This document shows positions 1 to 64,000 of a stretch of DNA of 64,000 nt, piece after piece (within the stretch, counting starts at the first letter, position 1; every line of letters starts with the position of its first letter). Source of the DNA: Eledone cirrhosa (Eukaryota); contig OZ024751.1 of the NCBI GenBank assembly GCA_964016885.1, positions 21,328,001 through 21,392,000 of the forward strand. The letters run 5' to 3'. The position numbers and the translations under genes were made by a program. The notes under the pieces were generated by a model. That model worked only from the letters and a program-made list of their open reading frames with translations. It made no database searches and was not told where the DNA came from.

Positions 1-107
1 CCTGAAACCTTTGGTAATGGAATAATTATATTGTGTTGTTTATTATGTAATTAAATAGCTCTGTACTATACATATAGCACTCTTCTTTCCTTCACCTCTT
101 ATACGGA
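1..107 (+). mobile_element. HHR-element 3' half and tail, cut by the window edge; family of 1373-1592
   Basis: GAAACCTTTGGTA-ATGGAATAATT...tgttgtttatta...agcactctt aligns with the HHR 3' half and tail of the 1373-1592 element. Ends in (TA)n. Confidence 0.65.
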
Positions 108-332
108 TATATATATATATATATATATAGATAAATCTACCAAAATATACGGTAGTGTCCAATCCGTATGAACAACTCAATGTAATCCAAATATCATGAA
201 AAGAGAAGATGCATTCAAAAATTTTCGATAAATATCATAGGATCTTAATTTAATTTATATATACATATATATATATATATATAAAATTACTAAGTCAAAC
301 ATGTTAAATTTGTCTTCGCTTATTATAATTCT

Positions 333-385
333 CTGCTATATATATTTCAGTTACAGCCATTATTGGCTGTGACCTCATCAGGCAG
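333..385 (-). ncRNA. Type I hammerhead ribozyme, complete
   Basis: Minus strand reads CTGC-CTGATGA-GGTCACAGCCA ataa TGGCTGTAACT-GAAA-TATATAT-A-GCAG. Stem I CTGC/GCAG, long stem II, palindromic stem III, AUA cleavage triplet. Lies in island 284-497 between (TA)n tracts. Confidence 0.85.
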
Positions 386-770
386 TACGAATTAATGTAG
401 AAAAAACAGGTAAACATGGTGTCGTAATTCGTTCCACTGTCAATTCATCGATATGTCCAGCTCCTGGGTGTGTTGTTAGTCCACAGGGGAACTGGAATAT
501 ATATAGGTAACCCATACACTATAGAAACAATTGTTACCTAATAAATTCTGTATACCCGCATTTCCATTTCATAAACTTCTTCTCTCTCTATATATATATA
601 TATATATTTATATATATAAAATATATATAGTAATAATAATAAATGTGAAGTCTAAAATCCGAAGAGGACTCGATAAGGATAAATATATATCAGGAGATCC
701 TGTTAAGGGTGAAAGCAGCGATTCTTTGCTTAAACTTTAATCTGCTATTTTAATAAATATATATATATAT

Positions 771-1108
771 GTTTAAGCAAAGGGATATTTAATTTGTTGG
801 TAATTCAACAGATATATATATTTATAACTGATTCGAAGCACTCAACAGATTTTCTGGAGTATAATATCAATGATATTAATAAATGGAAATTATATTTATA
901 AAACCATATTTATTCTATTATATATATTTCAAGGGCACCAAAACTCTTGAACCGTTAAGATCTCCTTCCTGGATATGTCAATATTTATAAAACAAACTTT
1001 GTATTTTATCTGATGAGAGCGTACCAAAGTTTTGGTACCCTTGAAATATATATAATAGGATAAATATGGTTTTATAAATATAGTTTCCATTTATTAATAT
1101 CATTGATA

Positions 1109-1109
<1 letters not shown>
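771..1109. mobile_element. Fold-back HHR mini-element resembling an inverted PLE pLTR
   Basis: Inverted arms about 864-945 and 1028-1109 around the HHR, (TA)n on both sides, homologous to about 20577-20812. Confidence 0.8.
1002..1062 (+). ncRNA. Type I hammerhead ribozyme, complete
   Basis: TATTTTAT-CTGATGA(1010-1016)-GAGcGTACCAAA gt TTTGGTACcCTT-GAAA(1043-1046)-TATATAT-A(1054)-ATAGGATA. Stem I is 8 bp with two G:U pairs. Homolog at 20708-20772 keeps the pairing. Confidence 0.88.
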
Positions 1110-1169
<60 letters not shown>

Positions 1170-1170
<1 letters not shown>

Positions 1171-1353
1171 GTAGGTCCCGGGTTGAGTCGGGGATAACCA
1201 CAGTAAGTAAGGTACTCAATACATGGCAGAGTAAAATATTTTTATTTTATAGAAGGAGCTTCTACAGGACTAGTACTGTTTCATTGAGCTTCCTGAAGAT
1301 TTCATCTGAATGAAACAGTACTAGTCCTGTAGAAGCTCCTTCTATAAAATAAA
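1170..1353. mobile_element. Fold-back HHR mini-element
   Basis: Perfect inverted arms 1241-1285 and 1309-1353. Extra tail 1170-1240 contains gtactcaatac. Flanked by (TA)n. Confidence 0.8.
1286..1338 (+). ncRNA. Type I hammerhead ribozyme, complete
   Basis: GAGCTTC-CTGAAGA(1293-1299)-T TTCA tc TGAA T-GAAA(1312-1315)-CAG tactagtc CTG-T-A(1331)-GAAGCTC. Perfect 7-bp stem I, GUA triplet, palindromic ACTAGT in loop III. Confidence 0.85.
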
Positions 1354-1372
1354 TATATATATATATATATAT

Positions 1373-1592
1373 AAATGAAGTAATTCCGTCGGAAAAGTCC
1401 AGGAAAAAAGAGTGCTCTATGTAGGTAACAAAGCTTAATAGTTATGTAATAAACAACATAAGGCAATTATTCCATTTACCAGTGGTTTCTTAAACCAGGA
1501 TTTTTTCATTCTGATGATTGAAAGCAAAATTTTTTGCTTTTAAGAAACCACTGGTAAATGGAATAATTGCCTTATGTTGTTTATTACATAAT
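1373..1592. mobile_element. Fold-back HHR mini-element
   Basis: Perfect inverted arms 1442-1494 and 1539-1591. Extra tail 1373-1441. Flanked by (TA)n. Confidence 0.8.
1504..1563 (+). ncRNA. Type I hammerhead ribozyme, complete
   Basis: TTTCATT-CTGATGA(1511-1517)-TTGAAAGCAAAA tt TTTTGCTTTTAA-GAAA(1544-1547)-CCACTGG-T-A(1556)-AATGGAA. 7-bp stem I, 11-12-bp stem II, GUA triplet. Confidence 0.88.
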
Positions 1593-1706
<114 letters not shown>

Positions 1707-1876
1707 TGTGTGTGTGTGTGTGTGTGTGTGTGTTTATGTGTGTCTCTGTGGAGGGGCGGAGCTGTGAAAGTCCATTTCTTTTTATTGTGTGATTAAATTA
1801 ACTGAAATATTTACGCCTGGTAGATGATAATGTCCGTCTGTCTGTTTGTCTGTCCATCAGCGTGTCTGTGTCAGCT

Positions 1877-1908
<32 letters not shown>

Positions 1909-2021
1909 TCTCTCACTCGTTTCTTCTGGATATCTGGCTATATATCTGTCTGTCTGTCATTCAGTCCCATCATCACAAGTTTGCACCAAATTTTCTCTCT
2001 TAAAATATAAATATCAACAAT

Positions 2022-2065
<44 letters not shown>

Positions 2066-2469
2066 CGAGAACAATAATAATAATAATAATAATTTTTTTT
2101 TTTCTTCTGAAAATTGGAATGAAATAATTCAGTTACACTTGTGGTTGTTGTTGTGGTTGTTGTTGTGGTTGTTGTTGTTGTTGGTGGTGGTGGTGGTGGT
2201 GTTGTTGTTGTTGGTGGTGGTGGTGTTGTTGTTGGTGGTGGTGGTGGTGGTGTTGTCTTTCCCCATCTTATCTCTTTCTGTCAATAGTTCTTTCTTTACC
2301 ATTTCTCCTGCTCCAGCACCTCCTCCTCCACCCCAGCATAACCAACACCAACACCGTCACCACAATCATCACCAACCTCATCATCACCATAACCACCACC
2401 ACCACCATCACCACCATTATCACCACCACTGCCATTGTCTCTCATCCTCTGACGCTAACATACAAACAC

Positions 2470-2508
<39 letters not shown>

Positions 2509-2544
2509 CGCCTGTGTGTATATATATATATATACATCCATACG

Positions 2545-2597
<53 letters not shown>

Positions 2598-2730
2598 GTA
2601 TATATATATATATATATATATATACGTATATATATATATATATATATATATATACGTATATATATATATATATATATACATACATCTGTATATATATATC
2701 TACGTGTGTGTGTATATATATATACATACT

Positions 2731-2780
<50 letters not shown>

Positions 2781-2927
2781 AATATATATATATATGTAGA
2801 AATATATGGAGAATAGAAATGGCTGTGTAGTTGCTATTATATATATATGGTATATATATATATATACATACGTGTATATATATATATGCACACACACCTA
2901 TATACATATATATATGTATATATATGA

Positions 2928-3105
<178 letters not shown>

Positions 3106-3663
3106 TATAGACCCATTTGATTGAATACTTCTGAAAGAAAACTTATTTGCTATTCTGTAGAAACTTTCTCTTTGTCTTCTTCACTTTCCTTCTTTCACGC
3201 CATTTTTTTTTTTTTTCAATTGCCTTCTTCGAAAAAATAAAATAGTAATTAAAAAAAAAAACAAGAAAAACTATACAATGAAATAGAATAAAATAAATAT
3301 CTAATTGAATAAATTAATAACATTTTTTAAAATATATAATCTTTAAAAAATATAATCTTGCTACGTTATAAACTCACTCCATTGCACTCCGTCAAAAGAC
3401 AACAGTTTTACAGTGGCAGTGGTGGTGATGGTGGTGGTGGTGGTGATGGTGGTGGTGGTGGTTTTTGGTGGTGGTGGTGGTGGTGGTGGTGGTGGTGGTG
3501 ATGGTGATGGTGATGGTGGTGGTGATGAGAGGGGTGGTGGGTGGGGGTGGGGATTGTAGTGGCAGTGGTGGTGGAGGTGATGGTGGTGGTTTTTGGTGGT
3601 GGTGGTGGTGGTGGTGGTGGTGGTGGTGGTGGTGATGAGAGGGGTGGTGGGTGGGGGTGGGGA

Positions 3664-4372
3664 TCTCCAGTACTTAACTGCTACGTTATATTATCGAACT
3701 AGGAAGAAAGAAAGTCAACGCTAACTTCGGCTGGATTTGAAATCAGAACGTAGAAAATCGTAAATAAATCCTGCAATGCATTTTGTCCGACGCTCTACCG
3801 ATTCTATTGCTTATCCAGAACACTGATAACAACAACAACAACAACAAGAGCTACCATCATGAAAGCATACATGGCCAACTCTATCGCAAACGACACAGTC
3901 ACCAAAGAACCAGCGAGAGAGCATTAATATTGGTTTCTGATTTAGACACAAGGCCATGAATTTGGTGGGACGGGTAAGTCGATTAAATCGACTCCAGTGC
4001 GTTACTGGTATTTTATTTTATTGACCTCCTAAGGATGAAAGGCAAAGCTAACATCGGCGGGGTTTGAACTCAGAACATAAAGGGCCATAACTCTATGCTG
4101 CAAAGTATGGTGTCCAATGCTCTACAGATTGTGCCAATCCTCTACCCTTATTAGTTTCTGATTTAGACACAAGGCCAACAATTTTAGGGAGGGGAAAGTC
4201 TATTAAATCGACCCCAGTGCGTTACTGGTATTTTATTTGATCGACCTCGCAAGGATGAAAAGCAAAGCTAACCTCGGCAGGATTTGAACTCGGAACGTAA
4301 AGAGCAGTAAGTATTATATATGCCACAAAGCATAGTGTCCGACGCTCTACAGATACTGCCAACCCACCGCCC
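3664..4372 (-). mobile_element. tRNA-derived SINE family 1, three copies
   Basis: Minus-strand consensus TGGCAGTATCGG (A box)...GAGTTCAAATCC (B box), then GCCTTTCATCCTTACGGGGTCGATAAAATAAAGTACCAGT. Copies at about 3664-3810, 3933-4150 and 4154-4372. Confidence 0.8.
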
Positions 4373-5587
4373 TAATAGTAGTAGTTATAACGAAAGCAAC
4401 AACAACAGCAACTACAGCAACACCAGTAAAAACTACAACAACAACAACAACAACAACACCAGTAAAAACTACAACAACAACAACAACACCAGCAAAAACT
4501 ACAACAACAACATGTATAGCAACAATATCAACAACGACAACAGCAAACACAACAGGAAACACTACAACAATATCAATGGTAACACTACAACAACAACAAC
4601 AACATCAATAACAATAACGGGTATAACTACAATAACATGCAACACCACGATCCCCACCATACAAACAACAACAACAACAATAAAAACAACAACAACAACA
4701 ACAACAATAATAACAGCCATAACAACAATAACAACTATAAATTAAGTTTTTAACAAAATTAACAACATAAATATAAAGGTAGGGAAAAAATAGTTGGAAA
4801 ATGCAAAGCTGTGGAAAAACTATTAATTATGTTGAAACAACGGCCCAGGGGGATGGATAGTAAATATTGTGTGTTTTATAGAGGGTAGTGGGGGTGGAGT
4901 AGTGAGAAAGAGGGTGAGTTATAAAGGAGGTATTGTAGTGATGGAGAGAACGGAGCTTATAGAAGGAGGGGGGGTTGTAGTCATGGAAGAACGGAGCTTA
5001 GAACGGGGGGGGGGTCGTAGTAAGAAAAAAGTGTGCGGTGGATTTAGGGGTTATCGGGAGGGGACATGTTAGCAAGAGAAAAAAAAAAGAGAGAGAGAGA
5101 GAGGGGCCGGGAGGAGATTGGAGGCCTTTATCGTGAATGATTTTGTAGTTAAAGTGGGGGGGGGGGGGTTATAGGGAGATGTTTTAACGAGAGAGAGAAA
5201 GAGAGAAGAGGTGGTGTTGTAGTGAGAGGGAGAGAAGGGGAGCTTATAGTAGTTGATGTAGTGAGAGAGAAAGAGAGGTGGTTCATAGAGGGTGGTGGAG
5301 TTTTAGTAAGAGAGAGAGAGGGGGGTGTTTCTTTGGTGCAGTCTGTTCCTGCATAATAATATTGATCTCAGGGTTCAATACACATGTAATAGAACAGGAT
5401 TAAGGAAAGGATTTAGGGGGTTAGGTGGGGTGGGGGACAATAAATATATACGGGGAGAAAGAAAGCGAGAAAAAAATAAAGAAAGAAAATAAATAAGAAA
5501 GAAAGAAAGAAAGAAAGAAAACAAAGAAAAGAAAGTAATATGGCTGTTTAAAAGTTGGATATGTATTCAATATGTGTGTGAATATAT

Positions 5588-5643
<56 letters not shown>

Positions 5644-5981
5644 ATATAAATCTAGGGAACAAGCAACGAACATGCATGTATGTATACACACATGCACGAC
5701 TTTTTCTCTTCTATCTTACTTAAAATGTCACACAAATTATTCATACAAGTTTGTCTCTTATAATAACTAAAATTGGTAAAGCTGCTGCTGCTAACTCGAA
5801 CCAATCATTCACCATTCACAACACATGCTTTCTATCCCCCCCCCCCCCCCCACACACACACACGTTAAGGGTGAAAGCAGCGATTCTTTGCTATAATCTG
5901 TTATTTTTATATATATATATATATGACCGAAATGGGACCTTAAGAATATGATACACTTACTACCGTAGGTGTATCATATAT

Positions 5982-6269
<288 letters not shown>

Positions 6270-6356
6270 CGTAAAAGGTAAACAGAAATAACAACACAAT
6301 CCGTACAGTATATGGAAAGTATATATTAGGTTAACGCTAGATATTGCAGGAAGACG

Positions 6357-6394
6357 TTCTTAACGTTTCGGACGCTAGTCCTTCATCATAAGAA
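6357..6394 (-). ncRNA. Minimal hammerhead with C3 mutated (element about 6272-6435)
   Basis: Minus strand TTCTT-ATGATGA-A-GGAC tagc GTCC-GAAACGT-T-AAGAA, with palindromic AACGTT in stem III. Confidence 0.65.
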
Positions 6395-6431
6395 AGAATG
6401 AGAAATAAAATAGATTAAGGGAACGGGCGGG

Positions 6432-6474
<43 letters not shown>

Positions 6475-6476
6475 TA

Positions 6477-6560
6477 GGAAAAGAGTCAGGACCCCGACGG
6501 CTGAGCTCCGGCCGTTTCGACAGCTAGATCCGATCTAGTTCGGATCTAGCTGTCGAAACG
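6477..6560. mobile_element. Family A, subfamily B hairpin
   Basis: ggaccccgacggctgagctccggccgtttc-gacagctagatccga tctagt tcggatctagctgtc-gaaacg. Confidence 0.75.
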
Positions 6561-6595
6561 ACCATCTTTCTATTTCATTTTTTATTTCTTATTGT

Positions 6596-6633
6596 ATCTT
6601 CTGATGAAGGATTATTCTCTGAAACTTTCAGAT
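6596..6633 (+). ncRNA. Decayed minimal hammerhead, sister of 6357-6394 (element about 6565-6720)
   Basis: ATCTT-CTGATGA-AGGATTATTCTCT-GAAACTTTC-AGAT. Shares the downstream tail (agcgttaa.ctaatatat...gttatttctgtttac) with the 6272-6435 copy. Confidence 0.55.
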
Positions 6634-6826
6634 TCTTTTCCTACTATATTAAGCGTTAAACTAATATATTTCTTTATTGCGCTGCGTCGTTTGCTTCGTT
6701 ATTTCTGTTTACTTTTTGCACAGAGAGAGGGGGTGGGAGAGAGAGAGAGAGGGAAAGAGAGAGAAGATCCTGTTAAGGGTGAAAGCAGCGATTCTTTGCT
6801 TAAACTTTAATCGGTTATTTTAATAA

Positions 6827-6908
<82 letters not shown>

Positions 6909-7027
6909 ATGAGTTTGAATTATTTTTCCCACATCTTACGTTAACTATTTTCCCATTTTGACGCTATAGTCACTTATATATTATGGAATACTGTTGGCTT
7001 CTTGCTACAATAATTTCTATACTTTTC

Positions 7028-7098
<71 letters not shown>

Positions 7099-7355
7099 TT
7101 ATTCGTTTCTTCTTTCGAATGTTACGTCTTCATCTATAACCCCACACACCTGCCCTCTCACTTCCCCCAACCCCACATCTGTCCAACTCCATCACCTCGT
7201 TGACTAACTTATCAAATATATCATAAGATATGTCGCCCAATAATAAGAGGTGATATCAGATATTAGATATCAGATATTACACTTATATCACTTTACACAT
7301 AATTCACATACTTTAACCCACTTGTTGTTTTACATAATTCATATATATATATATA

Positions 7356-7546
7356 GGAAAATGTTTGACCCCGACGGCAGAGCTCAAGCCGTTTGGACGG
7401 CTATTTCTGTCCAGAAATAGCCGTCGAAACGGCTTGAACTCTACCGTCGGGGTCAAACATTTTCCTATTACCCACTCTACTACCCTTAGTATTGAGTACT
7501 CTGGTGCGTTATGGTCCATCTGGTTCCTTACCACACTTCCTTGGTT
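7356..7546 (+). mobile_element. Family A fold-back element
   Basis: Hairpin of about 55 bp per arm centred near 7410, plus a tail of about 80 nt. Flanked by (TA)n. Confidence 0.85.
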
Positions 7547-7562
7547 ATATATATGTATATAT

Positions 7563-7643
<81 letters not shown>

Positions 7644-7792
7644 TAGATATATATATAAACACCTTGCATATTTCTATAGGTACCTAGTGCCTGTTGAAAT
7701 ATCCATACCCTTTTATAATTTTTCTCCTTATTTAGAGAACAAAACGTTGTATCGTGCTGCTGTTTTTAGTGGCACTATCAACAAGTTTATAA

Positions 7793-7968
7793 TTGTTTCT
7801 ACTTTAGGCACAAGGCCAGCAATTACCCAGTGCATTACTGGTACTTTATTTTATCGACCCCGTAAGGATGAAAGGCAAAGTCAACCTCGGCGGGATTTGA
7901 ACTCAGATCGTAAAGGGACGTAACTATGCTGGAAAGCATGGCGTCCGACCCTCTACCGATACTGCCAA
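7793..7968 (-). mobile_element. SINE family 1, short variant
   Basis: gtttctactttaggcacaaggccagcaattacccagtgcattactggtac...gatttgaactc...ctctaccgatactgcca. Confidence 0.88.
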
Positions 7969-8088
7969 AGCTCTTACTTGCGACCTGATTTTGCGTGTGT
8001 GTCATTTTAACGGCCTGACCGCATGCGTTAGTCAGGAAGCGAAATATTGATTTACTGTGAGATTAGCAACCTTATAGTATGGAAATAA

Positions 8089-8168
8089 GCTGTCTGAAGA
8101 TCTAATTCTTTCCATTGGAAATTCTCTGGATTTCCAATCTTTGGATTGGTGAAACCGTCGGTAACAGC
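8089..8168 (+). ncRNA. Type I hammerhead ribozyme with extended stem II, complete
   Basis: GCTGT-CTGAAGA(8094-8100)-T CTAATTC..ATTGGAAATTC tct GGATTTCCAAT..GGATTGG T-GAAA(8151-8154)-CCGTCGG-T-A(8163)-ACAGC. The downstream tail runs into (TA)n at about 8242. Confidence 0.88.
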
Positions 8169-8238
8169 AATAGAACAGGTGATTATTTAAATAGTTTTTT
8201 AATTTATTTAGAGAATTGTTTGATAATTGCTTGCTCCG

Positions 8239-8286
<48 letters not shown>

Positions 8287-8289
<3 letters not shown>

Positions 8290-8509
8290 ATAATAATAAA
8301 TTTGAAGACTAAAATCCAAAGAGGGCTCGATAAGGATAAATATATATCAAATATATAAGAACGGTAGAGCAAATATTTATTAAAATAACAGATTAAAGTT
8401 TAAGCAAAGAATCGCTGCTCTCACCCTTAACGGGATCTTCTGAAACTCAGAAGATCCCGTTAAGGGTGAAAGCACCGATTCTTTGCTTAAACTTTAATCT
8501 GTTATTTTA

Positions 8510-8517
<8 letters not shown>
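8287..8517 (-). mobile_element. Fold-back (TA)n-embedded family C, fullest copy
   Basis: Tail, then inverted arms of about 75 bp centred on tctga-aac-tcaga. Partial copies at 630-758, 5864-5908, 6764-6829, 22746-22780, 22896-22930, 41326-41370 and 52958-53130. Confidence 0.8.
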
Positions 8518-8570
<53 letters not shown>

Positions 8571-8843
8571 CATATCGACCTTATTTTAGTATTTTAGTGA
8601 GACCAGTCCCCCGTTAATGCCTTGTCCCTCCACCTCATACACGCACATACATACACTCAAGCACACACACACACACACACACCGAGACCGATACACCCCC
8701 CCATCCCTCACTCTTCCTCCCCCCACTGCTGGATATCGTGGACAGGACGAACGATAACATCTCCCTAATATGGACCTCATTACATTGAACATTCTTGACA
8801 GAAAAGGAGAGACATTATACATCTCATATATATATATATATAT

Positions 8844-8879
<36 letters not shown>

Positions 8880-8881
<2 letters not shown>

Positions 8882-9065
8882 AACGAGTAGGACCCCGACG
8901 GCTGAGCTCAAGCCGTTTCGACGGCTAATTCTGGACTAGCCGTCGAAACGGCTTGAGCTCAGCCGTCGGGGTCCTACTCGTTCCTATTACCCACTCTACT
9001 ACCCTAAGTATTGAGTACTTTGGTGCGTTGTGGTCCACCTGGTTCCTTACCATATTTCCTTCGTT
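8880..9065 (+). mobile_element. Family A fold-back element
   Basis: Near-perfect hairpin 8880-8985 plus tail. Flanked by (TA)n. Confidence 0.85.
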
Positions 9066-9103
9066 ATATATATATATATATATATATACATGTGTGTGCA
9101 TGC

Positions 9104-9137
<34 letters not shown>

Positions 9138-9726
9138 TTATGTATGGGATATATATATTTATATGGGATGTCTATATATTTTTATGTGTGTGTGTGAGTG
9201 TGTGTGTGTGAGTGTATGTGTGTGAGTATGTATGTGTGTGTGTGCTCAAATATGTTCCTATTTCGTAGTTCCGGTTCCATTCTAGATTGCATTACTATTC
9301 GGAATGGAATGCTGTACATAATTTCGTAAACACTATTTCTTATCATAGGTTTGATCATAAATATCTTCTAGAACTTTCCTAACAGGACTTCACTTTATGT
9401 GACATTCGATTCTAAGACATTTCAGCTTTAATGGCTGCGTGGATAAATAGTTAGCTTTGCAACCACATGGTTCTGGCTTCATTTCAGCTGCGTGGTACTT
9501 TGGCAAGGCTAGTGTCTTCTATCATTGCCTCGGATTGACCAATGCCATGCGAGTTTAATTTAGCCGACGGAAATTGCAGAAATCCGTCGTGTGTATAAAA
9601 TCGATAAAAAAAAAACGGGCTTGTTAATTTAAATTTTTAGGGTATCTTTATTAAAGGACTGGTCATCGTGGCGATTTGCAGTATTAGAGAAAAGACTTTA
9701 GTATTTAATGTGATGCAGTTATATTG

Positions 9727-10040
9727 GTTTCAAAGCTAACATCGGCGGGATTTGAATCCGGAACGTAAAGGGCCATAACTCTACGCTGCAAAGCATGGTG
9801 TCCAACGCTCTACCGATTGGCCAGTCCACTATCCTTAATGGTTTCTGATTTAGGCACAAGACCAACAATGTGGAAGGAGGGGAAAGTCGATTAAATCGAC
9901 CCAGGTACATTACTGGTACTTGATTTTATCGACCCCGTAAGGATGAAAGGCTAAGCTAAACTCGCCTGGATTTGAACTCAGATCGTAAAGAGGCGTAACA
10001 CTATGCCATAAAGCATGTTGTCCGACGCTCTACCGATACT
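9727..10040 (-). mobile_element. SINE family 1, two tandem copies
   Basis: Same motifs, joined head to tail at about 9838. Confidence 0.8.
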
Positions 10041-10586
10041 ATATTGCTGTTTTATACTTTTCAAGAATGCCTTGCTATTGTGGTTTCATGAGGGACAGGA
10101 AATGTCAACCAATTTTTTTTAATGACAATTTATTTTAAACAAATTCGTAATAGAGACTCCATTAAAAAATTTAGTAATTTTTCGAAATCACTCTAAATTC
10201 TTGAAATTTTTGGTTTGTTTCTTTACTAAATCGCTGGATATTTTCACTAGAAATATAGCAATTGCAATAATATGAGATATTCACTATAACATCAACCAAC
10301 GGATGTTGAAACATAATAGCAATCACATTAGTCTCGCTCCTGATGAAAAACGTTCCAGACGTGACCATCCTGTAATTTTACATGTATTTTGGACAACATT
10401 ATCTAATGAGTCCTTTCTTTATTTTAGATAAAGATGGTAAACAATTTGAAGAAAAAAATCAAATGAAATTTACAGCTCACACCTATGAAGATTTAATTGG
10501 CCTCCAACGAAGTTGGAGCTCATATGAGATCTCTCAAGTGTTTTAATGATACAGCTCCTAGTCTTACAGCTCCTAGTCTTATTATA

Positions 10587-10798
10587 CGAGGGTAATCCCA
10601 AAAGTAAGGTCTCCAAAACGATGAGGACGCAGAGAAACTGTTCGTACGGCTGTTGGCAACACTGTTGTGATTGGTGCTTCCTTCAATCCCAAACAAGCAT
10701 GCGCGCGCTTCGCTGGAATGCTCAATCTTGGCTTGGCAGCCGTTGAGAATGGAGCTCTCGTTGAACGCTACCGCCAGGTGAGAATTTTGCGCAGTTAT
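10587..10798 (+). mobile_element. Mariner 5' end fragment
   Basis: TA-CGAGGGTAATCCCAAAAGTAAGGTCTCC TIR, then a leader and a decayed start MELSLNATAR*EFCAVI. Confidence 0.65.
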
Positions 10799-10804
10799 TA
10801 TATA

Positions 10805-10980
10805 CGAGGGCAATCCCAAAAGTAAGGTCTCCTTCCGAAGAAAACATGCGTAAAGATCGGCGGATCACTCTGGTTGCTCTCTGCATTTTGGTTCCTGAGG
10901 TTTCCCGAAGCACCATCCACAGGATTTTAACGGAAAAGTTGCAATATCGGAAGGAGACCTTACTTTTGGGATTGCCCTCG
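10805..10980 (+). mobile_element. Mini-mariner (176 bp) with perfect 34-bp inverted ends
   Basis: CGAGGGCAATCCCAAAAGTAAGGTCTCCTTCCGA and its reverse complement at 10947-10980, TA flanks. Interior reads EENMRKDRRITLVALCILVPEVSRSTIHRILTEKLQYRK, a mariner HTH segment. Confidence 0.88.
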
Positions 10981-11011
<31 letters not shown>

Positions 11012-11022
11012 CCTATATATAT

Positions 11023-11223
11023 AACGAAGGAAATGTGGTAAGGAACCAGGTGGACCATAACGCACCAAAGTACTCAATACTTAGGGTAGTAGAGTGGGTA
11101 ATAGGAACGAGTAGGACCCCGACGGCTGAGCTCAAGCCGTTTCGACGGCTAATTGTGGACGCGATTCTGTCCAGAATTAGCCGTCGAAACGGCTTGAGCT
11201 CAGCCGTCGGGGTCCTACTCGTT

Positions 11224-11226
<3 letters not shown>
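11023..11226 (-). mobile_element. Family A fold-back element
   Basis: Tail followed by a hairpin with centre tggac-gcgattct-gtcca. Flanked by (TA)n. Confidence 0.85.
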
Positions 11227-11305
<79 letters not shown>

Positions 11306-11307
11306 GG

Positions 11308-11408
<101 letters not shown>

Positions 11409-11954
11409 TATATATATATATATATATATATAGGAAAGTCCAACACCTTAACCTTGTGTTTGATGGGGTGGGGAGGAAACTTGGCTGTTGTTTCTAGCAA
11501 GTTGAGTGACCATGTAGAAGCCCTGTTGTGTCTTTGTTTTGTTTTATATATCACTTTTTCAAATATCAGACGTTAATGAGGGAAGGTATAGAACAGATAG
11601 TGATGGATGTTATCTTTACATGTAAACTTCTTTAAAAGGATATATAAATATTCAACTAGAACGCAATTAAGATTGTTTGATTAATCTTGTACCCCCAACA
11701 CTGCGGCCGGCCCTGCAAATACACACGTACACACGGATATATATGCACACACAATCACACATACACACACACTCACACATATATATATATGTGTATGTAT
11801 ATATATGTGTGTGTATATGTGTAAATATATATATATATATATATATATATCCATATGTATATGTTTATGTGTGTGTGTGTGTGTGTATTTCTATGTGTTT
11901 GTGTGTCTGTCTGTACCTGTGTGTTTATATATATAAATATAAGCTCACAGACAT

Positions 11955-12098
<144 letters not shown>

Positions 12099-12426
12099 CT
12101 ACACACGCAGAAATATACACACCCACGTACCCAAACAAACATATTACGTCCATACACACCTCTTTAAAATAATAAAGTTACCAGCTTTATTAAAAACAGA
12201 ATAAACAGAACCAGCCTTCCTCCTCACCCTTCATTCTTTCTCTCCCTCTCTACCCCTCCCTTTCCCCACTCACCACCTCTTCTCACTCTCCTTCTTATCC
12301 TCTTCCCTCTTACCTTCTTCCATCCTCCTCCTACCCCTCATTATCCTCTCTCAAGCTAACTCAGTAAGAAATAACCTCGTACAGCCGACATATTTGTTCC
12401 ACATTTCCCTTACAGCCTCTTGTCCT

Positions 12427-12544
<118 letters not shown>

Positions 12545-12649
12545 GTATATACATATGTACATATACATACACACACACATAAACACACATATACAGATGC
12601 ACATGCACATATACCTATACATATACACATGCATATTTACCACATATGC

Positions 12650-12682
<33 letters not shown>

Positions 12683-13436
12683 CACACATACACACACTCA
12701 CACACATATATACAGATGTACACAGTCACCTACATACACCATACAACACACACACGCACACACATACTCACACACATTTATATACACATACACGCACACA
12801 GAAACACACATATGCAGATACACTTGCACATATACCTATACATATACACACGCATATTTACCACATATGCATATATATATATATATATATATATACATAC
12901 ACAACAGCTGCCCAGTGCAACAAACTTCTGCTGTCCAGTAAATGAGTAGCCACAACCACTTCACTTGGCCTGCTAGAAATAACAGCCAACTTCCCAACAA
13001 ATTCTACTATTCTGAAGGTACAGGCGCGGCAGTGTGTTTAACATATTCGAGGAGAAAACTTCACAAGTTAAAGGCCCCCAGTTGTTTTCACAGCCATTTT
13101 GTACGAGAGGAAAACTAAAAAAAAAAAAATGCGGCCCCGGAAGCATCCGATGATGTTGACCAGTTCTCCTTTTCGGGTAGTGTTTTCGATACTCAGAGAG
13201 TGGGATTGGTCGAGTGCAAGGCCTTTCCCCACTTAAAAAAACCTTCAAAGCAGGCATTGCTTGTTCAGGATCTGTTACAGGTTCGTGTGGCTGGCCATAG
13301 CCTAAAAGTGCACCAAACTCTATAATCTGACAAGCGATTGCAATACTCTTAGCAGAGTTTGCAGCCATCATGTAAGTATGTATGTATGTATGCATATATG
13401 TATGTATGTATGTAAGTATGCATGTATGTATGTATG

Positions 13437-13775
13437 TTTTCTCTTTCTCTTAATTTTGAGTATATTTTTTTGACCGGCCACCTTCCTGGTGGCAAGGTTG
13501 TAAAAGAAAAGAAATTGTCATCCCTTGAATCGCAAGAATGTTTTGCAAATTTTGAAGGTGCCAGCTATCGCAGCCATTTGTAGACTATGAATTAGGGAGC
13601 TGCGCTTTTTGTCCGCAAATCCAAGTTCAGTCATACTTTGGTCCAAGCGGGTTGGTATATAACCCGTAGCTCCAATAATGATGGGTATGAAGCTAAAGGT
13701 GTATCTTGGATACTGGATTTGTAAACTCCTCATCAATGGTCCGTAGATGTCCTCCTTCTCCTGTATTTTTCTGAC
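13437..13775 (-). mobile_element. 5'-truncated copy of the same R4/Dong-type LINE
   Basis: Near-identical to 36806-37131. Encodes ...PIIIGATGYIP...KTFLRFKG* and sits inside (TATG)n. Confidence 0.9.
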
Positions 13776-14399
13776 GTATGTATGTATGTATGTATGTATG
13801 TATGTATGTATGTATGTATGTATGTATGTATGTATGTATGTATGTATTGTGTATGTGTGTATGTATGTATGTATGTATGTATGTATGTATGTATGTTCTT
13901 CTGGTTTTATAATTTCACAAATTTTTTACCAATAGAGAGAGAGTCGGTTTCTAACATAGACACAGGACTCTCTCATTGGAATTTACACAACATCAACTAG
14001 GTAGATATGTATTATGTATGCATGTGTAGATATGGATGTTATTGTATGTGTGGATGTGTATGTTTTGAGTTGTATGTGTGCATGTGTATATGCTTTGCAT
14101 CTGTACATGTGTATATGCAGTTATTTGATGGAAAATATTTGGAATGTTTTACATATTTTTACTGTTCCATTAATGGATTGTACTTGTAGTTTCCTAACTA
14201 GTTGTGTTCTTTATTTATTTATGTATGTATGTATGTATGTATGTATGTATGTATGTATGTATGTATGTATGTATGTATGTATGTATGTATGTATGTATGT
14301 TTGCATCCAATGATGAACACCAGTTCTTTTTTGGCAAACACATGGGATTAGCCCCGTACAAAGCCTTTCCGTAGTATATTTCAGATTGTTCTGGCTAAC

Positions 14400-15206
14400 A
14401 CGCAACACGCACACACACACACACACACACATACATACACACACATACATACACACACATACATACACACACATACATACACACACATACATACAGTGTC
14501 GTCTGCACACACATACACACACATACGCACATACACATAGATACAGACACATTCATGGCATCATCTCCACACACATACATACACATACACACACATACAC
14601 ATCCATACACACACATACACACGCATACACACATACACACACACATACATACACAGTGTCGTCTGCACACACATACACACACAAACACACATACACACAC
14701 ATGTACACACATACACACACACATACACACACATACACACATACGCACACACACATACACACATACACACACACATACACACACACATACACACACACAT
14801 ACATACACACATACACACACATACACACACACACACATACATACACATACACACACACAAACACACACACACACATAGATACACAGTGTCGTCTGCACAC
14901 GGAAATTTTGAAAACATTATTCCGATCACAGTGTCGTCTGCACACACATACATGGCATCATACACACACATACGCACATACTCATATAGATACAAACACA
15001 TACACATCATCATCTTCACACACACACACACACACACACATACATACATACACACTCATACACACACACGCACACACACACACTCACAGTGTCGTCTCCT
15101 CACACGGCCTTATCCCCTGACTCACACACATACACATATACATACACACATATACATACACACACATACATGGCATCATCTACACACACACACATACATA
15201 CACACT

Positions 15207-15248
<42 letters not shown>

Positions 15249-16150
15249 GTGTCGTCTCCTCACACAGCATTATCCCCTGACTCACACACATACACATATA
15301 CATACACACATATACATACACACACATACATGGCATCATCTACACACACACACATACATACGCACTCATACACGCACACACACACACAGTGTCGTCTCCT
15401 CACACAGCATTATCCCCTGGCTCACACACATACACATATACATACACACACATACATGGCATCATCTACACACACACATACATACACACTCATACACGCA
15501 CACACACTCACAGTGTCGTCTCCTCTCACGGCATTATCCCCTGACTCACACACATACACACATACACATATACATACACACACATACATGGCATCATCTA
15601 CACACACACACACACATACATACATACACAATGTCGTCTGCCACACATACATGGCATCATCTACACACACACACATACATACATACACAATGTCGTCTGC
15701 CACACATACATGGCATCATCTACACACACACACATACATACATACACAATGTCGTCTGCCACACATACATGGCATCATCTACACACACACACATACATAC
15801 ATACACAATGTCGTCTGCCACACATACATGGCATCATCTACACACACACACATACATACATACACAATGTCGTCTGCCACACATACATGGCATCATCTAC
15901 ACACACACACATACATACATACACAATGTCGTCTGCCACACATACATGGCATCATCTACACACACACACATACATACATACACAATGTCGTCTGCCACAC
16001 ATACATGGTATCATATACACACACACACATACATACATACATACATACACAGTGTCGTCTGCCACACATACATGGCATCATCTACACACACACACACACA
16101 TACATACATACATACACAGTGTCGTCTGCCACACATACATGACATCATCT

Positions 16151-16181
<31 letters not shown>

Positions 16182-16615
16182 GTGTCGTCTCCTCACATAG
16201 CATTATCCCCTGACTCACACACATACACATATACATACACATATACATACACACACATACATGGCATCATCTACACACACACACATACATACATACACAA
16301 CGTCGTCTGCCACACATACATGGCATCATATACACACACACACATACATACATACATACATACACAATGTCGTCTGCCACACATACATGACATCATCTAC
16401 ACACACACTCACAGTGTCGTCTCCTCACATAGCATTATCCCCTGACTCACACACATAAACATATACATACACATATACATACACACACATACATGGCATC
16501 ATCTACACACACACACATACATACATACACAACGTCGTCTGCCACACATACATGGTATCATATACACACACACACATACATACATACATACATACACAGT
16601 GTCGTCTGCACACAC
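14400..16615. repeat. Compound (CA)n-based minisatellite
   Basis: Recurring blocks tgtcgtctgc, catggcatcatcta and ttatcccctgactc spaced by CA/CATA runs. Regular 59-bp period at about 15630-16000. Confidence 0.9.
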
Positions 16616-16863
16616 GGAAATTATGAGAACAGTATTCCGATCACGGCGCTGTGTGTACACACGAGAATCCCGTTATTAAAAGTTCATTTAGAAAATGGGA
16701 TTGAAACGTTATGGAGGTATTATGTCGATTGAAAGATTTTTCTGCTGCCTCGGGTGATTCTCAAAGACAGCTGCCAAACATAGAGACCACCTGTAAAGAA
16801 GCTATAAAAAGTATCTGCAATGCCATAAAGGTAGTCCTGTGTGCACATATGTTGTGTGTTGTG

Positions 16864-16910
<47 letters not shown>

Positions 16911-16929
16911 CGCGTGCGTGTGTGTGTGT

Positions 16930-17147
16930 TGTGTGTGTGCATTTTGTGTGGTGTATTTATATGAGAGCTGTGTGTGTGTGTTTTGTGTGGTGTATTTATA
17001 TGTGAGGTCTGTGTGTGTGTGTGTTTTGTGTGGTGTATTTATATGTGAGGTCTGTGTGTGTGTGTGTGTGTGTGTGTTTTGTGTGCTGTATTTATATGTG
17101 AGGTCTGAGTGTGTGTGTGTGTTTTGTGTGGTGTATTTATATGTGAG

Positions 17148-17188
<41 letters not shown>

Positions 17189-17500
17189 GTGTGGTGTACT
17201 TATATGTGAGGTCTGTGTGTGTGTGTGTGTGTGTTTTGTGTGGTGTATTTATATGTGCGGTCTGTGTGTGTGTGTTTTGTGTTTTGTGTGGTGTATTTAT
17301 ATGTGAGGTTTGCGTGTGTGTGTGTGTGTGTGTTTTGTGTTTTGTGTGGTGTATTTATATGTGAGGTCTGCGTGTGTGTGTGTGTGTGTGTTTTGTGTGG
17401 TGTATTTATATGTTAGGTCTGTGTGTATGTATTTTGTGTTGTGTATTTATGTGAGCCGTGTGTGTGTGTTTTGTGTGGTGTATTTATATGTGAGCTGTGT
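16930..17500. repeat. Compound (GT)n minisatellite
   Basis: About 11 copies of ttttgtgtggtgtatttatatgtgaggtct(gt)n. Confidence 0.9.
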
Positions 17501-17632
17501 GGTGTGGTGTGTGTGTGTGCGCGCATTTGAATGCATGTGTATGAGAGTGTGGTGTGTACTTATATTATGTATATCTGTGGGTGCGTATTTTGCGTGTTTC
17601 CATATCTTTGTGTATATATACATACATATATT

Positions 17633-17669
<37 letters not shown>

Positions 17670-17710
17670 ATACTTTGGGAGGGTCATGTTGCCAATAAGA
17701 AACACACGCA

Positions 17711-17778
<68 letters not shown>

Positions 17779-17882
17779 GAGATAGAAATTGTATATATCA
17801 ATATATACACTTATGCATACACACATACATATATATATACTTGCATACATACACACACACATATACATGCCTACATACATAA

Positions 17883-17919
<37 letters not shown>

Positions 17920-18149
17920 TAGATATAAGTATAAATGTATACACATCCTTCTTATTATTGATATTTTAATGACAATTTTTCCAACACAAATACAAACATA
18001 CATGAGTAAACACGCGCACACGCGCACACACGCACACATCCACACACACATTCAAATATGTATACACACAAATATCTATATTGCTTGAAGTCACACACAC
18101 ACACATACATGAACAAACACACATCCGCACACATGCACTCGGTATACAT

Positions 18150-18199
<50 letters not shown>

Positions 18200-18263
18200 G
18201 TTGAAGTCACATACACACACAAACACATGCATACACATACTCGTATATGTGTATATTAACAGT

Positions 18264-18545
18264 GAAGGCGTGTGGCTTAAAGTTCAGGGGAATTCGGCTC
18301 ACGATCGTAAGGTGGTGAGTTCGATTCCCGGCGCCGCGTTGTGTCCTTCAACAAGACAATTTATTACACGTTGCTCCAGTCCACTCAGCTGGCAGAAATA
18401 AGTTTTACCTGGATTTCGAAGGGCCAGCTTTGTCACATTCTGTATCACGTTGAATCTTCCTGAGAACTACGTTAAGAATACGCGTGTCTGTAGAATGCTC
18501 AGCCACTTGTGCGTTAATTTCACGCGCAGGGTAACCGTAACTGAT
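18264..18545 (+). mobile_element. tRNA-headed CORE-like SINE family 2
   Basis: ggcgtgtggcttaa...gagttcgattcccgg then tgtgtccttcaacaagacaattt...ttgctccagtccactcagctggc. Related copies at 47820-48025, 51783-51990, 52567-52840 (+) and 22290-22500 (-); a more distant one at 9430-9600. Confidence 0.75.
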
Positions 18546-18949
18546 GCAGAACCAGTTATTTTAGTGTATTAACTGCTTGACTTAATCGTCTTGACTTAAT
18601 TGAGACCTTCACAGCCCCATCTTTAAAATCAGAATGATCATCGATAATTTATATATACATCGATAATATAATTGATTTAGGTGTCACAGAAACCTCCCAC
18701 TGGATTCTACCCTCAATTTCCAGGAGGACCAGGTAAATTCTTTTGTTAACCTGTTTAGCTTGCTTCGTTTTTTTGGCTCCGGATGCTGATAACTTCATGA
18801 TCGCCATTTTCATTTTGTCTGGCCTCTATAACCTATGTTTATTGCTCTGGTCTTCTTTTAGTCCATTGAGCGCTTGCCGCATATCTCGAAGATTGCATTT
18901 CGTTTTGTTTTTGAACACAGCTGAAATACGATCTCGTTGAAATTATATT

Positions 18950-18985
<36 letters not shown>

Positions 18986-19000
18986 AAGTATATGTATATA

Positions 19001-19043
<43 letters not shown>

Positions 19044-19054
19044 ATATGTATATA

Positions 19055-19111
<57 letters not shown>

Positions 19112-19131
19112 ATATATATATATATATATAA

Positions 19132-19164
<33 letters not shown>

Positions 19165-19973
19165 TTATATATATATGTATATATACACACACACACACAC
19201 ACACACAGACACACACACACACATATATATATATATACACGCACACACCGAAAGTATTAGGGAGAGAGACGGGGACATAAAAAGCAAACAAACACAAATT
19301 GCACATATGAAAACGCCACTACACCACCCTGCCACACCACCACCACCACCACCACCACCACCACCACCACCACTACGCCACCATGCTACCATCATTCTGA
19401 AAGTCTTCAAGTCTTTAAATGTCTTCGTGCTGAGATAGTTCCGATTGTTGCTGTCAACAACAGCGGAGCAGAAACTTACCAAATTCATGCATTTCTTGAA
19501 ATTAGGGTGAAAAAAGATTTATAATAATAACAACAATAATAGTAATAATAATAATAATAATAATAATTGCATCAAAAAAACTAGGACAAATGAAATGACA
19601 ATCCCCCCGCATCTCCTTACTCCCAGAATCATGTTCTATTTAGTTTGATTCTGGTATAATAAGGAAGAATTCATTCTTAACATAGAATAATTTAAAAAAA
19701 TTAATAATAAAATCCGTCTTGCCACTACCTCCCCCCAAAAAGTATGGCATTGAACCGCTCAGTTGGTCTTCTTTATGTCTTACAGACACGCACAGAGATA
19801 GGGGGAGTGAGGGAGGGAGAGAGAGAGAGGGGGAAAGAGGGGAAGGGGAGGGAAAGGGAGAGAGAAACGCACGGATTTATATAGATATAATATATATATA
19901 TCTGTGCGTTAATATGTATATATATATATTCCGTTTACCAATATATATATATATATATATATACATATGTATA

Positions 19974-20018
<45 letters not shown>

Positions 20019-20457
20019 CACACACAAAAAAAAAACAGGGAACACACAGACACAGAGAGAGAAAGAGTGAGAAACGCACACACACACATATATATATATA
20101 TGTGTGTGTGTGTATGTATATATATATATATATATACTTATACACAAAAACACAGAGGTCATTCAGGCATACACAGAACATTCAGGCATACACATAACAT
20201 TCAGGCATACACAGAACCAAACATATAAACACACATACACAAAAACATACAGAGAACATACAGACATACATATAGACATACATATATACAGAAGCACAGC
20301 TATATACATACGCGAAAACATATAGACACATACAAACACAGAGGCACATAGCTGCACACATACACAAGAACACAGACATACATACACAGAAGAACGTTTT
20401 CAGATAAGAAATCTTGCAAAACAAATTAAAAAACGAAGTGCATATATATATATATGT

Positions 20458-20812
<355 letters not shown>

Positions 20813-21161
20813 TAAAGAATGCGACCATGTCGGTTGGAAGCTCCCGGATAGTGGGGTTACTAATTTTATTATTGGTCTATTATGCAAATTAGTGTCGGAG
20901 AGGTTTAAATCCCAGTACATTTAAATTAAGCCGTTGGAATAGGGAAAAAAGAAAAAGAAAAAGAAAATGAAAAAGAAAAAGAAAGAGCAAACCCAAAGAA
21001 ACAGAAAGAGCAAACCCAAAGAAAAAGAAAGAGCAAACCCAAAGAAGGAAAACAAAAGAAAGAGAAAGAGAGAAAACCCTAAGTGAGAGAGTGTTGTATT
21101 AACGTAATTTATGAGATGATGAAGCGAAAAAATAAATATATAGTGGATGAATTACGCGGAG

Positions 21162-21302
<141 letters not shown>

Positions 21303-21458
21303 TTTAGCTGATTCAGTAGATTTTGGTTTTGCTTTATTTAAACTGACGAGCAGATTGGGGCTGAAGTCTAATATGTATCCTGAGCCACTCATCTATGAAA
21401 CGTTCGTAACTGAACTTAATCAATAAGAACCGCAATGTAAAACCTCGCTTTGTTTCTT

Positions 21459-21514
<56 letters not shown>

Positions 21515-21803
21515 CACACACGCTCGACAACAGAGGCCACGTGTTGTTCCTCTCCGACTAAAAACTTTCCCCCTCGGAAAACCCCTAGTTGATGGATGCG
21601 AAATCCGAAATATAGGGACAATTAAATCACTTCCAAGGTAACTCTATCTCGTGTTATTATTTTTACACTCTTTCCTACGTTCCTCTACACCCTCTACGTC
21701 TCATTCTAAATTTCTTCTTACATCTCTCTCTTTACCACCTGATTCTGCTACCCGGAGATTTACCCATCTGCATTGTTGAGGCTTCCAAAACGACCAATTT
21801 TAA

Positions 21804-21852
<49 letters not shown>

Positions 21853-22036
21853 TCAGATATATACACCCAGGAGACGAAGTAATTCGAATAGAGCGGACAT
21901 AGCTTCAATCGTTTCCCCACTCACTCGATGGACAACAAAGTTCGAATTATTAAAATTCGAACCCAGCTACCCAGAGTGCACACTATCGTTAATCAGTGAG
22001 GAAGACGACATCGTGAGGGCATATATATATATATAT

Positions 22037-22255
22037 AACGAAGGAAATGTGGTAAGAAACCAGATGGACCATAACGCACCAAAGTACTCAATACTTAGGG
22101 TAGTAGAGTGGGTAATAGGAACGAGTAGGACCCCGACGGCTGAGCTCAAGCCGTTTCGACGGCTAATTCTGGACTAAAATTTTAGTCCAGAATTTTAGTC
22201 CAGAATTAGCCGTCGAAACAGCTTGAGCTCAGCCGTCGGGGTCCTACTCGTTCCT
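22037..22255 (-). mobile_element. Family A fold-back element
   Basis: Tail followed by a hairpin with duplicated aattttagtccag at the centre. Flanked by (TA)n. Confidence 0.85.
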
Positions 22256-22777
22256 ATATATATATATATAAAGTCTAAAGTCTGTCTTAAGAAGGCTCAT
22301 TTGGCCAATGCTTATCCTGACTGAGAGTACAAGACTCTCTCTTGGGCAGGACGCAAGTCCATCGGAGGGTTAAACCCTCATTTTCAACTGAGTATACTGG
22401 AGCAACGTGAAATGAAGTGTTTTGCTCAAGAACACAACACGCAACCCAGGAATCGAACCCACGACATTATGATCGTAAGTCGAACACCCTTACCAGGAAG
22501 TCACACACACCCACATATATATATATACACACACATACATATATATATATATATTTTGATTTTGGCTGTGCGGATGATATGTTTAACCATCATCTCAGTG
22601 TGTTTGGCCCTTAACGTATGTTGTAGCTCTGATTCATATGATTCATCGAGCGCTTGCCACACATATCGGACGTTGATTTTCGTTAATTCCTGAGCTGAAA
22701 ACGATTCTCGCTAATTTATATTTATATATATATATATATATATATCTTTGGATTTTAGTCTTCAAATTTATTATTAT

Positions 22778-22865
<88 letters not shown>

Positions 22866-22930
22866 GTGTATATATATATACATATATATATATATCTTTG
22901 GATTGTAGTCTTCAAATTTATTATTATTAC

Positions 22931-23060
<130 letters not shown>

Positions 23061-23640
23061 CATATATATATAAATGTGTGTGAGTATGTGTATGTGTGTG
23101 TGTATGAGTGTGTGTCTACGTACACACTTACACAGATCACTAATTAGAAAACAATTCAAATAGTTATTATTGCATTGTTTCAATTTCCAATAGCTATTGA
23201 TCTCAAATTAGTAAATGACCAATAAGCAAACACAATATAATGACTGTCTATTGTTGATGATGATTATGATGATGATGATGATAATGTCGTAGATTTTTCA
23301 GGGATGAAGTTGTTTGTGTTGTGTTGTTTGTTTGTTTCTTTTTCTGTTTCTTTTTTTCCCCCCTTCTTCTTCTTGTCCTTTCTTTTCTTATTGGGAATTC
23401 GTTTGTCTGCTCTCCAATTGCAGCGAATAATCACATTACCACTAGTTATTCTAAAAGAAGTTTGATTGGACAACCTGAACTTCTTACTATTTAATGAGTC
23501 TCACAGATCGATAAGAAAGATGTTATCGAAGTCATCGCAGTTGCTGCTGCTGCCTTAGCTGTGGTTGAAGAAGCTATTGTTGTTCTTGTTTTGTTTTATT
23601 TTGTTTTTCTTCTAGTTATTATCATTGCTTTAGTTGATGT

Positions 23641-23935
23641 CAAAATTATATATAATTGTTGTTGCTATTGTTTCAGTTGTTGTTGAGCTAATATATCATT
23701 TTTGTTGCTATTGTTTAGTTGTTGTTTTTTTCAAAATTATATTTAATTGTTGTTGCTATTGTTTCAGTTGTTGTTGAGCTAATATATCATTTTTGTTGCT
23801 ATTGTTTAGTTGTTGTTTTTTTCAAAATTATATTTAATTGTTGTTGCTATTGTTTCAGTTGTTGTTGAGCTAATATATCATTTTTGTTGCTCTTGTTTAG
23901 TTGTTGTTTTTTTCAAAATTATATTTAATTGTTGT
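23641..23935. repeat. 91-bp tandem repeat, about 3.2 copies
   Basis: caaaattata starts at 23641, 23732, 23823 and 23914. Confidence 0.9.
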
Positions 23936-24084
23936 TATTGTTGTTGTTGAAATTATAACTGTTGTAGTTGTTGTTGTTGCTGTAATTGTTAAAATGATAT
24001 TTAATGTTATTTTATCACCTAGTGGAATACAAATGTGAGCTACACATTTTTGAAGGAATGGTGGGCGTATAGTTACACCCCTTT

Positions 24085-24242
24085 GCGTTCAGAGTTCACA
24101 TCCCACCAAGGTTAACTTTGCCTTTCATCCTTACGGGGTCGATGATAAAATAAATCACCAGTAATGTACCGGGGTCGATTTAATCGACTATCCTCACTCC
24201 CTTCCTTTCAGATTTCTGACCTTGTGCGAAAAGTAAAAACAA
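24085..24242 (+). mobile_element. SINE family 1
   Basis: gagttcacatccc...ctttgcctttcatccttacggggtcgat. Confidence 0.75.
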
Positions 24243-24537
24243 TTATCTTTTTCGCCTTTATAATGAGCGCGAATGATTTCGTTTTAAAGTACATCTCTTC
24301 AATCTCTAGGTCATTGTATTTTCTTGATTTTTTTTTTAAATTCTTTTACTAATAATTGAGTGTGTTTGGGGGGGGGGGGTCTGATGGAACAATCATATCA
24401 ATTAATTTGCAGATTTAATCTTTCTTGTCCTTGATAATGATATCTAGTGCATTTGTTTCAATTGCCTGGTCTATACTAACTGGGAAATACCAACGTATTG
24501 TTACATTATCTCCTTCCATAACTGGTTCTGATTGGTA

Positions 24538-24569
<32 letters not shown>

Positions 24570-24809
24570 ATTGGTGGTAGATTAGTAGCAGTATAGATGT
24601 CATTGACATTAGTATCTAAAAAGCCGTGGTCACAAGTATGAAAATACACTCTTGACAGGAACAATGTGTTCGAACACGGCAGAGCCGAATTCCCACCGTC
24701 ATCGCCCCCCATCTCTCTCGCCCTTCCCATCTATCTGTATAGTGAGCAAATGGGGTCCCACGTGCTGGCCGCCCCACAGCCCCGGCGGACAGAATGGAGA
24801 AAGTATAGA

Positions 24810-25222
24810 TTAGAGTTATGGCTCTTTACGTTGTGAGTTCAAAAAGCCTCGATTTTAGCTTCGCCTTTCGTCCTTACGGGGTCAATAAAATAAAGTACCA
24901 GTAACGCACTAGGGTCCATTAAATCGACTTCCTCCTCCCCAAAAATTCTTGGCCCTGTGCATCAACCAGAAAGCATTATTATTATTGTCGCAGTTAGTTT
25001 TGCCTTTCATCCTTACGGGGTCGATAAAATAAAGTACCAGTAATGCACTGGGGTCAATTTAATCGACTTTCCCCTCTCCCAAAATATGTTGGCCTTGTGC
25101 CTATATAAGAAACCATTATTGTCAAAGTTAGTTTTGCCTTTCATCCTTATGGGGTCGGTAAAATAAAGTACCAGTAATGTACTGGGTAATTGTTGGCCTT
25201 GCGCCAAAAGTAGAAACAATTA
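24810..25222 (+). mobile_element. SINE family 1, three tandem 5'-truncated copies
   Basis: Three repeats of gcctttc(a/g)tcctta(c/t)ggggtc..aaataaagtaccagt..ttggcc(c/t)tg(t/c)gc..agaaa, separated by attatt. Confidence 0.8.
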
Positions 25223-26407
25223 TTAAAGTGAAATGTGTGCCCTAACTTTGATTGCTGGTTCCAAGTATCTCTTTCACTTTACTTGCATATGAAATGTTCT
25301 TTAGAGAGACATAAACGTTACAACTTCCCATTTCCCCGTTTCTTAATTACCTCAGACTTTTCGATTATTTCTTTAGAATTTAACACAAAAATATATTATA
25401 TTATATATTTTCTTGTTTTTTTATTATTATTATTATTATTATTCAGCTATCTTTTGGCACATTCATAAATGTTTTAAATCAATATATATTTAATGGGCTT
25501 CAAGGTACAATACCCAGCCTAGCAGATAACCCTGTCTAATTGGGTGAAATTATCATCTAGTAGTACTTACAACAACAACAACAACATCGTCAACAACAAC
25601 AACGACGACGGTGACAGTAGCCGCAACAACAACAATAATGATAACAACAACAACAACACTAACAACAACGACGACAGCAATGATACCAGCGGGAGCACTG
25701 CAACAACAACAACAACAACAACAACAACAGCAACAACATCAACAACAACAAAGATAAGAGTAGCAGTAGAACAACAACAACAGCAACAACAACAACGATA
25801 AAAGTAGGAGCACAACAACAACAACAACAACAACAACAACACAACAGCAAAAGAAGCGACGACAAGCAACAACAACAACAACAACAAGGGTAACATTGTT
25901 TTGAAAAGATAGTTTTGGTAACTCTACATAGTTAGAGTAAAATATCTTTTAAGACTTGAATTTACTTAAAAAGGTTAAAAAAATAAAAAAATTAACACAT
26001 TAACGAAGATAAAATAAAAAAATAAATAAAAAACAACAACAACAACAACTAATTTTCTTTTGAAGCTGGTAATTAACTGAAACTCTATAATTAATTTAGT
26101 TTTGTCATTGCTTGAATGGATGAATGGAAGCGAAATTGATGAATTTAAAATAACCTCAATAACCATTATTGAATGGAAAGCAAAAATGTTTGAATTTAAT
26201 GCAACCATATTAAGAATGAGTCGTCGTTTGGATACAGAGTTGTTAGTGAGTCAGATTAGATGTCTTGCTATTTGAGTTCAAATTCCACCGAGGTTAATTT
26301 CACCTTTTGCTTCGTCATCCTTTCGTGTTCGATAACATACCAGTTAAAGACTGAGGTCGATTTCTCTTTTTCTTTTTCACTTTCTCTCCTTTTTTCTCAA
26401 ACACACA

Positions 26408-26481
<74 letters not shown>

Positions 26482-26623
26482 CTCTCTCTCTCCCCTCCTC
26501 TCTCTCTCTCTCTCTCTCTCTTGCTCTCTCCCCTTCTATCTCTATCTATCTATCTATCTATCTACCTATCTATCTATTTGTATTTGTCCCCATCTTTTGT
26601 GCCCCTGTGGCTAATAAAGAAAC

Positions 26624-26695
<72 letters not shown>

Positions 26696-27002
26696 ATGTC
26701 TGTCTATCTATCTAGGAAAGGAGTACAAACTCTTCGTACACCTGGAGATGAGGGTTGCACATTTTTTTTCGAGGGTATGTGTTACCCATATGTAATGTCT
26801 CCCCCTATTGGGGAAAATCGACTAATTTTTAAATTGCATTTGTGATAATATTTTACACGTTTTTATTGTATGTAAACTTCCCTCTTTGTATTTGTCGCCT
26901 TCTTGTGTGCCCCTGTGGCTAATAAAGAAACATATCTATCTATGTACTTTTATCTATCCCCTACTGGAAATTTCGATTGTTATTTTATTATATATAGTTT
27001 AT

Positions 27003-27150
27003 TCGGTAGAGGGTCGGACGCCATGCTTTCCAGCATAGTTACGTCCCTTTACGATCTGAGTTCAAATCCCGCCAAGGTTGACTTTGATAAAATAAAGTAC
27101 CAGTAATGCACTAGGTAATTGCTGGCCTTGTGCCTAAAGTAGAAACAATT
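27003..27150 (+). mobile_element. SINE family 1 (older plus-strand copies at about 26215-26360, 29760-29900, 34000-34160, 41805-41945)
   Basis: tcggtagagggtcggacgcc...gagttcaaatcccgcc...ggccttgtgcctaaagtagaaac. Confidence 0.8.
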
Positions 27151-27372
27151 ATTTATTAATGTTAAAGTTATATGATTTTTATGTAAAACCCCCGCCGTCA
27201 CGTCTTGTAATGTCCCATTTTCTGTACGCCCTTGTGGCAAATATAGAAAGAAATCTATTTCTATCTATCTCTCTGTCTCTGTCTCACTCTCTCTTTCTCT
27301 CTCTCTCTCTCCCCCTCTCCCCCTCTCTCTCTCCCTTTCTCACCCCCTCTCTCTCTCTCTCTCTCGCAAACA

Positions 27373-28240
27373 CATGGTATGGTGTGGTGTGGTATGGTAT
27401 AGTATGACATGGTATGGTATGGTGTGGTGTGGTATGGTGTGGTATGGTATAGTATGACATGGTATGGTGTGGTGTGGTGTGGTATGGTATAGTATGACAT
27501 GGTATGGTGTGGTGTGGTATGGTATAGTATGACATGGTATGGTATGGTGTGGTGTGGTATGGTATAGTATGACATGGCATGGTATGGTGTGGTGTGCTAT
27601 GGTATAGTATGACAAGGCATGGCATGGTGTGGTGTGGTATGGTATAGTATGACATGGTATGGTATGGTGTGGTGTGCTATGGTATAGTATGACAAGGCAT
27701 GGCATGGTGTGGTGTGGTATGGTATAGTATGACATGGTATGGTATGGTGTGGTGTGGTATGGTGTGGTATGGTATAGTATGACATGGTATGGTATGGTGT
27801 GGTGTGCTATGGTATAGTATGACAAGGCATGGCATGGTGTGGTGTGGTATGGTATAGTATGACATGGTATGGTATGGTGTGGTATGGTGTGGTGTGGTAT
27901 GGTGTGCTATGGTATAGTATGACAAGGCATGGCATGGTGTGGTGTGGTATGGTATAGTATGACATGGTATGGTATGGTGTGGTGTGGTATGGTGTGGTAT
28001 GGTATAGTATGACATGGTATGGTGTGGTGTGGTGTGCTATGGTATAGTATGACATGGTATGGTGTGGTGTGGTATGGTATAGTATGACATGGCATGGTAT
28101 GGTGTGGTGTGCTATGGTATAGTATGACAAGGTATGGTATGGTGTGGTGTGGTATGGTATAGTATGACATGACATGGCATGGTATGGTGTGGTATGGTAT
28201 AGTATGACATGGTATAGTGTGGTGTGGTGTGGTGTGCTAT
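27373..28240. repeat. Pentanucleotide satellite (GGTAT/GGTGT) with higher-order units
   Basis: Strict 5-nt register, with recurrent ggtat-agtat-gacat/gacaa blocks. Confidence 0.95.
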
Positions 28241-29020
28241 TATAGACTACTAGAGTTAGAAATGACACTGACGTTAATCAAAGTGAAAATGTTCATTAAA
28301 ATATTCCAAGTGACTACACTTCGGGTGTTGGTACTGTTCTGCACTAAATAACCTACTAACATATGAAATAAGAGCCATAACTACCACAACAACAACAACA
28401 ACGATAATGACGACTACATCACTATCACTACAAACAATACCACCACAAACAAAAACAACAACAACAACAACAACGACGACGACGACGCCGACAATGACGT
28501 CTGCATCACCATCATCACCACCACCACCAACAACAACAACACCAACAACAGCAATAACAACGAAGACTGCGCTACCATCACCACCCACCTCCAACAACAA
28601 CACCAACAACAGCAATAACAACGACTGCACTACCATCACCACCCACCTCCAACAACAACACCAACAACAGCAATAACAACGACTGCACTACCATCAGCAC
28701 CTCCAACAATAACAACAACAACAGCAATAACAACGAAGACTGCACTACCATCACCACCTCCAACAACACCAACAACAACACCAACAACAACACCAATAAC
28801 AACAACAGCAATAACAACGAAGACTGCACTACCATCACCACCTCCAACAACAACACCAACAACACCAACAACAACAGCAACAACAACAGCAACAACAACT
28901 AAAATAACAATGACACAAAACAGATATTATATATATATATGTGTGTGTGTGTGTTTGTATGCGTTTGTGTGTGTGAGTGTGCGATTGTGTGTATGTATGT
29001 GTATCTCATTCTCTCTCTAC

Positions 29021-29096
<76 letters not shown>

Positions 29097-29271
29097 GGGG
29101 GAGGGGATTTTGTCATTGATCTTTCAGGAAATAGAAAACGAAAGAAAAGTAAAAAAAAAAAGCCAAAACAATAATATATTGAAAAGAAAAAAAAAAAAAA
29201 ATTGCAGCTTGACCAATTTCTATTATCAAAGATCATTCTTGATGTTTGGCATAACTGTGAGTTAGGAATGG

Positions 29272-29359
<88 letters not shown>

Positions 29360-29411
29360 ACAGAGAGTGAGTTACCAATAGCATATATATAAATATATGT
29401 GTGTATAAATG

Positions 29412-29454
<43 letters not shown>

Positions 29455-29497
29455 GTGTGTATGTATATATATATATATATGGATGTATATATATATA

Positions 29498-29542
<45 letters not shown>

Positions 29543-29663
29543 CAGTATGTGTATATCTATGCAGGTATGTATATATAGAGACATATATATATACATATAT
29601 ATGTGTGTATACATACATACCTATATATATATATGTGTGTATGAAAGAAAGCGAGAGTGAGAG

Positions 29664-29744
<81 letters not shown>

Positions 29745-29989
29745 ACAAGGCGTACAGACAGAGTCCTTAGAATGTTGACTAAAATGGTTTGCGGTATACA
29801 TTCTGGATTTGTGCAGTGCCAAGAGTTCAAATCCCGCTGACGTCAACTCTGCCTTTTATCCTTTCGTGATCGATAAATAAAGTATCGATCTAGTACTTCC
29901 TCTGTATCTTGGCACGATAAGAAATCTCGAACAAGGATAAACACCCTAAAGTGCATTTTCCAACTCCTCGATGATTCTTCCAATCCAAC

Positions 29990-30640
29990 AGAAGTAGCAA
30001 CAGCATCACCACCACCACAAGCACCACCACCATCACCACAACAACTACCACCACCACCACCACAACCACCACCACCACCACCACAACCACAACCACCACC
30101 ACCATCACTACCACCACAACAACCACCACCACCACCACCACAACCACCACCACCACCACCACAACCACCACCACCACCACCAACATCACCACAACCACCA
30201 CCACCACCACAACCACCACCACCACCCAACCACCATCACCACCACCACAACCACCACCACAACCACCACCACAACCACTACCACCATCACCACAACCACC
30301 ACCACCACCACCACAACCACCACCACCACCATCACCACCATCACCACCACCACCACCACCACCACCACAACCCCCCCCCCCACCACAACCCCACCACCAC
30401 CACCATCACTACCACCGTCACCACCACCACCACCACCACCACCACCACCACCACCACCACCACCACCTGTTGGTGGTGATGATAATAGTAATGATGATGA
30501 TGTTGACGACGATGATGATCATGATCATGATGCTGATGGTGATGAAGACGATGTTGATGGTGATGATGATGACGACGATGATGTTGATGTTGATGATGTT
30601 GATGGTGACGATGTTGATGATGATGATGATGATGATGTTG
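29990..30640. repeat. (ACC)n followed by (GAT)n low-complexity tract
   Basis: Direct reading. Source of the poly-G/V/W/M ORFs. Confidence 0.9.
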
Positions 30641-30714
30641 ATCATAAGTGTTTCAGATTTAGGCAGAAAGCCAGTACTTTGGAATGAAAGGAATGTCTTC
30701 AAATAATAACAATA

Positions 30715-31705
30715 ATTTCTAATCTAGGCACAAGGCCACGAATTCGGTCGAGGTTGAGGTTAGAAACCGTAAATTATATCAACCCCAGTACATTACTGGT
30801 ACCTTTATTTTATCAACCTTGAAAGGATGAATGACAAAGTTGACCTTGGAAAGGATTTGAACTTAGATCGGTAGTAAATCATGACTAAATGCCACAGTAG
30901 CATTTTATACGATGTCATACCAGTTCTGCTAATCAACCAACTGCCCTATAATAATTGTTTCTACTCTTAGCACAAGGCCAGCAATTATACCAGTACATTA
31001 CTGGTACTTTATTTTATCGACCCCGTAAGGATGAAAGGTAAAGTTAACCTCGGCGGGATTTGATCTCAGAATGGCAAGGGCCGTAACTCTATGCTTCAAA
31101 GCATGGCGTCCGACCCTCTACCGATACTGCCAAACCACCGCGTTTCTGACTTAGACACAAGGCCAACAATTTTGAAGGGAAGATGAATGTCGATTAAATA
31201 AATCCCAGAGTTTTACTGGTACTTTATTTATCGACCCTCTCTCACGTAAAGATCAAAGGCAAAGCTAACCTCGGCGGGATTTGAATTTATCATGCCTGAC
31301 TCTCTAACGATTCTTGCCAATCCATCACCCTTTACTAATGATTTCTTATATAGGCACAAGGCCTGCAATTTTGGGGAGGGGAACATCGATTAAATCGACC
31401 CCAGTATATTTCTGGTGCTTTATTTTATCGACCCCGTAAGGATGAAAGTTAACCGCGGTGGGATTTGAACTCAAACCGTAAAGGACCGTAACTCTATGCT
31501 GCAAAGCATGGTGTCAGACTTTCTACCGATACTGCAACTCCACCGCCCTATCGCCCTTTAATAATGGTTTCTGATTTAGACACAAGGCCAACAATTTTGG
31601 GGGAGGGGAAAGTTGATTAAATCGACCCCAAAGCGTTACTGGTACTATATTTTATCAACCCTATAAAGATGAAAGGCAAAGCTAACCTGTGGGGTTTGAA
31701 CTCAT
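30715..31705 (-). mobile_element. SINE family 1, head-to-tail array of five copies
   Basis: Units begin at about 30715, 30955, 31141, 31340 and 31565. Confidence 0.85.
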
Positions 31706-31774
31706 ACAACTAAATACCACGTCTCGTTATCCAACCTCATACCAATTCTACCAATCAACAGTAATAAAAATAGT

Positions 31775-32432
<658 letters not shown>

Positions 32433-32760
32433 ACTCATGTTTCTTTAATACAAGTTACTATGCACACAAGCTAAAGCTTAATAGGACATTTATTCTTCTA
32501 CAAACAAAATAGCTAGTAATCACGTGTTAAAAAGCAGGAACTTCTGGGAGATTCTGACTGATAATTTCCATAATAATGATAGAGTCCAGGGAGACTATTT
32601 GTACATTATGGTGGAATCAGGAGCACATTAGCACTGATGCCAATTGAAAATCTCCGTTCTTTTGATACATTGAAATCAAAGGACTGAAGAATATTATCAG
32701 ATTTCGAAATCTGGATTTCATAGCTAATGTACTTCAAAAACAAGAATTTATATATATACG

Positions 32761-32797
<37 letters not shown>

Positions 32798-32804
32798 TTG
32801 TATG

Positions 32805-32867
<63 letters not shown>

Positions 32868-32942
32868 ATGTATGTATATATATATATATATATTTATATA
32901 TTTGTATGTATGTATATATATATGTATATATATGTATATATG

Positions 32943-33019
<77 letters not shown>

Positions 33020-33124
33020 TTGTATGTAAGTATATATATATGTATATATATATTTATATATATATGTATATATATATGTATATATGTATGTATATATATA
33101 TATATTTATATATTTGTATGTATG

Positions 33125-33171
<47 letters not shown>

Positions 33172-33240
33172 AGTATTATCCACGATGACAAAGTTAATTG
33201 ATTCCTACCAAGATACAGCAGCTACGTGTGGAAGAAAGAA

Positions 33241-33325
<85 letters not shown>

Positions 33326-33357
33326 CAAGAATAAGTACATATATATATATATATATT

Positions 33358-33394
<37 letters not shown>

Positions 33395-33534
33395 TTTTAT
33401 AGATGTCTATGCTTATAGACTATTTCCACTAATTACATACATCCATACGTGTGTGTGCGTGTGCGTGTGTGTGTGTGTGTGCGTGCGTGCGTGTGTGTGT
33501 GTGTGTGTAAGAGTGTGAGTGTATGTGTGTTTCT

Positions 33535-33566
<32 letters not shown>

Positions 33567-34654
33567 GAGTGTATGTGTGTAGTGTGTGAGTGCTTCTGAA
33601 CATAGAAATACATTTATATATACCACAAGCGACATACAGAGAGAAGAGGAGAGAGAGAGAGAGAGAGAGAGGGGAAGAGAGAGAGAGAGTGAGTGAATAT
33701 AAATGTGTGATGAATAGTCATATCTGACATTGCATTCGATCTATAGTCTGTATCTTCCCCAATCAGAATGGTCTTTTGAGAGCTAATGTTCAACACTAGT
33801 TTTTAAGATATTCTCTAGATTAGATTGATATATTCCCCAGGATACAATATTGCTCCATTACAGTTATTATCAATTCCTGCTTTTGTGAATATCTGGTTCA
33901 TTTAGTAAGTAAGTGGTCCTAGTTTCCATTCATCCATCCGTTTATTCATCTTATTGACCCGTAGCTGGAGGATTTACTAGCTTTTACCATTGCCTCAGGT
34001 GGTCGAATTGGTAGAGTCGTTAGAACGTCGGGTAGAATGCTTTGCGCTATTCGTTCCGACTCTCTGCTCTCTGAGTTCAAATTCTGCCGAGGTCAACTGT
34101 GCTTTTCATCCTTTCGAGATCGATAAAAAAAAGTACAAGTCTAGTATTTGAGATCGATTCCTCCTCTGTGTCTTTATCTCACTTCCTCTCTCTCTCTCTC
34201 TCTCTCACTTTCTATCCTTCTCACAAAGAAATTTTAGTGTTCAGACCTGGTGAAGCATGGCCTCCGCCAGACATGAATGCGCAAGAAACGCCGTATGACA
34301 CTACGGAGCCCATACGACCCCATCAGGAGCCCATACGACCCCATCAGGAGCCCATACGACCCCATACATATAGTTATCATAGCCTCGGGGAGATCAAGTC
34401 CCTTACGTGTGAATATTAGATAAACGAAAACTGTGCTTAAGTCAGTCCGAGGAACTGTGAATGAGAAGTACCTTTAACAAACATTCGTCCATTCACCCTT
34501 CCATTCATCCATGCATGCATTTATCAATCTAACCATCCAATCAGCAGCCAGCCGGACAGCCATCTATCAATCCATCAATTCACCTATCCATCCATCAATC
34601 CACCCAACCAACCATCCATCCGCCCATTCATCCAACCATCCATCTTTCTATCCA

Positions 34655-34897
34655 ACCAGCCAGCGAGCCAGACAACCAGCCAGCCAGCCAGACAACCAGC
34701 CAGCGAGCCAGACAACCAACCAGCCAGCAAGACAACCAGCCAGCCAGCCAGACAACCAGCCAGCTAGCCAGACAACCAGCCAGCCAGACAACCAGCCAGC
34801 CAGCCAGACAACCAGCCAGCCAGACAACCAGCCAGCCAGCCAGACAACCAACCAGCCAGCCAGACAACCAGCCAGCCAGCCAGACAACCAGCCAGCC
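34655..34897. repeat. (CCAG)n/ccagacaa compound repeat; 21-bp x3 repeat nearby at about 34306-34363
   Basis: Direct reading. Confidence 0.9.
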
Positions 34898-35231
34898 ATC
34901 CATCTATCCCTCTATTCCTCTATCCATCCATCCTTCCCACAATGCAATACCATCAACTTGAACCAATATCATCTACAATAGCCACGTGTAGACCAAACCC
35001 TCGTGAGGGGAAATTGAATGGTCGCAAACTGTACTAAAGTTATGTCTGAGTAGGGCTTGGACGGTACCTATATTTGGGGATGGGCGGTAGAATTTAGTTT
35101 GTAGCCGTCGCTCGGTTTTCCACATCCCCACCCTATTTGGCCCCTGAATACTATTAGTGAAGTCCTATCTGTTGCAAAATATTCATACCAAGTTTCCAGT
35201 CTGAAAAACATTAAGTTAGCTCGGGTCCTAC

Positions 35232-35279
<48 letters not shown>

Positions 35280-35757
35280 TGTCACCATCATCATCATCAT
35301 CATCCTTATCATCATCATCATCATCACCATCACCACCACCATTAAAATCATCATCATCACCATAAGAGTAATTAATTTAAAATGCTATCAGCTTCAAAAT
35401 CTGATTAACAAAAATGGCTGGTTGCAAGGCATATTTCTTTTTTCTCCCAAGAAAGATTACAGCAGCATTTAATGTAATTCTGAGAATCAAAGTAGTTTTT
35501 TTTCTTTTTAGATTTCATCTTTGATTTGTTTTTGTTTTTTTGTTCTCTATCACCACCACCACCAACAACAACAACAACAACATCAACAATACCAACAACA
35601 ACAACACCAACAACAATAGCAACAACAACAACACCAACATCAACACCACCAACAACAACATCAACAACAACAACAATACCATCAACTACACTCACACCAC
35701 CACCACCAACAACAACACCAACATCAACAACACCATCAACATCAACAACACCACCAC

Positions 35758-35789
<32 letters not shown>

Positions 35790-36017
35790 CCATCAACTAC
35801 ACTCACACCACTCACACCACCACCAACAACAACAACACCAGCACCAATATCACCACCACCACCACCAACAACAACAACACCAACACCAACACCCAGCCAA
35901 ATACCAACCCATATTTTCTAGTATTTAATAAGAATGCAACGATGTTCTGTTAAATCTATCAATAAGAATTTAAATACTAAAGACATATATACAGATTGAA
36001 CAAAAAATAATAATAAT

Positions 36018-36320
36018 TGTTTCTACTTTTGGCACAAGGCCAACAATTACCTCAGTGCATTACTGGTACTTTATTTTATCGACCCCGTGAGGATGAAAGG
36101 CAAAGTTAACCTCGGCAAGATTTGAACTCAGAATGGCAAGGGCCGTAACTCTATACGTCAAAGCATGGCGTCCTACCCTCTACCGATACTGCCAATAATT
36201 GTTTCTACTTTTGGCACAAGGCCAGCAATTACCCAGTGCATTACTGGTACTTTATTTCATCGACCCCATAAGGATGAAAGGCAAAGTTAACTTCGGCGAG
36301 ATTTGAACTCAGAATGGCAA
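36018..36320 (-). mobile_element. SINE family 1, two tandem copies
   Basis: Consensus motifs, joined at aataatt. Confidence 0.85.
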
Positions 36321-36692
36321 AAAATAATAATAATAATAATAATGATTTCATTTATTAGCCACAAGGGCCGACATGTAATAATAACAATAATAAACCTAAC
36401 AGAAGACAGACATATTATTCCATTATTATTATTGAATTAACAAAAAATATTTTTTGCTCATTTTCTCCTTATCACATTTTCTTGTAATGGGAATTTTATT
36501 GTGAAAGATTCTCTGTTTATTATCATAGCTAAAGAAATTATTATTATTAGTTGTAGTAATAATAATTATTATTGTTGTTGTTGCCATTATTATTGTTGTT
36601 GTTATTAGCATCATCATCATCATTATAGTTTAGATATCAACCTATCCACGTTAGCTCACTATCTAACTACATTCTCTAAATAACTATCACTG

Positions 36693-36735
<43 letters not shown>

Positions 36736-36886
36736 TTATCTATCTATCTTTCTATTTATCTATCTCTCTCTCTATATATTATATATATATCTATCTGTAT
36801 GTATGTTATCTCTTTCTCTTAATTTCAAGTATATTTTTTTGACCGGCCACCTTCCTGGTGGCAAGGTTGTAAAAGAAAAGAAATTG

Positions 36887-37490
36887 TCATCCCTTGAATC
36901 GCAAGAATGTTTTGCAAATTTTGAAGGTGCCAGCTATCGCAGCCATTTGTAGACTATGAATTAGGGAGCTGCGCTCTTTGTTCGCAAATCCAAGTTCAGC
37001 CATACTTTGGTCCAAGCGGGTTGGTATATAACCCGTAGCTCCAATAATGATGGGTATGTATCTTGGATACTGGATTTGTAAACTCCTCATTAATGGTCCG
37101 TAGATGTCCTCCTTCTCCTGTATTTTTCTGACAACGTTTACATCAAGTGGGCAGCTGATCTCCACAACAGAACACGTTTTCAATGTGTGGTCCCAAACAA
37201 CAATATCAGGCCGGTTGTGCTTTAATTTGGTGGCAGTTTTTATTTTCAGGTTCCACCAGTATTCCTTAGTGCCATCTGTCTCAATATATTCTTCCTCGTT
37301 TGTTGTTAATTTTGTTTTCCGAAGTGCGTTCCAGATGGTTCTAGCTATCCCATCGTCTCTCATGAGGAGGTAGTAGCGAGATGACATTCTTTCGCAGCTG
37401 GCAACAATGTGGCTTACATCCTCGATCTTTGTGTTACATAGCCTACATTTATTGTCAGCTGATGGCCCTCCCCTTTTGTGCAGCAGATAC
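36887..37490 (-). pseudogene. CCHC zinc knuckle and restriction-like (PD-(D/E)xK) endonuclease of an R4/Dong-type LINE
   Basis: CRLC..EDVSHIVASC, WWN, HNRPDIVVWD..CSVVEISCP, EKEDIYGPL, PIIIGATGYIP. The upstream start of the predicted ORF is a product of the deletion junction. Confidence 0.9.
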
Positions 37491-38284
37491 TTCGTCTCAG
37501 GGACAAAATTTTGCTTTTTAAATTTCGCATCCACGCTGGTTCAGGCTTTTTGTGTGTATCTTGATTGCGTGGTTTTAGATGTGTGTTATATGATAGCAAT
37601 GTGACAGCTGAAACATATAACAAAATATTAAGCGTTTCAAATGTCGTTTCTACACCTTTAGATCGTATAGCCTTCAGATAATTGTCAGCTATTTCCTTCA
37701 CCGCTTCCAATTCCAATTTAGTGGGTTCTTTACTGATTCTGGTGTTGTATGGTTTGTCACTCACATTAAGGCTGTGTATCTCTTGAAACATATCGTCCCA
37801 TATCACTTGTAAGATGTCCACAAGTTTTTGGTGTTCTATTTGTACAGTAGTCATGAATTTCAGCCTCGTTGTTGATGTGGTGACAATTACTACTAGAGTT
37901 AGCTGACCATTTTCGCTGTTCTTCAGTGGAAGTGGGATGGATTTCAGCAAAATTGTTGGTGAGCTGTTCACTGTTAGATTTAGCTGGCCATTCTCTTTGT
38001 CTGTCAGTGGAGGTGGGGTGGTTGTCTACAAGGGCTGTATTTGTAGTATCACTCAATTCCGTTAAATGTATCAATTTACATCTAATGATACGTTTTGCCT
38101 GTTCATTTAAATTCTTTGGAGAAAAGTCTAATTCTGGGTGTTTGGAGTTCCATAAAGTTTTTAGCCTTTGCATGAAACCGAACTTTTGGGGTTCAGATTG
38201 TTTGTATGCTTCATATAATTCTTTGTTAAGCTCGTAGCTCCACTGTATACAACGGTTGTAGTTGCGATTTGTACATTTTGCCAT
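37490..38284 (-). pseudogene. N-terminal region of the same LINE ORF, frameshifted
   Basis: IQWSYELNKELYEAYKQSEP..GFMQRLKTLW..P..LNEQAKRII and LNILLYVSAVT...PAWMRNLKSKILSLR resemble R4/Dong N-terminal motifs. Reading continues across one frameshift. Confidence 0.75.
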
Positions 38285-39047
38285 GATGAGTTCGTCTATT
38301 CACTAATATTTTGCATTTATTTTTCAAAATAGTCGATGATCTTCTTTAAATGTTTCGACAAAGTTCTGTCAGAATCAAATTTAAAGTTATTCACAACTTG
38401 GGTAATATTTCTTTTCAGTTAGTTTGTATTTCTACAACTGTGTTTTAAACGTTGTTCTTGAATCGTTTGAATCGAGAACAAAAAAAACAAACCGTTACTT
38501 AGTATATTTCTTTATGAATGTAATATAATATAACAACGCTGTATTTATATGTTAAAGTTTATGTATCATTCATATAAATAGGTGTTCTACAACTTATTCA
38601 CAAAATATTCACAGTTCAAACACTTATGTTTTTGTTTCTGAATCGAAAATGTTACTTGCATATTTCTTTATAAATGTAATATAACAACGTTGCATTTATA
38701 TGTTAAAGTGTATGTATCGTTCATATATCATAAGTGTATGTATCGTTCATATATCATAAGTGTATGTATCATTCATATAAATAGGTGTTTTACAACACAC
38801 AGTTCAAACACTTATGTAGAATTATTATATGTAATCTTATCGCGTAATGTAGCTCAACTTTTTCCAATATATGGTATGTTGCCTTCATGTAAGCCGTAAT
38901 TACACACGTCCGATTATCGGACACTGACCACAACGGTCGCCATTGTATATGTATGTATGTGTGTGTGTATGTATGCATGCATGTAAGTATGTATCCATCT
39001 ATGTATGAGTATGTATATGTATGTATGTATGGATCTATATATATATA

Positions 39048-39639
39048 ACCTGTCTCATGGTCGGGTCGTTGGCGACTAAACTGGCAACCCCACCAAGGTT
39101 TCTTGGTGAGGAGGGTGACTTTGGACATCCTGCAGGACTAAAAACAAAACCTGTCAAAGGGCAAAGGAGCTCTTAAGAGTCAATGGCCATCCAAAATCAC
39201 CGGGAGAGATGACCCCTTTAGCCTTAGTCAAGGCAGAATTCTAGGAGAAGGAAAACTCTGATATAACACCTGCAACCCTGATGGTATCCAATGATGTTGA
39301 CTTGTTCTTCTTTTTGGTAAATAGCATCTTGGTTAAGAGAGTGGGACTGGCTTTGTGCAGTGCCTTTGCTCACTATAAAAGCTTCACGGCACAGGCATTG
39401 CTTTATATCTGGAGATCTCTCTGCACTTGTCCTCACATGGGCCCAGCACTATGTGTCAATAATTGTCCTACCATGGGCCTAGCACTATGTGTCAATGATT
39501 GTCACAGGTGTAGTGTTTGTACCAGAGGTTTCAAGTCGCTGGCTGGACTAAAAAGTCACACTCGTTCAGCGCTTCGGTAGGGGTTATCCTACATGGATGT
39601 AAAGTAGTGGCCGTACTCGAAAACGAGTTGGCAGCCACC
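39048..39639 (+). mobile_element. Bipartite non-autonomous RTE-type element (5' UTR fused to 3' end)
   Basis: RTE-like UTR motif ggagaaggaaaactctga, then [22 protein letters not shown] (C-terminal zinc-finger-like motif), ending in (TA)n. Second copy at 63646-64000. Confidence 0.65.
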
Positions 39640-39664
39640 ATATATATATATATGTATATATATG

Positions 39665-39719
<55 letters not shown>

Positions 39720-39724
39720 ATATA

Positions 39725-39787
<63 letters not shown>

Positions 39788-39972
39788 ATGTATATGTGTA
39801 TGTATGTATTATGTAGGTAGGTAGATATGCATGTATGCATGTATATATGTATATACGTATACATGTATACATGTATATGCGTATATATGTATATATGTAT
39901 ATATGTATGCCTGTACTTTCATATTCCTAACAGTTAAAAATAGTTTAGCCCTTAATACACGAAACTAAATAA

Positions 39973-40160
39973 TTGTTTCTACTTTTGGCACAAGGCCAGC
40001 AATTACCCAGTGTATTACTGGTACTTTATTTTATCGACCCCGTAAGGATGAAAGGCAAAGTTAACCTCGGCGGGATTTGAACTGAGAATGGCAAGGGCCG
40101 TAACTCTATGCTACAAAGCATGGCGTCCGACCCTCTACCGATACTGCCAACCCACCGCCA
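39973..40160 (-). mobile_element. SINE family 1 (further copies at 42106-42430 and 43483-43670)
   Basis: Full-length short variant with A and B boxes. Confidence 0.85.
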
Positions 40161-40589
40161 TACACGAAACCAAATAATGAGCCTGTATATTATATGAAGA
40201 TTAGAAATGAAAATATTTTGTAGGTCACCATAATTGCTATAATTAAATAAGAAAAACAACTAGGGAACAACTATGACATAGATTAACTGGCTAGAAATAG
40301 CAGCCGAATCACCCTCAAACCACACCCTACCCATTTAAATAATTCAATGGCATATTTGGTAATGTAGTCTAAAATAGAGAATATTAAAAGGAAAAAAAGT
40401 CTAGAATACCTTTGCTGATGAGTTTACTGGATAAGGGCTGACTGAGGCTAATTAACAATGACAACAACAATGGTAACAACAACAACAATAAATATAATAT
40501 AAAGAAGAAAGAACCAAGAAAGCAATATATACGTGTGTGTGTATATATATATACATAAATATATACATATATATACGTACACACACATG

Positions 40590-40630
<41 letters not shown>

Positions 40631-40862
40631 GTATATATATATATATTTCGTTTCTGAATTTGTTTAGCAAGATTCTTTATCTGAAAACGTGTGTTGAAAC
40701 CGATATTGTTATGCTTTGGGAGGGTCATGTTGCCAATAAGAAACACACGCACCAGTTGCTTTCACTTCAATTTATTATAAATTAAATTTATAAATTTAAG
40801 AATTTATAAATTTCCGGCTGGTTGGTTGGTTGGTTCCACAACCAGACGATTGTTCATATATT

Positions 40863-40905
40863 GTCAAAGTTCTTTCGTCACACATTATGTGACCTCTTCA
40901 GTGAC
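40863..40905 (-). ncRNA. Minimal type I hammerhead ribozyme in the 3' region of a PLE remnant
   Basis: Minus strand GTCA-CTGAAGA-G-GTCACAT aat GTGTGAC-GAAA-GAAC-T-T-TGAC. Very short stem III and a non-optimal CUU triplet. Confidence 0.72.
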
Positions 40906-41093
40906 TGGGGATTCTTTTCTTTGTTTTTCTGCCTCTCCTTTGTTCTGTCCTACGCCATCTTGTTTTTGTGTGTGCTGTGTGCTTAGTTTGCGCATGTGTT
41001 ACATCCGGGTGCCTGTGTGTGTTTATATTTGTTTATTGATTTATTTATTTACATGTTACTGGCTGGTTGTTTGTTCTATGTGTGTGTGTGTTT

Positions 41094-41219
41094 TCATTTT
41101 GTCCTTAATTGTAAAGTTGTGATGTTGCTATTCCATTCATGTTTTCTATTTAATTTTGGTTGGAGTTCATTTATGTTTATTGCATCTGTGATTTGTCTAA
41201 ACATTGCGTCTTTTCTGTG
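41094..41219 (-). pseudogene. PLE GIY-YIG endonuclease C-terminal remnant
   Basis: Translates HRKDAMFRQITDAININELQPKLNRKHEWNSNITTLQLRTK*, matching the R-x-I-x-(E/D)A-x-x-I...P-x-LN-x-K-x-EW end typical of PLE GIY-YIG domains. Confidence 0.75.
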
Positions 41220-41256
41220 CTATCATACCATGAGTTTATTCTATTAACCAAATCCT

Positions 41257-41330
<74 letters not shown>

Positions 41331-41438
41331 TAAAATAACAGATTAAAGTTTAAGCAAAGAATCGCTGCTTATTACTATATATATATATATATATAGATAT
41401 AGGTATAGATATAGAGATAGATAGATAGAGATAGATAG

Positions 41439-41533
<95 letters not shown>

Positions 41534-42932
41534 AATACATAAATAAAGAACTAAAGAAAGTAATAAAGGAAATATGAAACGGAAAGCTATCTTGCATTAT
41601 GGAATGGAGAATATTAAATACAACTTTCCTTTTGTAAACTAATCTCATAATTTCGATACATTATTTCAAGACAAAACATTTGAAAACAACAGTAACGTTT
41701 GCATGTATAAATGTACTTTGTGAAACATAAATCTTTCAATAGATGTCAGACCTCCCAACCTCCATAGCATGCCTGTGTACTTTTAAACAAAAGAAATCTA
41801 GATGTGAGAATGTCGGATAGAGTGCTTTATCCTAATCAATTCCGGCTTCCTGCTCTATGTGTTCAAATGCCACCGAAGTCAACTTTGTCTTTCACCATTT
41901 CGAGGTCTATAAAAAAAAGTACCAGTCAAGTACTGGTGTCGATTTATCCTTTATATCCCATTCTCGTTTCCTTTCTCTCACTTTCTCTATATCTTTTTCT
42001 GGAAGAAATCTGTTGTATTTAGACCTGTATAGGTAGATATACGAGATATATCTACCTATACATGGAAGAAAATATGAAAGAGAGAGAAAGAGAGAGAGAG
42101 AGAGAGCCAGCAATTATTCCAGTGCATTACTGGTACTTTATTTTATCGACCTCGTAAGGATGAAAGGCAAAGTTAACCTTGGAGGGATTTGAACTCAGAT
42201 CATTAAGGGACGTAACTCCATGCTGCAAAGCATGGCGTCCGACCCTCTACCGATACTGCAATAATGATAATTGCTTCTAAATTAGACACATGGTCAGTCA
42301 TTATATCGGCCTCAATATATGACTGGTACTTCATCTTATCGACTCAGGAAGGATTGAAAAGCAAAGCTAACATCGGCGAGGTTTAAACACTGAATATAAA
42401 ACCATTTTGTTTGACGCTCTTCAGATTCTGGTGATCTACTGCTTTTCAACAGTATCATCGTCATCAGCAGCAACAGCATTAACAACTGGACGAGAAAAAG
42501 TGAGAGGGGGTGGGGTGAGGAAAAGACGGAGGAGGGGGAGAAGAAGAAGAAGAAGAAGAAGAAGAAGAAGAAGAAGAAGAAGAAGAAGAAGAAGAAGAAG
42601 AAGAAGAAGAAGAAGAAGAAGAAGAAGAAGAAGAATGAGGATAATAAAAAAAAAAATTTAATTACAAAAAAAATAAATGTATCTGTTAAAGAAGAAACAA
42701 ATACGTAAAAATAAAAAAAGCGAATTTTATCAAAACATTTTATCTGATTGAATAAAATATTTTGTGATTTGCAGTTTGTATAAGTTGGTACATAACATAA
42801 TTCCTGTAAGCTGTGACTGTCTTCTGACAATTAACTTTAGAAATGGGTAGAGGTGAAATGTACTCTTTAGAAATGCAAGAGTGTATGGAAGGAAGGGAGG
42901 GAAGTGAGGAAGGAAGGAAGGGATTATGGGAG

Positions 42933-42987
<55 letters not shown>

Positions 42988-43055
42988 GAAATAGATCAGG
43001 GGGAAAGTGAGGAAATGTAGAGTGAGTGAGTCAGTGAGTACATAAAGGGAGAGAA

Positions 43056-43104
<49 letters not shown>

Positions 43105-43171
43105 TGAGAGATAAAAAGGAGAGTCAGAGAGAAAAGTGTATGTGTGAGTGTGTGTGAGTGTGTCTGTATGT

Positions 43172-43209
<38 letters not shown>

Positions 43210-43297
43210 TGCTCTATATACAGGTAAACGTCACGACTATCCTCACAATTTTCATCATAACCATCATCACCATCAACATCCTCATCTTCAACATCAT

Positions 43298-43331
<34 letters not shown>

Positions 43332-43393
43332 GCCATCATCACTACTGCCATCCCCACCACCACTCTCGTCGCCATCAACATCCTCATCCTCAA

Positions 43394-43441
<48 letters not shown>

Positions 43442-44133
43442 GACCATCATCATCATAAAAGAGATAGAAAGCGAGAGATAACTGTTTCTACTTTAGGCAC
43501 AAGGCTAGCAATTATCCCAGTGTATTACTGGTACTTTATTTTATCGACCCCCGTAAGGAGGATGAAAGGCAAAGTTAACCTCGGCGGGATTTGAACTGAG
43601 AATGGCAAGGGCCGTAACTCTATGCTAGAAAGCATGGCGTCCGACGCTCTACCGATTCTGCCAATCCACAGACAGATAATGTGTGAACATGAGAAGGGGG
43701 GGGAAAGGGGCTTGTTGTCGAAAAGATGTTTGATATATCGCATTTGGCCATCAATTCTCCCCCCACAGCCACACACACTGTCACAATTACACACACACAC
43801 ACACATACAATCTCCCCACCACGCACACACACAGTCTCCCCACTACATACACACGCAATCTCCCCCACTACCACCAACATCACGCACTCTTCATTAATGA
43901 GAAATAGTCTAATTAAATACCTGTGATGGCATTAGCTTTGTTGAGAAACGCAACTAAACTAACTTCTATTCCTGCTAAAATTCCCTTAACCATTCAAAAG
44001 ACTCTACGGTATACACTAATAAAATTAATAATAATATTGCTAATAATAATAATTATATTAGTAATAATAGTGGGGGGGGGGAGGCACATATTTGTACACG
44101 TATGTATTCATATGTACAGGCACCTATATATGC

Positions 44134-44164
<31 letters not shown>

Positions 44165-44214
44165 TGTATGTATGTATGTTTGTATACATGTATATTTATG
44201 TACATGTATGTATG

Positions 44215-44260
<46 letters not shown>

Positions 44261-44342
44261 ATATATATATGGATGTATATATATATATATGTATATATAT
44301 GTATGCATGTATATATATATATGTATGTATATATATATATAT

Positions 44343-44404
<62 letters not shown>

Positions 44405-44425
44405 TTATATATACACACACATACA

Positions 44426-44460
<35 letters not shown>

Positions 44461-44508
44461 TTATATATACACACACATACATGCATATATATATATATAT
44501 ATATATGA

Positions 44509-44585
<77 letters not shown>

Positions 44586-45042
44586 CAATCGTTTCGATAA
44601 CGGTAGCTGGTAGTAATGGAAGGTAATGGCTGTGATGACGGTAATGGCGGCAATGGTGACGTTACTATTGCTGTCGCTGTCGCTGATGGGGATGGGAAGG
44701 TTTGTGTATTATGGTATGTGGTTATAGTTCTGGTGTTTGTTGTAGTTATACCACTGTAATAAAAGAATGCAATAGTTACAAAAGTAAATGAAATTACTAT
44801 ATTTTCTCTTTATTTTCTTTTGTGTGTGTTTTTATTTGTGTTCTTCTTTGTTCTATTTCTCTTTATAAGACATCGACAAAAATGCAAATGGTGGAAGATG
44901 AACATAAAATACTGGGTTATTTCTTCCTAGTTCTCTTTCGTCTTTTTATTTTTATTTGATTCTTTAGGGTTTTTGTTATGGCATTTTATTGTTGTTGTTA
45001 TTGTTATTATTATCATTGTTGTGATTATTATTTAATTTTATT

Positions 45043-45092
<50 letters not shown>

Positions 45093-45181
45093 AGCATTTT
45101 TCTTTTTGTGTTGTGTGTGTGTGTCTTTTTTTTTGTATGTTTGACATGCTATTATTGTTATTTGTATATATATGTTACATT

Positions 45182-45239
<58 letters not shown>

Positions 45240-46080
45240 AATGTGTGTGAGTGTGTGCATATGCGTGAAGTTGTATGCGTGTGAATGTGTGTGTGTGTGT
45301 GTGTGAGTGAGTGAGTGCGTGCGTGTATATGTGTGTGAATGTTGTGTGTGAATATGTCTATATGTATGTATATATTTGAATGTGTGATTGTATGTGTATG
45401 AATATATTACAGTTCTGTGTGTGTGTACGAGTGTCTGTGTGAGTGTGTGTATACATTTGAGTGTGTGATTGAATGTGTATGAATGTGTATGTGTGTGAAT
45501 GTGCGTGTGTATATATATTTGATTGTGTGATTGTATGTGTTTGAATGTATATGTATGTGTGTAATTGTATGTGTATGAATTTGAATGTGTATATATGTAT
45601 ATGTATGTGTGTAATTGTATGTGTGTGAATTTGAATGTGTATATATGTATATGTATGTGTGTAATTGTATGTGTGTGAATTTGAATGTGTATATATGTAT
45701 ATGTATGTGTGTAATTGTATGTGTGTGAATGTGTATGTGTGTATCTGTGTAATTGTATGTGGGTGAGTGTGTGTATGTGTTTAATATTATGTATGTGAAT
45801 GTCTATGTGTGTGAATGTCGATGTGTGTGAATGTCTATGTGTGTGAATGTGTATGTGCGTGTATATATATTTGATTGTGTGATTGAATGATTGTATGTGT
45901 CTGAATGTGTGTATATGTATGTGTGTATATGTATGTGTGTATATGTATGTGTGTATATGTATGTGTGTATATGTATGTGTGTATATGTATGTGTGTAAAT
46001 GTATGTATGTGTGTGTAAATAGAAGCGAGGAGTTTCTTTTCGCTTGCTTCCTTTCTTTTAAGAAGAAAAAAAGAAAAGAA

Positions 46081-46154
<74 letters not shown>

Positions 46155-46449
46155 CAATAACAACTAATATAAATGGAACTAAATAGCATACATAAATATA
46201 TGTGTGCATATGTGCAAAATACGTGTATGTAAATTATATCTATTTCTATATAAGTAAATATATATGCGTGTGTGTGTGTGTGTGTGTGCAAAATATGTGT
46301 ATATAAATTATGGTTGTATATATACAAATATGTGTGTGTATGTAAATTGTGTTTATATATATATGTGTGTGTGTGTGTGTGTCTGTGTATGTAAAATATG
46401 TTTGTATATGTATGTGTGTATGTGTGTGTGTTTATGTAAATTATGTTTG

Positions 46450-46511
<62 letters not shown>

Positions 46512-46532
46512 TATGTGTGTGTGTGTGCGCGC

Positions 46533-46572
<40 letters not shown>

Positions 46573-46773
46573 ATGTGTGTGTGTGTGTGTGCGCGCGTAT
46601 GTGTGTGTGTGTGTGTGTGTAAATATGCACGTGTGTTGCAATGGCTTCAATATCAGCCAGAATAAACATTGAACAAAAAATATAATCAAAGTCTTCAATC
46701 ATAAAACATATTTTCTAAGAAGAATAATACCCCTACTGGCGTTCCTGTTGTCAACAGGATGTATATATGTATA

Positions 46774-46845
<72 letters not shown>

Positions 46846-46860
46846 CATATATATATATAC

Positions 46861-46936
<76 letters not shown>

Positions 46937-46943
46937 GTATATA

Positions 46944-47012
<69 letters not shown>

Positions 47013-47127
47013 GTATATATATGTATGTATGTATATATATGTAAATACATATAAATATACACACAGACAAACACACACATGCACATAAATATTATATATA
47101 TATTTATTCATATATATATTTATTTAT

Positions 47128-47172
<45 letters not shown>

Positions 47173-48151
47173 TAAACACCATATACCTTTTAAATTAGAC
47201 AATGCCTAAATCACAAGGTTAAAGAAAATCATACAAAGGGATAAAAGAAAAAAATAGGAAAAGTAAACCAAGCAGGAAAAAATAATAAAAAAGGGGGTTT
47301 GGTGTGGTTTATGGGAGAAGTTTGTTGAAGAAAGAGGTAAGGAACTGAAATATGGACACCTAGCTATGTTGTTAAGAAGTTCGACAAGTAACCATTGACT
47401 TACTCCAGCTAAACTTTCTTTACCTTTTCCAGTCCTCTAGAAAATGAATCAACTACCAACCCATTCTTAATGACCAGCCATTGCATGCAAGCCTAGCTTT
47501 ATTAATTGGGGCTATATCCATATAATTTGGGAGAGTTGACATCGGGCAACTATGGTTGTTTTCTTCCTTTGCTATTTTCATTTTTTCTGAAAGGTTTTAA
47601 ACATTGCAGAACATAATATTTAGCCGTTTTGATACCAAACCAACCCAAACCACCCATCGGTCATATGATACAAACCTACTTATTTTTAAATGCTTACAGT
47701 TCTCTAAACATCTTTCATCAAAATTATGTGTCAGTTATTCCCCAAACACCAACTACTTAATGACTAATTTATTTGTATTACTAAAACGCTCAGTGGAGGC
47801 ACGAATGTATTTAGCTTACGCGTTGTGGTCTTGAGCAAGACACTTTATTTCACACTACTCTTGACAACCTTGTCACATTCTGTGTTACTCCGAATCTCCC
47901 TGAGAACTACGTTAATGATACTCGTGTCTGTTGAATGCTCAGCCACATGCGCGTTAATTTCACGACCAGACTGTTCTGTTTATTGCTTCAACTGAAACAC
48001 TCGTCGTTGTAACCGACGGAGCGCCTCTGCTGCACTATATTCGGGGAAAACAAATAAAAAAGGAATGGCTGGTCACAGCTGGAGTGGCTTTCGTCATAGG
48101 TTTATTCACTACTTGATCAGGCTTGACAATAACATCTACTACAATAATAAT

Positions 48152-48920
48152 AGTTTCTTATATAGGCACAAGGCCAGCAATTTTTTTAAGGGGGGAGGGG
48201 GGTCGATTACATCGACCCCAGTGTATTACTGGTACTTTTATTTTATCGACCCCGTAAGGATGAAAGGCAAAGTTAACTTCCGCGGGATTTGAACTCAGAT
48301 CATAAAGAGCCGTAACTCTATGCTGCAAAGCATGGTGTCCTACTCTCTACCGATACTGCCAATCTACCACCCTTCTACTACAATAATTGTTTCTACTTTA
48401 GGCACAAGGCCAGCAATTACCCAGTTCATTACTGGTACTTTATTTTATCGACCCCGTAAGGATGAAAAGCAAAGTCAACCTCGGCGGGATTTGAAATCAG
48501 ATCGTAAAGGGACATAGCTATGCGGATAAGCATGGCGTCCGAACCTCTACAATGGTTTCTTATATAGGCACAAGGCCAGCAATTTTGGGTGGGGGGAAAT
48601 TCGATTAAGTCGACCCCAGTGCGTGACTGGTACTTTATTTTATCGACCCCGTAAGGATGAAAGGCAAAGTTAACCTTGGCGGGATTTGAACTCTTTGCTG
48701 CAAAGCATCGCGTCCGGCCCTCTACCGATACTGCCAATCTACCACCCCTTCTACTACAATAATAATTGTTTCTACGTTTGGCACAAGGCCAGCAAATTAC
48801 CCAGTGCATTACTGGTACTTTATTTTATCGATTTGAACTCAGAATGGAAAAGGCCGTAACTCTATATGTCAAAGCATGGCGTCCGACTCTCTACCGATAC
48901 TGCAAATCCACCACCCTCAA
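48152..48920 (-). mobile_element. SINE family 1, array of four copies
   Basis: Units begin at about 48152, 48388, 48554 and 48765, alternating long and short variants. Confidence 0.85.
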
Positions 48921-49905
48921 TTATTCTACTACAATAATAATAACGGTATAACTATTACGTTAACAACATAAGACCACAACAAAAAAAAACTACACGAGAG
49001 AAAATAACAGTTTCTTGAGATTTTTTCATTTGTAAGACCAATTCTTTTATTGTTTATTGCTGTTGTTGTTATATTTTCTTGGTGGGTGTGGAGAGTGTTT
49101 TTCGCAGCAAACTTTTTATTGGTTCTAGTAGTAAAATAACCATTATTGAGAACTCGCATGTAGCGTGGTTTATCGTTCACAAATGCAAACATATCAATAT
49201 TTTAAAAGAAAAAAAAGAAATAATAAGGAAAGGGAAAAAAAAGATATCGTATCATATTTCGTTCAAACCATTAGAGATTACCTTGCCAACGTATTCACAG
49301 CTGAGCACAACGATTGGCTTTTTGTTGTTTTTAATGGATTTCAAAAATGGCTGACAAGATTCCCCGGTGCAACACCATTTTTAGATTACAGAGTATTGGA
49401 GCATTTGTTTGAAAATTATTCCAAGAACACAATTTCAAGCGAAAGGCTAAAGGGAGTGTATGATAATTTGATTACATCAGAATGCTTTCCTTTAAACATT
49501 GATCATAGTACCTACTAAGCGTATAAAACCAATTTATAGAAGCTGAAAGTTGAAATATGCAATATTTCGATGTGATGACTAATGAAAACTATTCCAATTG
49601 TATTTTCTATAGTTCTTGGCCCTTTTATTATAGAGATACATTGATCTTACTCTTACACAGTAACTGTTTCATCTTTGTATTGTTTTTCAATCTCTGAATA
49701 GTGTACGGCATATATAGGGTGTATGTATGTATGTGTGTATGTATGTATGTGTGTATGTATGTATGTGTGTATGTATGTATGTATGTGTGTGGGTGGATGT
49801 GTATTTGTTTGTCTTTCTTTAAAACAAGCTTACGTTTTCATCTCAGATATAATTGAAAAACAACAACGAATATATATATGTGTGTGTGAGGGTGTTTATG
49901 TGTGT

Positions 49906-49951
<46 letters not shown>

Positions 49952-51502
49952 ACATTCCACAAACCCACACACGAACAAACACAAATACATACACAGTAGA
50001 AAAATAATATTTATATACATACACATATTTTCAAAAAAATATACACACTGATAAAATTGCTTCAAAATAGAATAAATATGTACATGTTTACACACACACG
50101 CGCACACACACACACACACACATACACACATACACACACACACACACGCACCAATACACACACACATACACACGCACGCACACGCACACACACACACACA
50201 CACACATACATACGCAAACACAATTCAAAACATACACACAATACACAACACGCCCATATACTCAAACACAAATACAAACATACACACGCACACACAAATA
50301 CAAACACATACTCAAACGCAATACACAACACAAATGCAAACACGCACAGATAAAACACACATACTCAAACACAATACACAACACACACACACAGAGACAC
50401 ACATGAATACAAACACACATACTCAAACACAACACAACACACACACACAACCACATATGAATACACACATACTCAAACACAGCACACAACACACACACAG
50501 GCACACATGAATACAAACACACATACACAACACACACACACACACAGACACACATGAATACAAACACACATACTCAAACACAACACACAGGCACACATGA
50601 ATACAAACACACATACTCAAACGCAATACACACATATCAAACACAACACACAACACACACACACACAGACACACATGGATACAAACACACATAACTCAAA
50701 CAATACACACATATCAAACACAATACACAACACACACACAAGAATGCAAACACACATACTCAAACGCAATACACACGCACAGTCACAATACACAACACAC
50801 ACACACTCATTCACACGAAAAAGCCATACAACGCAAGGCGAAGTAACTGCGATGTGTTAATCGAGAGAGAAACAGATGCAGCCAAGGGAAATAACTCATG
50901 TGCGTAGTTTATCAGCTTTTTCAGTATCTAAGTAAGAATGAGGATAATATATGAAGATGGAAAATAGCACAAAACATTATGTATGATAAAATATCGTAAT
51001 GGCTGTGAATGGACAGAAATTTGGTTAAGTATTAAAATTTCACACAGCTTCTATCTCCTCCTCCCACTCCTCTTCCTGCTTCTCCTCTTCCTCCGACTCA
51101 CTCATTTTTTTTCTAGATCTGGGCTTTGGATTACGTCATTGTAAAGAAGAGATAAAAGAGTGGTGGTGGGAGGGAATGACACACACCAAGGCGAGCAAGG
51201 AAGGAGGAGGAGGAGGAGGAGGGGGAGAAGGAAGAGGTGAAGGAGGAAGAGGAAGGGGAGGGGGGAGGTAAAATGGACAAGTCGGGATAAAGAGGGAAGT
51301 GTAGAAGGAGAAAGTATAAAAGATAGATCGATACATAGTGAGAAGGGAAGGGGGTGAAAGAGAGAGAGAGAGAGAGGGGGGATAGAGAAGTGGGAGGAAA
51401 TAAATTGTTGTTTGCCCGGGTAAAAGGGTTAATGCACTTTTGAAGAAAACATAAATTGACTTTATTCGATTATTGCTTCTTTCTTTCTGTATATATATTT
51501 AT

Positions 51503-51562
<60 letters not shown>

Positions 51563-51587
51563 GAATATATAGAAATTATTGTGAGCA

Positions 51588-51635
<48 letters not shown>

Positions 51636-51782
51636 ATTTATACACATATATATGTTTATGTTTATGCGTGTGTATCTGTGTGTGTGTATGTATACACACA
51701 CATATATATATATATATATGTATTTATGTTTATGTATGTGTGTGTGTATGTATGTATAATTTGTGTATGTGTTATATATATG

Positions 51783-51990
51783 AAGGCGCGAGGCGGAGTG
51801 GCTAGAGAATTGGATTCGCAATCGTAAGGTTGTGAGTTCGATTCCCGGACCGGGTGATGCGTTATGTCCTTGGACAAGACACTTTATTTCACGTTGCTCC
51901 TTGTACCTGGAGTTGCGACCGATAGATAGTATTAGCAATTGGAAAGACCAATGGAAACATTGTTCCCTCGGTCCGATTTGACGAAAGTCG
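51783..51990 (+). mobile_element. CORE-like SINE family 2
   Basis: gagttcgattcccggacc...tatgtccttggacaagacactttatttcacgttgctcc. Confidence 0.7.
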
Positions 51991-51998
51991 ATCGACTG

Positions 51999-52050
<52 letters not shown>

Positions 52051-52052
<2 letters not shown>

Positions 52053-52249
52053 AACGAGTAGGACCCCGACGGCTGAGCTCAAGCCGTTTCAACGGCTAAT
52101 TCTGGATTTTAGTCCAGAATTAGCCGTTGAAACGGCCTGAGCTCAGCCGTCGGGATCCTACTCGTTCCTATTACCCACTCTACTACCCTAAGTATTGAGT
52201 ACTTTGGTGCGTTATGGTTCATCTGGTTCCTTACCACATTTCCTTCGTT
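52051..52249 (+). mobile_element. Family A fold-back element
   Basis: Hairpin plus tail. Both arms share the same variant (gtttcaacgg / ccgttgaaac). Confidence 0.85.
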
Positions 52250-52260
52250 ATATATATATA

Positions 52261-52518
<258 letters not shown>

Positions 52519-52853
52519 AACAAACAAGACAAACACAGGGAATAACAAAGTCTTATTAGTTTTACGCATGGCCTAATGGTTTGGATACTTGACGTACGAT
52601 CGTTTATGTCGTCGTTTCGATTCCTGGACCAGCTGCTGCGTTGTGTTCTTGAGCAAAACACTTTATTTCACGTTGGTCCAGTGAACTCAGTTGAGAGTGA
52701 GTACCAGCAGTATCTGGGAAGTTAAATCCTGCGATAGACCGGCGTCCTATCCAGGGAGAGTCTTGTACTCTCATGCGCTTAACTCCAAAGAGACCGGGGA
52801 TAAGCGCAAGCCTGATGAACCTTCAGTTTAGAACAGCCATTAACTAAGTATAC

Positions 52854-52951
<98 letters not shown>

Positions 52952-52957
52952 ATATAT

Positions 52958-53252
<295 letters not shown>

Positions 53253-53528
53253 ATGTATGTATAATTGGTGCTGGATGCTTAAAGCGTCCATATGCGGTAG
53301 GCCGTTTGGGCACTCGATGCTCTCATAGAGGAGACTAGGGAAAAGCAGCTTCGTAGAATCAAGACGTATCTGAGGACCTTGCGATTTTCGGAGTCAGGTT
53401 CGATCATCACATCGATCGTGCCTCGAGCTGGTTGCCAGAGAAACGATTGTAATATGTCCAATAGAATTCCATTCGTCGCAACACTGATTCTCTTTTTTCT
53501 GTGATATATATATATATATATATATATA

Positions 53529-53715
53529 GGAAAAGAGTCAGGACCCCGACGGCTGAGCTCCGGCCGTTTAGACAGCTAGATCCGAACTAAGCTACCACCA
53601 GATTCCTGCCGTTCTAATATAGGTGGCATGGTTCGGATCTAGCTCTACTACCCTAAGTATTGAGTAATCTGATGCGTTATGGTCCGTTATGGTATCATAC
53701 CACACCCTCTTTGTA
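53529..53715 (+). mobile_element. Family A subfamily B, with long imperfect central stem and a deletion in the right arm
   Basis: gacagctagatccgaacta agctacc...ggtggca tggttcggatctagct, followed directly by the tail ctactaccctaagtattgagt. Confidence 0.75.
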
Positions 53716-53732
53716 ATATATATATATATATA

Positions 53733-53937
53733 GGAGAAAGTATGACCCCGACGGCAGAGCTCAAGCAGTTTCGACGGCTATTTCTGGACTAAAGATTTAG
53801 TCCAGAAATAGCCGTCGAAACGGCTTGAGCTCTGCCGTCGGGGTCATACTTTCTCCTATTACCCACTCTACTACCCTAAGTATTGAGTACTCTCGTGCGT
53901 TATTGTCCATCTGGTTCCTTACCACAACTCCTTCATT
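53733..53937 (+). mobile_element. Family A fold-back element
   Basis: Hairpin centred on ggactaaa-ga-tttagtcc, plus tail. Flanked by (TA)n. Confidence 0.85.
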
Positions 53938-54069
53938 ATATATATATATATATATATATATAAAGGAAAATGCGTAATTCAGTTTAGATGTTAAAGGGTC
54001 CTTTATTGACAAAGCTGTGATACATATTTTAATGACGATCTTGGCAACGTGATTGTCAATCTAGATGTA

Positions 54070-54489
54070 TCAATGAATATAGCTAAGATGTTCTAATCCC
54101 TTATTAGATGATATTCTCATATGATCACAAATTCCATAAATTCTTCAATACACACAATGTCAAGGTTAGCTACGCCTGTCAAGATTGTTTCCATTACGGA
54201 AAGCTATACCAAACAATACGCAGCCGTAAACACACCAAACTGTAATTCCTGAAAACCTACTTATTGTCCTCTGAGTAAATACTGCCTCTCAAAGACTATG
54301 ATCTACAGAGCAACACTCGCAACACCAGATACATTCAGGAGTAGATTTACCCAACATACGCACTCATTTGGATGTAGGAACAGAGAAGATCGCATCCGAG
54401 GCTCCGTGATAAACTTTACTTCCGCCAGAAATAACACATACTGCAACAAGATGCGATATCCATCAGCAGAAAAATTATATTATAAGTAA
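54070..54489 (+). pseudogene. Decayed PLE ORF: RT thumb/linker, Cys-rich motif and GIY-YIG start
   Basis: Broken frames read NIAKMF*SLI..DHKFHKFFNTHNVKVSYAC and NCNS*KPTYCPLSKYCLSKTMIYRATL..TFRSRFTQHTHSF. This matches the PLE pattern KIFNRxxVKVSYSC...CNCxxxxxCPLxxxCL..VYxAT..FKxRxxxHxxSF. Confidence 0.75.
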
Positions 54490-54688
54490 TATAATGTCAA
54501 AACAAACAAACAACACACACACATATGTGTGTGTGTATATATATATATAAATGTGTGTGTGTGTGTGTGTGTTTGTGTATACACATACATATATATATAA
54601 TATACATATATACATATGTGTGTGTATGTGTGGGTGTGTGGGTGTGTGTGGGTGTGTGTGTATGTAGATATAGATCTGTTTATGTTTA

Positions 54689-54728
<40 letters not shown>

Positions 54729-54829
54729 TAAACATACACACATATATATTTCGATGTCTCTCTCTATATATATATATTTATTTATATATATATATATATG
54801 CATAAACACACATATATATTTCTATATCT

Positions 54830-54913
<84 letters not shown>

Positions 54914-55178
54914 TATATTTATATATATATATATATTAGCTACCTTAGTAATCAGTAAATTAGTTTTTAACCTGATTATCGATGCAACACCTAAGATATG
55001 TCCATGAATGCGTCTCTGCACAAGTAGATGAATGTGTGCATGTGTGTATGTCACTGTATTGAAGCATGTGGTCGGTGTATATGAATGAGTGTGTATGCGA
55101 CAGTATTAACCTATATGGTCGCTATATATGGTTATGTGTGTATGCGACTGTATTTATATATGTGTATTTATGGCTACA

Positions 55179-55259
<81 letters not shown>

Positions 55260-55360
55260 TGAACAGAATGTTAGAATTGTGGTGTAGCTTAGCTGAGTGT
55301 CTATACTACATACATTTTAGAAAACACGCATGTTCATATAAAAATACCTTACACAATTGA

Positions 55361-55401
<41 letters not shown>

Positions 55402-55432
55402 TTATTTAATGTAGTGTAACAATATATATATA

Positions 55433-55484
<52 letters not shown>

Positions 55485-55762
55485 TATAATATATATATAT
55501 GTGCATACATAATACATACATAATACAGACATACATACATACATGCATGCATACATATATATGCACTTATATACACTGGCTTTATCATAAACATATGCAC
55601 GCACACACACACACACACCCACCCACACACACACACACTAACACACAGACACACACATTCACACACACACACACAATAAATTACTTCTGCAACATTTGTC
55701 TCCTTTGTTCATCCATCTTTGTGTCTCTTACTTTTCACATCATCACTTCTAACTTGATTAAA

Positions 55763-58700
55763 ACATCACCATCACCATTACCATCAACACTTCCACCACC
55801 ACTACCACAACCACCACAACCACCACCGACACAACCACTACCACCAACACCTCCACCACTACCACAGTCATCACCACCATCACCACTACCACAACCACCC
55901 CCGACACAACCACTACCACCAACACCTCCACCACTACCACAGTCATCACCACTACCACAACCACCACAACCACCACCGACACAACCATTACCACTAACAC
56001 CTCCACCACTACCACAGTCATCACCACTACCACAACCACCACAACCACCACTGACACAACCATTACCACCAACACCTCCACCACTACTACAGTCATCACC
56101 ACCATCACCACTACCACAACCACCACTGACACAACAATTACCACCAACACCTCCACCTCTACCACAGTCATCACCACCATCACCACTACCACAACCACCA
56201 CCGACACAACCACTACCACCAACACCTCCACCTCTACCACAGTCATCACCACCATCACCACTACCACAACCACCACCGACACAACCACTACCACCAACAC
56301 CTCCACCACTACTACAGTCATCACCACTACCACAACCACCACCGACACAACCACTACCACCAACACCTCCACCTCTACCACAGTCATCACCACCATCACC
56401 ACTACCACAACCACCACCGACACAACCACTACCACCAACACCTCCACCACTACCACAGTCATCACCACTACCACAATACACCACAACCACCACCGACACA
56501 ACCATTACCACCAACACCTCCACCACTACCACAGTCATCACCACCATCACCACTACCACAACCACCCCCGACACAACCACTACCACCAACACCTCCACCT
56601 CTACCACAGTCATCACCACCATCACCACTACCACAACCACCACCGACACAACTATTACCACCAACACCTCCACCACTACCACAGTCATCACCACCATCAC
56701 CACTACCACAACCACCACAACCACCACCGACACAACCATTACCACCAACACCTCCACCTCTACCACAGTCATCACCACTACCACAACCACCACTACCACA
56801 ACCATTACCACCAACACCTCCACCACTACTACAGTCATCACCACTACCACAACCACCACCGACACAACCATTACCACCAACACCTCCACCACTACCACAG
56901 TCATCACCACTACCACAACCACCACTACCACAACCATTACCACCAACACCTCCACCACTACCACAGTCATCACCACTACCACAACCACCACCGACACAAC
57001 CATTACCACCGACACCTCCACCACTACCACGAACACCACCACCACCACCACCACTATCATTACCCCCACCATCACCACCGCCACTGAAATCAACACTAAC
57101 ATCACAGCCACCACTACCACAGTCATCACCACTACCACCACTACCACAACCACCACCGACACAACTATTACCACCAACACCTCTACCACTACCAGAGTCA
57201 TCACCACCACCACCATCACCATCACTACCACCATCACCAACACCACTGAAACCAACATTAACATCACAGCTACAGCTACCACAGCCACCAAAACCACCAC
57301 CACCACCACCATAGCCACCACCACCACCACCATAGCCACCACCATAGCCACCACCATAGCCACAATCATCACCACCACGAACATTACCACTAACATCATC
57401 ACTAACATCACAACCACAACCACCGGTCCTACCACCATCGCCACTGCCTTCACCTCACGCCCCCTACCACCACCACTACCACCACCGCTACAAATACCAT
57501 ACGACTAACATCATACCTTTCACTACTGTCATTCAATCAATACAAACACCACTACCGCCAACACCATCACCATCACCACCAACAGTACCATCAACACCAC
57601 CATCAACAACAGTACCATCAACAACACCACCACCACTAACACCATCACCACCAACAGTACCATCAACACCACCATCAACAACAGTACCATCAACACCACC
57701 ACCACCACCACCACCAACACCAACACCACCACCACTAACACCATCACCACCAACAGTACCATCAACACCACCACCAACAACACCACCACTAACACTACCA
57801 CCAACAACACCACCACCGCCAATACCACCACCACCACCACCACCACCACCACCACCACGACCAACATCATCACCACAAACAGTACCATCAACACCATCAC
57901 CACCACCACCACCAACACCATCACCAACACCACCACCACCAACAGTACCATCAACACCATCACCACCACCAACACCAACACCACCACCACGAACAGTACC
58001 ATCAACACCATCACCACCACCACCACCAACACCATCACCACCACCACCACCAACACCACCACCACCAACAGTACCATCAACACCATCACCACCACCACCA
58101 CCAACACCACCACCACCAACAGTACCATCAAAACCATCACCACCACCAACACCACCACCACTAACACCACCACCACCAACAGTACCATCAACACCAGCAC
58201 CACCACCACCACCACCACCAACATCACCACCACCAACAGTACCATCAACACCACCACCACCAACAGTACCACCAACATCACCACCACCCACAGTACCATC
58301 AACACCACCACCACCACCAACACGAACATCACCACCACCAACACCAACATCACCACCACCAACACCAACATCACCACCACCAACAGTACCATCAACACCA
58401 CCATCAACACCAACAGCACTGACATTCAAACACCACTACCACAATTACCACCAACAACACCACCACCATTACCGCCAATATCATACCATTAACATCCATA
58501 CACCACCATTACCACTACCACAAACACCACCATTACCACTAATACTATACCAATAACATAATTACCATCGCTACTGACATTCAATCATTGCCACTGCCAC
58601 AACCACCACCATCAACACCGCCATCAACACCACCACCATTACCACCATCATCACACCCACCATTACCACCACCATTGCCACCGTCATCATCATCACCCCA

Positions 58701-59680
58701 CCGTCACCACCACCATTACCGTCAGTAACATCAACACCACCACCAATTAACTTCACTGCAATAACCTTCATCATAGCCACCATCACCACTACCACCACTG
58801 TAACCCCTACAACTCCCACCATTCAATCACCACCACCTCTACAATCACCCCTGCAATTACCACCTACCACCACCTCAAACTTTCGCCATCACCATCACCC
58901 TTCACTTACCGACCACTACCACTACCACCACCACCACAACTACCACTATCACCGTCACCACCATCACCTCTTCCACGACAACCATCACCACCTCCTCGAC
59001 AAAACATCACCACTACCATCACCACCACAACTATCCGTACATTCACTACTTCAAACATCACCACAGCTAACACCATCACCATCACCATCACCATCACCAT
59101 CACTACCAACAACTCTCGCCATCACCATCACCATCACTACAAACAACTCTCGCCATCACCATCACCATCACCATCACTACCAACAACTCTCGCCATCACC
59201 ATCACCATCACCATCACTACCAACAACTCTCGCCATCACCATCACCATCACCTTCACTACAAACAACTCTCACCATCACTAACACAACTCTCGCCATCAC
59301 CATCACCACCACCATCACCATCACCATCACTACCACAACTCTCGCCATCACCATCACCATCACCATCACTACCAACAACTCTCGCCATCACCATCACCTT
59401 CACTAACACAACTCTCACCATCACCATCACCATCACTACCACAACTCTCACCATCACCATCACCTTTACTACCACAACTCTCGCCATCACCATCACCATC
59501 ACCATCACCATCACCATCACTACCACAACTCTCACCATCACCATCACCATCATTACCAACAACTCTCGCCATCACCATCACCATCACCTTCACTAACACA
59601 ACTCTCACCATCACCCTCACCATCACCATCACCATCACTACCTCAACTATCGCCATCACCATCACCCTTCACCATCACCA
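55763..59680. repeat. About 4 kb of (ACC)-derived minisatellites in three blocks
   Basis: Units marked by ccgacacaacc/acagtcatc (55.8-57.2 kb), aacagtaccatc (57.55-58.4 kb) and caactctcgccatc (59.1-59.65 kb). Confidence 0.9.
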
Positions 59681-60109
59681 ACACAACCACCACGTGTATT
59701 CACTCACAACCACTACCTCCACCACTTAACCCCAACCGCTATCAACACCCCAGCCACCAGTAACTCCACCATCAACACCTATCAAATACCAACAACAATA
59801 ACAACAACTAACTCAACACAGGAACTTATGTTATAAATAGAAGCTAAATCTTCCTCATATATCACCTACCATCTTTAAAAAATGACGGAGACACATTAGA
59901 TAATGTAATCATGGATAGCCGTAAAGAGGCGTGATGGTCACGGTTGGAATATCTTTGATAATAGAACCGCTTGAATAGGGCTGAGCTGAGATTAAACAAC
60001 AACATAAAGCATCGCTATTGATCGATTCCCTGCTATACCACACCCGTCCCAACATTCACCATCCACCATCCACCATCCACCACTCCATCTATTCCATCCA
60101 TACACTTAC

Positions 60110-60149
60110 CAGCTGTCCGACGTCAACCCAAGCGTTCTTTAGCAATTTC
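60110..60149 (-). CDS. Candidate second exon (40 nt)
   Basis: ttttcaaag|G...CTG|gtaagt, phase-compatible with 60473-60633, adding K-KLLKNAWVDVGQL. Confidence 0.25.
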
Positions 60150-60472
60150 CTTTGAAAATCGTTATCTTATCCGAAATAAAAGGGACTAATAAATGTTTCC
60201 AAGGTATAACCCAATTCCCACATTTTCTTTTTGATTTGTTTATATAGTGGATTGTGTAGTTTTTCCGTAGTGCGTATGGTACAGGGAGAGGTAAGAAGAA
60301 TAAGCTGTAGGGAGTGGAGAGGGAGAAGTTAGAATATAATAGAATACAATAAAAACGAGATAAAACTTGTTTAATGTATTATACTTTCATTTGTTGTTAT
60401 TTAATTTTCGTTTTTGTCTTTTGTTTTTATTTTCGTTTGTCTTATTCCCTCTGCTATATCTGGGTTTCTTAC

Positions 60473-60633
60473 TTCAATATTCGCAGCACCATTTCTATTA
60501 TAGCGACTTCTAAAACTTCCGACTTGTATTTGTAAAATGCTACAGGCATTGTTTGACTATCTTGTTTGACACTGAGGAGCCGGTGGGGCCGGTGGGGCCG
60601 GTGGTGCTGTCGGTGGAGGTCATGTACGTCCAT
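60473..60633 (-). CDS. Candidate first coding exon of an unknown host gene
   Basis: gaaATGG start, 53 open codons (MDVHDLHRQHHRPHRPHRLLSVKQDSQTMPVAFYKYKSEVLEVAIIEMVLRIL) ending at an AA|gtaaga donor. No recognisable homology. Confidence 0.3.
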
Positions 60634-60901
60634 TTCGGTTGCCGATGACCATAGACTTCTAGTATCTGTTTATTGAATCAGAATTAGGCCATCCTATTTT
60701 TACATTAAATATACCATGTTAAGATGGGTGCTGGCGGAAGTGGTGGGGTGGGGGTGCAGCTACTGCTGCTGCTGGCAGATGTGGTGGGGTTGATGGGGTT
60801 TGGGGCGTGAGGAAGAGGAAGAGCTTTGTTGAAAAGGATTACTCAACCGTAAAGTACAACTGGAACCTATTTTTGCCAATCTGATAGACTACAGTAGTAG
60901 C

Positions 60902-60960
<59 letters not shown>

Positions 60961-61862
60961 GTGTAGTTGTAGTAGCAGCAGCAGTAGCAGCAGTAGCAGC
61001 AGCAACAGCAGCAGTAGTGGCTTGAACTTTCGACAATGCGATCGATAGTCGAACACATTAGCCTAATAGGCATTTAGCAGTTTAAAAAAAGTGCACTGGT
61101 TCCACCCTGGAGGAGTTAATAGAGCTATTCACATTATTACAAGTAAACCTTAGGGATATCAATTACATACGGGCGGTTAATAATATCATAAACCTCCACC
61201 ACCGCTCTCCCCGTCGCCACCAACGCCACCTCCAACACTATCAGCAGCAACAGTAACAAAAGCAACAACAACAACACCACAACCAAGACCAACATCGCCA
61301 CCACCATCTCCACCACAACACTCTTGCCACCACTCTCGCCACCACCCTCGCACTCCGCCGCCACCATCACAACCAAAACACCCACCACCACCACCACCAC
61401 CACCACCACCACCACCACCACCATCACAACCACCGCCACCACCAGCCCCCGCCCTTCGCTTGTAACATAAATATGTTCCGTATTTTTTACCACGGTAGTC
61501 ACCACATATTTATATAAAAATATGTTACAATAATTGTTTCTACTTTAAGCACAAGGCCAGCAATTTGAAGGGGAGGGGGAAAGTCGATTAACTCGACCCA
61601 ATTGCGTTACTGGTACTTTATTTTATCAAACCCGTAAGGATGAAAGGCAAAGTTAACCTCGGCAGGATTTTAACTCAGAACGTAATTAATTCAAGACAAT
61701 AAAAACACGTGTACACAAACACACAGACACATACACATACATGCAAACACAAACACAAATACACAGATACACACACACATAGAAATACCAAGTTATATAC
61801 ACACACAAATACACAAACACATACATACACACAAACACAAGGACATACACAGACGCATACAC

Positions 61863-61907
<45 letters not shown>

Positions 61908-62367
61908 TGCACACAGAAACATTCAAGAACATTCATACACACAAACACACAGACACATACACACGATAACAGACATGCACCATACACAAACACACACAAT
62001 ATACAGACACACAGACACACAGACACATAGAAATACACAGGCATATGCACACACACACACACAAAGGCACACGCACATGGATACACACATGCATACACTA
62101 GCACACACAAATACAGACACATACACACACGCACACACACACACACGTGCACACATAAACACACATTCAAGCACAAACACACATAGACAAACACACAGAC
62201 ACACATAGACACACACACATACACCTTAAATGACACGTGATGCGGGTGAAAGCGGTTCGGTGCTGTGGCAGGTGACAGGTGGCAGGAAGACTTCCCGGTT
62301 CACTGAAGTGGTTTAAAATGTATCCGATGAATTAAGAGCAAGAATTGCTGGAGCTGGTGCAATAACT

Positions 62368-62757
62368 GTTTCTACTTTAGGCACAAGGCCAGCAACAACC
62401 CCCAGTGCATTACTGGTACTTTATTTTATCGACCCTGAAAGGAAGAAAGGCAAAATTAACCTCGGCTGGATTTGAACTTAGACCGTAAAGGGCTGTAACT
62501 CTATGCCGCAAAGCATGACGTCCGACCCTCTACCGATACTGCCAATCCACCGCTTGTGCAATAATTGTTTCTACTTTAGGCACAAGGCCAGCAATTATCC
62601 AGTACATTACTGGTACTTTATTTTATCGACTCCGTAAGGATGAAAGGCAAAGTTAACCTCGGCGGGATTTGAACTCAGAATGGCAAGGGCCGTAACTCTA
62701 TGCGTCAAAGCATGGCGTCCGACCCTCTACCGATACTGCCAATCCACCGCTTGTGCA
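62368..62757 (-). mobile_element. SINE family 1, tandem pair (others at 61536-61685, 63157-63310, 63325-63420)
   Basis: Both units end in gccaatccaccgcttgtgcaataat. Confidence 0.85.
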
Positions 62758-62774
62758 ATAATACGTCATATTCA

Positions 62775-63125
62775 GGTGTTGGTCAGCAGATGTAGGGAGG
62801 TAGATGTAGAAGCCAAACTCGCTAACTTCAATTTGATGTTCGTACCTACCCTTACCTATGATCATGAATCTTGAGTAATGACCGAAAGAATATGATCACG
62901 AATACAATCGGCCGAAATGGGATTCCTCCGAGGAGTCTTTGGAGTAATGTTAATCAATAGGTTGCCTGTGGCAGTTACTCCAAGGAGAACCGCAACCTCT
63001 CTGAATCGAACGATCACAGCTCCGGTACTACAAACATGCGGTCAGAATATTTATGGAAAGAATCGGCTGTCAGAATTAACAGGCAAACCCAACCAGCAGG
63101 AGACCCAGAGGTAGACCTCGATACT
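62775..63125 (+). mobile_element. Decayed RTE (Expander/Rex3-like) ORF fragment
   Basis: AKLANFNLMFVPTLTYDHES*VMTERI*SRIQSAEMGFLRGVFG ... PTSRRPRGRPR. Confidence 0.8.
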
Positions 63126-63527
63126 GGCAATCCACTGCCATATACACCATAATAATTGTTTCTACTTTAGGCACAAGGCCAGCAATTACCCAGTGCATTA
63201 CTGGTACTTTATTTTATCGACCCCGTAAGGATGAAAGGCAAAGTCAACCTCGGCGGGATTTGAACTCAGATCGTAAAGGAACGTAACTATGCCGATACTA
63301 CTGCCAATCCATAATAATAACAGAAGACCAGCAATTTGGTGAATGGGGAAAATCGATTATATCAACTCCAGAAGAAAGAGGAAAGTTTTAATCCGGCGGA
63401 ATTTGAACTCAAAACACAGAAGGATAAAACAGATAGATAGATAGATAGATACATACATACATAGATAGATAGAGAAAACAAAAAGAAGAGAGATGTGATT
63501 TATACACATTCCCCCATATATATATAT

Positions 63528-63622
<95 letters not shown>

Positions 63623-63645
63623 TGTATGTATATATATATATATAT

Positions 63646-64000
63646 GTCAGGTTACCAGTTGGTGCTACTGGTAACATGTATCCCAGTACAACCTGTCTCG
63701 TGGTCGGGTCGTTGGCGACTAAACTGGCAACCCCACCAAGGTTTCTTGGTGAGGAGGGTGACTTTGGACATCCTGCAGGACTAAAAACAAAACCTGTCAA
63801 AGGGCAAAGGAGCTCTTAAGACTCAGTGGCCATCCAAAATCACCGGGAGAGATGACCCCTTAGCCTTTGTCAAGGCAGAATTCTAGGAGAAGGAAAACTC
63901 TGATATAACACCTGCAACCCTGATGGTATCCAATGATGTTGACTTGTTCTTCTTTTTGGTAAATATCATCTTGGTTAAGAGAGTGGGACTGGCTTTGTGC
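63646..64000 (+). mobile_element. Second copy of the RTE-type 5' UTR element, runs off the window
   Basis: 63691-64000 is near-identical to 39048-39358 and carries about 45 extra 5' nt with the hairpin gttaccagt/actggtaac. Confidence 0.75.

Follow-up and report, generated by a model that had tools for sequence, protein, structure and literature searches.

Within Penelope-like elements (PLEs), the Hydra clade is marked by an RWK motif, a DKG motif changed to DKT, a CxCX5C linker replacing CX2-5CxxC, the lack of CCHH, and CxxC and CxH around the conserved E and N, as the Hydra section of PMC8557442 sets out, and nearly all its members insert into (TA)n and carry canonical hammerhead ribozymes (HHRs), including Hydra-1_Obim from Octopus. 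The HHR table in the supplement of that paper has CTGAAGAT...TGAA as the usual core form of this clade. In vitro work on PLEs has so far dealt with a Poseidon element, PAc of Anolis carolinensis (PMC11167929), for which both DNA strands were reported to be cleaved and extended and uncleaved RNA to be the substrate. The formation of inverted repeats by PLEs is named an open mechanistic task by Craig 2021 (PMC8557442). A 2026 repeat annotation of Octopus vulgaris describes 31 recently active Penelope-like families in a main text without hammerheads (PMC13282606), and a literature search among openly accessible papers, bioRxiv supplements aside, found no paper on hammerhead counts in octopus genomes.

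Here we analyse a TA microsatellite tract in a stretch of 64,000 nucleotides from Eledone cirrhosa (contig OZ024751.1 of assembly GCA_964016885.1; hereafter the window). Four islands in this tract are very probably the 5'-truncated pLTR ends of four coding Hydra-clade PLE families, likely inserted singly into one TA microsatellite and bearing hammerheads that are predicted to self-cleave.

Results

The region at 1-1605 is a TA microsatellite tract broken up by short unique islands, four of which (B, E, F and G) carry hammerhead motifs, each being a multicopy repeat bordered by TA runs. The features are, in order:

1 to 107, plus strand: fifth PLE end, 3' part, with kinship to the family at 1375-1592
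129 to 242, unstranded: island A, end fragment of another TA-flanked repeat family
284 to 498, minus strand: family B, very likely a 5'-truncated 3' end (pLTR) of a Hydra-clade PLE
333 to 385, minus strand: HHR1, type I, stem I of 4 bp, long stem II, predicted cut after 337
504 to 586, unstranded: island C, fragment of another repeat family
629 to 758, unstranded: island D, fragment of an abundant TA-inserting fold-back family
772 to 1108, plus strand: family E fold-back, with an inverted tail at about 772-863, an inverted arm at 864-952 and a direct pLTR at about 947-1108
1002 to 1062, plus strand: HHR2, type I, stem I of 8 bp, palindromic stem III, predicted cut after 1054
1106 to 1169, unstranded: (TA)n target run between E and F
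1170 to 1353, plus strand: family F fold-back, with an inverted tail at about 1170-1239, an inverted arm and a direct copy at about 1284-1353
1286 to 1338, plus strand: HHR3, Hydra-type core CTGAAGAT...TGAA, stem I of 7 bp, weak stem II, predicted cut after 1331
1375 to 1592, plus strand: family G fold-back, with an inverted tail at about 1375-1437, an inverted arm at 1438-1494 and a direct copy at about 1495-1592
1504 to 1563, plus strand: HHR4, type I, stem I of 7 bp, long stem II, predicted cut after 1556
107-128, 257-283, 589-629, 757-771, 1354-1373 and 1595-1605: similar (TA)n runs
20708 to 20772, minus strand: sixth hammerhead, in the end of a sister family of E

Islands E, F and G are long fold-backs, which the first-pass annotation of this DNA had overlooked, with arms at 864-952/1021-1109 (E, 89 nt), 1236-1288/1306-1358 (F, 53 nt) and 1438-1494/1539-1595 (G, 57 nt). 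The direct copies of the E and F fold-backs finish at the shorter of two termini (see below); the family B copy is single, likewise stops at the short terminus and has neither tail nor inverted arm. In the fifth PLE end, a decayed hammerhead-like core starts about 50 nt left of the window edge and does not pass the descriptor (GAAA at 4-7, UA^ at 15-16, base of stem II decayed), and this end is 74% complementary to 1385-1476 over 92 nt. When the fetched loci and the window were searched by blastn, island A gave 15 matches (nearly all of the 14 shown are TA-flanked at one end), island C gave 3, counting itself, and family D gave 65, with window copies near 5864 and 6762, at 8286-8515, near 22745 and 41325, and at 52958-53130. 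The copy at 629-758 has lost its ribozyme core, and no family D core was recovered. Fold-backs of family D, including the copies at 22745-22931 and 41325-41370, show short and long ends. Elsewhere the window holds repeated SINE-like units (3700-4370 and 24855-25186), which we take to be tRNA-derived cephalopod SINEs, and, on the minus strand at 36890-38299, broken non-LTR retrotransposon frames with the restriction-like endonuclease motif RPDIVVWD.

The first-pass annotation had claimed four mutually dissimilar hammerheads in this tract, and descriptor searches confirmed four type I motifs at the coordinates above, with CUGANGA and GAAA cores, a NUH triplet, stems I-III and an open stem I; the four cut sites it had proposed are correct as predicted positions. 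A strict type I descriptor (CTGANGA, stem II, GAAA, stem III, NUH, stem I) matched HHR1 (minus), HHR2 and HHR4 (both plus) and, elsewhere in the window, the motif at 20708-20772 (minus), while none of 2,000 dinucleotide shuffles of 1-1600 reached three strict cores (mean 0.001). HHR3 failed this descriptor because its stem II has a basal U.U, and it was accepted by a relaxed (Hydra-type) descriptor in which stem II may be flanked by an additional base on both sides. With the relaxed form, the shuffling control that had been suggested at first pass came out clearly, the real 284-1592 giving 4 matches and 2,000 shuffled versions giving 0; over the whole window there were 5 matches versus 0 in 30 shuffles. 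The dissimilarity of the islands was upheld as well, as short-word blastn found just 13-14 nt words in common, and despite it GAAA TATATA TA is common to HHR1 and HHR2. The Rfam search that had been proposed alongside did not recover the motifs: the whole window gave 0 matches, hence no hammerhead family, at the gathering score, and none of the 36 sub-threshold matches on 1-1700 at E<=10 belongs to a hammerhead family, many of them being miRNA hairpins that fall on the fold-backs. We infer that the missing match reflects a limit of the covariance models for PLE variants and that an Rfam match is not ribozyme-defining.

Comparison with related families showed that the HHR of B is 94% identical to that of its sister family, versus 60-61% in the flanks, and that sisters of the G type carry compensatory changes in stem II; the HHR of E is 80% identical to that of its sister at 20708, a level not above that of the following 40 nt (90%). 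These data bear on the reading that the motifs are a chance output of AT-rich palindromic sequence, for which one could cite that HHR1 and HHR2 have a TA run as stem III and that Rfam is silent on the motifs. Besides the absence of matches in the 2,000 local shuffles, however, a shuffled random genome gave 1 match in 2 Mb against 35 in 0.4 Mb of real sequence, and the motifs occupy the known pLTR position and persist from one sister family to another, with changes that compensate one another. Shuffling and conservation together refute a chance product, to which we attach practically no probability.

In fold predictions, stem III of HHR1, HHR2 and HHR4 forms no hairpin alone, yet is self-complementary (palindromic AUAUAUAU in HHR1, ACCA-C-UGGU with a 1-nt loop in HHR4), and these three ribozymes would need a second copy, that is a dimer, to form it, dimeric cleavage being as expected from PMC4209133. 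HHR3, whose 4-bp stem III closes a palindromic loop, might work alone; the stem II probability of 0 computed for it means just that the 12-nt segment alone forms no RNAfold hairpin. Self-cleavage is predicted for the hammerhead of each island. In folds of whole islands the probability of stem I is 0.85 in B and 0.0 in E, F and G, and in HHR2 the inverted arm is predicted to tie up stem I. Since stem I is not expected to form in E, F and G, these three fold-back copies would probably be silent in read-through RNA, the arm blocking the ribozyme. Four contig sets that we guessed to derive from RNA matched an F copy in scattered short pieces with no joints or ends, and such contigs cannot show RNA ends.

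Genome searches revealed that the islands are dispersed multicopy families; single-copy islands, which the first-pass annotation had named as an outcome that would refute it, were not what was observed. The four island searches returned 904, 1,338, 4,095 and 680 first-look candidates, and full-length matches to each island lie on many contigs among the 40 candidates scored per search; the 44-nt core of HHR3 has 1,904 exact genome matches, its reversed control 0. Copies finish at one of two fixed TA-like termini, short or long, with the long end lying about 93 nt (B), 82 nt or more (E), 70 nt (F) and 68 nt (G) beyond the short one, so that tails measure about 68-93 nt. The 5' junctions vary from copy to copy, as for independent 5' truncation. 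We then examined 88 loci of E, F and G for fold-backs, leaving aside those that lack a partner arm and treating two arms as one insertion. Of the 48 insertions counted, 41 combine one short and one long end, 3 have symmetric ends and 4 are unclear, which makes 41 of the 44 classifiable ones asymmetric. Within family F, 21 of 30 arms begin no more than 6 nt from a single site, the 5' edge of stem I, and 9 extend beyond this start hotspot into the 3'UTR.

In longer copies, all four families lead upstream to GIY-YIG-coding ORFs of Hydra-clade PLEs, and RT sequence is also found upstream for E, F and the B group. For family B the ORF lies about 1 kb upstream at five loci (L078, L080, L081, L091 and L094), whose ORF-linked ends are 80-89% identical to the window copy, and thumb and endonuclease are present in L227. 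The intact ORF for B is taken from a younger sister family (end 73% identical) with ORFs of 856-894 aa (894 aa in L293); a B-like end also occurs in L249 together with a match to aa 322-894 of this sister ORF. Several intact frames of 856-894 aa were seen in this young Hydra family (L291-L295), which is possibly still active. One of its loci, L294, has the order pLTR - tail - 5'UTR - ORF - 3'UTR - pLTR, and its ATG lies 51 nt beyond the long terminus; the tail is thus the start of the next unit. Family E ends with 95.7% identity to the window copy have RT and GIY-YIG ORF pieces upstream (L269, L278 and L279). For family F, L329 has a 754-aa RT/GIY-YIG ORF upstream of the end, L327 and L328 have the endonuclease part there, and all three loci have the ORF end and a 3'UTR of about 2 kb in common. 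Family G shows a GIY-YIG ORF end upstream in L219, L220, L222 and L223, and the upstream walk in its long copies recovered just thumb end, linker and endonuclease, with no RT domain. Thus, as in EN+ PLEs, a single ORF with RT and C-terminal GIY-YIG stands upstream of the pLTR (in G without the RT part), and the copies display direct/inverted pLTR arrangement, 5' truncation and a tail at just one end.

The encoded proteins contain RWK/RWR, DKT, YRDD, CxCX5C, YIG/YVG, CxxC..E and N..CxH motifs. RWR with DKT is found in F and RWK with DKT in the B sister (the N-termini of E and G were not recovered); the CxCX5C linkers read CNCPDKTTC (F), CNCRIESNC (E), CSCRKPDEC (G), CNCRNPESC (B sister) and CNCRIPTLC (B copies L080 and L094); CxxC..E and N..CxH are present in 4/4 families. 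CX2-5CxxC is absent from these ORFs, with a Neptune control (L232) showing the opposite pattern, and the absence of CCHH was judged by eye from the alignment. The TA flanks of the copies agree with (TA)n insertion by this clade. By motifs and by visual comparison with Hydra-1_Obim, rather than by a tree, the families are assigned to the Hydra clade; Nematis, at one point considered, was dropped for Hydra after the motifs in the Hydra section of PMC8557442. The kinship with PLEs and the presence of several families, both proposed at first pass, are supported by real PLE-type type I hammerheads, by upstream GIY-YIG ORFs with Hydra motifs and by the tracing of each of the dissimilar islands to its own PLE family. 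Proteins of the other families are 35-41% identical to the F ORF. Pfam, run on six ORF pieces, returned no family bar one chance DUF at E 0.095, a PDB sequence search found no significant match, and ESM Atlas neighbours of the F ORF scored 0.96-0.99, with HTH_animal, GIY-YIG or RVT_1 on some members.

Several other ORFs were rejected as parents: a Neptune-type ORF in L025/L232 and an ORF in L165, which we take to be Poseidon-like, both belong to neighbouring elements with their own 3' ends, and an RT in L194 is joined to a G copy via an inversion and has a different linker. A reading of family F as having a fixed 5' end and no parent, which a biased query had suggested, was overturned by an unbiased pattern sample. 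Some of the loci showed further peculiarities. L232 (G000:C3:199327000-199336999, minus) holds a 1,257-aa open frame of a very abundant Neptune-type PLE with 39,627 first-look candidates, and a 3'UTR fragment related to it lies at about 40781-41119 of the window. L219 (G000:C2:69707900-69717899, minus), L220, L221 and L223 contain two HHR copies about 1.2 kb apart. In such long G copies the upstream HHR is often altered (CCGAUGA, CUCAUGA or CUGAUUA; GUG at the cut site) and the terminal one intact, which may point to selection for RNAs uncut between ORF and 3' end. At 200-1570 of L296 (minus-oriented), the last ~300 nt of F including the HHR are fused to another Hydra-type ORF at its endonuclease end, a joint that is a chimera or template switch between families. 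Within the 3'UTR of the F element in L329 (minus-oriented, 4171-5690) lies a nested fold-back whose 495-nt arms are 99% identical.

The upstream ORFs weigh heavily on whether the islands are short and non-autonomous, being retrozyme monomers or SINE-like derivatives of pLTRs whose small RNAs PLE proteins mobilise in trans, as the word 'non-autonomous' in the first-pass annotation had implied. Such elements would account for the short length of most copies, for the clustering of the 21 F arm starts, for a few TA-flanked F monomers of about 75-145 nt (L165, L180, L187 and L188) and for the presence in this genome of a true retrozyme array (L347, 11 units of 310 bp), and retrozymes are linked to PLEs in PMC7229834 and bioRxiv 10.64898/2026.07.22.740005. 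They do not account for ORFs upstream in all four families, for the 9 F arms that reach past the hotspot into the 3'UTR, or for 5' junctions that differ between copies; moreover, no head-to-tail multimers of short units were noticed in the fetched-copy alignments (by inspection, not by systematic count), the single HHR of each window copy means that two cuts cannot free a monomer, and head-to-tail HHR units lacking a coding parent in cis, the hallmark of retrozymes, are not what the four islands present. We therefore withdraw the term for the islands as a set and consider such a mode of mobilisation improbable; it is most plausible for family F, where a small residual chance of non-autonomy is retained.

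The density of the cluster was gauged by descriptor search of 40 stretches of 10 kb at round coordinates (400 kb) of the 3.0-Gb assembly. This sample contained 35 matches, and five shuffled versions of it together gave 1; 11 of the 35 fall in one 310-bp tandem array, leaving 24 non-array motifs, 20 of which lie within 200 nt of (TA)5+, versus 27% of bases. Extrapolation gives a total of about 1.8 x 10^5 motifs in the genome, or 2.6 x 10^5 with the array, figures that are rough because the motifs are clumped: 27 of the 40 stretches have no match and two have 5 non-array matches each. The array, in a randomly picked stretch (L347, 245-3387), is retrozyme-like, with at least 11 units of 310 bp and a type I HHR in each. 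Around family-anchored loci, 12 of 168 have 3-4 further matches, and 18 of 107 have another window family nearby, in varying combinations that in no case repeat the set of the window. Among 280 random 1.3-kb tiles, 22 contain any of seven window families and 2 contain two; a 1.3-kb span that holds four families, their cores intact, is thus denser than any tile (Poisson P ~7e-6 at mean density).

This density is what would commend a host-selected or co-amplified ribozyme cassette on one read-through RNA. Against such a cassette stand the occurrence of motifs on both strands, the predicted sequestration of three of them by fold-backs (stem I probability 0.0), a distribution that is clumped anyway and the varying combinations of neighbours, and we consider it very unlikely. 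The window is best explained as the dense tail of a clumped distribution, probably arising through repeated insertion into TA runs, which each insertion would regenerate. Of the serial colonisation of TA runs that had been proposed at first pass, TA targeting and independent insertion stand, as neighbours differ among copies; the sequence gives no indication of which island came first, since they lie side by side without nesting.

Discussion

Our preferred reading, 5'-truncated ends of coding Hydra-clade PLEs, suggests a route of insertion by analogy with the in vitro work on the anole PLE. The element endonuclease would nick both strands of a (TA)n run, and reverse transcription would begin at two RNA-internal sites, one per strand, often halting after about 70-250 nt and, in F, mostly at the base of the ribozyme. 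The two short cDNAs would then be joined head to head, a two-nick joining suggested by end patterns only. Because copies span the cut site, the template RNA appears to have been uncleaved, in accord with the anole data. Each insertion would leave TA on both sides as fresh target, so that families pile up.

A bolder version is conceivable, though we consider it less likely than not: the genome would harbour on the order of 10^5 Hydra-PLE hammerheads, one RNP would prime both TA strands from two RNA sites, as the short/long fold-backs (41 of 44) would record, RT would stall at the ribozyme base, and a 4-nt palindrome (AGCT in F) would join the cDNAs. If true, insertions would be shaped by the hammerhead as a structural stop, and in family F a non-autonomous mini-element would be in the making. 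Judged by its sequence, the cluster itself is ordinary, consisting of four new families of an already known clade. The discovery value is small, as Hydra-clade PLEs with hammerheads and TA targeting, one of them from Octopus, are described in PMC8557442; the first-pass proviso that a match to known PLE pLTRs would remove the novelty but not the call thus applies, with the call standing and the novelty gone. The near-strict short/long rule nonetheless supplies a countable footprint of PLE inverted-repeat formation, and the young sister family of B, with several intact frames of 856-894 aa, is a source of Hydra-clade protein for in vitro work. Elements of this kind stay unclassified because Rfam misses the stubs and Pfam the ORFs.

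Compared with the Hydra clade as portrayed in PMC8557442, the families share the single RT-GIY-YIG ORF, RWK, DKT, the CxCX5C linker and CxxC/CxH, a canonical type I HHR close to the 3' end (core CTGA(A/T)GA(T)...(T)GAA, loop III of 0-3 nt), and (TA)n insertion, along with 5' truncation, an inverted truncated copy and a one-sided tail, which that paper ascribes to PLEs in general. By eye, none of the four HHRs matches the one listed there for Hydra-1_Obim of Octopus bimaculoides, so the four islands represent other families. They also differ from that description in the length of the tails (about 68-93 nt, the PLE figure there being 30-40 bp), in microsatellite-rich 3'UTRs of 1-2 kb and elements exceeding the '<3 kb' given for Hydra, in the 8-nt palindromic loop III of HHR3 and in long G copies with two HHR copies about 1.2 kb apart.

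The short/long pairing of fold-back ends matches both the one-sided tail of PLEs (Craig 2021, PMC8557442) and the two internal RT start sites reported for PAc (PMC11167929). As in the account of PAc given there, the tail lies between two RNA-internal RT starts and continues towards the ORF, and the target is AT-rich; the likeness in use of both strands and in uncleaved RNA is read here from sequence alone, whereas PAc was studied in vitro. PAc belongs to a different clade, and its ORF begins inside the HHR, unlike that of L294. The metazoan PLE min-HHRs characterised in PMC4209133 resemble the motifs described here in being type I HHRs in pLTRs with a weak or palindromic helix III and expected dimers, mostly single motifs of truncated PLEs, with opposite-strand pairs 100-700 bp apart; the motifs here retain a helix III of 3-4 bp, and our estimate of about 10^5 compares with up to ~9,000 min-HHRs per genome in that report. 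Finally, the islands resemble non-LTR retrozymes, as presented in PMC7229834 and bioRxiv 10.64898/2026.07.22.740005, in being short, non-coding-looking type I HHR repeats with kinship to PLE pLTRs, but retrozymes are head-to-tail tandem units with an HHR each, whereas the islands are single or head-to-head ends of ORF-bearing elements.
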